A DNA stretch of 64,000 bases from Gammaproteobacteria bacterium (GCA_965221695.1 OZ244905.1:3296001-3360000); one strand, 5' to 3'; positions 1-64,000 are shown, counted from the first letter of the stretch. Notes: a model not told the origin generated them from the sequence alone. Made by a program: numbers and translations.

Positions 1-577
1 ATTCTACAATGACTACCAGGACTTGCAACTGAGCAGCTTTTCGGCAACCGCAAGCGGCGGGTTTGCGACGGTGTTCACGAATGCCGGCAAGGCTGAAAAC
101 TGGGGATTTGAAGCCGAATTACTTGCCAACCCGACGCCGAATTTTCTGGCAAGCCTCAGTATTGGTTATCTTGAGTCGGAATACGAAGAGTTTATCAATA
201 GCGCAAACGAAGATGTCAGTGACATGTTGACTCCTATTAACTCCCCTGAATTAACGGGCAACCTGGGCGTACAATACCGCCATCCGCTGGGTTTTGCGCA
301 TTTGGTCCTGGGCGCGGATATCAGTTACCGATCCGATTATTTCGTGGACATCAATAACCTGGATGCCCTGGAACAGGATGATTTTGCGCTGGTTAACGCA
401 TCGATCGGCCTGGAGGATGAAAACGGCAAATGGCACGTGTCTTTCAGCGCAAAAAACCTGACAGATGAAGAGTATATCACCCATGGTTTTGACCTGACGG
501 CATTTCCGGGCATAGGGCTGGCATATTTCGGACAGCCGCTTACTTACCGGTTTCAGGCACGCTACCGTTTTTTCTAA
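1..577 (+). CDS. TonB-dependent receptor, C-terminal part (gene starts before the window)
   Basis: Frame is open from position 2 (FYNDYQDLQL...). Beta-barrel motifs NAGKAENWGFEAE and AKNLTDEEY; terminal Phe. Confidence 0.9.
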   Translation, partial: FYNDYQDLQLSSFSATASGGFATVFTNAGKAENWGFEAELLANPTPNFLASLSIGYLESEYEEFINSANEDVSDMLTPINSPELTGNLGVQYRHPLGFAHLVLGADISYRSDYFVDINNLDALEQDDFALVNASIGLEDENGKWHVSFSAKNLTDEEYITHGFDLTAFPGIGLAYFGQPLTYRFQARYRFF

Positions 578-662
578 GATTCTGGTTATACAGATTATTG
601 CTTCATGGCCTATCTGTGTATCATTGAGACGGGATGCCCATAATCTATTCTAAGGAACGCTG

Positions 663-2243
663 TTGGACGTTTTCAGTGGAAATCTGACTGATCTTGCGGG
701 ACGTCGGGCTTTGTATTCGCCGGACCGGATTGCGTTTGTCGATTTTAGACATGGCAAACGCACCGAGTACAGTTTCCGATATTTCAACGAAAGAGCGAAC
801 CGACTCGCGGCCTGGTTTAGCGCTATGGACGCTGTTCGGGGAGACCGGGTTGCAGTGTTGGCGGACAACGGCATTGAGCACTTGGAATGTTGTTTTGCCA
901 GTTGGAAACTCGGCGTGATTCATGTGCCGCTTAACTGGCGAGCCAGCGCTGCTGAGTTGGCGCATTTTCTGCAAACCACCATGCCGAAATGCATCATTGT
1001 TCAGGAAAAATTCCAGGACTTACTCAACAGGGCCACAACAACCTGTCAATCCGCTACCTCAATGCAAATCGTCACTATCAGCGAAAACGCAGGCTGCGAC
1101 TATGAAGCCATCATCTCCGGAACTGAGCAATGCCCTGCATTCCCGAGTCCGGCGAAGACAAAGCCGGAAGATACGGCCGTCATATTATTCACCGGCGGGA
1201 CCACCGGGCATCCTAAAGCAGTGTGTATCAGTCACCAAAATATTGCCTGGAATACATTGAATACCACTATTCACGATATCAGGGAGGATGATCGGTGTTT
1301 AAATGTATTGCCCTTATTTCATACAGGCGGCCTCCTGGTTTATACGATACCGCTGTTTGTATTGGGCGGTACAACCGTATTATTAAGGAGTTTTGATGCG
1401 GATGAGACCTTAAACAAGCTGGAAGAGGAAAAGGTTACTGTATTCCTGTCCGTACCGACGATTTATCGTATGTTGTCGGAATGTGTCGGTTGGCAGACAG
1501 CAGAGCTGAGTAGCTTGCGATTTTGCACCTCTGGCGGCGCGACATTACCTCTGGGTTTGATCAAACGTTACGAAACCGACAAAGGAATCTGTTTCAAGCA
1601 GGGTTTCGGTATGACGGAGTTCGGGCCGGGGGTGTTCGCTTTGTCTCCTCTGGATGCGCAGCGCAAGGCTGGGTCCATAGGCAAACCGAATTTTTTTGTG
1701 CAAGCCCGGATAACCGATGCGGGTCGGGAGCGCCAGGAAAATCATGAAGGCGAGTTATTATTGAAAGGGCCGTCCTGTTGCAGCGGATATTTTACCGCTG
1801 ATGGCCGGATACTCGAAGCCGTTGATGAAGATGGCTGGTTGCATACGGGTGATGTGGCGCGCCGTGATCAAGAAGGATTTTATTATATTGTCGGGCGCAA
1901 AAAAGATATGTTTATCAGTGGCGGTGAGAACGTCTATCCGTATGAGATTGAGCAGGCCGCGCTGGCTTATGCAGGAGTACGTTACTGTGCCGTGGTCGGT
2001 CTACCTGACGAACAATGGGGCGAAGCAGGCCACCTGGCGCTGGTACCGGAAGAACCTGCGACAGACTTTGACGCCGATGGAATGTTGAGCTTTCTTCAGC
2101 AGCGGCTGGCGCGTTATAAAATACCCAGGAAAGTGCATGTCCTGCCGGAATTGCCGATGACCGCTGCGGGAAAAGTCATGAAGCAGGAATTGAAACAGAA
2201 ACTACAGGCGCTGCAAGCTGATGCCGATTGCCAGGATCGTTGA
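663..2243 (+). CDS. Acyl-CoA synthetase / AMP-dependent ligase
   Basis: AMP-binding motifs FTGGTTGHPKAV, GFGMTE, LHTGD, FISGGENVYP, AGKVMK; TTG start. Confidence 0.9.
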   Translation: MDVFSGNLTDLAGRRALYSPDRIAFVDFRHGKRTEYSFRYFNERANRLAAWFSAMDAVRGDRVAVLADNGIEHLECCFASWKLGVIHVPLNWRASAAELAHFLQTTMPKCIIVQEKFQDLLNRATTTCQSATSMQIVTISENAGCDYEAIISGTEQCPAFPSPAKTKPEDTAVILFTGGTTGHPKAVCISHQNIAWNTLNTTIHDIREDDRCLNVLPLFHTGGLLVYTIPLFVLGGTTVLLRSFDADETLNKLEEEKVTVFLSVPTIYRMLSECVGWQTAELSSLRFCTSGGATLPLGLIKRYETDKGICFKQGFGMTEFGPGVFALSPLDAQRKAGSIGKPNFFVQARITDAGRERQENHEGELLLKGPSCCSGYFTADGRILEAVDEDGWLHTGDVARRDQEGFYYIVGRKKDMFISGGENVYPYEIEQAALAYAGVRYCAVVGLPDEQWGEAGHLALVPEEPATDFDADGMLSFLQQRLARYKIPRKVHVLPELPMTAAGKVMKQELKQKLQALQADADCQDR

Positions 2244-3255
2244 AACGCCGCGCATAAAATTCAAGGTCCTGACCAGCGGCGAACCGGCAGAGGAGACGGT
2301 CGTGTTTATTCATGGCAACCTGTCGTCCTCCGTCTTTTGGGAACAGACGATGTCTGCATTGCGGGATGACTTTTTCTGTATCGCGCCTGATCTTCGCGGC
2401 TTTGGCGGCACGGAGCCTTTGAAAGTGGACGCTACACTGGGTCTGGACGATATGGCAGAAGACATTCTTGCCTTGGTCGACTTTCTGAAAGTGTCCAAAT
2501 TTCACCTGGTAGGACACAGTATGGGGGGCGGAGTGGTGATGAAACTGCTGCTGTTACGACCGCAGGATATCAGTAGTGTAACCCTGGTTAATACGATTTC
2601 TCCTTATGGCTATGCCGGTTCAATTGACGATAAGGGGACGCCTTGTTATGCGGACGGGTCGCCGGGAGGAGCCGGGTTTGTCAACCCTGAATTGGTACGG
2701 CGTCTGGCCATCAGAGATAGGAGCAAGGAAAATTCCCTGTCGCCACGTAACGTTCTTGAGAAATTGTATTTCAAACCCCCTTTTGTTCCGAACGATATCG
2801 ATAAATTATTGGATGCTGTCCTGTCCACGCGTATCGGTGACGATTGGTATCCTGGGAACACGATGGAATCATCGTTTTGGCCTGGTCCTGCGCCAGGCGA
2901 GCGCGGCATCGTCAATGCATTTTCCCGACGTTATTTTGATGCTTCCGGCATCGTATACATTTCACCCAAGCCACCCCTGCTGTGGCTGCGCGGCGCGGAT
3001 GACACGATCATTTGTGATGAAGATGAATTAAGGAATTCCGATGTAAAACAAGCAAATCGTAGGCAGGCAGCATATCCTCCACAACCTATGCTACGCCAGA
3101 TTCGCGCTGTGCTTTCGGACTATCGCAGGCATGGCGGGGTTTTTATTGAGCATGTCATCAAAGCAGCCGGACATACGCCTTTTTTGGAGAAACCCGCTGA
3201 ATTCAACCGGACATTCCTGAATTTTACGCGTCTCGGTTCGCGAAACCCGACTTAA
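2221..3255 (+). CDS. Alpha/beta hydrolase
   Basis: HGN oxyanion motif, PDLRGFG, nucleophile elbow GHSMGG, catalytic His in AGHTPF. Confidence 0.9.
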   Translation: MPIARIVETPRIKFKVLTSGEPAEETVVFIHGNLSSSVFWEQTMSALRDDFFCIAPDLRGFGGTEPLKVDATLGLDDMAEDILALVDFLKVSKFHLVGHSMGGGVVMKLLLLRPQDISSVTLVNTISPYGYAGSIDDKGTPCYADGSPGGAGFVNPELVRRLAIRDRSKENSLSPRNVLEKLYFKPPFVPNDIDKLLDAVLSTRIGDDWYPGNTMESSFWPGPAPGERGIVNAFSRRYFDASGIVYISPKPPLLWLRGADDTIICDEDELRNSDVKQANRRQAAYPPQPMLRQIRAVLSDYRRHGGVFIEHVIKAAGHTPFLEKPAEFNRTFLNFTRLGSRNPT

Positions 3256-3260
3256 GTTAG

Positions 3261-3413
3261 GGAACCTCTGATTAAGTCTCAGAGGTTCCTGCGATACAGG
3301 GATGTATCGCCAAATTCGATGACGATAAGTCATTGAATTTGAGAGCAAAACAAAAATCGCATTTTTGTTTTGCGTGCTCTGACAAGTCCAGGATGGACTT
3401 GTTCAGAGCTTCC
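3261..3413. mobile_element. MITE (hairpin-array family), full-length copy 1
   Basis: TIR GGAACCTCTGA...TCAGAGCTTCC flanked by a TTAG duplication (3257-3260, 3414-3417); near-identical copy at 40364-40514. Confidence 0.85.
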
Positions 3414-3437
3414 TTAGAACTTTCTGAGATATCCGGG

Positions 3438-3794
3438 TTAAGGGCCAAGCCTGCCCTTACGTACCCGGGAACCGGTTTCAGATAGGCCGTAATGCTTGCT
3501 GAGGTAATCGAGAATATCCCATTCAGCTTCTCCCAGGTCCCATAAGCCGTGCTCGGCCTGCATCAGGCGGATGGTATCTTCCCAGCCGCTTCGGTCCATC
3601 CTGTTCTGGGTCACGAGTTTGGCCGAATGGCAGGCCGCGCAATGCACGTTGGTGAGTTCCCAACCTTTATCGATAATGAAGCCGCTGACTTCATCTAAGG
3701 GTTTGTCTTCGGCAACAGAAGCGCAGGGGGCTGCCAGCACGCAAATGATTGGCAGTATCGCGGTTAAACCACGTAGACGGCGATGCGGTGGCAT
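3438..3794 (-). CDS. Monoheme c-type cytochrome, SorB/SorU-like partner of sulfite dehydrogenase
   Basis: Signal peptide, CAACH heme motif, overlaps the end of the molybdoenzyme gene. Confidence 0.8.
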   Translation of the reverse strand: MPPHRRLRGLTAILPIICVLAAPCASVAEDKPLDEVSGFIIDKGWELTNVHCAACHSAKLVTQNRMDRSGWEDTIRLMQAEHGLWDLGEAEWDILDYLSKHYGLSETGSRVRKGRLGP

Positions 3795-5065
3795 GAATTG
3801 TTCAGGTATCCCTTGGGGTTCCAGCCAGGAATGACCATGGGTTGCGATATGCCACCGGCATCCACTGCCCGCGCCCAGACCTCGTAATAGCCCGCGGCGG
3901 GAAATCTTACCTGCGAGTCCCAGTGTTGCCAGGCCAGGCGGTTCGCGGGACGTTGCAATTCAGACCGGCGCCAGGTGCGTCCGAAATCGATGGAGATGTG
4001 CAATTCGGCGACTTCTGCGTTGCCTGCCCAGGCGTGACCGCGCAGCGCCAGCGGCTGTTGCAGCGGGATTGTCAGGCCGCTACGGGGGGCGGTAATCAGT
4101 GACTTGACCGGCATGGATTCGATGATGCACATGTCTTCATCAGCGACTTTTGTCCCCGGCGCGACAGGATTGCAGGGCATGCGGTAGGACTTGCCCGTCA
4201 TTTTCGGGCCGTCATGCACAATGTTGCGTACTGCGATTCGAGTCAGCCACTTCCCTGAGGTCGAGCCCGGCCAGCCACCGAATACCAGGCGCAGCGGATG
4301 GCCGTTCATCGGGTGCAACGGTTCACCATTCATGCCCCAGGCTATCAGGGATTCCTCTTCCAGCGCCTTGCTGACGGGCACGCCGCGGGAGATGGGGATT
4401 TTCCCCGGTTGCCGGCTCAAGTGGACATCGGCGCCGTAATACGCGACATATACGGCATCGTCTTTGATACCGGCATCTTCCAGCACATCCCGAAGGCGCA
4501 CGCCGTTCCATTGCGGACAACCCACCGCGCCCAGGGTCCACTGGTTGCCGGAAGCAGGGGGGTCAAATTCGGCCCTGCCGTTACCGCCGCATTCCAGGGT
4601 CAGTTGCAGGGTCCGGCTGAGGAATCGCCGCTTGAGCTCTGATATGCTGTAGGTCTTCGTTGTTGCGGCCGATTCGCCGTCCACGGTCAGGGTCCAGGTA
4701 TCGGCATCGACGTTCTCGGGTGGAAAGCCGTTGTTTCGGATAAACAGCCGTTCCACGGGCGTGACGTCATCATTCAGCAAATGGGCCGGTGTTTCCGCAT
4801 TCAGCGGACGGTCGTTCAACACCCGCAAGCCGTTTTTTCCTTCTATGACGAACGGCTCTTCCGAATCGGCGAATACCGCGGGTATCAGACCGGCAGGCAT
4901 ATTGTGGTGGAAAACAACGTTTGCTCCTATGATGCCGGAAAAGCCCGCCAACCCTTTGATGAAACCGCGCCGGGAGAACCTATCAGAACGTCTGCCCCAT
5001 ACCAGGAAATCGGCTCTTTCCGGGTCCATTCTGAACAATTCATGGATGCCAGCTTCTTTTTTCAT
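3764..5065 (-). CDS. Sulfite oxidase-family molybdoenzyme (SorA/SorT-like)
   Basis: Tat motif SRRGFIK; FIRNNG, LECGGNGR (Mo-ligand Cys), GHPLRL, SGKWL; C-terminal dimerisation domain. Confidence 0.9.
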   Translation of the reverse strand: MKKEAGIHELFRMDPERADFLVWGRRSDRFSRRGFIKGLAGFSGIIGANVVFHHNMPAGLIPAVFADSEEPFVIEGKNGLRVLNDRPLNAETPAHLLNDDVTPVERLFIRNNGFPPENVDADTWTLTVDGESAATTKTYSISELKRRFLSRTLQLTLECGGNGRAEFDPPASGNQWTLGAVGCPQWNGVRLRDVLEDAGIKDDAVYVAYYGADVHLSRQPGKIPISRGVPVSKALEEESLIAWGMNGEPLHPMNGHPLRLVFGGWPGSTSGKWLTRIAVRNIVHDGPKMTGKSYRMPCNPVAPGTKVADEDMCIIESMPVKSLITAPRSGLTIPLQQPLALRGHAWAGNAEVAELHISIDFGRTWRRSELQRPANRLAWQHWDSQVRFPAAGYYEVWARAVDAGGISQPMVIPGWNPKGYLNNSCHRIAVYVV

Positions 5066-5157
5066 TGCTCGTTCTCAAAGAGTCGTCATTCAAACGACAT
5101 GGTATTTGAGTTAACTCCCGTCTGCGCGGGATTGGTGTGGAGAGCTTCGGGTTCCTT

Positions 5158-5182
5158 GGAAGCGCGGGCGTCTCGCCTGCGT
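5158..5182. repeat. REP-like palindrome (GGGAGCGCGGGCGTCTCGCC family)
   Basis: GGAAGCGCGGGCGTCTCGCCTGC; related copies at 37968-37995 and 40625-40701. Confidence 0.5.
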
Positions 5183-5317
5183 GTGCCGGCCCGCCATATT
5201 CATACATGTTATCAGCGTTCATCTGCGAATTAAAATTGGCCTTTCACAAAATCGCTTACAATTGCATAATAGTATATTTTAAATCCGGGTTAAACTTCCT
5301 CAGGAGGGGAGTCAACC

Positions 5318-5773
5318 ATGAATAATCCAAGAATGCCGTCAAATGTGCCTGATTTTGTTACCGACCACCTGAGCCGTTATATGAACAGTGGCGGCAAGGA
5401 TGGACACCTGTGGGATTCTACAGGGATGGGCGATCATGGTGACATACCCACCCTGCTGTTGACTACGGTCGGGAGAAGGACCGGACAAACTATCATTACC
5501 CCGCTGATATACGGCAACGCCGGTGGAGCTTATGTGGTCGTGGCCTCAAAAGGTGGAGCGCCCATCCATCCGCACTGGTATCTGAACCTGGAGGCAAATC
5601 CGGATGTCCAGGTACAGATAATGACCGAGCGCTTCCATGCCCGAGCCAGAACGGCCGCCGGAGAAGAACGCGCTAAACTCTGGGATTTGATGATATCGGT
5701 CTACCCGACCTACACGCAGTTGCAGGGCAGGACTGAACGTGAGATCCCGGTTGTAGTCCTGGAAAAGGTATAA
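5318..5773 (+). CDS. Deazaflavin (F420)-dependent nitroreductase-family oxidoreductase (Ddn/FDOR-A-like)
   Basis: LLLTTVGRRTG, VASKGGAPIHPHWYLNLEANP, REIPVVVLE; strong SD. Confidence 0.9.
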   Translation: MNNPRMPSNVPDFVTDHLSRYMNSGGKDGHLWDSTGMGDHGDIPTLLLTTVGRRTGQTIITPLIYGNAGGAYVVVASKGGAPIHPHWYLNLEANPDVQVQIMTERFHARARTAAGEERAKLWDLMISVYPTYTQLQGRTEREIPVVVLEKV

Positions 5774-5810
5774 AGTTGCGCGCGCGACGGACCGTTAGTG
5801 CGACAACATC

Positions 5811-6890
5811 ATGACTCGCCCGGTAAAAGCCTATATCGATACCCGGGCCTTGCGCCGCAACTATCAGCTTGCTTGCGCTCTCACGCCCGGTTCCCGCAAT
5901 ATGGCCGTAGTGAAAGCCAATGCTTATGGGCATGGCGCGGCAATTATCGCTCAGGCATTGGATGATCTGGCGCCTGCTTTTGCAGTGGCCGGTGTGGATG
6001 AGGCGCTTGAGTTGCGGGATGCAGGGATCAGCAAGCCTGTACTGTTGCTGGAAGGACCGTTCGCGCCGGATGAGGTAAGCATTGCGCAAGAACAGGGATT
6101 TTGGTTGATGATCTGCTGCAGAGAGCAGGTTGAGGTGATTTGCCGGGCCGATATCAGGAACCCGTTAACGGTCTGGCTCAAGATTGACTCCGGTATGCAC
6201 CGGTTAGGGATCGCCGAAGATGAGTTTTGCGCCTGTCTTGCGGCGCTTTCGGCAAGCCCGAATACCTTGCCCGGTATCATACTATCCACTCATCTGGCGG
6301 ATGCGCACAATGTATCCGGGCAGAAAACTCCCGCACAGGTCAGCTTTTTTCAGCGTCTGGTTTCAGGTCTGGACAATCCGCTAAGCATCGCCAATTCAGC
6401 CGGCATCCTGTGCTGGCCCGCTACTCACGGAGACTGGAATCGTCCGGGCCTCATGCTTTACGGCGCATCGCCTTTTCCACACCCCCAGGAAAATGCAGAC
6501 CGGTTGGAACCGGTCATGACGCTACAATCCGCCGTGATTGCCGTACGCAAGATTGCAGCCGGCGAATCAGTCGGTTATGGCAGCCGCTGGGTTGCGCAGC
6601 GGCCTTCAGTCATTGCCACTGCCAGCGTCGGCTACGGCGATGGCTATCCCAGGAGTGCGGTTGACGGCGCTCCCGTGTTGGTGAATGGAAAAAAAGCGCG
6701 CCTTGCCGGCAGCGTGTCCATGGACATGATCACGCTTGATGTCACCGACTTGGAAGATGTAAAGATCGGCGACCCAGTTGAATTATGGGGCAAATCATTG
6801 CCTCTCGGCGATCTGGCCCGATATGCCGATGCCATCTGCCATGAACTCCTCACCCGCGTGTCTGTGCGGGTACCCAGAGTCCCGGTGTAA
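5811..6890 (+). CDS. alr: Alanine racemase
   Basis: AVVKANAYGHG (PLP Lys), KIDSGMHRLG, RPGLMLYG, VSMDM. Confidence 0.95.
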   Translation: MTRPVKAYIDTRALRRNYQLACALTPGSRNMAVVKANAYGHGAAIIAQALDDLAPAFAVAGVDEALELRDAGISKPVLLLEGPFAPDEVSIAQEQGFWLMICCREQVEVICRADIRNPLTVWLKIDSGMHRLGIAEDEFCACLAALSASPNTLPGIILSTHLADAHNVSGQKTPAQVSFFQRLVSGLDNPLSIANSAGILCWPATHGDWNRPGLMLYGASPFPHPQENADRLEPVMTLQSAVIAVRKIAAGESVGYGSRWVAQRPSVIATASVGYGDGYPRSAVDGAPVLVNGKKARLAGSVSMDMITLDVTDLEDVKIGDPVELWGKSLPLGDLARYADAICHELLTRVSVRVPRVPV

Positions 6891-7059
6891 ACAGGTTGTC
6901 TGCGCGCCTGTGTCTCCGCTTGTCTTCTTCAGAACGCATGTGTTCCGCCCGCGCTTTCAGGGGAAGCGGCATGAAAAAAGTATGCTTCTTCTCGGAGAGT
7001 TGCCATCTGGGTGTTACAAGCCTGATCCGTACTATGTATCTGTGTTAATATGTCGCTGC

Positions 7060-7166
7060 GGCCTGCGCCGGTCTCCCCGCGGCGCGAAGTTGTGAACCCC
7101 GTCAGGCCCGAAAGGGAGCAGCGGTAACAATGGATGCGGGCGCCGGGCCAAGAACGGCGCAGGACG
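7060..7166 (+). ncRNA. ffs: Signal recognition particle 4.5S RNA
   Basis: Domain IV motif GTCAGGCCCGAAAGGGAGCAGC (7101-7122); closing stem CCTGCGCCG/CGGCGCAGG; typical position upstream of dnaX. Ends are approximate. Confidence 0.9.
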
Positions 7167-7196
7167 TTATATCCGGGCAAGCTTCAGGAGTATGAA

Positions 7197-8834
7197 ATGA
7201 GCTATCAAGTTCTCGCGCGCAAGTGGCGGCCGCGCCAATTCAGCGACATGGTCGGACAAGGTCACGTGCTCAAGGCGCTGGTGAATGCGCTGGATTCCGG
7301 CAGGTTGCACCATGCCTACCTGTTTGCAGGCACACGCGGGGTAGGTAAGACGACTCTCGCGCGCATTGTGGCAAAATGTCTCAACTGTGAAACCGGGCTT
7401 AGTTCCAAGCCCTGTGGTCAGTGTGACGCCTGTGTCGGGATTGATGAGGGCCGTTTTGTGGATTTAATCGAGGTCGACGCGGCTTCGCGGGCAAAAGTGG
7501 ATGAGACCCGAGAGCTAATGGACAACGTTCAGTATGCGCCGACGGTTGGCAGGCACAAGGTCTATCTCATCGATGAAGCGCACATGTTTTCAAAACACAG
7601 TTTCAATGCTCTGTTGAAGACGCTTGAGGAACCTCCTGGCCATGTAAAGTTCCTGCTGGCGACCACCGAACCCAAGACGATTCCGATCACTATCCTGTCA
7701 CGCTGTCTGCAGTTCAACCTTAAACGCCTGGGAGTGGAACAGATAGAGGGACAGTTGAATAAAATTCTCCAGGAGGAACATATACCTGCTGAGGATTCCT
7801 GCGCCAGGCTGATCGCCCACGCTGCTGACGGCAGTATGCGCGACGCGCTTAGCCTGCTAGATCAAGCTGTATCCTACGGCAATGGCGAGCTGGAGTCCGC
7901 TCAGGTCAGAGATATGCTGGGCACGATAGACGGCGAGGAATTGGGCTCATTGCTGACGGATATCATCGAACAGGATACTGCAGCCATGCTCGCGCGTGTT
8001 AACAGAATGGACGAGCTATCCCCTGATTACGACGGCATGCTGTGTGGCCTGTTATCCATTCTGCACGATACCGCTGTCGCACAGGTTCTGCCGGACAACT
8101 CCGATATTGTTGACGAGACCTGTCGTGATTTCGCGCGCAGGCTCGATAAGGAAGCGATTCAGCTTTATTACCAGATCGCCCTGAACGGACGCAAAGACTT
8201 GCAAATGGCGCCGGATGCAAAAACTGCATTCGAAATGACCTTGATCCGTATGCTCGCCTTTCATCCCGGGGAACCCTCTGGCGCAATGGAAAATGACAGC
8301 GGGCAGCTTGCCGGAAATACCGTGCCAACCACAGCCGCGCCACCCGCTCAGAGCAACCTCATAGAGCCGACCGTCAGTTCAGCCTCCAAGGCTGAACCAA
8401 CCACAACCGCGCCATCTTTCCAGGACCATAGCCAGGGCCAACCGAGACTTGTTGACAATGACGATTGGCACAAGTTGATCGACTCCATGAAGTTGGATGG
8501 ACTGACGAAGGAACTGGCCTCGCACTGTGTCCTGAAGGGGCATAAGGACTACAGGATCAGCCTGATGCTGCATCCGGATCAGGAGTACTTGGCCGCCACT
8601 CGTCAGAAGCACAAGTTGCAAGCTGAACTCAGCGCGCGTTTCGGCGCCGATCTCAGGCTGGCAGTGGAGGTGGAACAGCCTGCCGGGGAAACACCTGCGC
8701 AAAGGAAAGTCCGCAACGAGCTTGAGGCTCAACAGGCCGCCTTGGAAGCCGTTGAGAACGATCCGGACATCAAACTGTTCATGGACACGTTTGATGCGAC
8801 CATTGATAAGGAATCAATCAGGCGCTTGGAGTAG
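7197..8834 (+). CDS. dnaX: DNA polymerase III subunit gamma/tau
   Basis: MSYQVLARKWRP, GTRGVGKTT, IDEAHM, SRC; start moved to the ATG at 7197 after the AGGAG SD. Confidence 0.97.
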   Translation: MSYQVLARKWRPRQFSDMVGQGHVLKALVNALDSGRLHHAYLFAGTRGVGKTTLARIVAKCLNCETGLSSKPCGQCDACVGIDEGRFVDLIEVDAASRAKVDETRELMDNVQYAPTVGRHKVYLIDEAHMFSKHSFNALLKTLEEPPGHVKFLLATTEPKTIPITILSRCLQFNLKRLGVEQIEGQLNKILQEEHIPAEDSCARLIAHAADGSMRDALSLLDQAVSYGNGELESAQVRDMLGTIDGEELGSLLTDIIEQDTAAMLARVNRMDELSPDYDGMLCGLLSILHDTAVAQVLPDNSDIVDETCRDFARRLDKEAIQLYYQIALNGRKDLQMAPDAKTAFEMTLIRMLAFHPGEPSGAMENDSGQLAGNTVPTTAAPPAQSNLIEPTVSSASKAEPTTTAPSFQDHSQGQPRLVDNDDWHKLIDSMKLDGLTKELASHCVLKGHKDYRISLMLHPDQEYLAATRQKHKLQAELSARFGADLRLAVEVEQPAGETPAQRKVRNELEAQQAALEAVENDPDIKLFMDTFDATIDKESIRRLE

Positions 8835-8879
8835 CTTGTGCCCAGAGGTTCCTGACGATTATGAATACAGGAGAAGCGG

Positions 8880-9203
8880 ATGAATAGCGGTTTTGGCGAC
8901 ATAATGAAACAAGCTCAGAAAATGCAGGAAAAGATGCAGCGAGTCCAGGAGGAGATAGCGGCCATGGAGATACAGGGTGAAGCAGGAGCAGGCATGGTTA
9001 AAGTGGTTATGACCGGAAGACATGACGTAAAACGGGTTGAAATAGAATCTTCCCTGCTGACCACCGACAAGGCGATGCTGGAAGACCTGGTCGCCGCCGC
9101 GGTGAATGACGCCAACAGACGGGTAGAGCGGGCTGTCCAGGACAAAATGGCGGGCGTCACTGCCGGAATGGGCTTGCCCGCGGGCTTCAAACTGCCATTC
9201 TGA
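8880..9203 (+). CDS. ybaB: YbaB/EbfC nucleoid-associated protein
   Basis: [29 protein letters not shown]; dnaX-ybaB-recR synteny. Confidence 0.95.
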
Positions 9204-9274
9204 TATCTGCAAGCGACGCAAATGACCGCAGACTATTGTTGCGAAACGCAGAGGCTGATGAGTGGGACTCGCGC

Positions 9275-9898
9275 ATGAAGCAAGCTGAGCCGCCCAGCTT
9301 GAGCGCCATGATTCAGGCATTGCGCTGCCTGCCTGGAATTGGGAAGAAATCTGCCCAGCGCATCAGTTACCATCTGTTGCAGCGGGATCGGGACGGCGCC
9401 AAAACCCTGGCCTCGGCATTGACGCATGCGATGGAAAACATCGGCAGTTGCGCAAGGTGCCGCAATTTTAGTGAAACCCCGATATGCGACCTGTGCCTGA
9501 GCCAGAAGCGGGATGGTTCGCTGCTTTGCATCGTAGAAAGTCCCGCGGATGTATTCGCCATGGAAGAGGCAGGCTACAACGGAAAGTATTTCGTATTGAT
9601 GGGGCGCCTGTCTCCCTTGGACGGTATCGGACCTCGGGAACTGGGACTGGACAAACTATCCGCATACCTTGCCGGCTCGCCTGAGGATGGGGTCGGCGAC
9701 CGGGTCAGGGAAGTGATTCTCGCCACCAATTCGACCGTGGAAGGCGAGGCGACCGCGCGCTATATCAATGAAATCGTGCGTAAATATCAGATCCACGTGA
9801 CCCGTATTGCGCACGGCGTCCCACTGGGCGGCGAATTGGAATATATCGATAGCGACACGCTCTCCCATGCCCTGAGCGGGCGGCGCGAGATTGCCTGA
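9275..9898 (+). CDS. recR: Recombination mediator RecR
   Basis: [12 protein letters not shown]4 zinc finger, Toprim [19 protein letters not shown]. Confidence 0.95.
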
Positions 9899-10026
9899 CG
9901 ACCAGTACATACACACACGGCGCTGAGGCTCTTCAGGAACCTCTGATTCGATCTCCCGCTATTTCTGTTTTCTGCTATACTCAAAGTTAGCTTGGATTAG
10001 TATTTGCCTCAACAGGAGAAAATCGG

Positions 10027-10275
10027 ATGAGTGCAAGAAATTGGGAAAAATCGGATTGGCAAAAAGCTCTGGAACATCATGAACAACTGTGTTCCGAGCG
10101 CGGTCGCACTACAGAAGTGAAATTTGAAGCTGTCGATAAGAGATTCGAAGCTGTCGATAAAAGATTCGATTCTGTAGAGAGACGGCTGGACAATATTGAA
10201 AGACTGCAACGCTTTACCTTGGGCGCTATCCTGGCTTGGCCGCCACTTCTGATCGCGGTTATGAAATTGGTCTGA
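10027..10275 (+). CDS. Small coiled-coil protein with heptad repeats and C-terminal membrane anchor
   Basis: AGGAG SD; FEAVDKR-FEAVDKR-FDSVERR; hydrophobic C-terminus. Confidence 0.7.
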   Translation: MSARNWEKSDWQKALEHHEQLCSERGRTTEVKFEAVDKRFEAVDKRFDSVERRLDNIERLQRFTLGAILAWPPLLIAVMKLV

Positions 10276-10341
10276 ACCGCTGAACGGGTGGAGGCGCCTG
10301 CCCTGCCTGTTATCTCCGCTGCTGTTATATTCTTGTTTGAG

Positions 10342-11580
10342 TCAGCTTTTGGCCAGGTGGGCTATCCTGATGGGGGCCGGCGGATGTGAATCATGAAACG
10401 CCGAGTACATCGGATCCGGTGTCAAGGTGTTGGCATTTTCCTTGTAGAGTTTGACCAGGGCATTGATCAGGCTGCCGACCTGGACCTGGACTTTGGCGAA
10501 GTCATCGGCTTCAAACTCATGCTTACGCGAGATGGATGAAAACACCGGCTGCAGGAAGAAGGTAAAAGCCGGCGCCACCAGTACAAACAGGGTCAGCGCC
10601 ATATAGGTGGAAGGATTACTCACGCCCAGACCGGTATAGAACCAGGGTTGTTCCATCAATACGCCCAGTATCGCAAAGCCTGCAAGAAAGGTAGCCCCGA
10701 GGATTGCCAGGCGTTTTTTTATGTGGCCGCACTTGAAATGACCCAGTTCGTGGGCCAGCACCGCTTCTATCTCGTCGTAAGACAACTCGTCAATCAGGGT
10801 ATCGAAAAAAACGATGCGCTTGTTCGCTCCGAGGCCGGTAAAATAGGCGTTACCATGGGTGGAGCGGGTCGAGCCGTCCATGACGAAGATACCGTTGCTG
10901 GTAAACCCGTTCCGGTCCAGTAACGCGGCGATGCGGGTAGCGAGTTCGGTATTGTCCAGGGGCCTGAATTGATTGAATAACGGCGCGATGAACGCCGGGT
11001 AGGCCCACACCATGACCAGGTTGAAACCCAGCCAGGTAAGCCAGACATACAGCCACCACCAGGCGCCTGAGTTGTCCATGAACCATAACACCAGTATGAT
11101 CAGCGGCGCGCCTATGACAAGCGCGATGCTTGTATTTTTCAGCAGGTCCGAAATGAACAGCTTTAGCGTCATCTTGTTGAAACCGAAACGCTGTTCCAGG
11201 TTGAAGGTACGGTACAGAGAGAACGGCAAGTCCAGTAGCGACGAGATTAATATCACTGCCAGGATGAAAGTGGTCCCTGCCCACAAGCCGGGCAGGTTGT
11301 ACGTGCGAATAACGGAATCAAGCAGGTCCAGGCCCCCGCCCAGGGTCCAGATCAACAGCAGCAGCGAAGACACGCACAGTTCGGTCAGCCTGGCGCGGGT
11401 TTTCGCGCAGGTGTAATCGGCTGCCTTGCGATGAGCGTCAAGGGGAATCCTGTCTTCGAAGTCCTCCGGTACCGCCTCCCGGTTCGCAGAGATATGGCGG
11501 ACATGACGGGCGCTAAGGCGCCATTGCAGAACAATGCCGGCGATCAATGCTATGATAAGCGCATAACTCAAACCATTCAT
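10342..11580 (-). CDS. M48 family metallopeptidase (Ste24-like)
   Basis: HELGH, NAYFTG, HEFEAD, SHPP; multiple TM helices. Confidence 0.92.
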
Positions 11581-11599
11581 AAGTCATATTTTAACCGAA

Positions 11600-12142
11600 A
11601 TGGCGCATTCGGAAAACAACCTTATCTGGATCGATCTCGAAATGACCGGTTTAAACCCGGACCAGGACCATATCATCGAAATCGCCACTATTATCACTGA
11701 CTCCCGGTTGAACCTGCTGGCGGAAGGTCCGGTAATGGCCTTGCATCAGCCTGAATCCGTCCTGGCCGGTATGGATGACTGGAACATGGACCAGCATACC
11801 CGCTCCGGGCTGTTGCAACGGGTGCGCGCCAGTGAGCATAGGGAGGCCGATGCGCAGAAGCTTACCCTGGAATTTTTGCGCGAATACGTACCGGCCGGCG
11901 TCTCTCCCATGTGCGGTAACAGCATCTGCCAGGACCGGCGCTTCCTGTACCGCCATATGCCGGAACTCGAAAAATATTTTCACTACCGCAACCTGGACGT
12001 AAGCACGGTTAAGGAACTCGTTAAACGCTGGACCGGTAACCCGGAACCGTTCGAGAAGGAATCGGCACACCTTGCCCTGAGCGATATCCGCGACTCCATT
12101 GAGGAGTTGAACCATTACCGGGAACTGTACTTTACCTGTTAG
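11600..12142 (+). CDS. orn: Oligoribonuclease
   Basis: [39 protein letters not shown]. Confidence 0.97.
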
Positions 12143-12167
12143 TGGCAAAGGACACAGGGATTATTTG

Positions 12168-12275
12168 AGCCACAGAGGACACGGAGTTCACGGGAAAAAC
12201 AACGAACAATATGAAGATTACCCATAAATTGAACAGGTTCTCGATCCACTCTGTGACCTCTGTGCCCTCTGTGGC
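12168..12275. repeat. CACAGAG/CTCTGTG intergenic element, copy A
   Basis: GCCACAGAGGACACGGAG...CTCTGTGACCTCTGTGCCCTCTGTGGC; homologous along its length to 13882-13998. Confidence 0.85.
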
Positions 12276-12286
12276 AAAGGTGATTA

Positions 12287-13870
12287 ATGTCAGATTATGA
12301 CGTCATCATCGCCGGCGGCGGCCATAACGCATTGATATGTGCCGCGCTACTGGTCAGGAACGAGCTGAAGGTACTGGTGGCCGAACGCAATGACTGGGTG
12401 GGCGGCGGCGTGATTACCCGGGAAGTCACCTTGCCCGGGTTCAAACACGACATGTTCGGTTCTTCCCATGTCTGGATCCACCTGAATCCGGATTTCAGGG
12501 CGTTGCAACCCGAACTCGAACAGCATGGGCTGAAATACATCTGGTCGGAAGATCATATAACCGGCCACCCGAACAAGTACGAAGGCCAGGGGATCATCGT
12601 TTACCGGGACGTGGACAAGACCTGTGACACCATCGCCGAATACTCCCGCGATGATGCCCGGCGCTACCGGGAGATTTACGAGGAATTCGGCGAGATCCGG
12701 GACGGAGTGGTTAAAGGCATGTTTTCCCCGCCAGCGCCCCCCAGTTATCTTTACCAGGCCATGGAAAACAGTCCGGAAGGCTTGCGGCGGTTACGCGATT
12801 ACCAGTTGAGTTCGCGCCAGTTTACCCTGGAGAACTTCGAAAACGATCATGTGCGCGCGTTTATCCTGGGTTGGGCGATGGCGCCGCAGACGCTACCGGA
12901 CCAGCTTGGTACAGCCGCCGGGTTCTACGTGATGATCCCAAGCATCCATTACTATGGGCAGGCCATTCCGGAAGGCGGTAGCGGGATGTTGTCGGTCGCC
13001 ATGCAGCGGTATGTCGAGGCCAACGGTGGTACCGTGCTTACCAACGCGACGGTGAGAAAGTTTATCGTTGAGGATAACAGGTGTATCGGCTTTCGGCTTG
13101 AGGATGGTATCGAGATCACCGCGGAAAAAGCGGTTGTTTCTGGACTGGACCCATACCAGACCTACCTGCACGGTTTCGACGAGGGTGTGCTCACAGACAA
13201 CTTTCTCGACCTGGTGCGCAGGTTCCGTTTTGGCGATGTGACCATTGTGCGCGTGCATTATGCGTTGAACGAGGCGCCAAAATTCAGGAACGGGGCAGAC
13301 ATGGACAACACGGCCTTCCAGCGCATCTTCGGCACGGTGGCCGATATAGACAAACAATACAACGAGATGGCCATGGGAGTGGCTCCGACTGACCCGTTTT
13401 TATGGACCGCCGCCTGGACCACGATGGACCCGACCCGGGCGCCTGCAGGCAAACATACGCTGATCATGGATACGTTTGTCCCGGTAGACCTGGCTTCCGG
13501 CGAGAACTGGGAACAAATCGGACCCGCGTATGTGCGCAATACCTTGCTCAAGCAATTGCGCAACTACACAACCAACATGGAAGATGGCAACATACTGGCC
13601 GAATACGTGGAGACGGGGCCCAGCCTGGCCCGGGCCAACCTGTGTTTTTACCGGGGCGTCACCACCGGTGGCGAACGCACCCTGGCGCAGATGGGCGCAT
13701 TCCGGCCGTTTCCGAATTATGCCGATTATCGCGGTCCGATAAAGAATTTCTACATGACCGGCCCATCCTGTCATCCCGGCGGCGGTATCTGCGGCATGGG
13801 TACAATAGCCGCCAACGAAATCCTCCTGGACCTGGGTCTGAGAGAGGAGGAAGATGATTTTGAGTTTTAG
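12287..13870 (+). CDS. Phytoene desaturase-family FAD-dependent oxidoreductase
   Basis: IAGGGHNAL dinucleotide fold, EVTLPGFKHD, C-terminal MTGPSCHPGGG. Confidence 0.88.
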   Translation: MSDYDVIIAGGGHNALICAALLVRNELKVLVAERNDWVGGGVITREVTLPGFKHDMFGSSHVWIHLNPDFRALQPELEQHGLKYIWSEDHITGHPNKYEGQGIIVYRDVDKTCDTIAEYSRDDARRYREIYEEFGEIRDGVVKGMFSPPAPPSYLYQAMENSPEGLRRLRDYQLSSRQFTLENFENDHVRAFILGWAMAPQTLPDQLGTAAGFYVMIPSIHYYGQAIPEGGSGMLSVAMQRYVEANGGTVLTNATVRKFIVEDNRCIGFRLEDGIEITAEKAVVSGLDPYQTYLHGFDEGVLTDNFLDLVRRFRFGDVTIVRVHYALNEAPKFRNGADMDNTAFQRIFGTVADIDKQYNEMAMGVAPTDPFLWTAAWTTMDPTRAPAGKHTLIMDTFVPVDLASGENWEQIGPAYVRNTLLKQLRNYTTNMEDGNILAEYVETGPSLARANLCFYRGVTTGGERTLAQMGAFRPFPNYADYRGPIKNFYMTGPSCHPGGGICGMGTIAANEILLDLGLREEEDDFEF

Positions 13871-13881
13871 TAGCCACAGAT

Positions 13882-13998
13882 AGCCACAGAGAACACAGAG
13901 GACACAGAGTTTACAGGAAAAACAACGAATAACATGAAGATTACCCGTAAATTGAATTGGTTCTCGAGCCACTCTGTGATCTCAGTGCCCTCTGTGGC
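13882..13998. repeat. CACAGAG/CTCTGTG intergenic element, copy B
   Basis: Direct repeat of 12168-12275 with shared core GGAAAAACAACGAA...ATGAAGATTACCC.TAAATTGAA. Confidence 0.85.
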
Positions 13999-14030
13999 CA
14001 AAATGACCTGTTATAAAGAGAGTTTAAGTT

Positions 14031-15191
14031 ATGTCTGAAAAAGCGGAAAGAATTGCGCCCTACACGGCGCTGGTGGTACAACCCGAGGTCACCGTCGTGA
14101 AAAAACGGGAGGATATCAAACAGAACCTGGAGCGGGTCTGTAACCTGATCCACTTCGGTGTGGGCTATTTCTGGGAGCAGCCGGTACGCCTGGTGGTGTT
14201 GCCCGAATATTTCATGCAAGGTGTCGGCACACCTGGCAAGGGTGAGAGCCGCATCAAGGACCAGATGGATAAAGTCGTGACTATCCCTGGCCCGGAAACG
14301 GAACAATTGGCAGAAATAGCCGAACAGTACGGTTTGTATATTGTCGCCGGCGGCGTCTGTGAGGAACTCCCCGAGTTCCCGGACCGCTGGTTCAACACCA
14401 ACTTCATCATCGGGCCGGACGGCGATATCGTACTCAAGTACCACAAATGGCATATCCCCGCTTATATCGGCCTTGGCACCAGCCCGCATGACCTGTTCGA
14501 TGAGTATTGCGAAAAGATTGGCGGCGACATCAAGGATTTGTTTCCTGTGGTGGAAACTCCCATCGGCAAACTCGGCACCATGACCTGCCATGACGGTTGC
14601 ACGCCGGAAGTCTCGCGCGCCCTGGGCTATAACGGGGTGGAGGTGATCTGCCATCCCGGCGCGATACAGGAGGTGGAAGGGGTATCCGAACCCTGGGATT
14701 TCTGGATGTTCACGCGGCGCGCTCGCGCCCACGACAACATGTGTTACCTGCTGGGTTCCAACTGGGGCAAGGTCAACTACGACTATTACCCCAGGGCTTT
14801 TTGTCCCGGGAATTCATTTGCCATCGACTACACCGGTATGGTAATGCGGCACACCCCTTATCCGGAGGAGCAGGTGCTGGCGGTATCCATCGATATTGAA
14901 GCGTTACGACACCATCGTACAAAAACTATCCATAATTGCTGGGTGGACATGCGTACTGAAGGATTCCGCCAGATCTACGACAAACCCATTTATCCCCCCA
15001 ATCGGTTTCCGCCCGGCAATCCGCCGCACAGCCTGTCGGAGAAGGTATCCATCTGCAAGGAGGTGTTCGACGACCTGTATGCCCGCGGCCAGTTCACACC
15101 GCCGGCCGGCTATGCGCCGGAAGACATATCGGGTCTGCTGGAACAGAGGATTGCCTATGCCCAGAAAACCGGGCGCCTGAAAAAGAGCTGA
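14031..15191 (+). CDS. Nitrilase / carbon-nitrogen hydrolase family protein
   Basis: Catalytic triad context LPEYF (Glu), YHKWH (Lys), MTCHDG (Cys). Confidence 0.88.
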   Translation: MSEKAERIAPYTALVVQPEVTVVKKREDIKQNLERVCNLIHFGVGYFWEQPVRLVVLPEYFMQGVGTPGKGESRIKDQMDKVVTIPGPETEQLAEIAEQYGLYIVAGGVCEELPEFPDRWFNTNFIIGPDGDIVLKYHKWHIPAYIGLGTSPHDLFDEYCEKIGGDIKDLFPVVETPIGKLGTMTCHDGCTPEVSRALGYNGVEVICHPGAIQEVEGVSEPWDFWMFTRRARAHDNMCYLLGSNWGKVNYDYYPRAFCPGNSFAIDYTGMVMRHTPYPEEQVLAVSIDIEALRHHRTKTIHNCWVDMRTEGFRQIYDKPIYPPNRFPPGNPPHSLSEKVSICKEVFDDLYARGQFTPPAGYAPEDISGLLEQRIAYAQKTGRLKKS

Positions 15192-15194
15192 CTT

Positions 15195-15434
15195 ATGAGA
15201 GTGCGCAGCAAGCTGGCCGATGTCGAATTCAAAATCGGCGAATTTGAATACAAAAAAGACCACCTGATCATCCACAACGCGCCGGAACAGGCCATGCAGA
15301 CCAGGGTCTACATCAGCCCCGACGACATTCTCAACGCGCTGGCAAAAGCCTTGTCCAACCCCAGAGTTTGGCTATATCTGTTCGGTTTTCCGTTCTTCCT
15401 GCTTCGTTACAGACGCCGTCACAGGGGGAGTTGA
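15195..15434 (+). CDS. Small hypothetical protein with C-terminal hydrophobic helix and basic tail
   Basis: Starts 3 nt after the nitrilase stop; WLYLFGFPFFLL followed by RYRRRH. Confidence 0.7.
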   Translation: MRVRSKLADVEFKIGEFEYKKDHLIIHNAPEQAMQTRVYISPDDILNALAKALSNPRVWLYLFGFPFFLLRYRRRHRGS

Positions 15435-15435
15435 A
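15360..15435 (+). repeat. 76-bp direct repeat, left copy (3' end of ORF 15195-15434)
   Basis: Matches 16102-16177 with one mismatch. Confidence 0.95.
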
Positions 15436-15471
15436 AGAGTACCAGGGCTTGAGGGGGCAGCAGATAGCCGT

Positions 15472-15513
15472 GGTCAGAGTAAAATTCACAAATTTGTGAG
15501 TTTTACTCTGACC
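15472..15513. repeat. Long palindrome, REP-like element or bidirectional terminator
   Basis: GGTCAGAGTAAAATTCACAA / TTGTGAGTTTTACTCTGACC between convergent genes. Confidence 0.7.
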
Positions 15514-15527
15514 TCAGAATTACTATG

Positions 15528-15728
15528 TTACTTTACTGCCTCAATCAAATCGATATCTTTTCTAAGCATCTCATTAATTAACGCATTCACTTCAACGCCT
15601 TTTGATGCAGCCCGCTCATTGATGTAAGCCAGTATGTCATCATCCAGATAGACGGGTAGGTTTAGTTTAGCTCCGGGCCTGTAAAATTTCCCACGCTCGC
15701 CTTCGGAAAAGTCATATTCTTCTTTCAT
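15528..15728 (-). CDS. BrnA-like antitoxin
   Basis: MKEEYDFSEGERGKFY N-terminus, RHH-like C-terminus; 4-nt overlap with the toxin gene. Confidence 0.8.
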   Translation of the reverse strand: MKEEYDFSEGERGKFYRPGAKLNLPVYLDDDILAYINERAASKGVEVNALINEMLRKDIDLIEAVK

Positions 15729-16021
15729 TTTGTCATTTCATATTGCTTTTGTTCAATTTGGGACGCCTTGCGCGCAGAGATGATTCGAACTGCTAAAGTT
15801 GTATCGTCAGTCTCCTGAAAAGTATGCGCAATTACAAGCAGTTGACCGTTATCAGCTTGGCCCAGAGTGATCCAACGTTCTTCGGTTTCATCATGCTCAT
15901 GATCAATAATAGATAACGCCAAAGGGTCTTGAAACACTCATGTTGCCCGCGTAAAACTGATCTTATGTTTTCGGAAATTTGTTCTGGCCTTGTTGGTGTC
16001 CCATTCGAAATTATATTCCAT
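15725..16021 (-). pseudogene. BrnT-family toxin with in-frame stop
   Basis: MEYNFEWDTNKARTNFRKHKISFTRAT*VFQDP...EERWITLG...VRIISARKA; TGA at 15938-15940. Confidence 0.85.
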
Positions 16022-16101
16022 TCCTTGAGGCTCCTTTAATGATTCTCATAAATATCTAAGTTATGTGCGCCATATTAACACAAAGTGGAAAAATGAACCG
16101 T

Positions 16102-16177
16102 CCCAGAGTTTGGCTATATCTGTTCGGTTTTCCGTTCTTCCTGCTTCGTTACAGACGCCGCCACAGGGGGAGTTGAA
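16102..16177 (+). repeat. 76-bp direct repeat, right copy
   Basis: Duplicate of 15360-15435. Confidence 0.95.
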
Positions 16178-16233
16178 GACCCACCTCGTTAATATGCTAA
16201 ACTTAATTTGTAAACAATTTCGGGGGGCGCTCA

Positions 16234-17082
16234 ATGACAAGTTCAGCATATCGGGACCTGACTGCTGAAGAAATAACAACCTATCAGCAAGAGGGTGTGG
16301 CGCTGGCGCCGCAATGTGTCGACCCGGCCTGGGTGGAGCGCATGAGCAAAGCCATCGACCGTTTGCTTGCTCAGCCGAGCAAATGGGCGCAGGATACCAA
16401 CCCTGGATCTGAACAAGCGCGGTTTCTGCATGATCGGTATCTATGGCCGACCGACAAAGACTTTCGGGATTACGTATTCCATTCCGGTGTGGCCGAACTT
16501 GCTGCCCAGGCGATGCGGTCAAATACTGCGCGTATCTATTTCGATCATGTGTTTGTCAAGGAACCGGATACGCAAGAAGAGTTTTTCTGGCACCAGGATC
16601 TACCTTATTGGCCGTTCAAAGGTAAACAAATCTGTTCCGTCTGGTTGTCTTTAACAGACACCGATCTTGCTTCGAGCGGTTTGGAATTCGTGCGCGGCTC
16701 GCAAGCATGGAACAAATGGTTTAAACCGGTGTTGCCCGACGGCGGGGAAGACACCATCCAGGCCGAGTGGATCGGTTCGAGTTCGGAAGAAGAAATACCG
16801 GATTTCAATGCGTTGAGAGATGACTACGAATTCGTGTCCTTTGAGACCAGAGCGGGAGATGCGCTGATTTTCGACACAGCCATCATCCATACGTCGCATG
16901 GCAATTTGTCCCCCACAAAACGCCGCCTTGCCCTATCCACGCGCTGGCTCGGCGATGACGCCTGCTGGGACCCGCGCCCCGGCACAGACCCAATCGTCAC
17001 CCAGGAACATGTTTCCATCAGCCCCGGCGCGCCGGCCACTGACGAGAATGCTTTTCCGCTGGTATGGCAGGCCGGTAGTTAG
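16234..17082 (+). CDS. Phytanoyl-CoA dioxygenase family Fe(II)/2OG oxygenase
   Basis: WHQD, IIHTSHGN, RRLALSTRW. Confidence 0.9.
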   Translation: MTSSAYRDLTAEEITTYQQEGVALAPQCVDPAWVERMSKAIDRLLAQPSKWAQDTNPGSEQARFLHDRYLWPTDKDFRDYVFHSGVAELAAQAMRSNTARIYFDHVFVKEPDTQEEFFWHQDLPYWPFKGKQICSVWLSLTDTDLASSGLEFVRGSQAWNKWFKPVLPDGGEDTIQAEWIGSSSEEEIPDFNALRDDYEFVSFETRAGDALIFDTAIIHTSHGNLSPTKRRLALSTRWLGDDACWDPRPGTDPIVTQEHVSISPGAPATDENAFPLVWQAGS

Positions 17083-17087
17083 CCCGG

Positions 17088-17909
17088 CTACAAATCCCGC
17101 AACAACTCGTTCAGACTCACCTTGCCGCGGGTTTTTTCGTCGACCTGTTTGACGATCACCGCGCAGTACAGGCTGTATTTGCCGTCTTTTGAGGGCAGGT
17201 TGCCGGATACCACGACCGAGCCTGGTGGGACCTTGCCATAGCTGATCTCGCCGGTCTCGCGGTTGTAGATGCGGGTGCTCTGGCCGATGTAGACACCCAT
17301 GGAGATCACAGAACCCTCGCCGACCACGACGCCCTCGACAATTTCCGAACGCGCGCCGATAAAACAGTGGTCCTCGATGATGGTCGGGTTGGCCTGCAAC
17401 GGTTCCAGTACTCCTCCCAGGCCGACGCCGCCGGACAGGTGCACGTTTTTGCCGACCTGGGCGCAAGAACCCACGGTCGCCCAGGTGTCCACCATGGTCC
17501 CTGAATCCACGTAGGCGCCGATATTGACGTAACTGGGCATAAGCACGACATTGGGCGCCACGTAGCTGCCATAACGCGCCATGGCCGGGGGGACTACCCG
17601 CATGCCGCCCGCCGAGAAATCGTCCTGGCCGTATCCGGCGAACTTGGGTTCCACCTTGTCGTAATACCTGGTCCAGCCCCCTTCCATCACGCGGTTGTCG
17701 TTTAATGCAAACGACAGTAACACGGCCTTTTTCAGCCACTGGTTGACCACCCACTCACCGTTTTGTTTCTCCGCCACCCGCATCTCGCCGCGGTCCAGTC
17801 CGGCAATTGCCTCGTTAACGGCATCTTTAAGTGATGTATCGGCGTTGCCCGCGTTGATGCCGGCGCGCTGTTCGAAGGCCTCGTTGATGATGTCTGAAAT
17901 ACTACTCAT
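17088..17909 (-). CDS. dapD: Tetrahydrodipicolinate N-succinyltransferase
   Basis: [42 protein letters not shown]. Confidence 0.97.
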
Positions 17910-17933
17910 TGACTGTCAGCTCCTATTGTCTAA

Positions 17934-18016
17934 GGAACCTCTGAGATTAAGCCAGAGGTTCAAACGGTACAGGTATGTGCTCTGACAAGTCCAGGATGGA
18001 CTTGTTCAGAGCTTCC
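17934..18016. mobile_element. MITE (hairpin-array family), internally deleted copy
   Basis: GGAACCTCTGAG...GCTCTGACAAGTCCAGGATGGACTTGTTCAGAGCTTCC; flanks CTAA/TTAA. Confidence 0.8.
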
Positions 18017-18084
18017 TTAAGTAACTCACCATTATGATACAATTCGCAAACTTACTCCAACAGCAACAGGTAAAAAAGCAGGAA

Positions 18085-19164
18085 ATGAGTCATAACGTAC
18101 TGGTATTGGCGGGTGACGGAATCGGCCCGGAGATCATGACGGAAGCGGAGAAAGTCCTGGCCTGTCTGACCCGGTACCATGGCCTGGAAATTTCCATGGA
18201 TCATGCGCTGGTAGGCGGCGCGGCCTATGATGACTGCGGGAGCCCGTTACCGGAGCAGACCCTGCAAAAAGCGCTGGCCTGTGACGCCGTCCTGTTCGGC
18301 GCCGTCGGCGGACCGAAATGGGATGGGTTGGCGCGTGATTTGCGGCCCGAACGCGGCGCGTTATTGCCCCTGCGCTCGGAACTGGCCCTGTTCGCCAACC
18401 TGAGGCCGGCGCTGACCTATCCGCAGCTTGTCGTAGCCTCGTCGCTGAAACCGGAACTGGTCAGCGGACTGGATATCATGATCGTGCGCGAGTTGACCGG
18501 CGGCATCTATTTCGGCCAACCCAGGGGCATTCAGACAATGCAGTCCGGGGAGCGCGAGGGCATTAACACCTTGCGTTATACGGAGACGGAAATTCGTCGT
18601 ATCGCCCGCGCGGCCTTCAAGGTCGCGCTGCAGCGAAACAAGCGGCTCTGCTCGGTTGATAAGGAAAATGTGCTGGAAGCGACGGTGTTATGGCGCGAGA
18701 TCGTGATTGAGGTGGCCGCGGAATACCCCGAGGTCGAATTGGAACATATGTACGTGGATAACGCCGCGATGCAACTAGTGCGCAGACCGAAGCAGTTCGA
18801 CGTGATTGTCACCACCAACATGTTTGGCGATATCCTGTCTGATCTTGCCTCAATGCTCAGCGGTTCCATTGGTATGCTGCCTTCCGCGTCGCTGGACGAG
18901 AACGGCAAGGGCATGTATGAGCCGGTTCATGGCTCAGCGCCGGACATCGTCGGCAAGGGCTTGGCCAATCCCCTGGCAATGATCTTGTCGGCGGCGATGC
19001 TGCTGCGCTACTCCCTGGACCTGCCGGAACAAGCGGACAGGGTGGAAAATGCGGTGACATCGGTCCTGGAGCAGGGCCTGAGAACCGCGGATATCCACAC
19101 GCCGGACACTGAAAAAGTATCCACGTCGCAGATGGGAGACGCTGTAGTCGAAGCGCTGCTGTGA
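18085..19164 (+). CDS. leuB: 3-isopropylmalate dehydrogenase
   Basis: [42 protein letters not shown]. Confidence 0.97.
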
Positions 19165-20187
19165 ATGAATAAAAAAGTCAATGTTGCAGTCGTCGGCGCG
19201 ACCGGTGAAGTCGGGCAGGCCATGTTGTCAATCCTGGCGCAGCGGGATTTTCCGCTTGCCGCGCTGCATGTCGTGGCCAGCAGCCGATCGGTGGGGAAAC
19301 GCATTGAATTCATGGATGAGGAACTGGTGGTCGAAGACCTGGATTCGTTCGATTTTTCCGGCATCGATATCGGCCTGTTTTCTCCCGGGGCTTCCGTATC
19401 CAACATCCATGCGCCCCGGGCCGCCGCCGCAGGGACGGTCGTCATCGACAATACGTCCCGGTTCCGGTATGACGCGGATATTCCGCTGGTCGTACCGGAG
19501 GTGAATCCGGAAGCCGTCGGGCAGTATGCCGGACGCGGCATTATTGCCAACCCGAACTGTTCCACCATCCAGATGGTAATGGCGTTGAAACCGATCTACG
19601 ACGCCGCTGGCATTGAGCGCGTCAATGTCGCCACCTACCAGGCTGTCTCCGGCAAGGGCAAAAAAGCGATAGAGGAACTGGAGCAGCAGACCATTGCGCT
19701 GTTCAACGGCAAACCGGTTATCCCTACGGAGCATCCCAGGCAGATGGCGTTCAATGTCCTGCCCCAGATTGATGTGTTCCAGGACAACGGTTATACCAGG
19801 GAAGAAATGAAGATGGTATGGGAGACACATAAGATCCTCGACGACGAAACGATCCGGGTCAACCCCACCTGTGTGCGCGTGCCGGTGTTCTATGGCCACT
19901 CCGAGGCCGTGCACATCGAAACCAAGGAGAAGATCACGGTGGATGAGGCGAAAACCCTGTTGAACGATTTCCCCGGCGTCGTGGTGATAGATGAGCGGGA
20001 AGACGGCGGCTACCCGACGGCCGTAACCGAGGCTTCCGGACATGACCCGGTATTTGTCGGCCGCATCAGGGAGGATATTTCCCATCCGACGGGCATCAAT
20101 TTCTGGGTGGTTTCCGACAATATCAGGAAAGGCGCCGCGCTTAACAGTATTCAAATTGCGGAAGATTTGTTAAAACATCATCTATGA
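19165..20187 (+). CDS. asd: Aspartate-semialdehyde dehydrogenase
   Basis: VVGATGEVG, IIANPNCSTIQ, CVRVPVFYGHSE, DNIRKGAALN. Confidence 0.97.
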   Translation: MNKKVNVAVVGATGEVGQAMLSILAQRDFPLAALHVVASSRSVGKRIEFMDEELVVEDLDSFDFSGIDIGLFSPGASVSNIHAPRAAAAGTVVIDNTSRFRYDADIPLVVPEVNPEAVGQYAGRGIIANPNCSTIQMVMALKPIYDAAGIERVNVATYQAVSGKGKKAIEELEQQTIALFNGKPVIPTEHPRQMAFNVLPQIDVFQDNGYTREEMKMVWETHKILDDETIRVNPTCVRVPVFYGHSEAVHIETKEKITVDEAKTLLNDFPGVVVIDEREDGGYPTAVTEASGHDPVFVGRIREDISHPTGINFWVVSDNIRKGAALNSIQIAEDLLKHHL

Positions 20188-20221
20188 TCGCCCATACGGT
20201 TGGCACACGGGGAAAACCGTC

Positions 20222-21703
20222 GTGAGACAGATAAAATTGCCGGTATTAATCGCTTGTCTGCTGGGGTTGCTGGCGCCGGCCTGGGCATTTGCCTTGAACC
20301 TGGGCGATATCAACCTGAAATCGCAACCGGGACAGCCCGTGGAGGCGGAAATCCCGCTGACTGTCGTATCCCCCGAGGAACGGAACAGCCTTAAAGTCGG
20401 CCTGGCAGATGTGGCCGGTTTTCGTTGGGCCGGCATTGACTGGTTACCGGCGCATAACCGGTTGCAATTCGAATTGCGGCGTGCTGGCGACGGCACAGAT
20501 TATATCCGAGTCCATAGCGATGAGACGATGCAGGTGTCCGCATTGCGCTTTTTGTTGAAGGTGTCTTGGTCCAAGGGACGGCTATTCCGGGAATATACCC
20601 TGGAATTCGGCAATCAGACCGGCGCCGCCGTGAGCGCGGCCGAATCTGCTCGGCAAGATGCCAGCGCAGTGGTTCAGGAGTCTCGTAAGTATCAGGTCTT
20701 GCGGCATGATACCTTGTGGGAGATTGCCCTGGAGCTGCGACCGGATACTTCCGTTTCCATCCAGCAGATGATGCTGGCTTTGCTGCGGGTCAATACGGAT
20801 TCGTTCAGCTACGATAATATCAACTGGCTGAAGGCAGGCGAGACGCTGTGGATACCGAGTTACTTCGAAATGCAGACGCTGTCGAAGACTGAGGCATTAG
20901 CTGAAACGTTGGCCCAGAACAACGTCTGGCGCGAAGCGCGCGGTCTGGCCACGGTTGATGCCGGCTGGTTGGCCAGCGCCAACGTGTCTGCGCTGGACGG
21001 AGGATTGCGCCTGGCGCGGGTTGAGAGAGAAGACCTCCAGGGTTATGACGCTTCAAGGTTCGATGCGGGCGGGTCTTATGACGCACAGGCCTTGACGCTG
21101 GCCAATGAGCAGCTTGTGGAACTGTCCCAAGAGAAACTCGAACTTGAGGACAAGCTGTCCGAAGCCGAGGCGATTATTGAAGATCTGAGACGACTGGTCG
21201 AACTCAAGGATGATGAACTGGCTGCTTTGCAGAGTCAATCGCTTGACGGTCAGGCGAAGCCGGTACCCGAGCAGTTGGAACGATTGCAATCATTATTCGA
21301 GTCCATGGTCAGGCTGCTCAGGGATCATTGGGAAATTACGCTGGCCGGCATTACTGCGATGTTAATCCTGGCAGTTTGGCTGGCGCTGCGCAGAAAACCC
21401 GCTGATAACACACTGGGGCAGGCGACCCCCGCCGCCTCGATCCGACCCGATTTTGCCGGTATGGCGCGTGGCGAGCCAGCGACTTCTCACCATGAAGATG
21501 AGATTGGTGAGGACGACACAGACGCCGAGCAGTTGGATACGGCCGAGCACGCGGCTCACAACAAACTCGATCTGGCCAGGGCGTATCTCGAACTGGGCGA
21601 TGATGAGAACGCACACTCCATCCTGGAGGAAGTCCTGGCGGATGGGAATGCGGCGCAAAAGGAAGAGGCCCGGCAGTTATTGGCCCGGATTGAATCCTTA
21701 TGA
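20222..21703 (+). CDS. fimV: FimV/HubP-family polar landmark protein
   Basis: ALNLGDINLKSQPGQP, LysM-like DTLWEIA, C-terminal KLDLARAYLELGD; asd-fimV-truA synteny. Confidence 0.88.
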   Translation: MRQIKLPVLIACLLGLLAPAWAFALNLGDINLKSQPGQPVEAEIPLTVVSPEERNSLKVGLADVAGFRWAGIDWLPAHNRLQFELRRAGDGTDYIRVHSDETMQVSALRFLLKVSWSKGRLFREYTLEFGNQTGAAVSAAESARQDASAVVQESRKYQVLRHDTLWEIALELRPDTSVSIQQMMLALLRVNTDSFSYDNINWLKAGETLWIPSYFEMQTLSKTEALAETLAQNNVWREARGLATVDAGWLASANVSALDGGLRLARVEREDLQGYDASRFDAGGSYDAQALTLANEQLVELSQEKLELEDKLSEAEAIIEDLRRLVELKDDELAALQSQSLDGQAKPVPEQLERLQSLFESMVRLLRDHWEITLAGITAMLILAVWLALRRKPADNTLGQATPAASIRPDFAGMARGEPATSHHEDEIGEDDTDAEQLDTAEHAAHNKLDLARAYLELGDDENAHSILEEVLADGNAAQKEEARQLLARIESL

Positions 21704-22491
21704 TGAAATTTGCCGCCGGTGTTGAGTATGATGGCTCTCATTACTCAGGATGGCAAATACAGAAACATTCGGAGTCGGTACAGGAACAAGTGGAAGCTGC
21801 CCTGACGGCCGTGGCCGATCATTCGGTTGCAGTAACCTGTGCCGGCAGAACGGATGCAGGCGTACATGCGCTGAACCAGGTGGTCCATTTTGAATCAGGC
21901 GCCGAACGGGATTCGCATTCCTGGGTCCTGGGCGCCAACACCCACCTGCCCGGAGATATCAGCCTGACCTGGGCAAAACCCGTCCAGGTCGACTTCCATG
22001 CCCGTTACTCGGCAACGAGTCGCATCTACAAGTATATTATCCTGAACCGGCCGGCGCGCCCGGGCCTCGGCCATGGTTATGTTACCTGGGAGTGCCGCCG
22101 CCTGGATGTTGGCAAGATGTCGGAGGCTGCGACCTCGCTGGTGGGCGAGCATGACTTTACATCGTACCGGGCGACATCCTGTCAGGCGAAATCGCCGGTG
22201 AGGAAGGTTTTGAGCCTGAGCGTCAAAAGGGAAAATGAGTACGTGGTCATCGTGGTTGAAGCCAACGCTTTTCTGCACCACATGGTGCGCAACATCGCAG
22301 GTGTGCTGATCGCCATCGGCATGGGCAAACATGAAGTAGGTTGGGAAGCCGAGGTGCTTGGCGCAAAACGCAGGGACCGCGGCGGCGTGACCGCAGCGCC
22401 GGACGGGCTTTACCTGGCAGGCGTGAATTATCCGCAAAAATATGGTATTCCCGGACAACACAGAGACAGCCATACGAACTATTATTTATGA
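21700..22491 (+). CDS. truA: tRNA pseudouridine(38-40) synthase
   Basis: EYDGSHYSGWQ, AGRTDAGVHA, FLHHMVRNIAG. Confidence 0.97.
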   Translation: MMKFAAGVEYDGSHYSGWQIQKHSESVQEQVEAALTAVADHSVAVTCAGRTDAGVHALNQVVHFESGAERDSHSWVLGANTHLPGDISLTWAKPVQVDFHARYSATSRIYKYIILNRPARPGLGHGYVTWECRRLDVGKMSEAATSLVGEHDFTSYRATSCQAKSPVRKVLSLSVKRENEYVVIVVEANAFLHHMVRNIAGVLIAIGMGKHEVGWEAEVLGAKRRDRGGVTAAPDGLYLAGVNYPQKYGIPGQHRDSHTNYYL

Positions 22492-23114
22492 CCAGGATAA
22501 AGATCTGCGGCATAACCCGAAGTGAAGATGCCCGCGCCGCGATCGATGCCGGCGCGCATGCCCTGGGCTATGTCTTCTACCGGCCGAGCCCGCGCTATGT
22601 TGAACCCTTTGCCGCCCGGGATATCATCAGCCGGCTGCCGCCGTTTACCGCCAGTGTCGGCCTGTTCGTGGATGCGGAACGGGAATTCGTCGCCAACTTG
22701 CTGGAAACGGTCCCCCTGGATATCATTCAGTTTCACGGCAATGAAGATGCGGACTTTTGCGGCAGTTTCGGCAGGCCTTACATCAAGGCCGTAAGCATGA
22801 AACCGAACATCGATTTACCGATGGTTTGCCGCAACTACGCCAATGCCGCAGCCCTGCTGCTGGACAGTCACTCGGGAACCGCCCCCGGGGGAACGGGTGT
22901 GAGCTTTGACTGGCGTATTATCCCGCCCGGTTTATCCAGGCCCATCATCCTAGCCGGCGGGCTGACGCCGGCGAACGTGCGCCGCGCCATCCGCGCCTGT
23001 GCGCCGTATGCGGTCGATGTAAGCAGCGGGGTCGAACTTGAGAAGGGTATCAAGGATAAAACAGCCATAGTGAATTTCATACGCGAGGTAAAACAAGCCG
23101 ATGACAGTGCCTGA
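22488..23114 (+). CDS. trpF: Phosphoribosylanthranilate isomerase
   Basis: [10 protein letters not shown] (ATG 22488), [23 protein letters not shown]. Confidence 0.96.
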
Positions 23115-24291
23115 CGAAAGCGGCCATTTTGGCATTTATGGCGGCAGGTTTGTCGCTGAGACGCTGGTTGAACCCCTGCAAGAGTTGACCCGCGCGGTCG
23201 GGAACTACCTTCAGGATGAGGACTTCCTGGCAGAGTTTGACCGCGACCTGAAGACGTTCGTGGGCAGGCCCTCGCCCCTGTACCACGCGCGCAGGTGGAG
23301 TGACAGCTTGGCCGGCCCCCGGGTCTTTCTGAAGCGCGAGGATTTGAATCACACCGGCGCCCACAAGGTCAATAACACGGTGGGCCAGGCCCTGCTGGCG
23401 AAACGCATGGGAAAGACCCGGCTCATTGCGGAGACCGGCGCGGGCCAGCATGGGGTCGCCACTGCTACGGTTGCCGCCCGCCTCGGCCTTGAGTGTGTGG
23501 TGTATATGGGCGCCGAGGACATACGGCGCCAGGCCGTGAATGTTTTCCGGATGAAGCTGCTGGGAGCTGAGGTCGCAGAGGTCACTTCCGGTTCGCAGAC
23601 CCTGAAAGATGCGATGAATGAAGCGATGCGGGACTGGGTCAGTAATGTCGACGATACATTCTATATTATCGGCACCGTGGCCGGGCCCCATCCCTACCCG
23701 GCGCTGGTCAGGGAGCTGCAGTCCGTTATCGGCAGGGAAGCCCGCCGGCAATGCCTGGAGACGACCGGCAGGTTGCCCGATGTGCTCGTTGCCTGCGTCG
23801 GTGGAGGATCTAATGCCATCGGGTTGTTCCACCCATTTCTGCAGGATGAGTCAGTCAGGTTGATCGGGGTGGAAGCCGGCGGCCTGGGGCTGGATACGGG
23901 CCGGCATGCGGCCCCGTTGAGCGCCGGCAAGCCTGGCGTACTGCACGGCAACAGGAGTTACCTGATGGAAGACGAACATGGACAAATCCTGCCGACCCAT
24001 TCCATTTCAGCCGGACTCGATTACCCCGGCGTGGGTCCGGAGCATGCCTGGCTCAAGGATAGCGGCAGGGTGGAATACGTGTCGGTGAATGACGCAGAAG
24101 CCGTCGCCGCGTTCCACGACCTGACGCGCACGGAGGGGATCATGCCGGCGCTGGAATCCAGCCATGCGCTGGCGCAGGTGACGAAACTTGCGAGTGGTCT
24201 GGACCGGGAACAGGTGGTTATCGTCAATTTATCCGGCCGGGGCGACAAGGATATTGAAACCATCGCGACCATGGAAGGCATCACGCTTTAG
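23101..24291 (+). CDS. trpB: Tryptophan synthase beta subunit
   Basis: [37 protein letters not shown]. Confidence 0.98.
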
Positions 24292-24317
24292 GAAGCTCTG
24301 ATTAAGTCAGAGCTTCC
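24291..24317. mobile_element. Minimal 27-bp MITE (TIR hairpin only)
   Basis: GGAAGCTCTGA-TTAAG-TCAGAGCTTCC flanked by a TTTA duplication (24287-24290, 24318-24321). Confidence 0.8.
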
Positions 24318-24394
24318 TTTAATGTAAAAGTGCTGTCCCCGGCATTCGGATTGTTGTACTCTATATTGTTTGCATACTTCAGTCCTGGCAACAG

Positions 24395-25204
24395 ATGAGT
24401 CGCATTTCTTCCACATACCGGACACTTAAGCAGCACGAAAAAAAGGCGCTGGTTACCTTTGTCACTGCCGGGGACCCTGAACCGCAGGTCACCCCGGAAA
24501 TCATGCAGGCCCTGGTGCATCACGGGGCTGATATGCTTGAACTGGGTGTGCCGTTCTCGGACCCGATGGCAGACGGGCCGGTAATTCAACGCGCCAATGA
24601 ACGCGCGCTGGCACAAGGGGTTACGCTGGAAAAAGTTTTCGGGATGGTTGAACAGTTCCGCCGGGCCGACAATCATACTCCCGTGATCCTGATGGGTTAT
24701 TTGAATCCGGTAGAAATCTTCGGCTACGAGAATTTTGCTGCGCGCGCCGCTGCGGCCGGCGTTGATGGTGTCATCGTCGTGGATCTGCCGCCTGAAGAGT
24801 CGGCCTCGCTGAATCGGGCATTGCGCGCCAACGGGATTGACCAGATTTTTCTTGTAACGCCCAATTCCACGGCGCCGCGCATTGAACTCATTGCCGGCGC
24901 CGCATCGGGATTTTTGTACTATGTTTCCGTTAAGGGCACTACCGGCGGGAAACAGGCTGACGCCGGGGATATGGCAGCTAAGCTTAAGCTGCTGAGAAGC
25001 AAAACCGATTTGCCGTTGGCTGCCGGTTTCGGGATAAAAGATGCGCAAACCGCGGCGCGGGTTGCGACCTATTGTGATGCCGTGGTCATCGGCAGCGCGC
25101 TGGTGGAGAGGTTGCATGCCGCAACAACGGCAGGCGATGATCTGGCTGCCGAAATCGGCTCATTCGTCGGGCCGATACGGGAATCACTGGATCACGCGGC
25201 TTAA
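24395..25204 (+). CDS. trpA: Tryptophan synthase alpha subunit
   Basis: [27 protein letters not shown]. Confidence 0.97.
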
Positions 25205-25215
25205 CGGCGGGAACT

Positions 25216-26076
25216 ATGAGTTGGCTCGATAAACTGCTTCCTTCGAGGATAAAGACCAACAGCGCCAATCGGCGGTCTGTGCCGGAGGGAGTATGGACCA
25301 AATGCGACAGTTGCAATGCGACGCTTTATCGCGCGGAACTGACCCGTAACCTCGAAGTGTGTCCGAAATGCGGTCGACACATGCGCATTAGCGCCCGCGC
25401 CAGGCTGGACAGCTTTCTCGATCCCGATAATCGGGAAGAGATCGCCTCTCAGATCAAACCGATTGACAAGTTGAGATTTCGCGACAGCAAACGCTACAAG
25501 GACAGGCTGGCGGGAGCGCTTAAGGAAACCGGCGAAAATGACGCCCTGGTAGCGATACGGGGAAGGGTAAAGACGATTTCCTTGGTAGCCGCAGCATTTG
25601 AATTTGAGTTTATGGGCGGCTCCATGGGTTCGGTGGTGGGAGAGCGATTTGTGCGCGCGGTGGATGTCTGTATAGAGCGTCGTATTCCGCTCGTCTGTTT
25701 CTCTGCCAGTGGTGGCGCGCGCATGCAAGAAGCTCTGATTTCACTCTTCCAGATGGCAAAAACAAGTTCAGCTCTGGGTAAAATGCGCAGAGCCGGCTTG
25801 CCTTATATATCGACGCTGACAAACCCTACGATGGGCGGTGTGTCGGCAAGCCTCGGAACTCTGGGAGATGTCATTATTGCGGAGCCTGGCGCGTTGATCG
25901 GTTTTGCCGGCCCCCGCGTCATTGAACAAACCGTGCGCCAGACCTTGCCGGAGGAATTCCAGAAAAGCGAGTTCCTGCTGGAACACGGCAATATCGATAT
26001 GATCACCCACAGACGGGACCTGCGCGATACGATTGCGTCAATCCTGTCCATACTTTGCCATGAGCCATGTCGATGA
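25216..26076 (+). CDS. accD: Acetyl-CoA carboxylase carboxyltransferase beta subunit
   Basis: C4 zinc finger, [26 protein letters not shown]. Confidence 0.97.
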
Positions 26077-27389
26077 GTTCCATGCCGAAAATTTTATCCA
26101 GGCCGCGGCAGGGAGACACGCCCAGGTTCGCCTGTCTGGCTGACTGGTTGGCATGGCAAGAAAGCCTGCATTTCACTGCCATCGAGTTGGGTTTGGATCG
26201 CTGCAACAAGGTGGCGCAAAGAATGGGTCTGTTGCAGCCTGAGAGCAAGGTTATCAGCATCTCAGGCACAAACGGCAAAGGTTCCAGCGCGGCCATGCTG
26301 GATGCCATACTCAGGCGCTCCGGCTACCGGGTGGGCGCCTATACCTCGCCGCATTTAACCAGCTATAACGAACGGATATGTATTAACGGCGCGCAGGCGA
26401 CGGATGAACAATTGTGCGATTCATTTGACCGGATCGACCGGGCGCGTGGAGATATTTCCCTGACTTATTTTGAATTCGGCACGCTGGCAGCTCTGGATAT
26501 CTTCCGGCAGGCTCATCTGGACATTATGATACTGGAAGTCGGACTGGGCGGCCGGTTGGATGCAGTGAATATACTGGACGCCGATGTTGCCCTGGTCGTC
26601 ACCATCGACTTGGACCATGAGAAATGGTTGGGATATACCCGAGAAGCCATAGGCAGAGAAAAAGCGGGAATATTCAGGCCGCGCCGGCCGGCAATCTGCT
26701 CGGACCCGCGCGCGCCGGAGTCCATTGCCGCTTGCGCCCGGGAAACAGGCGCTCTGCTGTACCAGGCCGGACGCGATTTTTCCTATGCGATCAATTCCGA
26801 TAGTTGGAGCTGGAGAAATTCGGAGACGGTCTATGAAGGTTTGCCCAAGCCCGGCATCAATAATGACAGGCAGGCGCAGAACGCCGCCGGTGTGCTGATG
26901 ACGTTGGAAATCCTGGCCGATGAATTTCCTGTCGGGCAGGAAACCGTTAAGGCCTGCCTGCGGGATTTTCGCCTCCCCGGCAGATTCCAGATCGTTCCGG
27001 GAGAAACGCCTTGTATACTGGATGTCGCGCATAACCCGCAGGCCGTTGCGGCATTGGTTGAGAATGTGAAGAAAATTCCCAGAGTCGGCGAAACTCGCGT
27101 CGTGATCGGCATGCTCAAAGACAAGAATCACGATGCCGTATTCAGCCGCTTGGCGGAAATTGCCGATCACTGGTATCTGGCTGAATTGCAGGAGGATCGC
27201 GCTGCGGGAATGGAGGAGCTCACACGAGCGTTGCAAAAGCGCCAAGACAGGGAGAAAATTAAACAGTTTAATACTGTTCGGGAAGCCTTGGCGGAGGCTT
27301 CGGCCTGTGCCCGCACCGGAGACCGGATAATCGTTACCGGTTCTTTCGTCACCGTCGGCGCCGCCCTTGATTGTCTGGCAGAGCGATAG
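26067..27389 (+). CDS. folC: Dihydrofolate/folylpolyglutamate synthase
   Basis: [33 protein letters not shown]; exact start uncertain. Confidence 0.95.
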
Positions 27390-27457
27390 CGCGGGCAGCT
27401 TTGACTTAATCCGGGTTTGCCGCGCTCACAAAATAGATGAATGGCTGATAAAGCAAT

Positions 27458-28024
27458 ATGGAGCAGAGATTGAAAGAAAGAATAACCGGCGCTATCGTGC
27501 TGGCGCTGATCGCCGTAATCCTGGCGCCGCTGATGCTGGATGACGGCCGCAACAGGGATACCGGGATTACCACCACCAACATTCCGGAACTGCCGGATGA
27601 TGAATTCACGACGCGCCTGATACCTATTCCGCAACAAGATGATGTGGTTCCTGTTGAGCGGCGGGTCGATGCCGTTCGCGCACAGCCGGAGACGGATAAC
27701 GGGAACGAGGTGGTAACGAATCTCACGGCCGAGCCGGAACAGGTTGCTGCCGTTGTTGACGCCGAAGTCAAGCCTGGCGAATTAACCGGATGGGTCGTGC
27801 AGGTAGGCAGTTTTTCCAGAAAAAATGCCGATAATCTCAATAATACATTGCGTGCGGCAGGTTATCCTGCATTTGTTGCAGATGAGCCGGTAAAAACTAA
27901 AGATGGTTCCCTGTTGTACCGGGTCAGGATAGGTCCGGAAGTCCTGCGTTCCGAAGCCATCAAGCTCAAGGCCGAACTTAAAAAGGAAATGGATCTGGAT
28001 GGTTTTGTGCTGAACTATCCGTAA
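27458..28024 (+). CDS. dedD: SPOR-domain cell division protein (DedD-like)
   Basis: LKERITGAIVL TM segment, WVVQVGSFS, YRVRIGP; folC-dedD-cvpA synteny. Confidence 0.85.
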   Translation: MEQRLKERITGAIVLALIAVILAPLMLDDGRNRDTGITTTNIPELPDDEFTTRLIPIPQQDDVVPVERRVDAVRAQPETDNGNEVVTNLTAEPEQVAAVVDAEVKPGELTGWVVQVGSFSRKNADNLNNTLRAAGYPAFVADEPVKTKDGSLLYRVRIGPEVLRSEAIKLKAELKKEMDLDGFVLNYP

Positions 28025-28074
28025 CCCATGCCTGTCAACCGCCAGGGTCGGATGACAGCTTGGCGCTCCTGATC

Positions 28075-28602
28075 ATGGAAGGCGTCGACATCGGCATCCT
28101 TGTAGTTTTGTGTCTACCCGCCATAGTGGGGTTGCTGTACGGCTTGTTGAATATCCTGTTTTCCGTTGTTGCCTGGGGCATGGCCATTCTGGTTGCCATT
28201 AAATTCAGCGGCTATTTTTCCCCCTTGCTGGGAGAGCTCCTGGAACCGGCGCTCAGGAGTGTCGTCACTTTTGCCGGGGTATTTATCATCAGCCTGGTAA
28301 TTTTCACGGCATTAGGGTATTTTGTCGTGAAACTGCTCGGCAGGACAGGACTGACCGCCGCCGACAGGTTGTTGGGTTTCTTTTTCGGAATAGGACTGGG
28401 CGGGGCGATTATCACCATTCTCATTTTTCTGGCGGGTTTTACATCCATATCAAAACATGAATGGTGGCATGAAGCCGCTTTGGTCGAGCCATTCCAACGC
28501 ATATGCGTATGGGGACGCCGATTTCTTCCTGAAGATATTGCCGTTTATCATCGTTATGAACCGGTCCGTGGACAGACCAGAGAGGGCAACCGACAGATTT
28601 AA
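28075..28602 (+). CDS. cvpA: CvpA family protein
   Basis: Hydrophobic protein, TGLTAADRLLGFFFG; directly upstream of purF. Confidence 0.88.
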   Translation: MEGVDIGILVVLCLPAIVGLLYGLLNILFSVVAWGMAILVAIKFSGYFSPLLGELLEPALRSVVTFAGVFIISLVIFTALGYFVVKLLGRTGLTAADRLLGFFFGIGLGGAIITILIFLAGFTSISKHEWWHEAALVEPFQRICVWGRRFLPEDIAVYHRYEPVRGQTREGNRQI

Positions 28603-28632
28603 TCTGTTCCCTGAAAGCTAACAGTAAAACTA

Positions 28633-30150
28633 ATGTGTGGAATTATCGGAATCGTTGCTGGATCGAATGTCAATCAGGCGCTGTTTGACGGCCTGACGAT
28701 CCTGCAACACCGGGGCCAGGATGCGGCCGGTATTGTCACCAGTGATAACGCCCGGCTTTATCTCTGTAAAAACAACGGCCTGGTCAGGGATGTTTTCAAC
28801 CCTCAACAAATGCTTAACCTCAAGGGCCATATGGGTATCGGACATATCCGCTATCCCACTGCCGGCTGTTCATCTTCCTCCGAAGCGCAACCGTTTTATG
28901 TCAACTCTCCTTACGGGATCGCCCTGGCTCATAACGGGAATCTTACCAACAGCGAAGAACTCAAACGTGACCTCATTATGGACGAATTGAGACATATCAA
29001 TACCGAATCGGATTCCGAGGTGTTACTGAATATCCTGGCTTTTGAGTTGCAGCGGATCGGCAAGCTCAAAAAAGATCTGACGCCTGAAGATATTTTTTCC
29101 GCAGTGCGCAGGCTGCATCAACGTTGCTGCGGTGGCTATTCAGCCGTTGCGCTCATCTCAGGTGTGGGCGTGCTTGCTTTTCGCGACCGTTTCGGCATAC
29201 GCCCGGTTGTCTATGGCGAGCGCGCAACCGCTCACGGGAAAGAATATGTGGTTGCCTCGGAAAGCGTGGCCATTAACGCCCTGGGTTTCAATGTCACTCG
29301 TGATGTGGCGCCGGGAGAGGCGATTTTTATCAGCGAACAGGGCGAACTGTTTTTCGAGCAGTGTGCGGACGATCCTCAACATTCACCTTGTATCTTTGAA
29401 TACGTGTACCTTGCCAGGCCGGATTCCGTTATTGACAATATTTCCGTGTACAAAACCCGCTTGCGCATGGGCGAGACGCTGGCCGCGAAGATTCTACGGC
29501 TGCGTCCTGATCATGATATAGACGTAGTGATCCCCATCCCGGATACGGGGCGCACCGCGGCTTTGCCCCTGGCCTATGATCTGGGCGTAAAATACCGTGA
29601 GGGATTCATCAAGAACCGTTATATTCCGCGCACCTTCATCATGCCCGGTCAGAGCGTGAGAAAAAAGTCTGTCAGACAGAAACTAAATGCCATCGAACTG
29701 GAGTTTCGCGGGAAGAATGTGTTGCTCGTGGATGACTCCATCGTGCGCGGCACCACCTCCAGGGAAATCGTGCAAATGGCGCGAGATGCTGGCGCGGCAA
29801 AAGTGTATTTCGCCTCTGCGGCGCCGCCAGTGTTGTATCCGAATGTCTACGGCATCGACATACCGACTCCGGACGAGTTGGTTGCCCATGGCAGGAGTGA
29901 AGACGAAGTCTGCGCAGCCATCGGCGCCGACTGGTTGATCTACCAGGAGGTCGACGACCTGGTGGACGCGGCTAGTGAAGGGAATCCGAATATAAACCGG
30001 TTTGAAATGTCTGTGTTTACCGGCGAATACGTGACCGGAGACGTAACTGACGCCTATCTGGCCAACCTGTCCATACAGCGCAGCGATTCAGCCAAACAGG
30101 CCCGCTCGGTGGTGGACGATGTATTCAAAGACCTGTCTAACATGGTGTAG
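28633..30150 (+). CDS. purF: Amidophosphoribosyltransferase
   Basis: [27 protein letters not shown]. Confidence 0.98.
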
Positions 30151-30195
30151 TCCGATACCGGATTGAAAGAGTACTAGTAGCGCCCGGCTCGGATA

Positions 30196-30669
30196 TTACT
30201 CTTCTTTCTCGCGTTTGTTGTCCATACCGGAAAACCCGGCGGCCTGGAGAAAACTGTTCTGCATCTGTCGCCAGGCTTCCAGGTTCTGTTCCGTCATTTC
30301 GCTCATTCTGGCGGCAAGTGGATTACCCGTCACTGCCTGTTCGAAGTTTTTCTGCACGCTCTGTTGTTGAGCGCTGAACATTTCCAGGCTTTTCTGCAGG
30401 TATTCACTGAACGCGGACTGGTAGGCGTTGCCATAAAACCGGATGAGCTGGATCAGCATCGGCGTATTGAAGATGGGCTTTCCTTCGTGCTCCTGTTCCG
30501 CAATGATCTGCAATAAGACACTGCGTGTCAGGTCTTCTTCCGTTTTGACGTCTGTGACACGAAACTCGATGCCATTGAGGACCAGTTCCCTCACGTCTTC
30601 CAGGACGATATAGCTGCTTATTCCGGTGTCGTACAGGCGGCGGTTGGGATATTTTTTTATGATGCGCAT
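30196..30669 (-). CDS. phaR: Polyhydroxyalkanoate synthesis repressor
   Basis: IIKKYPNRRLYDT, DLTRSVLLQII, LIRFYG. Confidence 0.93.
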   Translation of the reverse strand: MRIIKKYPNRRLYDTGISSYIVLEDVRELVLNGIEFRVTDVKTEEDLTRSVLLQIIAEQEHEGKPIFNTPMLIQLIRFYGNAYQSAFSEYLQKSLEMFSAQQQSVQKNFEQAVTGNPLAARMSEMTEQNLEAWRQMQNSFLQAAGFSGMDNKREKEE

Positions 30670-30688
30670 AGATGCTCTCTCAGCCGGA

Positions 30689-31870
30689 TTATCGTTCTAC
30701 CGCCAGGGCAACTCCCTGCCCGCCACCGATGCACAATGTTGCCAGGCCCTTACGGGCATTCCGGCGCTGCATGGCATGGAGCAGTGTAACCAGGACCCGG
30801 CAGCCTGACGCGCCGATGGGATGTCCTAGCGCAATGGCGCCGCCATGGATATTTACCTTTTGCGTATCCCAGCCCAGGTCGTTATTGACGGAGATGGCCT
30901 GAGCGGCAAAGGCCTCGTTGGCTTCAACCAGGTCCAATTCATCGACTGTCCAGCCGGCCTTGTCCAGGCAGCGCTTGGTTGCCGGTATCGGTCCGGTTCC
31001 CATGATGGCCGGGTCGACGCCGGCGCTGGCATAAGCGCTGATACCGGCCATTGGCGGCACACCCAGTTCCTCGGCTTTTGTCCGCGACATGACGATGACC
31101 GCCGCGGCGCCGTCATTGAGGCCGGAGGCGTTGGCTGCAGTGACGGTTCCTTCTCGAGTGAAAGCAGGACGCAGTTTTGCAATCTTCTCTTCGGTGACGC
31201 CTTGTTTCGGATACTCGTCCTTATCGAATACGATGGGGTCGCCCTTGCGCTGTGGTATGCTTACCGGGACGATCTCGTCGTCAAATACACCTTCAACCTG
31301 GGCTTGTTCGGCCTTTTGCTGTGACTGCGCCGCGAAGCGATCCTGCTCCTCCCGTGAAATACTGAACTCGTTGGCGATATTTTCTGCGGTCATGCCCATG
31401 TGGTAATCATTGAAAGCATCCCAGAGACCGTCGACGATCATTGAATCCAGCATCTTCCAGTCACCCATCTTGACGCCGGCGCGGGACTTGGTCAACAGGT
31501 GCGGCGCCTGGCTCATGTTTTCCTGGCCGCCGGCAATGATAATATCCGCATCGCCACACTTGATGGCCTGGGCTGCGAGATGCACAGCTTTCAGGCCGCT
31601 GCCGCAGACCTTGTTAATCGTCATCGCAGGCGCTGAATGGGGCAGGCCGGCTTCTATAGCAGCCTGGCGCGCCGGATTCTGCCCGGCGCCCGCGCTCAGT
31701 ACCTGTCCCAGGATGACTTCGTCGACCTGCGCCGGTTGCAGTCCGGTTTTTTCCAATAATGATTTAATAACCGCGGCGCCCATGCTGTGGGCTGAAATAT
31801 TTGCCAGGGAACCGCCGAATGAACCGATGGGGGTGCGCGCGGCCGCGGCAATGACTGCGTCATTGGTCAT
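30689..31870 (-). CDS. phaA: Acetyl-CoA C-acetyltransferase (thiolase)
   Basis: [28 protein letters not shown]; adjacent to phaR. Confidence 0.92.
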
Positions 31871-32017
31871 GGTGTATACCTCAATATCAGGGGGTTGTTA
31901 TTGATATGGTTGCAGCATTATAACCAATTCCAGTTGCGCTGCACAATGCAGAAGACTGATCCCTCCAACCCCCTGCATCGCCTTCTATATTCTCTGTCTT
32001 CCGTACTCCGTATTTCG

Positions 32018-32046
32018 GGAACCTCTGAAAATAAGTCAGAGCTTCC
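32018..32046. mobile_element. Minimal MITE copy abutting the lpdA stop codon
   Basis: GGAACCTCTGAAAATAAGTCAGAGCTTCC followed by TTAG. Confidence 0.75.
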
Positions 32047-33474
32047 TTAGATATGCAATGGCCGCTTATCCACTGCGAGCGCCGCTTCATGCATCGCTTC
32101 AGCGAGTGTCGGATGGGCGTGGATGGTACGGGCTATATCTTCGGCGCTACCGTCGAATTCCATGGCAAGCACGGCCTCGGCTATCAGCTCGGACGCGTTC
32201 GGCGACAGGATATGAATGCCGAGTATGCGGTCGGTATCGGCGTCGCTGAGCATTTTTATCATGCCGTCGGTATCGCCTGAGGCTTGCGCGCGGCCGCTGG
32301 CCGCGAGGGGAAAGACCCCCGCATTATATTTTATCCCGGCATTTTTCAACTCGTGTTCGGCGCTGCCGACCCAGGCGATTTCAGGCCAAGTGTAGATGAC
32401 CCATGGTACCAGTTCCAGGTTAATTTCGCTTTTATGGCCGGCGAGACGTTCGGCTACCATGACCCCTTCTTCAGCCGCCTTATGCGCCAGCATTGGCCCG
32501 CGCGTTACATCGCCGATTGCATAGACATTTGGCAAATTTGTGGCGCAATACTTGTCTACTTCAATGCATCCGTTGCTGGTCAGCGTCAGCCCCGCATCTT
32601 CGGCGCCCAGCCCCGCCACGTTGGGGGAGCGTCCGGTGGCTACTATCAGCTTGTCGAAAGTCAACTTTTGCTTGTTTTCGCCTTGCTCGTATGTGACGCT
32701 GACTGCGCGGTTGTTAACGCCCGTGCCGATCACACTGGAGCCAAGTTGTATATCAAGTCCCTGCTTGATAAGCAGCTTTTGCGCTGCCGCGGCAATATCC
32801 CGGTCTGCCGGCGCAAGAAATTCATCCAAAGCCTCCAGTATGGTGACCTGGGAACCCAATCTGCTCCAGACGCTACCCAGCTCCAGGCCGATTACCCCGG
32901 CGCCGATGATGCCGAGTTTCTTCGGCGCCTCCGTGAAGGAGAGCGCGCCGGTGGAATCGACAATTTTGGCGTTATCCAATGCGGCAACAGGCAGCTTGGT
33001 GGGGACGGAACCGGTGGCGATAACGATGTTTCCGGCGGAGACCTGGTAAGCCTTCGCCGTTTCCCCGTTTGCTGTCGGCGTTACTTCGACCTGGTTGTTG
33101 CCCAGGAGTTGCGCCTGCCCTTGCAGCCAGTCCACGCCGTTCTTCTTGAACAAGCCGGTTATCCCTCGGGTCAATTTCTGCACAACCTTGTCTTTCCGGC
33201 CCATCATTTTATGGATATCCATATTGATGCCGCTGACATTGATGCCGTGTTCTGCCGCTTCATGCTTGATGAAGGAATAATGATGGGATGAATCCAGCAG
33301 CGCCTTGGACGGGATACAACCTTTATTCAGACATACACCGCCCAGGGTAGGTTTGCCATTGCTGTTGAGTTCGCCGTCAATACAGGCTGTGGAAAATCCC
33401 AATTGCGCGCAGCGGATTGCGCAAATATAGCCGCCGGGACCGGCGCCGATAATTACTACGTCATAGTTTTTCAT
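32047..33474 (-). CDS. lpdA: Dihydrolipoyl dehydrogenase
   Basis: GAGPGGY, GGVCLNKGCIPSK, HAHPTLAE. Confidence 0.97.
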   Translation of the reverse strand: MKNYDVVIIGAGPGGYICAIRCAQLGFSTACIDGELNSNGKPTLGGVCLNKGCIPSKALLDSSHHYSFIKHEAAEHGINVSGINMDIHKMMGRKDKVVQKLTRGITGLFKKNGVDWLQGQAQLLGNNQVEVTPTANGETAKAYQVSAGNIVIATGSVPTKLPVAALDNAKIVDSTGALSFTEAPKKLGIIGAGVIGLELGSVWSRLGSQVTILEALDEFLAPADRDIAAAAQKLLIKQGLDIQLGSSVIGTGVNNRAVSVTYEQGENKQKLTFDKLIVATGRSPNVAGLGAEDAGLTLTSNGCIEVDKYCATNLPNVYAIGDVTRGPMLAHKAAEEGVMVAERLAGHKSEINLELVPWVIYTWPEIAWVGSAEHELKNAGIKYNAGVFPLAASGRAQASGDTDGMIKMLSDADTDRILGIHILSPNASELIAEAVLAMEFDGSAEDIARTIHAHPTLAEAMHEAALAVDKRPLHI

Positions 33475-33476
33475 GG

Positions 33477-34883
33477 TCAAATTTGTAGGAGCAGTCGTGA
33501 CGGGTCCTCCAGCGCTTCCTTGATCGCCACCAGGAACGATACAGCTTCCCGGCCATCAATAATGCGATGGTCATAAGACAATGCCAGGTACATCATGGGT
33601 CGAATCACTACAGCGCCATCTTCCGCTATCGGACGTTCTTCAATTTTGTGCATGCCCAGGATAGCGCTTTGCGGCGGATTGATGATTGGAGTGGATAACA
33701 GGGAACCGAATACGCCGCCGTTGGTGATGGTGAATGTTCCGCCGATCAACTCTTCCAGAGTGAGTTTCGCGTCCCGGGCTTTCTGGCCGTATGTGTTGAT
33801 GGTCTTTTCAATTTCGGCGAAGCTAAGCGTATCCGCCGCGCGCAGCACGGGCACGACCAGTCCGCGTGGCGCGCTAACAGCGATGCCTATGTCAAAATGA
33901 TCGTGATAGACGATATCGTCGCCGTCTACCGACGCGTTAATGATCGGGAATTTTTTCAGAGCTTCGACCGCGGCTTTGGTGAAAAAAGACATGAAACCCA
34001 GTTTGATCTTATGCGTTTTCTCAAAACTGTCCTTGTAACGATTGCGCAGATCCATGACCGGCTTCATGTCGACCTCATTGAACGTAGTCAGGATTGCGTT
34101 TTCCCGTTGCGCCGCCAGCAGGCGCTCTGCCGCGCGCCGGCGCAGACGGGTCATGGGCACGCGTTTTTCAGCGCCGCCGGCATTTGGCTTGTCGTCTGAT
34201 GTCGGCGTATCGTTGCCGGGTTTTTGCGCGCGCTCACGCGCTTCTTGCGCGCTTTCGGCGCGCTGTTTATCCTGATTCAATTTTTCCAGGTAATCCAGCA
34301 CATCTTTTTTGGTCAGCCTGTCTCCGCTTGCCGGTATGTCGTCGGCATCCAGCCCATGTTCGCCCAGCAGGTTTCTGACAGCAGGGCTTAACCTGGGTTT
34401 CTTTTTTTGAGGCGTTTGCTGTTGCTGTTCATCTGCGGGTTCTGTTGCGGTCAGTGTTGTTTCTCGCGGGTTTTGGGCCGCGTCTTCTACAGTTTGCGCC
34501 GCTGCCGCTACGCTTTGAGCGTCGTCTTCTGCGAGTTGCGCTGTTGTTGATGACTCTTGAACTTCGTCTTCAGTCGCGCTCGCGCTGTCAGGTGTAGTTG
34601 CAGTGGACTGCTTATCAGGCGTTGGCGTTGAAGCGGCGGCCTGAGCGTCGGTATCGATGTGCGCGATCAACTCGTTGCTAGCCACATCTGCGCCACTGTG
34701 TTTCAGGATTTTTACCAGCGTCCCGTCTTCCGGAGCCACCACCTCCAGGGTAACTTTATCCGTTTCCACATCAATCAGGGCGTCGCCAAATTTTACCGGG
34801 TCGCCCTGCTGTTTACGCCAGTCCATCAGCGTGGCTTCCGCGACGGATTCAGCCAGTATCGGCGCCCTGACTTCAACCAGCAC
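33477..34883 (-). CDS. sucB: 2-oxoglutarate dehydrogenase E2 (dihydrolipoyl succinyltransferase)
   Basis: Lipoyl [24 protein letters not shown]. Confidence 0.97.
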
Positions 34884-34926
34884 AGTTTTCTCCGTTCACG
34901 ACATTGAATAAAACAGACATCATGAT

Positions 34927-37794
34927 TTATCTGATACCGCTTGTCTTTTGTTTATGGGTGGTCACTTCCAGTTTTTCCGGTTGTAAAGCGTCATCAATCA
35001 GCTTCTTCTGCTGCGCAAGGTGCAGGCTGAGAGAACCTACTGCAGGGGAGGCCGAATAAATACGTCCCGCATAACCGAATACATGTTGGGCGCTCAGGCA
35101 GCCTATCATGGTTCCCCGAGATTGCATGTAGTACCAGCCGCCCTGGTTTTTGGGTTCTTCCTGTACCCACACGACTTCATTGGCGTTCGGGTAGGAGTCA
35201 ATCAGGCGCTTCATTTCCTTTTGTGGAAACGGGAACAACTGCTCCAGACGAATAATGGCGACGTTATCGATCTCATTCACGCGCCTGGCCTCCAACAAAT
35301 CATAATATACCTTGCCACTGCAAATTAACAGGCGCGTGACTGCGTCCTTCTCTATATTATCGTCTATTTCATCGATTACAAGCTGGAAGCCGCCACGGGT
35401 AACTTTATCCAGGGTCGATGTGGAGAGCTTATGCCTGAGCAGGCTTTTCGGGCTCATCACGATCAGCGGCTTGCGATAAGGTCTGATGACCTGGCGCCGC
35501 AACAGGTGGAACATCTGCGCCGGGGTACTGGGTTGGCACACCTGCATATTTTCCCTGGCGCAAAGCTGTAAAAAACGCTCCAGCCGGGCAGATGAATGTT
35601 CCGGTCCCTGACCGTCGTAGCCGTGGGGCAGAAATACCGTGAGTCCGCAGAACCGTCCCCATTTCACTTCGCATGAACTGATGAACTGGTCAAAGACGAC
35701 TTGTGCGCCGTTCGCGAAATCACCAAACTGGGCCTCCCAGATCACCAGTGCGTTGGGCTCGGAACTGCTGTAACCGTAATCAAAAGCCAGCACAGCTTCT
35801 TCCGACAGGGTCGAGTTGATGGCCAGGAATGAAGGTTGTGTCTCGCTAAGATGCTGCAACGGCAGATAGGTGTCGCCGTCATCCTGGTTGTGGACCACGG
35901 CATGACGGTGGAAAAATGTTCCGCGCCCACTATCCTGGCCTGAAATACGCACCGGGAAACCGGCGTCGAGCAAGGTGGCGTAGGCCAGGGTTTCGGCATA
36001 GCCCCAGTCCATTTCCAACTCGCCGGCGCCCATCCTCTTGCGGTTTTCGATGATCTTCGCCACCGTCGGGTGCAGGCTGAAATGCGCCGGCACAGTAGTG
36101 AAGCGTTCCGTCAGGCGGGATACCAGCAGGGGACTGACTGCCGTTTCAACACGCATGTCCCAAAGGGTGTTTCTGAATGGCTCATAGTTGATCAGAAACC
36201 TGGAATCGGCATTGCTGGATCGGGCGCCGGCAACGCTTCGGTTGGATTCCAGCGCTTCGATGTAAGCGTCATGAATTTTACTGATCTCATCATGGGTCAG
36301 GAATTCTTCTTTCACAAGCCGGTCAGAGTGTACTTCCCTGATATTCTTGTGTTGCCTGATCTTCTGATACATGATCGGCTGGGTGGCAGCCGGCTCGTCC
36401 GCTTCGCTATGGCCGTGCCGGCGGTAGCAGACCATATCGATGACCACATCTTTCTTGAATTCCATACGAAAATCCAGCGCCAATTTCGCCACATACACGA
36501 CCGCGTCGGGATCGTCGCCATTGACGTGGAAGATCGGCGCCTGCACCATCTTGGCAACGTCCGTGCAATACAGAGTCGAGCGCGAATCCAATGGATCGCT
36601 GGTGGTAAAGCCAATCTGGTTATTGACTATGATATGAACAGTGCCGCCGGTGCTGTAACCACGGGTCTGGGACAGGTTGAAGGTTTCCATCACCACGCCC
36701 TGCCCGGCAAACGCGGCATCGCCATGGATGATTATCGGCAATACCTGGTTGCGGGATTTGTCATTGCGCCGGTCCTGGCGCGCGCGCACGGAGCCTTCCA
36801 CCACGGGATCGATAATTTCCAGGTGAGAGGGATTGAACGCCAGGGTTAAATGTATCGCGCCGCCGGGGGTCAGAATATCCGAAGAATAGCCCAGGTGGTA
36901 TTTGACATCGCCCGAACTGGTGGATTCGAAATCGAGCTCCTGCTGGCTGATGCCTTCGAATTCATCGAACAGTTCGCCGGGCAGCTTGCCGATGATGTTG
37001 ATCAGCACATTCAGCCGGCCGCGGTGGGCCATGCCGATGACAGCCTCGCGCACGCCGGCTTCGCCTCCTGACTGAACGAGTTCATCCAATAGCGGGATCA
37101 GGGCTTCGCCGCCTTCCAGCGAGAAACGTTTTTGCCCGACGTATTTCCGGTGCAGGTATTCTTCCAGCGCATTGGCGGCAATCACCCGTTCCAGTATGCG
37201 TGTCCTTTTTTCCCGCGAGAACCGGTGGTGGCCTTCGGATTCCTCCAGCCGGCGCTGGATCCAGCGTTTTTGCTCTGTTTCGTTGATGTGCATGTACTCG
37301 GCGCCTATCGTCCGGCAATACGTGCTTTTGACGATGTAGAAGATTTCAGCCAGAGTCAGCTCATCGGGCGCAAACAGTGAACCGGTATTGAAAACCCGGG
37401 TCAGGTCTTCCTCCGCGAAATGGTAATACGCGGGGTCCAGTTCCGGCACTTCCGGGCGCGCATATTGTTTCAGCGGATCCAGGTCCGCTTGCTGATGCCC
37501 GCGGAAACGGTGGGCATTGATCAACTGTAGTACCGAGGACTGCTTTTTGTTATCCGTATTGATGTTGGTTGCAGATTTTGGAGATGGTTTTTTGCCGCTA
37601 TCAACCGCGCGCGCCGGATTCTCAACTGGTACGCTGCCGCCACTATCGGACTGTGCGCTCTCTTGTTGCTGAGCAGCAAAATAATCGCGCCATGCAACGG
37701 ACACGCTGGCAGGATCTGCAAGATACCGCTCATAAAGTTCCTCGATAAACGCGGTATTGCCGCTGTAAAAATGCGTTGTATCAATATTACTCAT
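34927..37794 (-). CDS. sucA: 2-oxoglutarate dehydrogenase E1
   Basis: KRFSLEG, GMAHRGRLN, HGDAAFAGQG, WEAQFGDFAN. Confidence 0.98.
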   Translation of the reverse strand: MSNIDTTHFYSGNTAFIEELYERYLADPASVSVAWRDYFAAQQQESAQSDSGGSVPVENPARAVDSGKKPSPKSATNINTDNKKQSSVLQLINAHRFRGHQQADLDPLKQYARPEVPELDPAYYHFAEEDLTRVFNTGSLFAPDELTLAEIFYIVKSTYCRTIGAEYMHINETEQKRWIQRRLEESEGHHRFSREKRTRILERVIAANALEEYLHRKYVGQKRFSLEGGEALIPLLDELVQSGGEAGVREAVIGMAHRGRLNVLINIIGKLPGELFDEFEGISQQELDFESTSSGDVKYHLGYSSDILTPGGAIHLTLAFNPSHLEIIDPVVEGSVRARQDRRNDKSRNQVLPIIIHGDAAFAGQGVVMETFNLSQTRGYSTGGTVHIIVNNQIGFTTSDPLDSRSTLYCTDVAKMVQAPIFHVNGDDPDAVVYVAKLALDFRMEFKKDVVIDMVCYRRHGHSEADEPAATQPIMYQKIRQHKNIREVHSDRLVKEEFLTHDEISKIHDAYIEALESNRSVAGARSSNADSRFLINYEPFRNTLWDMRVETAVSPLLVSRLTERFTTVPAHFSLHPTVAKIIENRKRMGAGELEMDWGYAETLAYATLLDAGFPVRISGQDSGRGTFFHRHAVVHNQDDGDTYLPLQHLSETQPSFLAINSTLSEEAVLAFDYGYSSSEPNALVIWEAQFGDFANGAQVVFDQFISSCEVKWGRFCGLTVFLPHGYDGQGPEHSSARLERFLQLCARENMQVCQPSTPAQMFHLLRRQVIRPYRKPLIVMSPKSLLRHKLSTSTLDKVTRGGFQLVIDEIDDNIEKDAVTRLLICSGKVYYDLLEARRVNEIDNVAIIRLEQLFPFPQKEMKRLIDSYPNANEVVWVQEEPKNQGGWYYMQSRGTMIGCLSAQHVFGYAGRIYSASPAVGSLSLHLAQQKKLIDDALQPEKLEVTTHKQKTSGIR

Positions 37795-37967
37795 GGTTGC
37801 CCGAAAGTAGCGGATGATATACGTAGATCACCGTAACATGCCTAAGAAGGCTATTATAAGATATTTGCAGGCATTTGCTTGAATACTTGCGCATGGCCTG
37901 CCTTGCAGTCGCAGGCATTTCATAGTTGGCACACCGCGGCGCGGCAGGCATCTCACGCCTGGGACAG

Positions 37968-37995
37968 CCTGGGAGCGCGGGTGTTTCTTCCGCGT
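37968..37995. repeat. REP-like degenerate copy
   Basis: CCTGGGAGCGCGGGTGTTTCTTCCGCGT, related to the 5158 and 40625 copies. Confidence 0.45.
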
Positions 37996-38019
37996 GCGGG
38001 CTAAGCCCGCCATAACCGC

Positions 38020-39000
38020 TTAACCCAACAGGTGTCTGATCGCGTCTCTCTCACGCTCCAGTTCAGCCCGGGTTTCGTCCATCTTCATTCTGCTGAACTC
38101 GTTGATATCCAGCCCCCGGACTATCTCGTAACCACCGCCTGCACAGGAAACAGGAAAGGAATAGACGATGCCTTCCGGAATACCGTAACAACCGTCAGCC
38201 GCTACGGCCATACTGGTCCAGTCGTTATCGGGGGAGCCGAGCGCCCAGTCCCGGGCATGATCCAGGATTGCATTGGCCGCTGACGCGGCGCTGGATGCGC
38301 CCCTGGCCTTGATAATCTCGGCCCCGCGCTGCGCCACGCCGGGAATGAATTCATTTTCGTACCAGTTTTGCTCGACCCGATCCAGGGCCGCGTCGCCGTT
38401 TATCAGGGCATGATGCAGATCCGGGTATTGTGTGGTTGAGTGGTTGCCCCAGACCGTCAGTTTGCGGATCGCGCCAACTTGGCATTGAACCCGGGCCGCG
38501 AGCATTGCCAAAGCCCTGTTGTGATCCAGGCGCATCATTGCCATGAATTGGCGCGGCGCCAGGTCGGGCGCGTTTTTCATTGCGATCAAGGCGTTGGTAT
38601 TGGCCGGGTTGCCGATGGCGAGAACCTTGACGCCGCGCTGCGCATGCTCGTTCAGCGCTCTGCCCTGGGCGCTAAAGATTTCGGCGTTGCTCAACAGCAG
38701 ATCAGCGCGCTCCATGCCGGGGCCGCGCGGCCGCGCGCCGACCAGGAAGGCAAAATCCACATCCCTGAACGCGACATTGGCGTCAGCGCTGGCGGTCACC
38801 CCGGCCAGTGTCGTGAACGCGCAGTCGTTCAGCTCCATCATCACGCCTTCCAGCGCCGGCAGCGCCGATGGAATTTCGAGCAGTTGCAATATCACAGGCT
38901 GGTCCTTGCCCAACAACTCGCCGGCGGCAATTCGGAATAACAAGGCATAGCCGATCTGGCCGGCTGCGCCGGTCACGGCAACACGCACAGGAGATTTCAT
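38020..39000 (-). CDS. mdh: Malate dehydrogenase
   Basis: [34 protein letters not shown]. Confidence 0.97.
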
Positions 39001-39006
39001 GCCGGG

Positions 39007-40299
39007 TTAACCTCTCTCATCAATGGAAATATAATCACGAGTTTGCTGGCCGATATACAACTGTCTTGGACGGCTGATGCGAAAATCCTCGTCCTCCATT
39101 AACTCCATCCACTGGGCCACCCAGCCGGCGCTACGCGCCAGGGCAAACATAACGGTAAACATGGAAGTAGGGATACGCAGCGCCTGATAGATAAGCCCTG
39201 AGTAAAAGTCAACATTGGGATACAGCTTGCGTTCGATGAAATATTCATCCTCCAGCGCAATCCGTTCCAGTTTCATTGCGATTTCAAACAATTGCTGGTT
39301 GAGCTTTTCCTCCTCCAGCAAATCGTGGCAGGCTTTGCGGATGATTTTGGCCCTGGGATCATAATTCTTGTAGACGCGGTGCCCGAAACCCATCAGGCGG
39401 AACGAGTCATTCTTGTCTTTTGCTCGAGCCACGTATTTAGGCACGTTGGAGGGGCTGCCGATCTCCTCCAGCATTCTCACCACAGCTTCATTGGCGCCGC
39501 CGTGGGCCTTGCCCCATAAGGTGGTAATGCCCGCGGCAACACAGGCAAAAGGATTGGCTTCCGAACTGCCGGCAAGACGCACGGTCGAAGTGCTGGCATT
39601 CTGTTCATGGTCTGCATGCAGTATGAACAACAGGTCCAGCGCGCGCACGGCAGCGGCTGATGGCGTGTATTCCTCCGTCGGCCATGAGAATGTCATGTAC
39701 ATAAAATTTTCAACGTAACTGCGTGAATTATCGGGATAGACAAACGGTAGCCCCGATGCGTATCGATAGCACTTCGAGGCTACGTTAGGCATCTTGGCGA
39801 TAACGCGCCTGGCGGTTGTCAGGCGGTTCTCAGGGTCCCGGATGTCAGTCCGGTCATGATAATAGGACGCGATGGCGTTGGTCACGCCGGCCATGATAGA
39901 CATCGGATGCGCGTCATAACGGTAAGCAGAGTAAAACCTGGAAATGTGTTCATGGGTCATCATGTGCATTTTGATGGCATGTTCCCATTCATCCATCTGT
40001 TTCCGGGTTGGCAATTCACCGTGGACCAGCAGGTAGACAACTTCCAGGAAGGAACTTTTTTCCGCCAGTTGTTCTATCGGGTAGCCGCGATGCAACAGGA
40101 TGCCTTTCTCTCCATCCAGGTAAGTGACCGAGCTGCGGCAACTGGCCGTAGTAAGATAGCCCGGGTCGAAGGTGAACATGCCTAATTCCTTGTAGATGGA
40201 TGTGGTATCGATAACCGGAGGGCCGCAAGCGCCTTCCAATACCGGACATTCGATCTGCTTGCCGGTCCTGTTATCGATAATCGTCACCGTACTTGTCAT
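39007..40299 (-). CDS. gltA: Citrate synthase
   Basis: ILHADHEQNAST, HGGANE, GFGHRVYKNYDPR, YPNVDFYSG. Confidence 0.98.
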   Translation of the reverse strand: MTSTVTIIDNRTGKQIECPVLEGACGPPVIDTTSIYKELGMFTFDPGYLTTASCRSSVTYLDGEKGILLHRGYPIEQLAEKSSFLEVVYLLVHGELPTRKQMDEWEHAIKMHMMTHEHISRFYSAYRYDAHPMSIMAGVTNAIASYYHDRTDIRDPENRLTTARRVIAKMPNVASKCYRYASGLPFVYPDNSRSYVENFMYMTFSWPTEEYTPSAAAVRALDLLFILHADHEQNASTSTVRLAGSSEANPFACVAAGITTLWGKAHGGANEAVVRMLEEIGSPSNVPKYVARAKDKNDSFRLMGFGHRVYKNYDPRAKIIRKACHDLLEEEKLNQQLFEIAMKLERIALEDEYFIERKLYPNVDFYSGLIYQALRIPTSMFTVMFALARSAGWVAQWMELMEDEDFRISRPRQLYIGQQTRDYISIDERG

Positions 40300-40363
40300 G
40301 AAACCTTCTCCTCATTTCAGGGGATAATCTTATTATTATTGTTCGAGCCTATAGCCGGCTAAG

Positions 40364-40514
40364 GGAAACTCTGATTAAGTCAGAGTTTCCTGCGATACAA
40401 GGATGTATCGCCAAATTCAATGATGATAAGTCATTGAATTTGAGAGCAAAACAAAAATCGCATTTTTGTTTTGCGTGCTCTGACAAGTTCAGGATGGACT
40501 TGTTCAGAGCTTCC
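40364..40514. mobile_element. MITE (hairpin-array family), full-length copy 2
   Basis: GGAAACTCTGA...TCAGAGCTTCC flanked by a TAAG duplication (40360-40363, 40515-40518). Confidence 0.85.
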
Positions 40515-40624
40515 TAAGATACACGGATGTGCCGCTCTGAACAAGTCCGGCCCCCGCACGCGGGCTGTCTACAGGCTGTCCGGCAGTCTGTGGGAGGACG
40601 CGCCAGTCCGCTATAGCAAGCCTA

Positions 40625-40701
40625 CCGGGAGCAGGGCGGTCTCGCCGGTGTCAGGCTGGCGGGTTGGAGTCCACATGCGAGCGAGACTCCAGCGCTCCCG
40701 G
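40625..40701. repeat. Inverted REP-like doublet
   Basis: CCGGGAGCAGGGCGGTCTCGCC ... GCGAGCGAGACTCCAGCGCTCCCGG. Confidence 0.55.
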
Positions 40702-40818
40702 GGGAAACGTTATAACAAAAGTATGTGTTTGCCATGCTGGCGCAGTGGGCATAAAATTCGCGCCGCTTGCCGTTCGCAGTCATCTATGCTAGAAATAACC
40801 TTTTCTCCGGTATAATTT

Positions 40819-41319
40819 ATGAGAACGGATCGATCAGGTTCGACAATAGACGCAGATGGTTTTCGCGCTAACGTGGCGATCGTTTTGTTTAACGATGAGC
40901 AGCGCGTTTTCTGGGCAAAACGGGTTGGAATGGATGCTTGGCAGTTTCCCCAAGGCGGCATAAAACAGGATGAAACGGTTGAGGCAGCCATGTACAGGGA
41001 ACTGTACGAGGAAGTCGGGTTGTTGCCGGAACATGTGGAAGTAGTAGGTGTCAGTCGCAACTGGTTGCGTTACAAGCTGCCCAAGAGATACATCAGGCGT
41101 CACTCGACGCCGCGCTGCATCGGCCAGAAACAACGCTGGTACCTGCTCAAACTCACCGGTGACGAAAGCAATGTCAATCTGGCCTTAAGCCGGCATCCGG
41201 AATTTGACCACTGGCGTTGGGTGGACTTTTACGAGCCTGCCAAAAACGTCGTGTTCTTCAAACGGGAGGTCTACCGGCGCGCGCTGGCTGAACTGAAGCC
41301 GCTGATGAAGCTTTTCTGA
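40819..41319 (+). CDS. rppH: RNA pyrophosphohydrolase
   Basis: [17 protein letters not shown], Nudix [22 protein letters not shown]. Confidence 0.97.
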
Positions 41320-41471
41320 ACAAACTCTGACTCTGTCCCTGGCTGCCAACTTCAGACTATTTCTTCGACTGGCGAACAGATGGTCGCCCGCCATCAGAGT
41401 TTTTGAGCGCTCTCACAAGCCTTTGATGGTCAGTTCAGAGCTTCTCTAATCAAATGACGGAGATTACCGGG

Positions 41472-41852
41472 TCACGGAGCCTGATTTGACTTCTCCATCA
41501 TCAGCAGTGGCAGCAGACGCCGGATAGCCCGGTTCTTCATCCTGGTAATCGCTCCCATATAGAAACCCGGGTTGACCTCGTTCTCGTTCAACCTGGCTTG
41601 CAAATCGGTCAGGAGCGGCTCGCAGGCTTGAACGGCATTGCCTGCCACCACGCGCACATCCGGACTGGATGTCACATTCTCTCTTGCATCCTGTTGCAAG
41701 CAGGCCGTGTAGTTCAGGTTGGTCTCCGCCATCAATTTCATTTCTGCGCTGCTAAATGAATTTCTGAGCGGGGCTTCTGCAGACGCGCCGACGCCGAACA
41801 TGCACAGAACCATCGTCAGGCAGAGCAAAGAGTAGAGAACCCTCAGTCTCAA
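41472..41852 (-). CDS. Hypothetical exported protein
   Basis: Signal-peptide-like N-terminus ending GASA-EA; Cys pair in the mature part; TTG start uncertain. Confidence 0.6.
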   Translation of the reverse strand: MRLRVLYSLLCLTMVLCMFGVGASAEAPLRNSFSSAEMKLMAETNLNYTACLQQDARENVTSSPDVRVVAGNAVQACEPLLTDLQARLNENEVNPGFYMGAITRMKNRAIRRLLPLLMMEKSNQAP

Positions 41853-41952
41853 AGTGGCGTCGCCTATCCCAGGAGAGTCATGCGGGAGGGCAGGCTTACA
41901 ATTCGTCTGCGCCAGCCCGTATTTGTCAATAGTCAGGGCTGATAGCGCCGGC

Positions 41953-42429
41953 TTATCCATGATTTTCCAACAGGCTGCGCAGCATCCAGGCATTTTTCTC
42001 ATGGATCTGCATACGTTGCGTCAGCAGGTCTGCGGAAGGCTCATCATTGGCGCTCTCCACGACGGGAAAAATGCTCCTGGCGGTTTTCACGACAGCTTCC
42101 TGGCCCTGTACCAGTTGCTTGATCATCTCCTCGGCGCCGGGCACGCCGGTTTCTTCCGGGATGGAAGACAACTCACTGAATTGCCGGTATGAACCGGGCG
42201 CGGCTATGCCCAGCGCCCTGATGCGCTCTGCGATCTCATCCACCGCCGTTGCCAACTCCGTATAGTGCTGTTCAAACAGGGTATGCAAGGTGGTGAACAT
42301 CGGCCCGGTCACGTTCCAATGGAAATTATGTGTCTTGAGATACAGCGTGTAGCTGTCGGCAAGCAGCCTGGACAAGCCTTCAGCTATCTGTTGTCGTTGC
42401 TGTTCTGAAATACCAATATCGATTTGCAT
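41953..42429 (-). CDS. dps: Dps family DNA-protection protein
   Basis: KTHNFHWNVTG, LHTLFE, DEIAERIRALG, HEKNAWMLRS; AGGAGG SD. Confidence 0.96.
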   Translation of the reverse strand: MQIDIGISEQQRQQIAEGLSRLLADSYTLYLKTHNFHWNVTGPMFTTLHTLFEQHYTELATAVDEIAERIRALGIAAPGSYRQFSELSSIPEETGVPGAEEMIKQLVQGQEAVVKTARSIFPVVESANDEPSADLLTQRMQIHEKNAWMLRSLLENHG

Positions 42430-42516
42430 GTTAGCCTCCTGTCGGTTCAATTATTCATGTAAAACAGCTTAACGCAATATCCATCATTAATATATTTTAA
42501 TTATTTAATTGTAATG

Positions 42517-42563
42517 ATAGTTAAATTATATGAAACTAATTCTATGTGATCGGTTTTTCCGAT
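42517..42563. promoter_or_regulatory. Possible OxyR/LysR-type operator upstream of dps
   Basis: ATAG-N7-ATAT and ATCG-N7-CGAT within an AT-rich divergent promoter region. Confidence 0.35.
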
Positions 42564-42618
42564 AAACTATTTTCATGTGTAGGCACGCCGGGAATACTAC
42601 CACAGCCGCTAAAGTGCT

Positions 42619-43974
42619 ATGAATCTGTATATCCTCGGCATCTGCGGCACGTTCATGGGTGGTATCGCCCGTCTTGCGCAACAGCTTGGTCACCAGGTTG
42701 CGGGAAGTGATCAGAACGTTTATCCCCCCATGAGCGAGGAGTTGGCAAACGCAGGTATCGAGGTACGGCAGGGTTATGATCCGGACACTCTTGAGCCCCG
42801 GCCAGACCTGGTGATTATCGGCAATGCCCTGTCTCGCGGCAACAAGCTCGTGGAGCGCGTGCTGTCGGAGAAAATACCCTATATTTCCGGACCACAGTGG
42901 CTGGCGCAGAATGTGTTGCCGGGACGCATGGTTTATGCGGTGTCCGGCGTCCACGGCAAAACCACGACGGCAAGCATACTGGCCTGGCTGCTGCATGACT
43001 CGGGGCTGGAACCCGGATTTCTCATCGGTGGCGTGCCGGAAAATTTCGGCTGTTCAGCGTCCCTGGGCGGTTCGGATTTATTCGTGGTCGAAGCCGATGA
43101 ATATGACACGGCTTTTTTCGATAAACGTTCAAAATTTATCCACTATCATCCGGATACGTTGATCATCAACAACCTGGAATACGATCATGCGGATATATTC
43201 GACAGCATAGAAGAGATTCAAAAGCAGTTCCACCACCTTATCCGAACTGTGCCGGGCAACGGGCGGATTATTGCCAGGGGCGGCAGTCCGCATATTGATA
43301 AGATGCTGGAACTGGGATGCTGGTCGCCGGTGGTCCACTTTGGGGACCCATCCTGTGCCTGGCAAACCCGGCCGCTATGCCGTGATTACTCTGAATTTCA
43401 GGTCATTCACGATGATCGCGTGGTGGGTCAGGCACACTGGTCCTTATACGGCAAACATAATGCGGACAATGCGCTGGCGGCGTTGCTGGCGGCGCGCCAG
43501 GCTGGTATCCTTACACAACAGGCTTGCGCAAGCCTGTCCGGCTTCAGTAATGTAAAACGGCGCCTGCAATTTCTGGCGGAAGTCAACGGCATTTCGGTAT
43601 ATGATGATTTTGCGCATCATCCGACGGCCATAGGCTGCGCGCTGCAGGCGTTGAGAGATCGCATTGGAGATCAGCGTCTCGTTGCCGTGTTGGAATTGCG
43701 TTCAAATACGATGAAAAACGGAACCCATCAACACACCCTTGCTGCCGCTCTTACCGGTGCGGACCTGGTCTGCGTGCTTGAACCACCCGGGCTCCACTGG
43801 GACCTGAGAGCATGCCTAAGCGAATTAGGCAGCAGGGTATCGCTGTTGCCTGCCGTGGCCGATATCGTGGAGCAACTAGGCCAGAACGCGCAGCCCGGGG
43901 ACCATATCCTGATCATGAGCAACGGCGGTTTTGATAACATTTACCAGCGTTTGATTGAGAGGTTGTCGGAGTGA
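42619..43974 (+). CDS. mpl: Murein peptide ligase
   Basis: ILGICGTFMGG, HGKTTT, EADEYDTAFFDKRSKF, DDFAHHPTAI. Confidence 0.97.
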   Translation: MNLYILGICGTFMGGIARLAQQLGHQVAGSDQNVYPPMSEELANAGIEVRQGYDPDTLEPRPDLVIIGNALSRGNKLVERVLSEKIPYISGPQWLAQNVLPGRMVYAVSGVHGKTTTASILAWLLHDSGLEPGFLIGGVPENFGCSASLGGSDLFVVEADEYDTAFFDKRSKFIHYHPDTLIINNLEYDHADIFDSIEEIQKQFHHLIRTVPGNGRIIARGGSPHIDKMLELGCWSPVVHFGDPSCAWQTRPLCRDYSEFQVIHDDRVVGQAHWSLYGKHNADNALAALLAARQAGILTQQACASLSGFSNVKRRLQFLAEVNGISVYDDFAHHPTAIGCALQALRDRIGDQRLVAVLELRSNTMKNGTHQHTLAAALTGADLVCVLEPPGLHWDLRACLSELGSRVSLLPAVADIVEQLGQNAQPGDHILIMSNGGFDNIYQRLIERLSE

Positions 43975-44582
43975 TGCTGAACATTCCCCTGTTTCCGTTG
44001 CACACGGTATTATTCCCGCACGGACGCCTGCCTTTGCGGATATTCGAACCTCGTTACCTGGACATGGTGAGCGAATGCATGAAGACCAATACAGGATTTG
44101 GCGTTTGCCTGATCAAGGAGGGGAGTGAAACGGGCGCTGCAGCCAATTGTTTCGATATCGGCGCTTATGCGGAAATAATCGATTTTTCAAGCCAAGAAAA
44201 CGGGTTATTAACTATCACCATTGAGGGTAAAAGACGTTTCAGGGTTCTGAAATCGCAAGTCCGGGCCAATAACCTGCTTACCGGAGACATCGACTGGGTC
44301 GACTCAGAGGCGGACGGTAAAAGCCTGCCGGGATTCGAGCCGCTCAAGGATCTGTACCTGCATTTCGTCAACAATTTTGAGACCTTGTATTCCGATGAAG
44401 ACCATGAGATGGTGAGCCCGGTGTTGCTGAGTTACCGGCTCGCGGAATTTTTGCCGCTTGACAATAGCCTCAGGCAGGAAATCCTGGAAACAGATGCAGT
44501 GAGGAACAGGTTAGAGCAAATCAAGACATACCTGGCCAAAATGGAAACCCAATTCGAAGCCGACAGTTCCGGCGCGCAATAA
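43971..44582 (+). CDS. LON peptidase substrate-binding domain protein
   Basis: IPLFPLHTVLFP, LPLRIFEPRYLDMV. Confidence 0.9.
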   Translation: MMLNIPLFPLHTVLFPHGRLPLRIFEPRYLDMVSECMKTNTGFGVCLIKEGSETGAAANCFDIGAYAEIIDFSSQENGLLTITIEGKRRFRVLKSQVRANNLLTGDIDWVDSEADGKSLPGFEPLKDLYLHFVNNFETLYSDEDHEMVSPVLLSYRLAEFLPLDNSLRQEILETDAVRNRLEQIKTYLAKMETQFEADSSGAQ

Positions 44583-44594
44583 TCGGACTGACGT

Positions 44595-45218
44595 TTGGTT
44601 TATCCGGATCTGACCCGAGCTTTGTCGCCGGCCACAATCAGCTTGGTCGGACTGACTCCGTTGCTGGCAGTTTCTGTGACTCTGATTACCGGCTTATCCA
44701 TGGGGCTTGTTTACCTTGCTGTGCTGAGCCTGACCAGCGTCACCGTATACTGCATCAGGCGCTTTATCCCCACGGACCTGGGTCTCATCTGTTTGCTGCT
44801 TGTCTCGGCGGCCTGGGTTTCAATCATCGATGTATTGATGCAAGCCTGTTGCTATGCGCTCCGAACGCGGCTGGATATCTATCTTTACCTGCTGGCAATG
44901 AACACCACACTTTTGTTTTATCTTGAAGCGTTCCCGTTACGGAAAAACCTCAGGGACTGTACCGCGGCCGGCTTGAGCGCGGCGCTGACCGGTGTTGCGT
45001 TGCTCGCAGTAATCGGCTTGTTGCGTGAACTGGCCGCGACAGGCGGAATTCTGACAGATAGCCGCTTGTTCTCGCACCTCGAACAACTGGAATCCTTGCA
45101 ACCCGCGTACTTTTTCAGCGGAGGAGCGCCGATATTTCAGACCAGCGCAGGCGCCTTGATCATTTTCGGGGTGGTATTGGTTATAATCGCATATTCCCGG
45201 GCGCGGGCCGCGCGCTGA
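44595..45218 (+). CDS. Divergent Rnf/Rsx subunit E-like membrane protein
   Basis: GLTPLLAVS, IGLLREL, GALIIFG; upstream of nth as in rsxE-nth. Confidence 0.75.
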   Translation: MVYPDLTRALSPATISLVGLTPLLAVSVTLITGLSMGLVYLAVLSLTSVTVYCIRRFIPTDLGLICLLLVSAAWVSIIDVLMQACCYALRTRLDIYLYLLAMNTTLLFYLEAFPLRKNLRDCTAAGLSAALTGVALLAVIGLLRELAATGGILTDSRLFSHLEQLESLQPAYFFSGGAPIFQTSAGALIIFGVVLVIIAYSRARAAR

Positions 45219-45225
45219 CAAATCG

Positions 45226-45873
45226 TTGAACAAAACTAAGCGCACGCAGATATTCTCACTGTTACGGCAGCGCAATCCTGCGCCGACGACGGAGCTGCGC
45301 TATGCCAACCCGTTCGAGTTGCTGGTTTCGGTGATATTGTCGGCACAAGCCACGGATGTCAGCGTCAACAAGGCCACAGCAAAACTGTTTGCAGTGGCCA
45401 ACACGCCGGAGCAACTGATCGGCCTGGGCGTTGAGGGATTGAAGCGATATATCAAATCTATTGGTCTGTACAATACAAAAGCCGAAAATATCATTAAAAG
45501 CTGCCATATCCTGGCGCGCGACCACGCCGGGGTCGTGCCTGCTGACCGTGAAGCGCTGGAAAAACTGCCGGGAGTGGGCAGGAAAACAGCCAACGTGATT
45601 CTCAATACCGCGTTCGATCAGCCTACCATTGCTGTGGACACCCACATCTTCCGGGTCTCCAATCGCACTGGCCTGGCGCCGGGAAAAGATGTCCTGGAAG
45701 TCGAACAGCGGTTACTGAAATTCGTTCCCGAAGAGTATAAAAAAGACGCGCACCACTGGCTCATCCTGCATGGCCGCTATACATGCGTCGCGCGCAAGCC
45801 TAGATGCGATGCGTGTATAATTTACGAACTGTGTGAGTGGAAACAGAGAAAGTCGTTCAGGGCGCCGGAGTAG
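45226..45873 (+). CDS. nth: Endonuclease III
   Basis: LSAQATD, HhH LPGVGRKTANV, VDTHIFRV, 4Fe-4S Cys cluster. Confidence 0.97.
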   Translation: MNKTKRTQIFSLLRQRNPAPTTELRYANPFELLVSVILSAQATDVSVNKATAKLFAVANTPEQLIGLGVEGLKRYIKSIGLYNTKAENIIKSCHILARDHAGVVPADREALEKLPGVGRKTANVILNTAFDQPTIAVDTHIFRVSNRTGLAPGKDVLEVEQRLLKFVPEEYKKDAHHWLILHGRYTCVARKPRCDACIIYELCEWKQRKSFRAPE

Positions 45874-45962
45874 GGCGATCACCTCTCCGGCTGATCAATA
45901 TTCATCCAAAATGAGTTGCTCTCCGTTTTCATGGGAGCAGGCTCTGTGGAGAGAACAGTATT

Positions 45963-47360
45963 ATGGTAAAAAAACTTCGAGTTTACGCATTACGCTCCGA
46001 TGCAACCTCCTGGTTGTCCCTGTTATTTGTAAGCGCCCTGACCTGCGTATTATGTTTTGCTGCGCGCGCCGCTGATTATCATAAACCGCCTGAGTTTTCG
46101 GTTCCTGAAGGAACAACCATTATTCATGCCGGGGCTTTGCTGGCTGTGCCCGGCGACCCGCCGGTCATGGAGCAGAGTGTTATTATCAAGGCCGGCAAGG
46201 TGGTTGATATTCACGCCGGTTACATGCCGGCGGACAGCATCGACTCCGACGCTGCAATTCGTGTTATAGATCTGTCAGATCAATTCGTGATGCCGGGTTT
46301 TATTGACTTGCACGTGCACCTGAGTTCACAGGCCGGTGGCGCCAACAAGTTGCAACGGGTGACCTATAGTGACGCCGACTATGCATTGAATGCGGCGATG
46401 CATGCTCGCAGGACACTGCTGGCGGGCTTTACCACGGTGCGCGATCTGGGATCACGCGGCAGGGCCGTATTTGCTTTGCGCGATGCTGTCAAAGCAGGGA
46501 AAGTCGCCGGGCCGAAAATCCTGGTATCCGGCGATCCCATTGCCGCAACAGGCGGTCATGGCGACGGTCATGGTTTCCGCCAGGAGGTGCTCGATGCGTT
46601 GCCCCGCGCCGGCATCTGCGACGGACCCGACTCGTGCCGGGCTGCGGTAAGGCGAATGGTAAAACGCGGCGCTGACGTCATCAAGGTTACTGCAACCGGC
46701 GGCGTATTAAGTGAGACTGCGGCCGGGGTGGGACAGCAACTGACCGATGCCGAATTGAAAGCTATCGTGGAAACTGCCCACGGCTTGGGACGCAAGGTCA
46801 CTGCCCATGCCCATGCCAAGGAAGGCATTGAAGCCGCATTAAGAGCAGGTTTTGATTCGATCGAACATGCGATGTGGGCGGACGCGGGCACTATGGAGCT
46901 GTTCAAAGAAACAGGGGCGTGGCTGATCCCGACGGTGTATCCGATCACCGCAGTAGGCGATACCCCGGAGAAAATGAAACAAGGCCCATTCAAAGACATG
47001 CCTGCCCCGATAATGGAAAAATTGCTGGCGCTGGGCAGACAGCCCAAAGACATGACTGCGCTGGCTCATAAAATGGGGGTTAACATTGCGTTGGGAACAG
47101 ATTCCGCCGTTTCTCCGCATGGGGAAAATGCGAATGAGTTTATCGAATACGTCAATATCGGCATGTCCGAGATGGAAGCGCTGGTGGCCGGCACGATCAA
47201 TGCCGCAAGAGCTGCGGGTATAGACTCCACTGCAGGTTCTTTGGAGCCGGGCAAGGCAGCGGATATTGTGGCCATGCGAGGCAACCCCCTTGATGACATC
47301 AAAGCTGTTTTGGATGTGACATTTGTTATGCGCGATGGCGTAATCTTCAAACAACAATGA
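45963..47360 (+). CDS. Exported metal-dependent amidohydrolase (Xaa-Pro dipeptidase-like)
   Basis: Signal peptide, PGFIDLHVH, AGFTTVRD, IKVTATGG, AHAH, SIEH, LGTD. Confidence 0.88.
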   Translation: MVKKLRVYALRSDATSWLSLLFVSALTCVLCFAARAADYHKPPEFSVPEGTTIIHAGALLAVPGDPPVMEQSVIIKAGKVVDIHAGYMPADSIDSDAAIRVIDLSDQFVMPGFIDLHVHLSSQAGGANKLQRVTYSDADYALNAAMHARRTLLAGFTTVRDLGSRGRAVFALRDAVKAGKVAGPKILVSGDPIAATGGHGDGHGFRQEVLDALPRAGICDGPDSCRAAVRRMVKRGADVIKVTATGGVLSETAAGVGQQLTDAELKAIVETAHGLGRKVTAHAHAKEGIEAALRAGFDSIEHAMWADAGTMELFKETGAWLIPTVYPITAVGDTPEKMKQGPFKDMPAPIMEKLLALGRQPKDMTALAHKMGVNIALGTDSAVSPHGENANEFIEYVNIGMSEMEALVAGTINAARAAGIDSTAGSLEPGKAADIVAMRGNPLDDIKAVLDVTFVMRDGVIFKQQ

Positions 47361-47392
47361 ACCTTCATTAACAGCACAATCCGGATCAGAAC

Positions 47393-48739
47393 ATGCGCAA
47401 GTTCATAACGATTTCTACCATCTTTTTCCTCCTCTCAACCAATGTCTTTGGCAAAGATCTGATCATTGAAGAGGTTGTTCTGATAGACGGCGTTGGCCGG
47501 CAACCAGTGGAACAAGCGAGCGTACTGATTCAAGAGGATACTATCAGTGAAATCATCCGGGGGAATTTCAGCGCTCCCAGGCGCGAACAGGCCCGCGTGA
47601 TTGATGGCAAAGGTAAATTCCTGATCCCCGGGCTAATGGATATTCATATTCACCTGGCGGGCAGTATCAAGGTGACCAAAGATGGTCTGCGCGAGGTGGA
47701 ACTGGATCGGCAAAAAGGGATTAGGGCGCTGCATGGATACCTTTACAGCGGTGTGACTTCACTTTATGACTCCGGCAATGTTCCCGACTATATTCTGAGC
47801 CTGAGGGAGCAGGAACGATCCGGCGCCATCACCAGCCCGCGTATCTTTGCCACAGGGGGTATTGTGACTTACCCCGGGAGTCACGGCAGTGGGCCGGGCG
47901 CGACTCTTGTGGATGACTGGCCGGCTGCGCGGCCGCAGTTGGACGAGCATATCAAACGCCGGCCCGATATATTGAAGCTGACCCTGGAAGAAAGGGGTTG
48001 GGGAGCGCGACCCTTGATTCCCAAGCTGCCCCTGCCGTTAATGGAGCGCATCATCGAGTACTACAACGATCACGGTATCCGCGCCACCGCGCACACGCCC
48101 AGCGAGCTCCGGGCAAGACAGGCCATATTTGCCGGCATAGACGCGTTGTCCCACCCGGTAATTGTCGGTCCTATTACCGATGAGTTTGCAAAACTCATGG
48201 GCGCAAAGAAAATTCCGATGGCTACCACACTGACTATAGGGGAAAACTACAGCCGCTTGGCGGAATATCCCGAGTATCTGGACCAGCCGCTCTACCAGGC
48301 GACGCTTACAGAAGAAGAAATCACACAATTGAAAACAGAAACCCGGCAGGCATACCAGGACCGCACCTGGACCTGGTGGATGAAGCTGATGACGCCCATC
48401 GCCCAGGAAAACCTGCGTAAAATTCATGCTGCCGGCGGCATATTGGCGCTGGGAACCGACCAGACCATCGGTCCGGCCGCGCACCGCGAAATGGAACTTT
48501 TGGCTGCGGCCGGTATACCCGCGCCGGATATCATCCGCATAGCCACGCTGAACGCAGCAAAATTCCTGGGTATGGAAGAGAAGTTGGGATCGATTGAGGA
48601 AGGCAAACTCGCCGACCTGGTATTGCTGAACGCCAACCCGCTGGAAGATATCGATAACGCCAAAAACATCGACATGGTCATCAAAAACGGCCGGATTATC
48701 GACAGGGAAAAACTGGATTTGCCGATTAATAATCGATAA
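47393..48739 (+). CDS. Exported amidohydrolase family protein
   Basis: Signal peptide, PGLMDIHIH, LGTD, GKLADLVLL. Confidence 0.85.
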   Translation: MRKFITISTIFFLLSTNVFGKDLIIEEVVLIDGVGRQPVEQASVLIQEDTISEIIRGNFSAPRREQARVIDGKGKFLIPGLMDIHIHLAGSIKVTKDGLREVELDRQKGIRALHGYLYSGVTSLYDSGNVPDYILSLREQERSGAITSPRIFATGGIVTYPGSHGSGPGATLVDDWPAARPQLDEHIKRRPDILKLTLEERGWGARPLIPKLPLPLMERIIEYYNDHGIRATAHTPSELRARQAIFAGIDALSHPVIVGPITDEFAKLMGAKKIPMATTLTIGENYSRLAEYPEYLDQPLYQATLTEEEITQLKTETRQAYQDRTWTWWMKLMTPIAQENLRKIHAAGGILALGTDQTIGPAAHREMELLAAAGIPAPDIIRIATLNAAKFLGMEEKLGSIEEGKLADLVLLNANPLEDIDNAKNIDMVIKNGRIIDREKLDLPINNR

Positions 48740-48811
48740 CGCGGCTGTTTCTCCAGAGTCTCCTCAATAATTTATCCTGTACATATTTGAGTAGAGAACA
48801 TTTGCCACAAT

Positions 48812-48832
48812 AAATGTTATGTTGTAACATGT
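48812..48832. promoter_or_regulatory. Zur box
   Basis: AAATGTTATGTTGTAACATGT resembles the proteobacterial Zur palindrome AAATGTTATA-N-TATAACATTT. Confidence 0.7.
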
Positions 48833-48958
48833 CATTTATTGTGGCTGTTCGGCTGTCACTCTATTATGGAACCTCTATATTGAGTTAGAGTTTTTCTTGA
48901 TTTCACGACTGTTAAAATGAAGTATCCCCGAACCGCTGTTTGAGGTAAGAAACATAAA

Positions 48959-49357
48959 ATGTTCACGGACAAAATAGCCATCAGCCTGTCTTTGCTTTGT
49001 GTGATCCATTGCCTGGCTTCTCCTTTGATCATTGTGATGCTGCCGAGCCTGATGGCATTGCAGTTCGATGATGAAGCTTTTCATCTGTGGATGGTACTGG
49101 CTGTGATACCCACGAGTGTCTACGCATTGACCATGGGCTGCAAACAGCACAAGCGCTATCGATTGCTTGCCGTGGGTTTATTTGGCTTGTTTTTTTTACT
49201 GTTAGCCGTCCTTATAGGTGAAAGTATTATTGACGAATTCTGGGAAAAGGCGTTCACCGTTATCGGCGCCGCCACTATTGCCCTGGGCCATTATTGGAAT
49301 TACCACTTGTGCCGGCAAAAGGACTATTGTGTTTGTCCGGAACAACCCGTTGGATAA
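48959..49357 (+). CDS. MerC domain-containing membrane protein
   Basis: DKIAISLSLLCVIHCLASP, four TM helices, HYWN and Cys-rich tail. Confidence 0.85.
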   Translation: MFTDKIAISLSLLCVIHCLASPLIIVMLPSLMALQFDDEAFHLWMVLAVIPTSVYALTMGCKQHKRYRLLAVGLFGLFFLLLAVLIGESIIDEFWEKAFTVIGAATIALGHYWNYHLCRQKDYCVCPEQPVG

Positions 49358-49370
49358 GCGCCCGATGACC

Positions 49371-49595
49371 ATGCTGGCTAAACTCACTTCTAAAAATCAG
49401 TTAACACTACCAAAAAAAGTGATATCCGAGTTTGAAGATACAGAGTACTTTGATGTGACCGAGGAACAGGGTCGTATAATACTGACGCCTGTTCGGTTTA
49501 ACCGCGCCGACTCGACAAGAAAAAAGTTAGCCGAGCTAGGGATATCTCAGGCAGATATCGCTGATGCCGTCAGTTGGGCGCGGCGCGGTGAATAA
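49371..49595 (+). CDS. AbrB/MazE-type antitoxin
   Basis: MLAKLTSKNQLTLPK...GRIILTP; overlaps the PIN fragment. Confidence 0.85.
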   Translation: MLAKLTSKNQLTLPKKVISEFEDTEYFDVTEEQGRIILTPVRFNRADSTRKKLAELGISQADIADAVSWARRGE

Positions 49596-49737
49596 AACGC
49601 CTCGTGTCGTCCTTGATACTAATGTGCTGGTTTCAGCGCTGTTATTTCAGAAAGGCAGACTGAATTGGCGCCAGATTTTTCCATTCCTATTCTTACACCG
49701 AGCGCATTTCGAGATAGCTAACAGCCAAGCCATTTAA
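49588..49737 (+). pseudogene. PIN-domain toxin, internally deleted
   Basis: N-terminus RVVLDTNVLVSALLF is directly followed, in a shifted frame, by PIN-like C-terminus IPILTPSAF* (49665-49721). Confidence 0.78.
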
Positions 49738-49758
49738 ACCTGCGCGCACATGTGCTAG

Positions 49759-51492
<1,734 letters not shown>

Positions 51493-51494
51493 AC

Positions 51495-53960
<2,466 letters not shown>

Positions 53961-53964
<4 letters not shown>

Positions 53965-54677
53965 CACAACTGACGACGCCGGATTTTTGGGCTGTCATAC
54001 CGGCCGGGGGCGTGGGCCGGCGCATGAAAGCGGATAGACCCAAGCAATATCTCAAGCTATTGGGACGCACCGTGCTGGAACACAGCCTGATCCCGTTTTG
54101 CGATCATCCGTTGATCAAGGGTATTGTCGTGGTCGTGGCGGATGATGATGAGACCTGGCCGACCCTGGCGCTGGCCGGCCATGCCCGGATCACCAGGGCC
54201 GGAGCGGGTAGGGAACGCTGTCATTCCGTACTGAACGGTCTTAACCGACTTGCGAAATGTGCTTTGGACACTGATTGGGTACTGGTCCACGATGCGGCTC
54301 GCCCGTGTGTCACTGTGGCCGACATAGACCATCTAATTAACGGGGCTGGGCGCCATCCGGTGGGCGGCATCCTGGCCCTTCCGGTCAGAGATACGGTAAA
54401 ACAGGCAGGATCACAAGACGAGATTGAACTGACGCTGGACCGTAACCGGCTCTGGCGCGCGCTGACGCCGCAGATGTTCCGGCTGGGACCGTTGCGGGAA
54501 GCGATTACCGCCGCGTTAGGGGATAATGTTCTGGTCACGGACGAAGCCCAGGCTTTGGAGCGCAGCGGACGCCGACCGGCAATTGTACAAGGCGAACCGC
54601 ACAATATTAAGGTCTCTTTGACAGAGGATCTGGCGCTGGCGAAATTCTATCTGACTGCACAGGCGAAAAAACAATGA
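53961..54677 (+). CDS. ispD: MEP cytidylyltransferase
   Basis: PAGGVGRRM, PKQY, LVHDAARP, TPQMF. Confidence 0.96.
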
Positions 54678-55141
54678 GAATCGGTCACGGTTATGATTCC
54701 CACAGGTTCTTGGCAGGCCGCCCACTGGTGTTGGGCGGCGTCAACGTGCCTCACGACAAGGGTTTGCAGGCGCACTCAGACGGTGATGTCGTGATCCACG
54801 CGCTGTGCGATGCGCTGCTCGGCGCGGCCGCGCTGGGTGATATCGGCGCGCATTTCCCGGATACCAGTGGGGAATTCAAAAACATCGACAGCAGAGTCCT
54901 GCTGCGGCGCACGCGCGCGTTGCTGGCGCAGAAAAGACTTGAAGTGAACAATGCCGATATCACCATCATTGCGGAAGAGCCCAAAATGGCGCCCCACATC
55001 AGCGCGATGCGGAACAACCTGTGCGCCGACCTGTCCGTAGCCGCGGACGCGGTCAATATCAAAGCAACCACCAATGAGAAAATGGGCGCCATCGGCAACT
55101 GCGAAGGCATCGCAGTACACGCAGTAGTCGCGCTAAAATAA
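54674..55141 (+). CDS. ispF: MECDP synthase
   Basis: MRIGHGYDSH, HSDGDV, GDIGAHFPD, NIKATT. Confidence 0.97.
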   Translation: MRIGHGYDSHRFLAGRPLVLGGVNVPHDKGLQAHSDGDVVIHALCDALLGAAALGDIGAHFPDTSGEFKNIDSRVLLRRTRALLAQKRLEVNNADITIIAEEPKMAPHISAMRNNLCADLSVAADAVNIKATTNEKMGAIGNCEGIAVHAVVALK

Positions 55142-55160
55142 CCCAACACTATTCCACCAC

Positions 55161-55202
55161 CAGTAAGTATTGACACATCGCTTTTAGTATCTATACTTAC
55201 TG
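55161..55202 (+). promoter_or_regulatory. Sigma70-like promoter embedded in an inverted repeat
   Basis: TTGACA 55170-55175 and TATACT 55192-55197; arms CAGTAAGTAT / ATACTTACTG are a perfect 10-bp inverted repeat. Confidence 0.65.
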
Positions 55203-55207
55203 CATAT

Positions 55208-55495
55208 ATGCGCGTTGATCAAAAACGACTACTTGCCTGGCTGCTCGGCGCCCTGGTTATATTCGGGCAGACAGCCGCGCTTGCTCACGAGTTCGACCAT
55301 GATGTACTGACAGCGCATGAATATTGCGAGCAATGCCTGACACAGTCGGTGCTCAACGGCAACGCGCTTGTCGCTGCCAATACCTGCATTACTCCGCATT
55401 CTGACGGGGCGCCAGCCGTCCCGGTTCAAAACACTTATCATTCACACCATACATCCACTTTACACGCGCGTTCCCCCCCAGTATCTCTCACATAA
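55208..55495 (+). CDS. DUF2946/CruR-like leader protein with CxxC and C-terminal RSPP motif
   Basis: Signal/TM N-terminus, HEFDH...HEYCEQC, low-complexity linker, LHARSPP near the C-terminus; directly upstream of a TonB-dependent receptor. Confidence 0.8.
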   Translation: MRVDQKRLLAWLLGALVIFGQTAALAHEFDHDVLTAHEYCEQCLTQSVLNGNALVAANTCITPHSDGAPAVPVQNTYHSHHTSTLHARSPPVSLT

Positions 55496-55593
55496 CTGAT
55501 TAAGCTGTAGGTATGAATAGCGCCCGGCGCTGTTCCAAGGAAACTCCGGTTCAACCGGAGGCTCCGAATTTTCGTATATGTGGAGATATCCAG

Positions 55594-58353
55594 ATGTTAA
55601 GAACCATTGTCCTGTTGCTCATAAGCATAGGTATTTACTGCTCACCCGCGTTTGCCGACGAGGCTCCCGGTCACGATCAATCGCCTGCCGGCGAGGATTT
55701 TATCGAGGAGATCAGGGTCACTGCCCACCCGTTGTCCGAGATCGATGAACACATCGTCCAACCTGTTCAGGTCCTGTCAGAAGAAGAACTGAAAACCCGC
55801 AGTATCAGCAACATAGGTGAAACGATTGCCAATGAACCGGGTGTGGCTTCCAGCGATTTCGGCACGGGAGCAGGCCGCCCTGTCATCCGCGGGCTGAGCG
55901 GCAGCCGGGTACAGGTGCTGGAAAATGGCCTGGGCACGATGGATATCAGCAGTTCGAGCGCGGACCACTCGGTTACCACGGAGACAGTGCTTTCTCAGCA
56001 GGTTGAGATATTTCGCGGTCCCGCGACGCTGCTGTTCGGCAGCGGCGCAAGTGGCGGCATTATCAACGTTGTGAAAGACAGAATACTCGATTATGTGCCC
56101 GATCAGGTGGAAGGCGAGGTGGCCTTGCAATATGAAACCGTTTCGGACGGCATGACCGGCGCCGGCAGTTTGAATTTCGGGATAGGTGATTTTGCGTTTC
56201 ATCTCGACGGCATGTCGCGCAATACCGATGATTACAATATCCCGGGATTTGCTGAGATGGAACCGGGTGAGTCTGAGCGGGGCACGCTGGCCAACAGCAG
56301 CAGGGACACGGAGAACATATCGGGAGGCTTGTCCTGGGTCGGTTCACGCGGCTATGCCGGCTTTTCCGTGAGCCACTATCGGAACAAGTATGGGATACCG
56401 GGACATCACCACCATCACGAAGACGAGCATGACCATCTGCACGACCTTGAAGACATGGATTTAGACGATGATCATGACCATGATGAAGATGAGCATCATG
56501 ATGATGAAGATGGCGATCATGATGAGGACGAACATCATGACGATGAAGATGGCGATCATGACCATGATGAAGATGAAAATCATGACGAGGAAGACGGCGA
56601 TCACGACCATGATGAGGATGAAAATCATGACGATGAGGACGGCGATCATGATGAGAACGAACACCATGACGATGAGGATGGTGATCTTGACCATGATGAG
56701 GACGCAGCGCAGCATAATGAGGACGAGGAGCATCACGACGAAGAAGATCATCACGATGAGGACGAAGCAAATCATAATGAGGACGATGATGATCACGACG
56801 AGGATGCAGCGCATGATGAAGATGAAGAACATCACGACGAAGATGAAGCACATGATGATGAAGACGCCGCTCAAGACCATGACGAAGAAGATGGGCATGA
56901 CGAGGAAGACGGACATGACGAAGAAGAAGGCGACCACGATCATGACGAAGAAGACGGGCATGATGAAGAAGAAGGCGACCACGATCATGACGAAGAAGAC
57001 GGGCATGATGAAGAAGATGGCGACCACGATCATGAAGAAGAAGACGGACATGACGAGGAAGACGGCGACCATGACCATGATGAAGAAGATGGGCATGACG
57101 AGGAAGAGGAAGGCGGTGTGCGCACTCACATGGAACAGACCCGCTACGATTTCGTCGCAGCCCTGAATGATCCGTTGCCCGGCTTGAGACGCGTGAAGTT
57201 ACGCTGGGGTTTTAATGATTATCAACATGATGAAATCGAACCGGGCGGCGAGATCGGCACAGCCTTTGATAACGAGGAGGTGGAAGGGCGCATCGAGTTG
57301 CTTCATGATCCCATAGGCGACTGGAGCGGCGCTGTCGGGTTCCACTACCGTCACAAAGACTTCGCGGCTGTTGGCGCGGAGAGCTATGTGCTGCCGTCGG
57401 AACTGGAGTCGTTCGGGGTTTTCATCCTGGAAAAAACCGATATCGGACGCATGCATATTGAACTGGGCGCACGCTTTGAACACCAGGATTCGAACGCAGA
57501 GACGGGCGCTAAAAATGACTATGACCTGTTCAGCGCCTCCGGTGGCCTGAGCTGGGATTATGCCCCGGGCTACCAGGTCGGCATTTCTGCCAGTCATTCA
57601 GAGAGAGCGCCGTCGATTGAGGAGTTGTATGCGCAAGGCCCGCACCTGGCGACCGCGACCTTCGAGATCGGTGACGCCAACCTGGATAAAGAGAAGTCCA
57701 ATAATGTCGATATCTACTGGCGCAAAACGACGGGCATGTTCACTGTCAGCGCCAATTTCTTCTACAACCGCATTGACGATTACATCTACAGACAGGAACA
57801 GGACCTGAACGGTGATGGTTTCGCCGACCGGGTGCCGGAAAATTTTGACGGCGACCCGGCAGATATCCTGGACCCGGAAGATGACGAGGAACCGTTGCTG
57901 GTTTACCTGAGCCAGGACGACGCCGAATTTCTGGGTTTTGAGGCGGAAACCCGGGCGCGCCTGCTGGACACTGACCAGGGTCGCATGGTGTTGCGTTTAT
58001 GGGCGGACTATGTGGAAGGCGAACGCAGCAATGATATCAACCTGCCGCGCATCACGCCCTGGCGTTTCGGTTCGGGCCTCACGTATTCACGCGGCGACCT
58101 GTATACAACCGTCAACTATACCCGCGTGAATGAGCAGGACAGCACTGCGCCGTTGGAGACGGAGACGGGCGGCTACCACCTGCTGGATATCCATGCCGAC
58201 TACACGTTCAGGCTGGGCGACAACAGGGTGACGCTGTTTGCCCGCGCTACCAACCTGCTTGATGAACAGATACGCCGGCATATTTCCTTTGTCAAAGACC
58301 AGGCGCCACTGCCAGGACGCTCCGGCATCTTCGGTATGCGTTTTGCGTTTTAG
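55594..58353 (+). CDS. ZnuD-like TonB-dependent metal receptor with large His/Asp/Glu insertion
   Basis: GGAG SD before ATG 55594; signal peptide; IEEIRVTA TonB box; GRPVIRG, RGPATLLFGSGA, ERAPSIEELYAQGPH, terminal F. Confidence 0.9.
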   Translation: MLRTIVLLLISIGIYCSPAFADEAPGHDQSPAGEDFIEEIRVTAHPLSEIDEHIVQPVQVLSEEELKTRSISNIGETIANEPGVASSDFGTGAGRPVIRGLSGSRVQVLENGLGTMDISSSSADHSVTTETVLSQQVEIFRGPATLLFGSGASGGIINVVKDRILDYVPDQVEGEVALQYETVSDGMTGAGSLNFGIGDFAFHLDGMSRNTDDYNIPGFAEMEPGESERGTLANSSRDTENISGGLSWVGSRGYAGFSVSHYRNKYGIPGHHHHHEDEHDHLHDLEDMDLDDDHDHDEDEHHDDEDGDHDEDEHHDDEDGDHDHDEDENHDEEDGDHDHDEDENHDDEDGDHDENEHHDDEDGDLDHDEDAAQHNEDEEHHDEEDHHDEDEANHNEDDDDHDEDAAHDEDEEHHDEDEAHDDEDAAQDHDEEDGHDEEDGHDEEEGDHDHDEEDGHDEEEGDHDHDEEDGHDEEDGDHDHEEEDGHDEEDGDHDHDEEDGHDEEEEGGVRTHMEQTRYDFVAALNDPLPGLRRVKLRWGFNDYQHDEIEPGGEIGTAFDNEEVEGRIELLHDPIGDWSGAVGFHYRHKDFAAVGAESYVLPSELESFGVFILEKTDIGRMHIELGARFEHQDSNAETGAKNDYDLFSASGGLSWDYAPGYQVGISASHSERAPSIEELYAQGPHLATATFEIGDANLDKEKSNNVDIYWRKTTGMFTVSANFFYNRIDDYIYRQEQDLNGDGFADRVPENFDGDPADILDPEDDEEPLLVYLSQDDAEFLGFEAETRARLLDTDQGRMVLRLWADYVEGERSNDINLPRITPWRFGSGLTYSRGDLYTTVNYTRVNEQDSTAPLETETGGYHLLDIHADYTFRLGDNRVTLFARATNLLDEQIRRHISFVKDQAPLPGRSGIFGMRFAF
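56404..57111 (+). repeat. Coding low-complexity tandem repeats (H/D/E)
   Basis: Includes four 45-bp units at about 56914-57093 encoding HDEE(E/D)GDHDH(D/E)EEDG. Confidence 0.95.
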
Positions 58354-58452
58354 TTGCCGGAGCGTTTGCGCCGAGCGCGGTGAGCCAGATAGCTGAGTAA
58401 TATACCACCTAACAGCAGAGTCAAAAGCGGGGCTAACAGGTTGAGGGTCATA

Positions 58453-58620
58453 TCAATTCTCCAGGCTGCCGGCCAAGATCAGCGCCAGACCGGTCGTCGT
58501 GATTGCCACACTGCCCGAGGCCTGGGTCGCGTCAAGTACGCCGGAGATCAGGCCAGTGGCAGCCACAATGACTCCGATCTGGCGCAAAGCCGCACCAAGA
58601 TGATCAGGGTTAATATTCAC
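58453..58620 (-). CDS. Small hypothetical membrane protein (55 aa, not in the ORF track)
   Basis: GTG start, MNINPDHLGAALRQIGVIVAATGLISGVLDATQASGSVAITTTGLALILAGSLEN*; two hydrophobic segments. Confidence 0.45.
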   Translation of the reverse strand: MNINPDHLGAALRQIGVIVAATGLISGVLDATQASGSVAITTTGLALILAGSLEN

Positions 58621-58809
58621 GCAGATAGTATAGCACAGGACCTTTGTCGGAACTGCACTCGGTCGTGATTTTCATCGACTCGTTGCCTATTTTTTCAATG
58701 GTAGTGCGTGGAATTGAGACGCGCAAGCGGATCTTCTCAGGCGCTTCATTCAATATGCGGTAGAATGTGCTCAGGATAAAATAAGCGTATAGGAGAACTG
58801 TCAGCCGTT

Positions 58810-59640
58810 GTGGAATATTCTGACTCTTTATTACTGCTGGCGGGATATTCCGTCGCAATCATAGCCGGTTCCCTGTTGGGTGGATGGCTGCCGTCCGTAT
58901 TTCGGATGACCCATACCCGTATCCAGATGGCGATGACTTTTGTCGCGGGCCTGATTCTCGGGGTCGCCATCTACCACCTGCTGCCCTACAGTTTGCAGGT
59001 GTTCCCCGGCGAACATGCCGTTGAAACCGTCGCATCATGGATGATACTGGGCATTGTGGTGATGGTATTGATGTTGCGCTTCTTCCACTTTCACCAGCAT
59101 GATTTCAGTGATGTGGACCAGAATAACCACGCCCCTTCAAATCACGACACGGTCGCAGCGCACCCGGTCAGTTGGTTCGGTATCGCCCTGGGGCTGGGCT
59201 TGCACTCGCTGACCGAAGGAATCGCGCTGGGCAGTAGCCTGCGGGTCGGCCTGTCCCATGAAGGCATGGGTAGTCTGGCAGGATTTGGCGTTTTCCTGGC
59301 GATACTATCGCACAAGCCGCTTGACGCGCTCTCCATTACCGGCACGATGCAGGCCGCGGGATTGAGCTGGCGTCTGCGCATGTTGGCCAATGTGCTGTTT
59401 GCACTGATATGCCCGATGGTGGCTTTTCTTACTTTCTGGGGCGTGGGACTGCTTGGTGCGGAGGGGCCACTGGTGATCGGTTGTGCACTGGCTTTCGCAG
59501 CCGGCGCGTTCCTGTGTATTGCCCTGAGCGACCTGTTGCCCGAATTTCATTTCCACCGCCATGACCGTATCAAGCTCACACTGTCCTTCCTCACAGGAGT
59601 CGGCTTGATCTTCATCCTTCACTACCTCGAATCCGGCTAG
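58810..59640 (+). CDS. ZIP family metal transporter
   Basis: His loop HFHQHD, TM4 LHSLTEG, TM5 SHKPLD, SDLLPE. Confidence 0.9.
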   Translation: MEYSDSLLLLAGYSVAIIAGSLLGGWLPSVFRMTHTRIQMAMTFVAGLILGVAIYHLLPYSLQVFPGEHAVETVASWMILGIVVMVLMLRFFHFHQHDFSDVDQNNHAPSNHDTVAAHPVSWFGIALGLGLHSLTEGIALGSSLRVGLSHEGMGSLAGFGVFLAILSHKPLDALSITGTMQAAGLSWRLRMLANVLFALICPMVAFLTFWGVGLLGAEGPLVIGCALAFAAGAFLCIALSDLLPEFHFHRHDRIKLTLSFLTGVGLIFILHYLESG

Positions 59641-59662
59641 CCCAGGCAAACACCCAGCCGCA

Positions 59663-60640
59663 TTAATTTCCCGGAATCAACGAATCAGGAATGTCATAAA
59701 AGCCGGGGGCGTGTTCCAGGATCAAATCCTTGATGACGCGGGCGCTGGTATGCATATGTGAATAGGGTGAGCAGCACAGCGTGATAGTGCGTATGATCCG
59801 GTAACCCTCCACGCGTCTGAAGTCGATCTTATCGGTGGGTTCATGATCGATAACAGCACAATGCGGGACAAACGAACAACCCACTCCCGATTGCACAAGA
59901 TCCAGGCAAAGTTCCGGCGAGTCGGTGCGCGCAATATGCTGAAGTTGGATTTCATGTTCATTAGCCAGCCATTCGATATTTCTGGTGATTGCGTGATGTT
60001 TGGGAGTGGATATCAACCTGGCGCTGGCCAGAGCATTGATCGGCACCGTGGTCTCGTCCGAGCCGGCAATGTCGTACAACTCTCTTGCCGAGCAAAAAAA
60101 GACTTCTTCTTCAAACAACTTGTAATATTCAAGAGTGCTCGAGGAGAATAAATATTCGGTGTGCAGCGTGGCCTGATCTTTGCGGACTGAAATATCCTTG
60201 TGCAGAATGGCCATATCGATGCCGGAATGGGATAACTGGTTATACAGGTCTTTGCTGTCCCCGGAGAGGAACTCTATTTCGATATTCGGATATTGCTCAT
60301 GTATTTTTCTGAACAGTCCAAGTCCAAGAAACCGCGCCAGGCTTTTTTGAAAGCCCAGGACAATAGTACCGACCGGGCGCGAGACTTCCTGCTTGATTTC
60401 ATCCAGCGCCTCGTTTGCTGACTTGACTATATTCTTGGCATGGGAATAAAGTCGCTGCCCGGCGTCGGTTAAGGTAACGCCTTGTCGTGAACGAACAAAC
60501 AGCTTTACCCCCAATTCGCTTTCCAACGCAGACAGCCGGTTGCTCAGCGCCGGTTGGGCGATATAAATCTGTTCCGCGGCGCGGGTGATACTCCCCGCGT
60601 CGGCGATGGCGATCAGCGCGCTCAGGTGTTTGATATCCAT
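59663..60640 (-). CDS. LysR family transcriptional regulator
   Basis: GSITRAAEQIYIAQPALS...LESELGVKLFVR. Confidence 0.93.
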   Translation of the reverse strand: MDIKHLSALIAIADAGSITRAAEQIYIAQPALSNRLSALESELGVKLFVRSRQGVTLTDAGQRLYSHAKNIVKSANEALDEIKQEVSRPVGTIVLGFQKSLARFLGLGLFRKIHEQYPNIEIEFLSGDSKDLYNQLSHSGIDMAILHKDISVRKDQATLHTEYLFSSSTLEYYKLFEEEVFFCSARELYDIAGSDETTVPINALASARLISTPKHHAITRNIEWLANEHEIQLQHIARTDSPELCLDLVQSGVGCSFVPHCAVIDHEPTDKIDFRRVEGYRIIRTITLCCSPYSHMHTSARVIKDLILEHAPGFYDIPDSLIPGN

Positions 60641-61960
60641 TCAGGCTATTTTACCCGGAAGATAAAGCGCTATTCCAGGAAATAAAGCAATGAGCGCGAT
60701 TGCCAGCATCATCAGCAAAACGTAGGGCAGGGCGCCATAGACCACATCGGAGAATTGTGCCCGGGCGGCGCCTTTGATAACCATCAGGTTCAGTCCCACC
60801 GGGGGCGAAATCAACGACATTTCCAGGTTGATCACCAACAAAATGCCGTACCACATCCGATCGATACCGAGCAGGTCCAGCGCCGGCAGTATCAGCGGTG
60901 TGGTCACCAGGGTAATCGAGGCGCCCTCCAAAAACATGCCCATAATGAAGATAAGCGCCATTAAACCCAACAGGAACACGAGCGCGTCCAATTCCATGGA
61001 AATTACCCATTCGAGCAATTGCAATGGGATTTCGGTAATAACGATAACATGCCCGAATAACGCTGCGCCGGCGACGATGGCAAACACCAAACCGGCGTTT
61101 TCCGCGGCTTTTTTCGCAGCCAGGTGGCAACCTTTCAGCGTCAGTTGCCGGTACACACAAGTCGCCAGCAGCATCGATAAGACCACGCCGACAGCCCCCG
61201 CCTCAGAAGGCGTAAACACCCCGCTGTACAAGCCGCCAATAATCAACACCGGCAGTAATGCAACCATGCTGACTTTGAATTTTCCGGTACTCCCAGAGGT
61301 ATCGTCGTTCCCGGGTTCGGACTGATCCGGCGAAGTCTGCAGTTCATCGGCTGGCTCCCCCGCGCTGGGCTGCAAGGACAGTTGCAGGCGGTCATACAGG
61401 CAGAACAAGCTGATCAGCAGCAGCGCCGGGAGCAATGCGGCGATAAACAAACCGCTGATCGACACATCGGCGATGATTCCGTAAACGATCAATGCAATAG
61501 ATGGCGGGATCAGTATTCCCAAGGTACCGGATGCTGCGACCAGGCCATACGCGCTCCGTTTGGAATAACCATGTTTGAGCATTTGCGGAATGGACACATC
61601 GCTTAATGTGACAGCGGTGGCAACCGAAGACCCTGAAACCGCAGAAAAAACCGTTGCCACGCCGAGCGTGGTAGCGCCGGCGCTGTTTTTGATATTGCCT
61701 GCGATACGGTTGACAGTATTGTAAACATCCTGCAGTGCATTCGTTCTGATCAGGATTTGGGCCATGTAGGCAAACAGCGGAATGGCGACAAACGCATAGG
61801 TATCCAGCCTGGCAAAAATGATGTCCGCAATGTGCTCAATACCCGCCGGCCCTTCCATGGCCAGCAGCGCCACTACTGAAGTGATACTCAAGGCGACAAA
61901 TACCGGCACGCCCGCTGCCAGCAGAAAAAGGAGAAACAGTATCAGCAACAGCTCACTCAT
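60641..61960 (-). CDS. TRAP transporter large permease (DctM)
   Basis: AIPLF, SGSSVATA, GTLGILIPPS, FTPSEAG, ISPPVGLNL. Confidence 0.93.
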   Translation of the reverse strand: MSELLLILFLLFLLAAGVPVFVALSITSVVALLAMEGPAGIEHIADIIFARLDTYAFVAIPLFAYMAQILIRTNALQDVYNTVNRIAGNIKNSAGATTLGVATVFSAVSGSSVATAVTLSDVSIPQMLKHGYSKRSAYGLVAASGTLGILIPPSIALIVYGIIADVSISGLFIAALLPALLLISLFCLYDRLQLSLQPSAGEPADELQTSPDQSEPGNDDTSGSTGKFKVSMVALLPVLIIGGLYSGVFTPSEAGAVGVVLSMLLATCVYRQLTLKGCHLAAKKAAENAGLVFAIVAGAALFGHVIVITEIPLQLLEWVISMELDALVFLLGLMALIFIMGMFLEGASITLVTTPLILPALDLLGIDRMWYGILLVINLEMSLISPPVGLNLMVIKGAARAQFSDVVYGALPYVLLMMLAIALIALFPGIALYLPGKIA

Positions 61961-62507
61961 GCCTGTTATCGCGCTGTGTCAGCAACTCGGAACCGGCAAG
62001 CCGCGGGAAAACAGCGATACTCGACAATGTCATCAGCGCGCCGCCGGTGGGGATGCTGAGATTCAATATCCAGTCCGGTAAACCAAGCAAACTGGGAGAC
62101 CGTATACCGTATTCATACAAAAACAATACTGCTTGCGCGCCTGAAACCAGTATCAGAATGGACGTCATGAAACAGCAAAGCCAGATCAACAGCGCGCCCG
62201 CAACGGCCGTTTTGCCCGAAATCCGGCGTTGCAGCAACTCGATGCGCACATGCCCGCCTTGCTCTATCAGCCAGCTTGCGACCAGCAATGAAACCAGGGG
62301 AATGGACGCCGATATCAATTCGTCTATCCAGACCAGCGGGTGCGCAAACAAATAGCGCGCGACGACGCCAGTGAAAACCAGTAACGCCATCAGGATAACT
62401 ATGCCGGCGGATAGTTCTATCGCAGCGCGGTTAAGCAAACTGACAACCTGAAGCAGGCGCGAAGCGCCCGCAGAACGTTGGGTAACCTCCGGGGGTTTAT
62501 TTGCCAT
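61953..62507 (-). CDS. TRAP transporter small permease (DctQ)
   Basis: VVARYLFAHPLVWIDEL, GHVRIEL. Confidence 0.9.
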   Translation of the reverse strand: MANKPPEVTQRSAGASRLLQVVSLLNRAAIELSAGIVILMALLVFTGVVARYLFAHPLVWIDELISASIPLVSLLVASWLIEQGGHVRIELLQRRISGKTAVAGALLIWLCCFMTSILILVSGAQAVLFLYEYGIRSPSLLGLPDWILNLSIPTGGALMTLSSIAVFPRLAGSELLTQRDNRHE

Positions 62508-62642
62508 GATGGATGAATGCCATGCTTATTTCCATTACCACGTTCAACTTGATCTTGGCCTGTTCAGCGGGTCGGGAAGCGGTTGAGCGCCAGGCACGCT
62601 GCGCCGGTTAAGATTATAACCAGGTAAGCGCCGGTGTCTCAG

Positions 62643-63635
62643 CTACCGCTGTTCCCTCCAGGCATTGTAGTATGACAGCATTTTTTCTCCTCTTGCGCCG
62701 GTCTGAAGGATAAAGTTCTGCTCCCAGTCTGCCAGCATGACCCCGGCCAGGCGTTCGATTTCAGCCTGGGTATGCACATGGATTTGCATCCCGTTTTCCC
62801 GGAGCAAATCCGGCAGTATTGCATCTTCCTCGCGCGCATAGTTCACAGCTTCCCGTTCCAGCGCCTTGCTTTCGGTGTTGATGATCGCGCGCATCCGGTC
62901 GTCCAGGTTTTTCCACCAGTTTTTATTGACTGCCAGCGTAAATACAGTGATAAACACAGGTGTGATAGTACACCACTCCTGGATCTCATAATATCGCCTG
63001 TGATAGACGGCCGGCAAGGTGGTCAGCGAGGCGTCGATGAGATTGGTTTGCAGCGCCTGGTAAGCCTCCCCGCCGCTCATCGTGACCGGCGCCGCGCCCA
63101 ACGCCATCAACGAGGTGTTTACCTGCGCGCTCATCCCGCGGATCTTCAACTGCCTGAAATCGGCAGGTCTGACCAACGGGCGCTGATTTGACGTGAATCC
63201 CTGCACATCCGTAATCCAGATCCATGCCAGGTTATGCGCGCCAACTCCGGCAAACATGTCCAGGTTGGCCAATGGCGGGCTCTCCAGGAAATCCCTGAAC
63301 TCATGATAATTCATGAACGCGAATGGTCGGCTGAATATACTGATTTCAGGAATGCTCAGTCCCCAGTCGATATTGCTTATCAGCGCGGCTTCGATATGGC
63401 CTCTTGCCACCGCTTGGACCTGGCTTTTTGAACGCAGCAACTGGTTGCCGGGAAACAGCTTTATTTCGAGCTGATTCCCGGCTTTTTCCCCAATCCTTTC
63501 CGCCCAGCGGTCGACCAGTTCGGCGATGGATCTTCCTTTTGGCACGCCATGGCTTAATCGCAGCAGGGACGCATCGGCCCTGGCGTCAGCCGCGGCGCCA
63601 AGAGCAAACCATGCAAACAGCAATAATCGATACAT
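62643..63635 (-). CDS. TRAP substrate-binding protein (DctP)
   Basis: Signal peptide, FPGNQL, LKIRG, EAYQALQTNLIDA; AAGGAG SD before ATG 63635. Confidence 0.92.
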   Translation of the reverse strand: MYRLLLFAWFALGAAADARADASLLRLSHGVPKGRSIAELVDRWAERIGEKAGNQLEIKLFPGNQLLRSKSQVQAVARGHIEAALISNIDWGLSIPEISIFSRPFAFMNYHEFRDFLESPPLANLDMFAGVGAHNLAWIWITDVQGFTSNQRPLVRPADFRQLKIRGMSAQVNTSLMALGAAPVTMSGGEAYQALQTNLIDASLTTLPAVYHRRYYEIQEWCTITPVFITVFTLAVNKNWWKNLDDRMRAIINTESKALEREAVNYAREEDAILPDLLRENGMQIHVHTQAEIERLAGVMLADWEQNFILQTGARGEKMLSYYNAWREQR

Positions 63636-63726
63636 AACTCCTTCCGGCATCATCAGACATCCTATGATGCTTGACCTTGCTCATCGCTGCAAGCATAACG
63701 ATTGCGTTGCCGCCGCCCTGCGCGAG

Positions 63727-63755
63727 CGCAGCAACGACGCGCGGTCGTTGCTGCG
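63727..63755. terminator. GC-rich hairpin between the TonB receptor gene and dctP
   Basis: CGCAGCAACGAC-GCGCG-GTCGTTGCTGCG; no U tract. Confidence 0.4.
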
Positions 63756-63774
63756 TCGGCAATCACGGGGGGGG

Positions 63775-64000
63775 TTAGAACCCGAGTTCCACCGATACGC
63801 CCCATTCGCTGGGACGCCCCACTTCAACGGTGGTGGCGCCGAAGGGGGTGTTGAATAAATTAAGACCGCTGGTCAGGTACTCCTTGTCAGTGAGGTTGGT
63901 CCCGAACACAGACAGCTTCAGGTTTTCACTGGCGCTGGCATAAGTCAGGCGCGCGCTCAACAAGCCGAACGATTCCTGTGTGACCGAATTGGGTTCCGGC
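63775..64000 (-). CDS. TonB-dependent receptor, C-terminal fragment (extends beyond the window)
   Basis: FGTNLTDKEY, GRPSEWGVSVELGF with terminal Phe. Confidence 0.85.
   Translation of the reverse strand, partial: PEPNSVTQESFGLLSARLTYASASENLKLSVFGTNLTDKEYLTSGLNLFNTPFGATTVEVGRPSEWGVSVELGF

Follow-up and report, generated by a model that had tools for sequence, protein, structure and literature searches.

The short open reading frame (ORF) that precedes a ZnuD-type TonB-dependent receptor gene in a gammaproteobacterial genome is probably a metal-sensing switch for this zinc-type outer-membrane importer, because the leader ends in a stalling-type motif and forms base pairs, through its final codons, with the receptor's ribosome-binding site. 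All positions refer to the 64,000-nt stretch of DNA which was analysed, termed the window. From sequence comparison, we consider it quite likely that the ORF is an arrest-type regulatory leader and, on balance, we regard it as a regulatory upstream ORF of the CruR/CutF kind which sets translation of the following ZnuD-type receptor gene. The arrest-leader principle is already known for copper; new here is a zinc-linked branch, of which no account was found in the literature searched.

According to the mechanism proposed here, the leader would be translated from a near-leaderless transcript, and the ribosome would arrest at RSPP when P90 is in the P site and P91 in the A site, by analogy with the toeprint of CruR as described in PMC12992588. 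The arrested ribosome would cover approximately positions 55475–55490 and keep the anti-SD single-stranded; the receptor's SD would thus be free, and 30S subunits could start at the receptor ATG. When metal is sufficient, it would bind the His/Cys segment, which by then would be just out of the exit tunnel. The metal-bound segment would fold and pull the arrest open, the ribosome would terminate and leave, and the helix would re-form and shut the receptor off. Rho-dependent polarity on the untranslated receptor message may follow.

A conserved family of leader ORFs

The first-pass annotation had described a 95-aa ORF containing HEFDH-x5-HEYCEQC, further His residues and RSPP followed by four residues and a stop, and all of these elements are present (Table 1). 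The translated N-terminus reads MRVDQKRLLAWLLGALVIFGQTAALA, with K6/R7 preceding hydrophobic residues 8–23, and continues as H27-EFD-H31-DVLTA-H37-EY-C40-EQ-C43; more His residues occur at positions 64, 78, 80, 81 and 86. CxxC and RSPP are 44 residues apart, and VSLT forms the last four residues before TAA.

Table 1. Features of the leader and receptor locus, with positions in the window.
Feature	Position	Strand	Remarks
Sigma-70-type promoter TTGACA-16-TATACT	55170..55197	+	11/12 consensus matches; ends 10 nt before leader ATG
Leader ORF	55208..55495	+	95 aa, TAA stop 55493–55495; CruR/CutF-like candidate arrest peptide; conserved in the genus and in 241 clusters
Signal-peptide-like segment, residues 1–26	55208..55285	+	Basic N-region, hydrophobic core, ALA before H27
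Candidate metal-binding segment H27-x3-H31-x5-H37-x2-C40-x2-C43	55286..55336	+	Putative metal binding, from conserved H27/C40/C43
RSPP, candidate ribosome-arrest motif, residues 88–91	55469..55480	+	R88, P90, P91 invariant
Anti-SD TATCTC-T-CACATA	55482..55494	+	Covers the four final sense codons of the leader and part of its stop
Family-conserved hairpin GAATAGCGCCCGGCGCTGTTC = GAATAGCGC-CCG-GCGCTGTTC	55515..55535	+	Within the loop closed by the long helix
Second hairpin CTCCGGT-TCA-ACCGGAG	55544..55560	+	Only in the window's copy and its nearest relative
Competing local hairpin over SD and start codon	55571..55603	+	-9.2 kcal/mol folded alone; core GGA/UCC pairs family-conserved
Anti-SD partner TATGTGGAGATA	55577..55588	+	Reverse complement of anti-SD save one bulged base
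TonB-dependent receptor, ZnuD type	55594..58353	+	Plug and barrel domains; variable His/Asp/Glu-rich insert of ~240 residues
ZIP-family metal importer, ZupT-like	58810..59640	+	PF02535 4.7e-23, 82.4 bits vs cut-off 35.1

Full-length matches to the leader (E≤2e-11) were found in 18 of the 22 other genomes of the genus, many of them with 2–6 copies. The 32 genus copies extracted, the window's included, are all 95–100 aa long and carry either RSPP (24) or RAPP (8). Residues M1, W11, L16, Q21, H27, C40, C43, L44, Q46, R88, P90 and P91 are invariant in them; W11, L16 and Q21 belong to the N-terminal segment. A promoter of this sigma-70 type ends 8–10 nt 5′ of the leader ATG in 18 of these 32 copies, while an SD-like tetramer at −16 to −4 of the ATG occurs in just one. 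Because the window's promoter ends 10 nt before the leader ATG and no SD was found between the two, the leader mRNA, with a transcription start that we infer from this promoter, probably has no 5′ leader or a very short one.

When 1.84 billion representatives were searched with a profile of the family, 241 proteins were obtained at E≤1e-3, nearly all of 90–110 aa and aligned end to end. The wider family was represented by 124 sequences, comprising the window's leader and 123 of the 150 representatives among the matches listed; they carry RAPP (90), RGPP (22), RSPP (11) or RDPP (1). CxxC is present in 118 sequences, and in 116 of these it is separated from RxPP by 43–45 residues; H27 is invariant in all 124 and C40/C43 are at least 90% conserved, whereas mean column identity amounts to 22%. 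Judged by this conservation, the window's leader ORF is a real, conserved gene. As the alignments indicate, conservation across the family is limited to an N-terminal hydrophobic segment, one His, CxxC, the spacer of 43–45 residues and, close to the stop, R(A/G/S)PP.

An HMM comparison with DUF2946, the family to which related leaders had been assigned in the first-pass annotation, did not bear out membership of the window's ORF: no Pfam model matched at E≤1, PF11162 (DUF2946; gathering score 23.7 bits) gave no match even at E≤10, and a six-frame genome scan with the same model returned nothing at the leader. Weak DUF2946 matches were obtained for 3 of the 32 genus copies (best E 0.051), and DUF2946 is the commonest weak Pfam match in the wider family (21/124 at E≤0.01, best 9.2e-6). 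When the leader profile was compared with three true DUF2946 proteins, only 17 N-terminal columns aligned, at 42% probability.

Pairing of the last leader codons with the SD of the next gene

The complementarity noted previously, with one bulge, between the 3′ end of the leader and the segment upstream of the receptor is present; the partner contains the receptor's SD, GGAG (55582–55585), 8 nt before the ATG at 55594. The duplex amounts to −15.8 kcal/mol, and 0.49% of 20,000 random genome 20-mers pair as well with the window's SD segment, so that one such match within ~100 nt is not rare. Taken alone, the window's pairing is no more than chance.

The pairing is more than chance because it is conserved across relatives, with some compensatory change, for which the first-pass annotation had proposed to look. 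On 22 aligned intergenic regions, 85.9% of the cells of a 15-pair helix are paired as compared to only 37–50% when the partner columns are slid by 1–3 positions. In four helix pairs both partners have changed; the strong conservation of the helix leaves little room for compensatory change. Of the 31 genus copies, 24 have a minimum-energy fold with 10 or more anti-SD:SD pairs and 7 have one that lacks the helix, counts which are not independent events because the copies are related. RNAalifold predicted the helix unprompted from 12 compact copies, while from the gappy 22-sequence alignment it recovered only the local GGA/UCC hairpin and not the long helix. In copies whose stop lies 9–15 nt further 3′, the anti-SD still follows directly after the Pro-Pro codons; such codons tend to complement an SD anyway because they are C-rich. 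At 16 loci of other genera, unrelated in sequence and with downstream start codons picked by eye, the duplex is among the best 3.6% of same-length stretches of the locus in 12 cases and is unremarkable in 4; at least 8 anti-SD:SD pairs appear in the fold of 14. By these comparisons, the stretch of RNA that begins with the second Pro codon and runs to the stop is paired, in most of the family, with the SD region of the gene that follows. The spacer between leader and receptor measures 98 nt in the window and 42–105 nt in most copies, with many of 42–68 nt.

A ribosome stalled at RxPP was modelled as a mask on the mRNA which extends to 15 nt beyond the P site. Under this mask, the median energy for opening the ribosome-binding site fell from 12.9 to 6.5 kcal/mol in the 31 genus copies, with a drop of at least 5 kcal/mol in 22 of them; it stayed at 12.6 kcal/mol when the ribosome was placed further upstream. 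For most genus copies the model agrees with the earlier proposal that covering the anti-SD frees the SD, but in the window's copy it leaves the SD closed: its opening energy changed from 9.7 to 10.0 kcal/mol, and that of its 96%-identical relative from 10.3 to 10.0 kcal/mol. No opening is predicted in the window because the local hairpin over SD and start codon takes over. Folding of positions 55460–55600, suggested as a check in the first-pass annotation, likewise gave a minimum-energy structure without the anti-SD/SD helix, although the ensemble probability that the SD pairs with the 3′ end of the leader is 0.63; the fold with the helix enforced reaches −43.9 kcal/mol compared with −45.8 kcal/mol for the free minimum. 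According to these models, the case for an SD switch is weakest for the window's own copy.

The inner hairpin proposed to shorten the loop is present at 55544–55560, but it is restricted to the window and its nearest relative; the family-conserved hairpin is a different one, at 55515–55535. In the latter, 95–97% of cells are paired in the 22 aligned intergenic regions and two pairs show compensatory change. It is unique in the genome and was also recovered by the RNAalifold analysis.

Downstream genes and the candidate signal metal

The predicted receptor starts in a signal-peptide-like manner (MLRTIVLLL...). Its best NCBIfam match is ZnuD (NF038289), with 425.6 bits and below the 950-bit cut-off; the protein is therefore called ZnuD-type and not assigned to ZnuD. 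ZnuD (4rdr) is also the only solved structure matched at E≤1e-10, and CrtA is not among such matches. Together with the PF02535 match of the neighbouring ZIP gene, which in addition matches ZupT (1.8e-10, below cut-off), these results substantiate the earlier description of a ZnuD-type receptor next to a ZIP gene. Related loci have a similar arrangement: relatives of the window's receptor were detected by tblastn in 20 of 20 (one, L040, only marginally, E 8e-6), and the receptor is followed by a ZIP homologue in 10 of the 20. An ORF of 696–980 aa starts within 200 nt 3′ of the leader in 28 of the 32 genus copies, and the four of these ORFs that were scanned for domains are receptors.

Behind distant family members, ZnuD was the best NCBIfam match of all six receptors (E 3e-68 to 2e-98), with partial sequences and scores all below the family cut-off. 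One distant leader heads a ZrgA zinc-uptake gene (2e-48), and porin-like channels are also found downstream of family leaders. Paralogous leaders of the genus also precede a CbiM-type (Co/Ni) transporter with an ABC ATPase and a receptor followed by PepSY_TM, a pair which resembles the Bordetella copper operon; one paralogue cluster includes a CobW/COG0523 gene. ZIP and ZrgA are zinc-uptake families, while CxxC is a classic Cu(I) site. Judged by annotation, the gene context points to zinc over copper (ZnuD-type in 6/6 distant receptors, ZrgA, ZIP), in line with the Zn/Ni/Co-responsive variant envisaged in the first-pass annotation, and we tentatively name zinc as the most likely signal metal.

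Classical control of ZnuD is transcriptional and proceeds via a Zur operator. The receptor downstream of the leader resembles Zur-repressed ZnuD in its type and its His-rich loop. It differs in that a search of the 6 kb around the leader with a Zur-box consensus gave no match, in keeping with the first-pass annotation, which had seen no Zur box. No common operator was found in the promoter spacers of the paralogues. The genome holds two Fur-family genes.

Known arrest leaders and alternative readings

The closest parallel is CruR (Bp2923) of Bordetella pertussis, the prototype of Pfam DUF2946, for which Roy et al. 2022 (PMC9426467) describe an export signal, a CXXC motif, a distance of 45 residues (conserved within one or two) and RAPP three residues before the end, with the gene placed first in an operon and a TonB-dependent transporter next. 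The likeness to CruR suggested earlier is seen in the window's leader in CxxC, in a spacing of 44 residues, in its place directly after a promoter and in a receptor that starts 98 nt downstream; the leader further has a signal-peptide-like N-terminus as a putative export signal and, as a candidate counterpart of RAPP, RSPP four residues before the stop. The expected logic, in which metal would relieve the stall and shut off uptake, is also the same. In contrast to CruR, with 145 aa and RAPP, the leader has 95 aa and RSPP, carries an invariant His 12 residues before CxxC and is unmatched by the Pfam model. CruR, as described, acts via Rho in a 162-nt spacer and its target belongs to the CrtA copper-transporter family, whereas the family studied here buries the SD with the last leader codons and the target is ZnuD-type. 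The words zinc and ZnuD are absent from the main text of Roy et al. 2022 (PMC9426467).

CutF of Rhodobacter capsulatus is likewise described as an exported leader, which carries a Cys motif and is rich in proline at its end; in its mRNA the SD of the following gene is shielded by a stem-loop, which melts when the ribosome stalls (PMC9973294; 10.1101/2025.02.05.636593). Such SD shielding is found here at the family level; in the window the helix is present but matched by the local hairpin. CutF differs in having CxxxC and PPP instead of CxxC and RSPP, in being EF-P-dependent and copper-induced, and in controlling a detoxifying oxidase, while the targets here are importers and the anti-SD lies within the leader's own last codons. 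Zinc is absent from the main text of the CutF paper (Ozturk et al. 2023, PMC9973294).

The same general class comprises the RAPP/RGPP small proteins before TonB-receptor genes (EMBO J 2025, PMC12992588), which share a C-terminal RAPP-like motif, a signal sequence and a downstream TonB receptor and are described as widely distributed among Gram-negatives. Much of the family studied here (RAPP 90, RGPP 22 of 124) would fall in that class, whereas RSPP copies such as the window's lie outside its RAPP/RGPP search as described. The survey groups receptors as metal- or copper-related, and the passages available from it contain zinc in no instance and no ZnuD link, His/CxxC ruler or SD-sequestering helix. 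In ApdA/ApdP, RSPP is reported there to be only partially permissive for arrest, and random screens are reported to have yielded it as an arrest sequence (PMC12992588). ApdA, ApdP and SecM (RAGP) resemble the leader in their C-terminal R-x-P-P type motif, in their N-terminal localisation signal, which is putative in the leader, and in the regulation, proposed for the leader, of a downstream gene by where the ribosome stalls; they are described as sensing the Sec/YidC export machinery, while the His/Cys segment and the cargo genes suggest metal here. A precedent for relief by metal is the ADR1a zinc finger: when it folds with Zn2+, the arrest of SecM is lost, and the tether length at which this happens is sharply defined (Nilsson et al. 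2015, PMC4571824). As a small His2Cys2 segment that folds near the tunnel, it resembles what is proposed for the leader, in which the spacer of 43–45 residues would be the ruler. ADR1a-SecM is an artificial force sensor with a tether of 24–26 residues within the tunnel (PMC4571824), whereas in the candidate leader C43 precedes the P-site Pro by ~47 residues and the ligand order is His...His...CxxC.

A stalling leader might act mainly by Rho-dependent termination in the 98-nt spacer, with SD pairing secondary or reinforcing. CruR, of the relatives characterised so far the closest, likewise has a TonB-dependent transporter behind it and acts via Rho (PMC9426467), an SD-blocked and untranslated receptor message would be open to Rho in any case, and no intrinsic terminator was found on the plus strand of the spacer. 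However, the conserved feature of the spacers is the SD-burying helix and not long unstructured C-rich tracts, and many spacers are much shorter than the 162 nt given for B. pertussis. We consider this output rather unlikely and lean towards SD sequestration as the main one. In the window itself the switch could have decayed, with the local hairpin keeping the receptor poorly translated and only other paralogues functional: the extra inserted hairpin, the −9.2 kcal/mol of the local hairpin and the opening energies, which do not fall in the window and its 96%-identical relative while 22/31 copies drop by at least 5 kcal/mol, would fit such a loss. This is nevertheless unlikely, as leader ORF, RSPP, anti-SD and promoter are intact and conserved between the two genomes, the local hairpin's weaker core is found in the whole family, and thermodynamic models ignore co-transcriptional folding and the opening of small hairpins by 30S subunits.

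The same mechanism could respond to copper, as in CruR/CutF, or to cobalt/nickel, which we regard as possible but doubtful. CxxC is the copper-sensing motif of CruR (PMC9426467), Ni/Co has already been suggested for some CutF-like clusters (Ozturk et al., PMC9973294), and paralogous leaders head the CbiM-type and PepSY_TM genes mentioned above; on the other side, the gene that would be controlled directly is ZnuD-type here and in the six distant receptor loci, ZIP and ZrgA are zinc-uptake families, and the invariant additional H27 would give a His/Cys ligand set typical of zinc sites. A CutF-like polarity, with metal causing or prolonging the stall and switching the downstream gene on, appears quite improbable. 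The parts described for CutF are the same (exported Cys motif, proline-rich end, SD-shielding stem-loop) and copper induces its stalling, but the genes that would be controlled here are importers (receptor, ZIP, ZrgA, porin-like channels), which on physiological grounds would be harmful if turned on in metal excess, unlike the detoxifying oxidase of CutF. That metal relieves the stall seems to us fairly likely. It is highly improbable that the product of the ORF is itself functional as a small, exported metal-binding protein, e.g. a periplasmic receptor chaperone, and that the SD pairing reflects ordinary translational coupling without arrest. Its signal-peptide-like N-terminus and His/Cys ligands would suit this role, as would an AlphaFold2 model with a mean pLDDT of 81.5; yet the model contains two helices only, with residues 5–33 helical, and ~45 residues of coil, the leader is free to vary outside the N-terminus, one His, CxxC and RxPP, and RxPP motifs are described as strongly avoided in proteomes (PMC12992588). 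The strict spacing of 43–45 residues to a C-terminal RxPP would be odd for a mature protein and is expected of a tunnel-length ruler.

The leader and its family

Direct reading of the sequence confirmed every leader feature described in the first-pass annotation, each at its coordinates. The ORF encodes 95 residues with a signal peptide-like N-terminus (MRVDQKRLLAWLLGALVIFGQTAALA), followed by the metal-type motif H27-EFD-H31-DVLTA-H37-EY-C40-EQ-C43, a linker with five additional His residues, RSPP at residues 88–91, four further residues and a TAA stop. The ATG downstream begins the gene for a TonB-dependent receptor, in which Plug and barrel domains were recognised. An AlphaFold2 model of the leader (mean pLDDT 81.5, pTM 0.42) comprised helices at residues 5–33 and 41–51, the remainder being coil, and contained no compact fold; it fits a leader better than a folded protein.

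Features of the leader–receptor region and its surroundings (window positions)
Feature	Position	Strand	Detail
Only Zur-box match in the window	48815		
Inverted repeat around the leader promoter	55162-55202		CAGTAAGTAT / ATACTTACTG
Leader promoter	55170-55197		TTGACA-16-TATACT
Leader ORF	55208-55495	+	95 codons
RSPP	55469-55480	+	residues 88–91
Anti-SD at leader 3′ end	55482-55494	+	TATCTCTCACATA
Local hairpin over SD and start codon	55571-55603		−9.2 kcal/mol alone
Pairing partner with GGAG	55577-55588	+	TATGTGGAGATA
ZnuD-type receptor	55594-58353	+	ATG at 55594
Receptor insert	56401-57117	+	~240 residues
ZIP gene	58810-59640	+	
LysR-family regulator and large membrane protein	59663-61960	-	membrane protein 439 aa; convergent with ZIP gene

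A word-indexed homologue search with the leader gave zero candidates, a result replaced by later genome and profile searches. In a six-frame search of 60 related genomes, the genus was represented by 22 genomes besides that of the window; 18 of these gave full-length matches (E ≤ 2e-11), many with two to six copies a few kilobases apart. Thirty-two copies, taken from 20 larger fetched loci and including that of the window, are 95–100 residues long throughout and contain RSPP (24) or RAPP (8); M1, W11, L16, Q21, H27, C40, C43, L44, Q46, R88, P90 and P91 are invariant among them. A profile of these copies matched 241 out of 1.84 billion representative proteins at E ≤ 1e-3, nearly all of them 90–110 residues long and aligned end to end. 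The family, with at least 241 clusters at 50% identity, is large and without a name.

For a wider alignment of 124 rows, 123 matches were taken from the 150 listed and joined to the protein of the window; the other 27 had been excluded beforehand for atypical length or partial match. Mean column identity was only 22%; H27, R88, P90 and P91 were invariant and C40/C43 were conserved to at least 90%. The RxPP motif, R(A/G/S)PP, reads RAPP in 90 sequences, RGPP in 22, RSPP in 11 and RDPP in one, and is followed by 1–11 residues (mode 3). Six of the 124 sequences lack CxxC, and in 116 of the 118 that possess it CxxC and RxPP are 43–45 residues apart, the other two being outliers. When 401 genomes from across the phylum were scanned with the profile, 21 of them, representing 20 of 212 genera, contained the family.

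According to Roy et al. (PMC9426467), members of the DUF2946 family of CruR have an export signal, CXXC and RAPP three residues from the end, and their genes stand first in operons, often with a TonB-dependent transporter. The window's leader shows counterparts of these traits, the export signal being putative, with 44 residues between CXXC and a motif in which Ser replaces Ala (RSPP). The DUF2946 kinship suggested by the first-pass annotation was not borne out by the Pfam model, which did not match the leader at E ≤ 10 and, in a scan of the genome, found nothing at its position. Among the weak Pfam matches of the family DUF2946 was nonetheless the most frequent, being hit by three of the 32 genus copies and, at E ≤ 0.01, by 21 of the 124 sequences in the wider alignment. 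Profile–profile comparison of the family with true DUF2946 proteins, of which the 151 genomes of the class supplied only three (from three genomes), aligned no more than 17 N-terminal columns, with 42% probability. On these sequence grounds we place the leader in a branch that is sister to DUF2946 and borders on it, CruR-like by the sequence criteria and a non-member by the Pfam test. As regards the serine, a 2025 EMBO J study (PMC12992588) reports that Ala-to-Ser variants of ApdA/ApdP partly keep arrest competence, that RSPP was recovered from random screens for arrest sequences, and that in arrested CruR complexes the P and A sites are occupied by its pair of Pro codons.

Pairing of the leader 3′ end with the Shine-Dalgarno sequence

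The leader 3′ end (anti-SD) is complementary, with one base bulged, to a stretch containing the GGAG Shine-Dalgarno sequence (SD) 8 nt upstream of the receptor ATG. The duplex energy of −15.8 kcal/mol was equalled by 0.49% of 20,000 random genomic 20-mers and, taken alone, the pairing in the window is unimpressive. Folding of 55460–55600 gave a minimum-energy structure built from other pairs and not from the proposed anti-SD/SD helix; the ensemble probability of the SD pairing with the leader 3′ end was 0.63. Rfam returned no match at E ≤ 1 for 54800–56000.

A common module is found among the copies, in which RxPP is directly followed by GATATCTCCCGCATAA (last codons and stop), a short linker, a hairpin GAATAACGCCCGGCGTTATTC, a further linker, TTATGTGGAGGTATCC, 3–5 nt and the ATG. 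GATATCTCCCGCATAA and TTATGTGGAGGTATCC form 15 pairs with one bulge. In 22 aligned spacers, 85.9% of the cells of this helix were paired, compared with 37–50% after sliding the partner columns by 1–3 positions, and four of the 15 pairs had changed on both sides; the proposed pairing is conserved in the genus, with some compensatory change. The inner hairpin was 95–97% paired, with two compensatory pairs, and its single occurrence in the genome shows that it is not a dispersed repeat. Minimum-energy folds contained at least ten helix pairs in 24 of 31 copies, the remaining one of the 32 having been left out for lack of a recognisable start. RNAalifold predicted the helix around the inner hairpin unprompted from 12 compact copies; from the gappy 22-row alignment it produced no long helix and recovered just a portion of the inner hairpin together with a small local GGA/UCC hairpin. 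Since most genus copies resemble one another, comparing the energies of cognate and non-cognate duplexes yielded no information. In copies whose stop lies 9–15 nt farther 3′, the anti-SD still directly follows the Pro-Pro codons and is therefore tied to the stall site, not to termination.

The phylum scan yielded 22 loci in other genera, 17 with the strict motif pattern and three more with variants of it. For 16 loci with a clear downstream gene, whose sequences are unrelated to that of the window, the stretch that begins with the first Pro codon and runs 6 nt beyond the stop was tested against the 25 nt ending at the downstream start codon, starts being picked by eye via signal peptide-like N-termini. 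Bearing in mind that Pro codons are inherently complementary to the SD, the pairing was stronger than at least 96.4% of same-length locus windows in 12 of the 16 loci and within the top 1.2% in nine. Folds of 14 loci contained at least eight pairs between leader 3′ end and SD, for example CCUUAAUUCC with GGAAUUAAGG and UUUCUCCUGA with UCAGGAGAA. Putative stall site, anti-SD and stop lie within ~27 nt, an arrangement that recurs in these genera with unrelated sequences. The three true DUF2946 loci ranked at 0.05–0.13 in the duplex test, too few and too weak for a generalisation of SD sequestration to them.

A stalled ribosome was modelled by keeping the mRNA single-stranded as far as 15 nt beyond the P-site Pro codon, counted from its first base, a reach which is established knowledge. 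The opening energy was then calculated for the region from −14 to +3 around the receptor start. The median over 31 copies was 12.9 kcal/mol for free mRNA, 12.6 kcal/mol with the ribosome farther upstream and 6.5 kcal/mol with the ribosome stalled at RxPP; under the stall mask the energy fell by at least 5 kcal/mol in 22 of the 31 copies. Exceptions were the window's copy (9.7 to 10.0 kcal/mol) and a 96%-identical relative (10.3 to 10.0 kcal/mol). The missing drop in the window's copy results from the local hairpin over SD and start codon, with which the long helix is nearly isoenergetic (−43.9 kcal/mol enforced versus −45.8 kcal/mol free). The switch design is clear at the family level. In the thermodynamic model a compact paralogue with a 68-nt spacer opens, but the copy of the window stays closed. 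This leaves two accounts of the latter: the small hairpin is overcome by kinetics and the 30S subunit, or the switch is damped or decayed.

Target genes, transcriptional control and proposed mechanism

ZnuD was the best NCBIfam match of the receptor (425.6 bits, under the 950-bit cut-off), and the ZnuD structure 4rdr its only solved relative at E ≤ 1e-10. The insert in its mid-section consists of nearly nothing but His/Asp/Glu/Gly repeats and varies in length and sequence among paralogues, as relatives align to residues 1–269 and 509–919 alone. A ZIP importer gene lies 3′ of the receptor in the window, and among 20 related loci tblastn placed a ZIP homologue behind the receptor in ten. ORFs of 281 aa after receptors in relatives were rejected as ZIP genes, being unrelated to the ZIP protein by BLASTP. 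At the 16 distant loci, the downstream gene encodes a TonB-dependent receptor in six cases (each matched best in NCBIfam by ZnuD, at E 3e-68 to 2e-98 from partial sequences), the zinc-uptake protein ZrgA in one (2e-48), a protein with a weak porin-family match in two and one without family match in seven, for one of which the ESM Atlas gave just a lead to Porin_O_P-like clusters. What argues against a simple zinc story is that paralogous leaders of the genus also precede other targets, namely a CbiM-type transporter and a receptor paired with PepSY_TM; a CobW/COG0523 gene lies within one paralogue cluster. The words zinc and ZnuD are absent from the main texts of the CruR and CutF papers, and zinc from the accessible text of the EMBO J RAPP/RGPP survey (PMC12992588), although the supplementary tables may list such neighbours; the papers found to bring together CruR, zinc and TonB have copper as their subject.

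The leader promoter ends 10 nt upstream of the leader ATG. A similar promoter ends 8–10 nt before the ATG in 18 of the 32 genus copies, and only one of the 32 has an SD-like tetramer upstream of it; judged by sequence, translation of the leader probably starts on a leaderless or near-leaderless mRNA. The promoter spacers of the paralogues have no operator in common. Scanning with a Zur-box consensus gave no match near the leader, in agreement with the earlier remark that no Zur box is visible, and its only match in the window (two mismatches) is at chance level, being seen in 39 of 100 shuffles. The genome carries two Fur-family genes. A perfect 10-bp inverted repeat flanks the leader promoter and encloses a palindrome, AGTAT-CT-ATACT, that lies across part of the −10 element. 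The repeat might serve a repressor as operator; its left arm is changed in the 96%-identical relative. At L081, a locus of another genus of the same family whose leader heads a ZnuD-type receptor, a near-palindrome TGTAATGTTATAATATTACA overlaps the promoter ~45 nt 5′ of the leader ATG and resembles the Zur-box consensus, which hints at stacked control by Zur and leader.

By analogy, the system is best read as a CruR-like sensor coupled to a CutF-like output. Ribosomes would arrest at RSPP and keep the anti-SD open, allowing translation of the receptor; metal on the His/Cys segment would free the arrest, and the helix would shut. This segment, 47–63 residues from the P site, would for that reason lie just outside the tunnel during arrest. 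Force-driven release by a metal is physically possible, since Zn2+ frees SecM arrest through the ADR1a zinc finger, dependent on tether length, in the experiments cited from PMC4571824. We tentatively propose that the leader belongs to a large family of zinc-sensing nascent chains: a His/Cys mini-domain at a fixed 43–45 residues from RxPP would fold on Zn2+ while leaving the ribosome and pull the arrest open, and the last codons would serve ZnuD-type receptors, ZrgA or porin-like channels as anti-SD, so that outer-membrane zinc uptake is set translationally, without Zur or on top of it. If true, the family is the natural counterpart of the engineered ADR1a–SecM force sensor, and zinc uptake over the outer membrane is tuned per cell and per message.

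A sensed metal other than zinc would suit the CbiM-type and PepSY_TM targets; given the recurrent ZnuD, ZrgA and ZIP genes, we consider it conceivable, if on balance unlikely. Rho-dependent termination as the main output is unlikely, the conserved feature of the spacers being a helix over the SD, and a CutF-like opposite polarity, in which metal would cause or prolong the arrest, is very unlikely for genes that encode importers. That the switch has decayed in the window's copy would account for its unchanged opening energy and is distinctly unlikely, kinetics and the 30S subunit offering the other explanation. The signal peptide-like N-terminus would suit a functional exported peptide, which, with a model that is mostly coil beyond two helices, appears highly improbable.

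Leaders of this kind are already known: CruR and CutF are characterised, and RAPP/RGPP upstream ORFs preceding TonB receptors are catalogued (PMC12992588). New are the large branch beyond the Pfam model with its fixed His...CxxC...RxPP ruler, the anti-SD inside the leader's last codons, recurrent in unrelated sequences, and the consistent tie to ZnuD/ZrgA/ZIP, not to copper genes. To our knowledge, metal-sensing arrest leaders have been proven experimentally for copper alone (CruR, CutF). Textbooks credit Zur with the control of zinc uptake, to which a zinc-sensing branch would add a post-transcriptional layer. With only 95 codons, a spacer of fixed length and ligand residues numbering three or four, such a branch would also be a compact example from nature in which to study how folding on a ligand, at the exit of the tunnel, frees an RxPP arrest. 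As the Pfam model of published censuses misses the family, such leaders have probably been undercounted and over-assigned to copper. The design may aid annotation and regulation prediction of outer-membrane importers, and prediction would be most useful for uncultured bacteria, beyond the reach of genetics; the present organism is itself represented by assembled genomes alone.

Further observations at leader-bearing loci

At three leader-bearing loci, L035 (copy at 16270), L033 (1975) and L039 (16953), the leader and the usual SD are followed by a stub of 29–35 codons that resembles the receptor signal peptide plus ETSGHA-H/R and then stops. Behind it lie a CbiM-type transporter and an ABC ATPase in L035 and equal-sized ORFs in L033 and L039; the stub may represent an additional small ORF or what is left of a receptor that was replaced. 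At L034, another such locus, the receptor frame behind the leader (831–3357, oriented) is broken by a frameshift or an assembly error into two ORFs that overlap, one of 378 and one of 560 aa, and the spacer contains ~150 nt of extra hairpins. No connection to the leader was seen for the LysR-family regulator and membrane protein genes beyond the ZIP gene. The window's own genome carries a second leader-like ORF of 107 aa (L102 1492–1815; G000:C1 ~1498948–1499271) with a hydrophobic N-terminus, AH...H.H...C and, at its end, RPPPTGPP plus 12 residues; the ORF 103 nt 3′ of it has, judged by eye, a TonB-receptor-like sequence.
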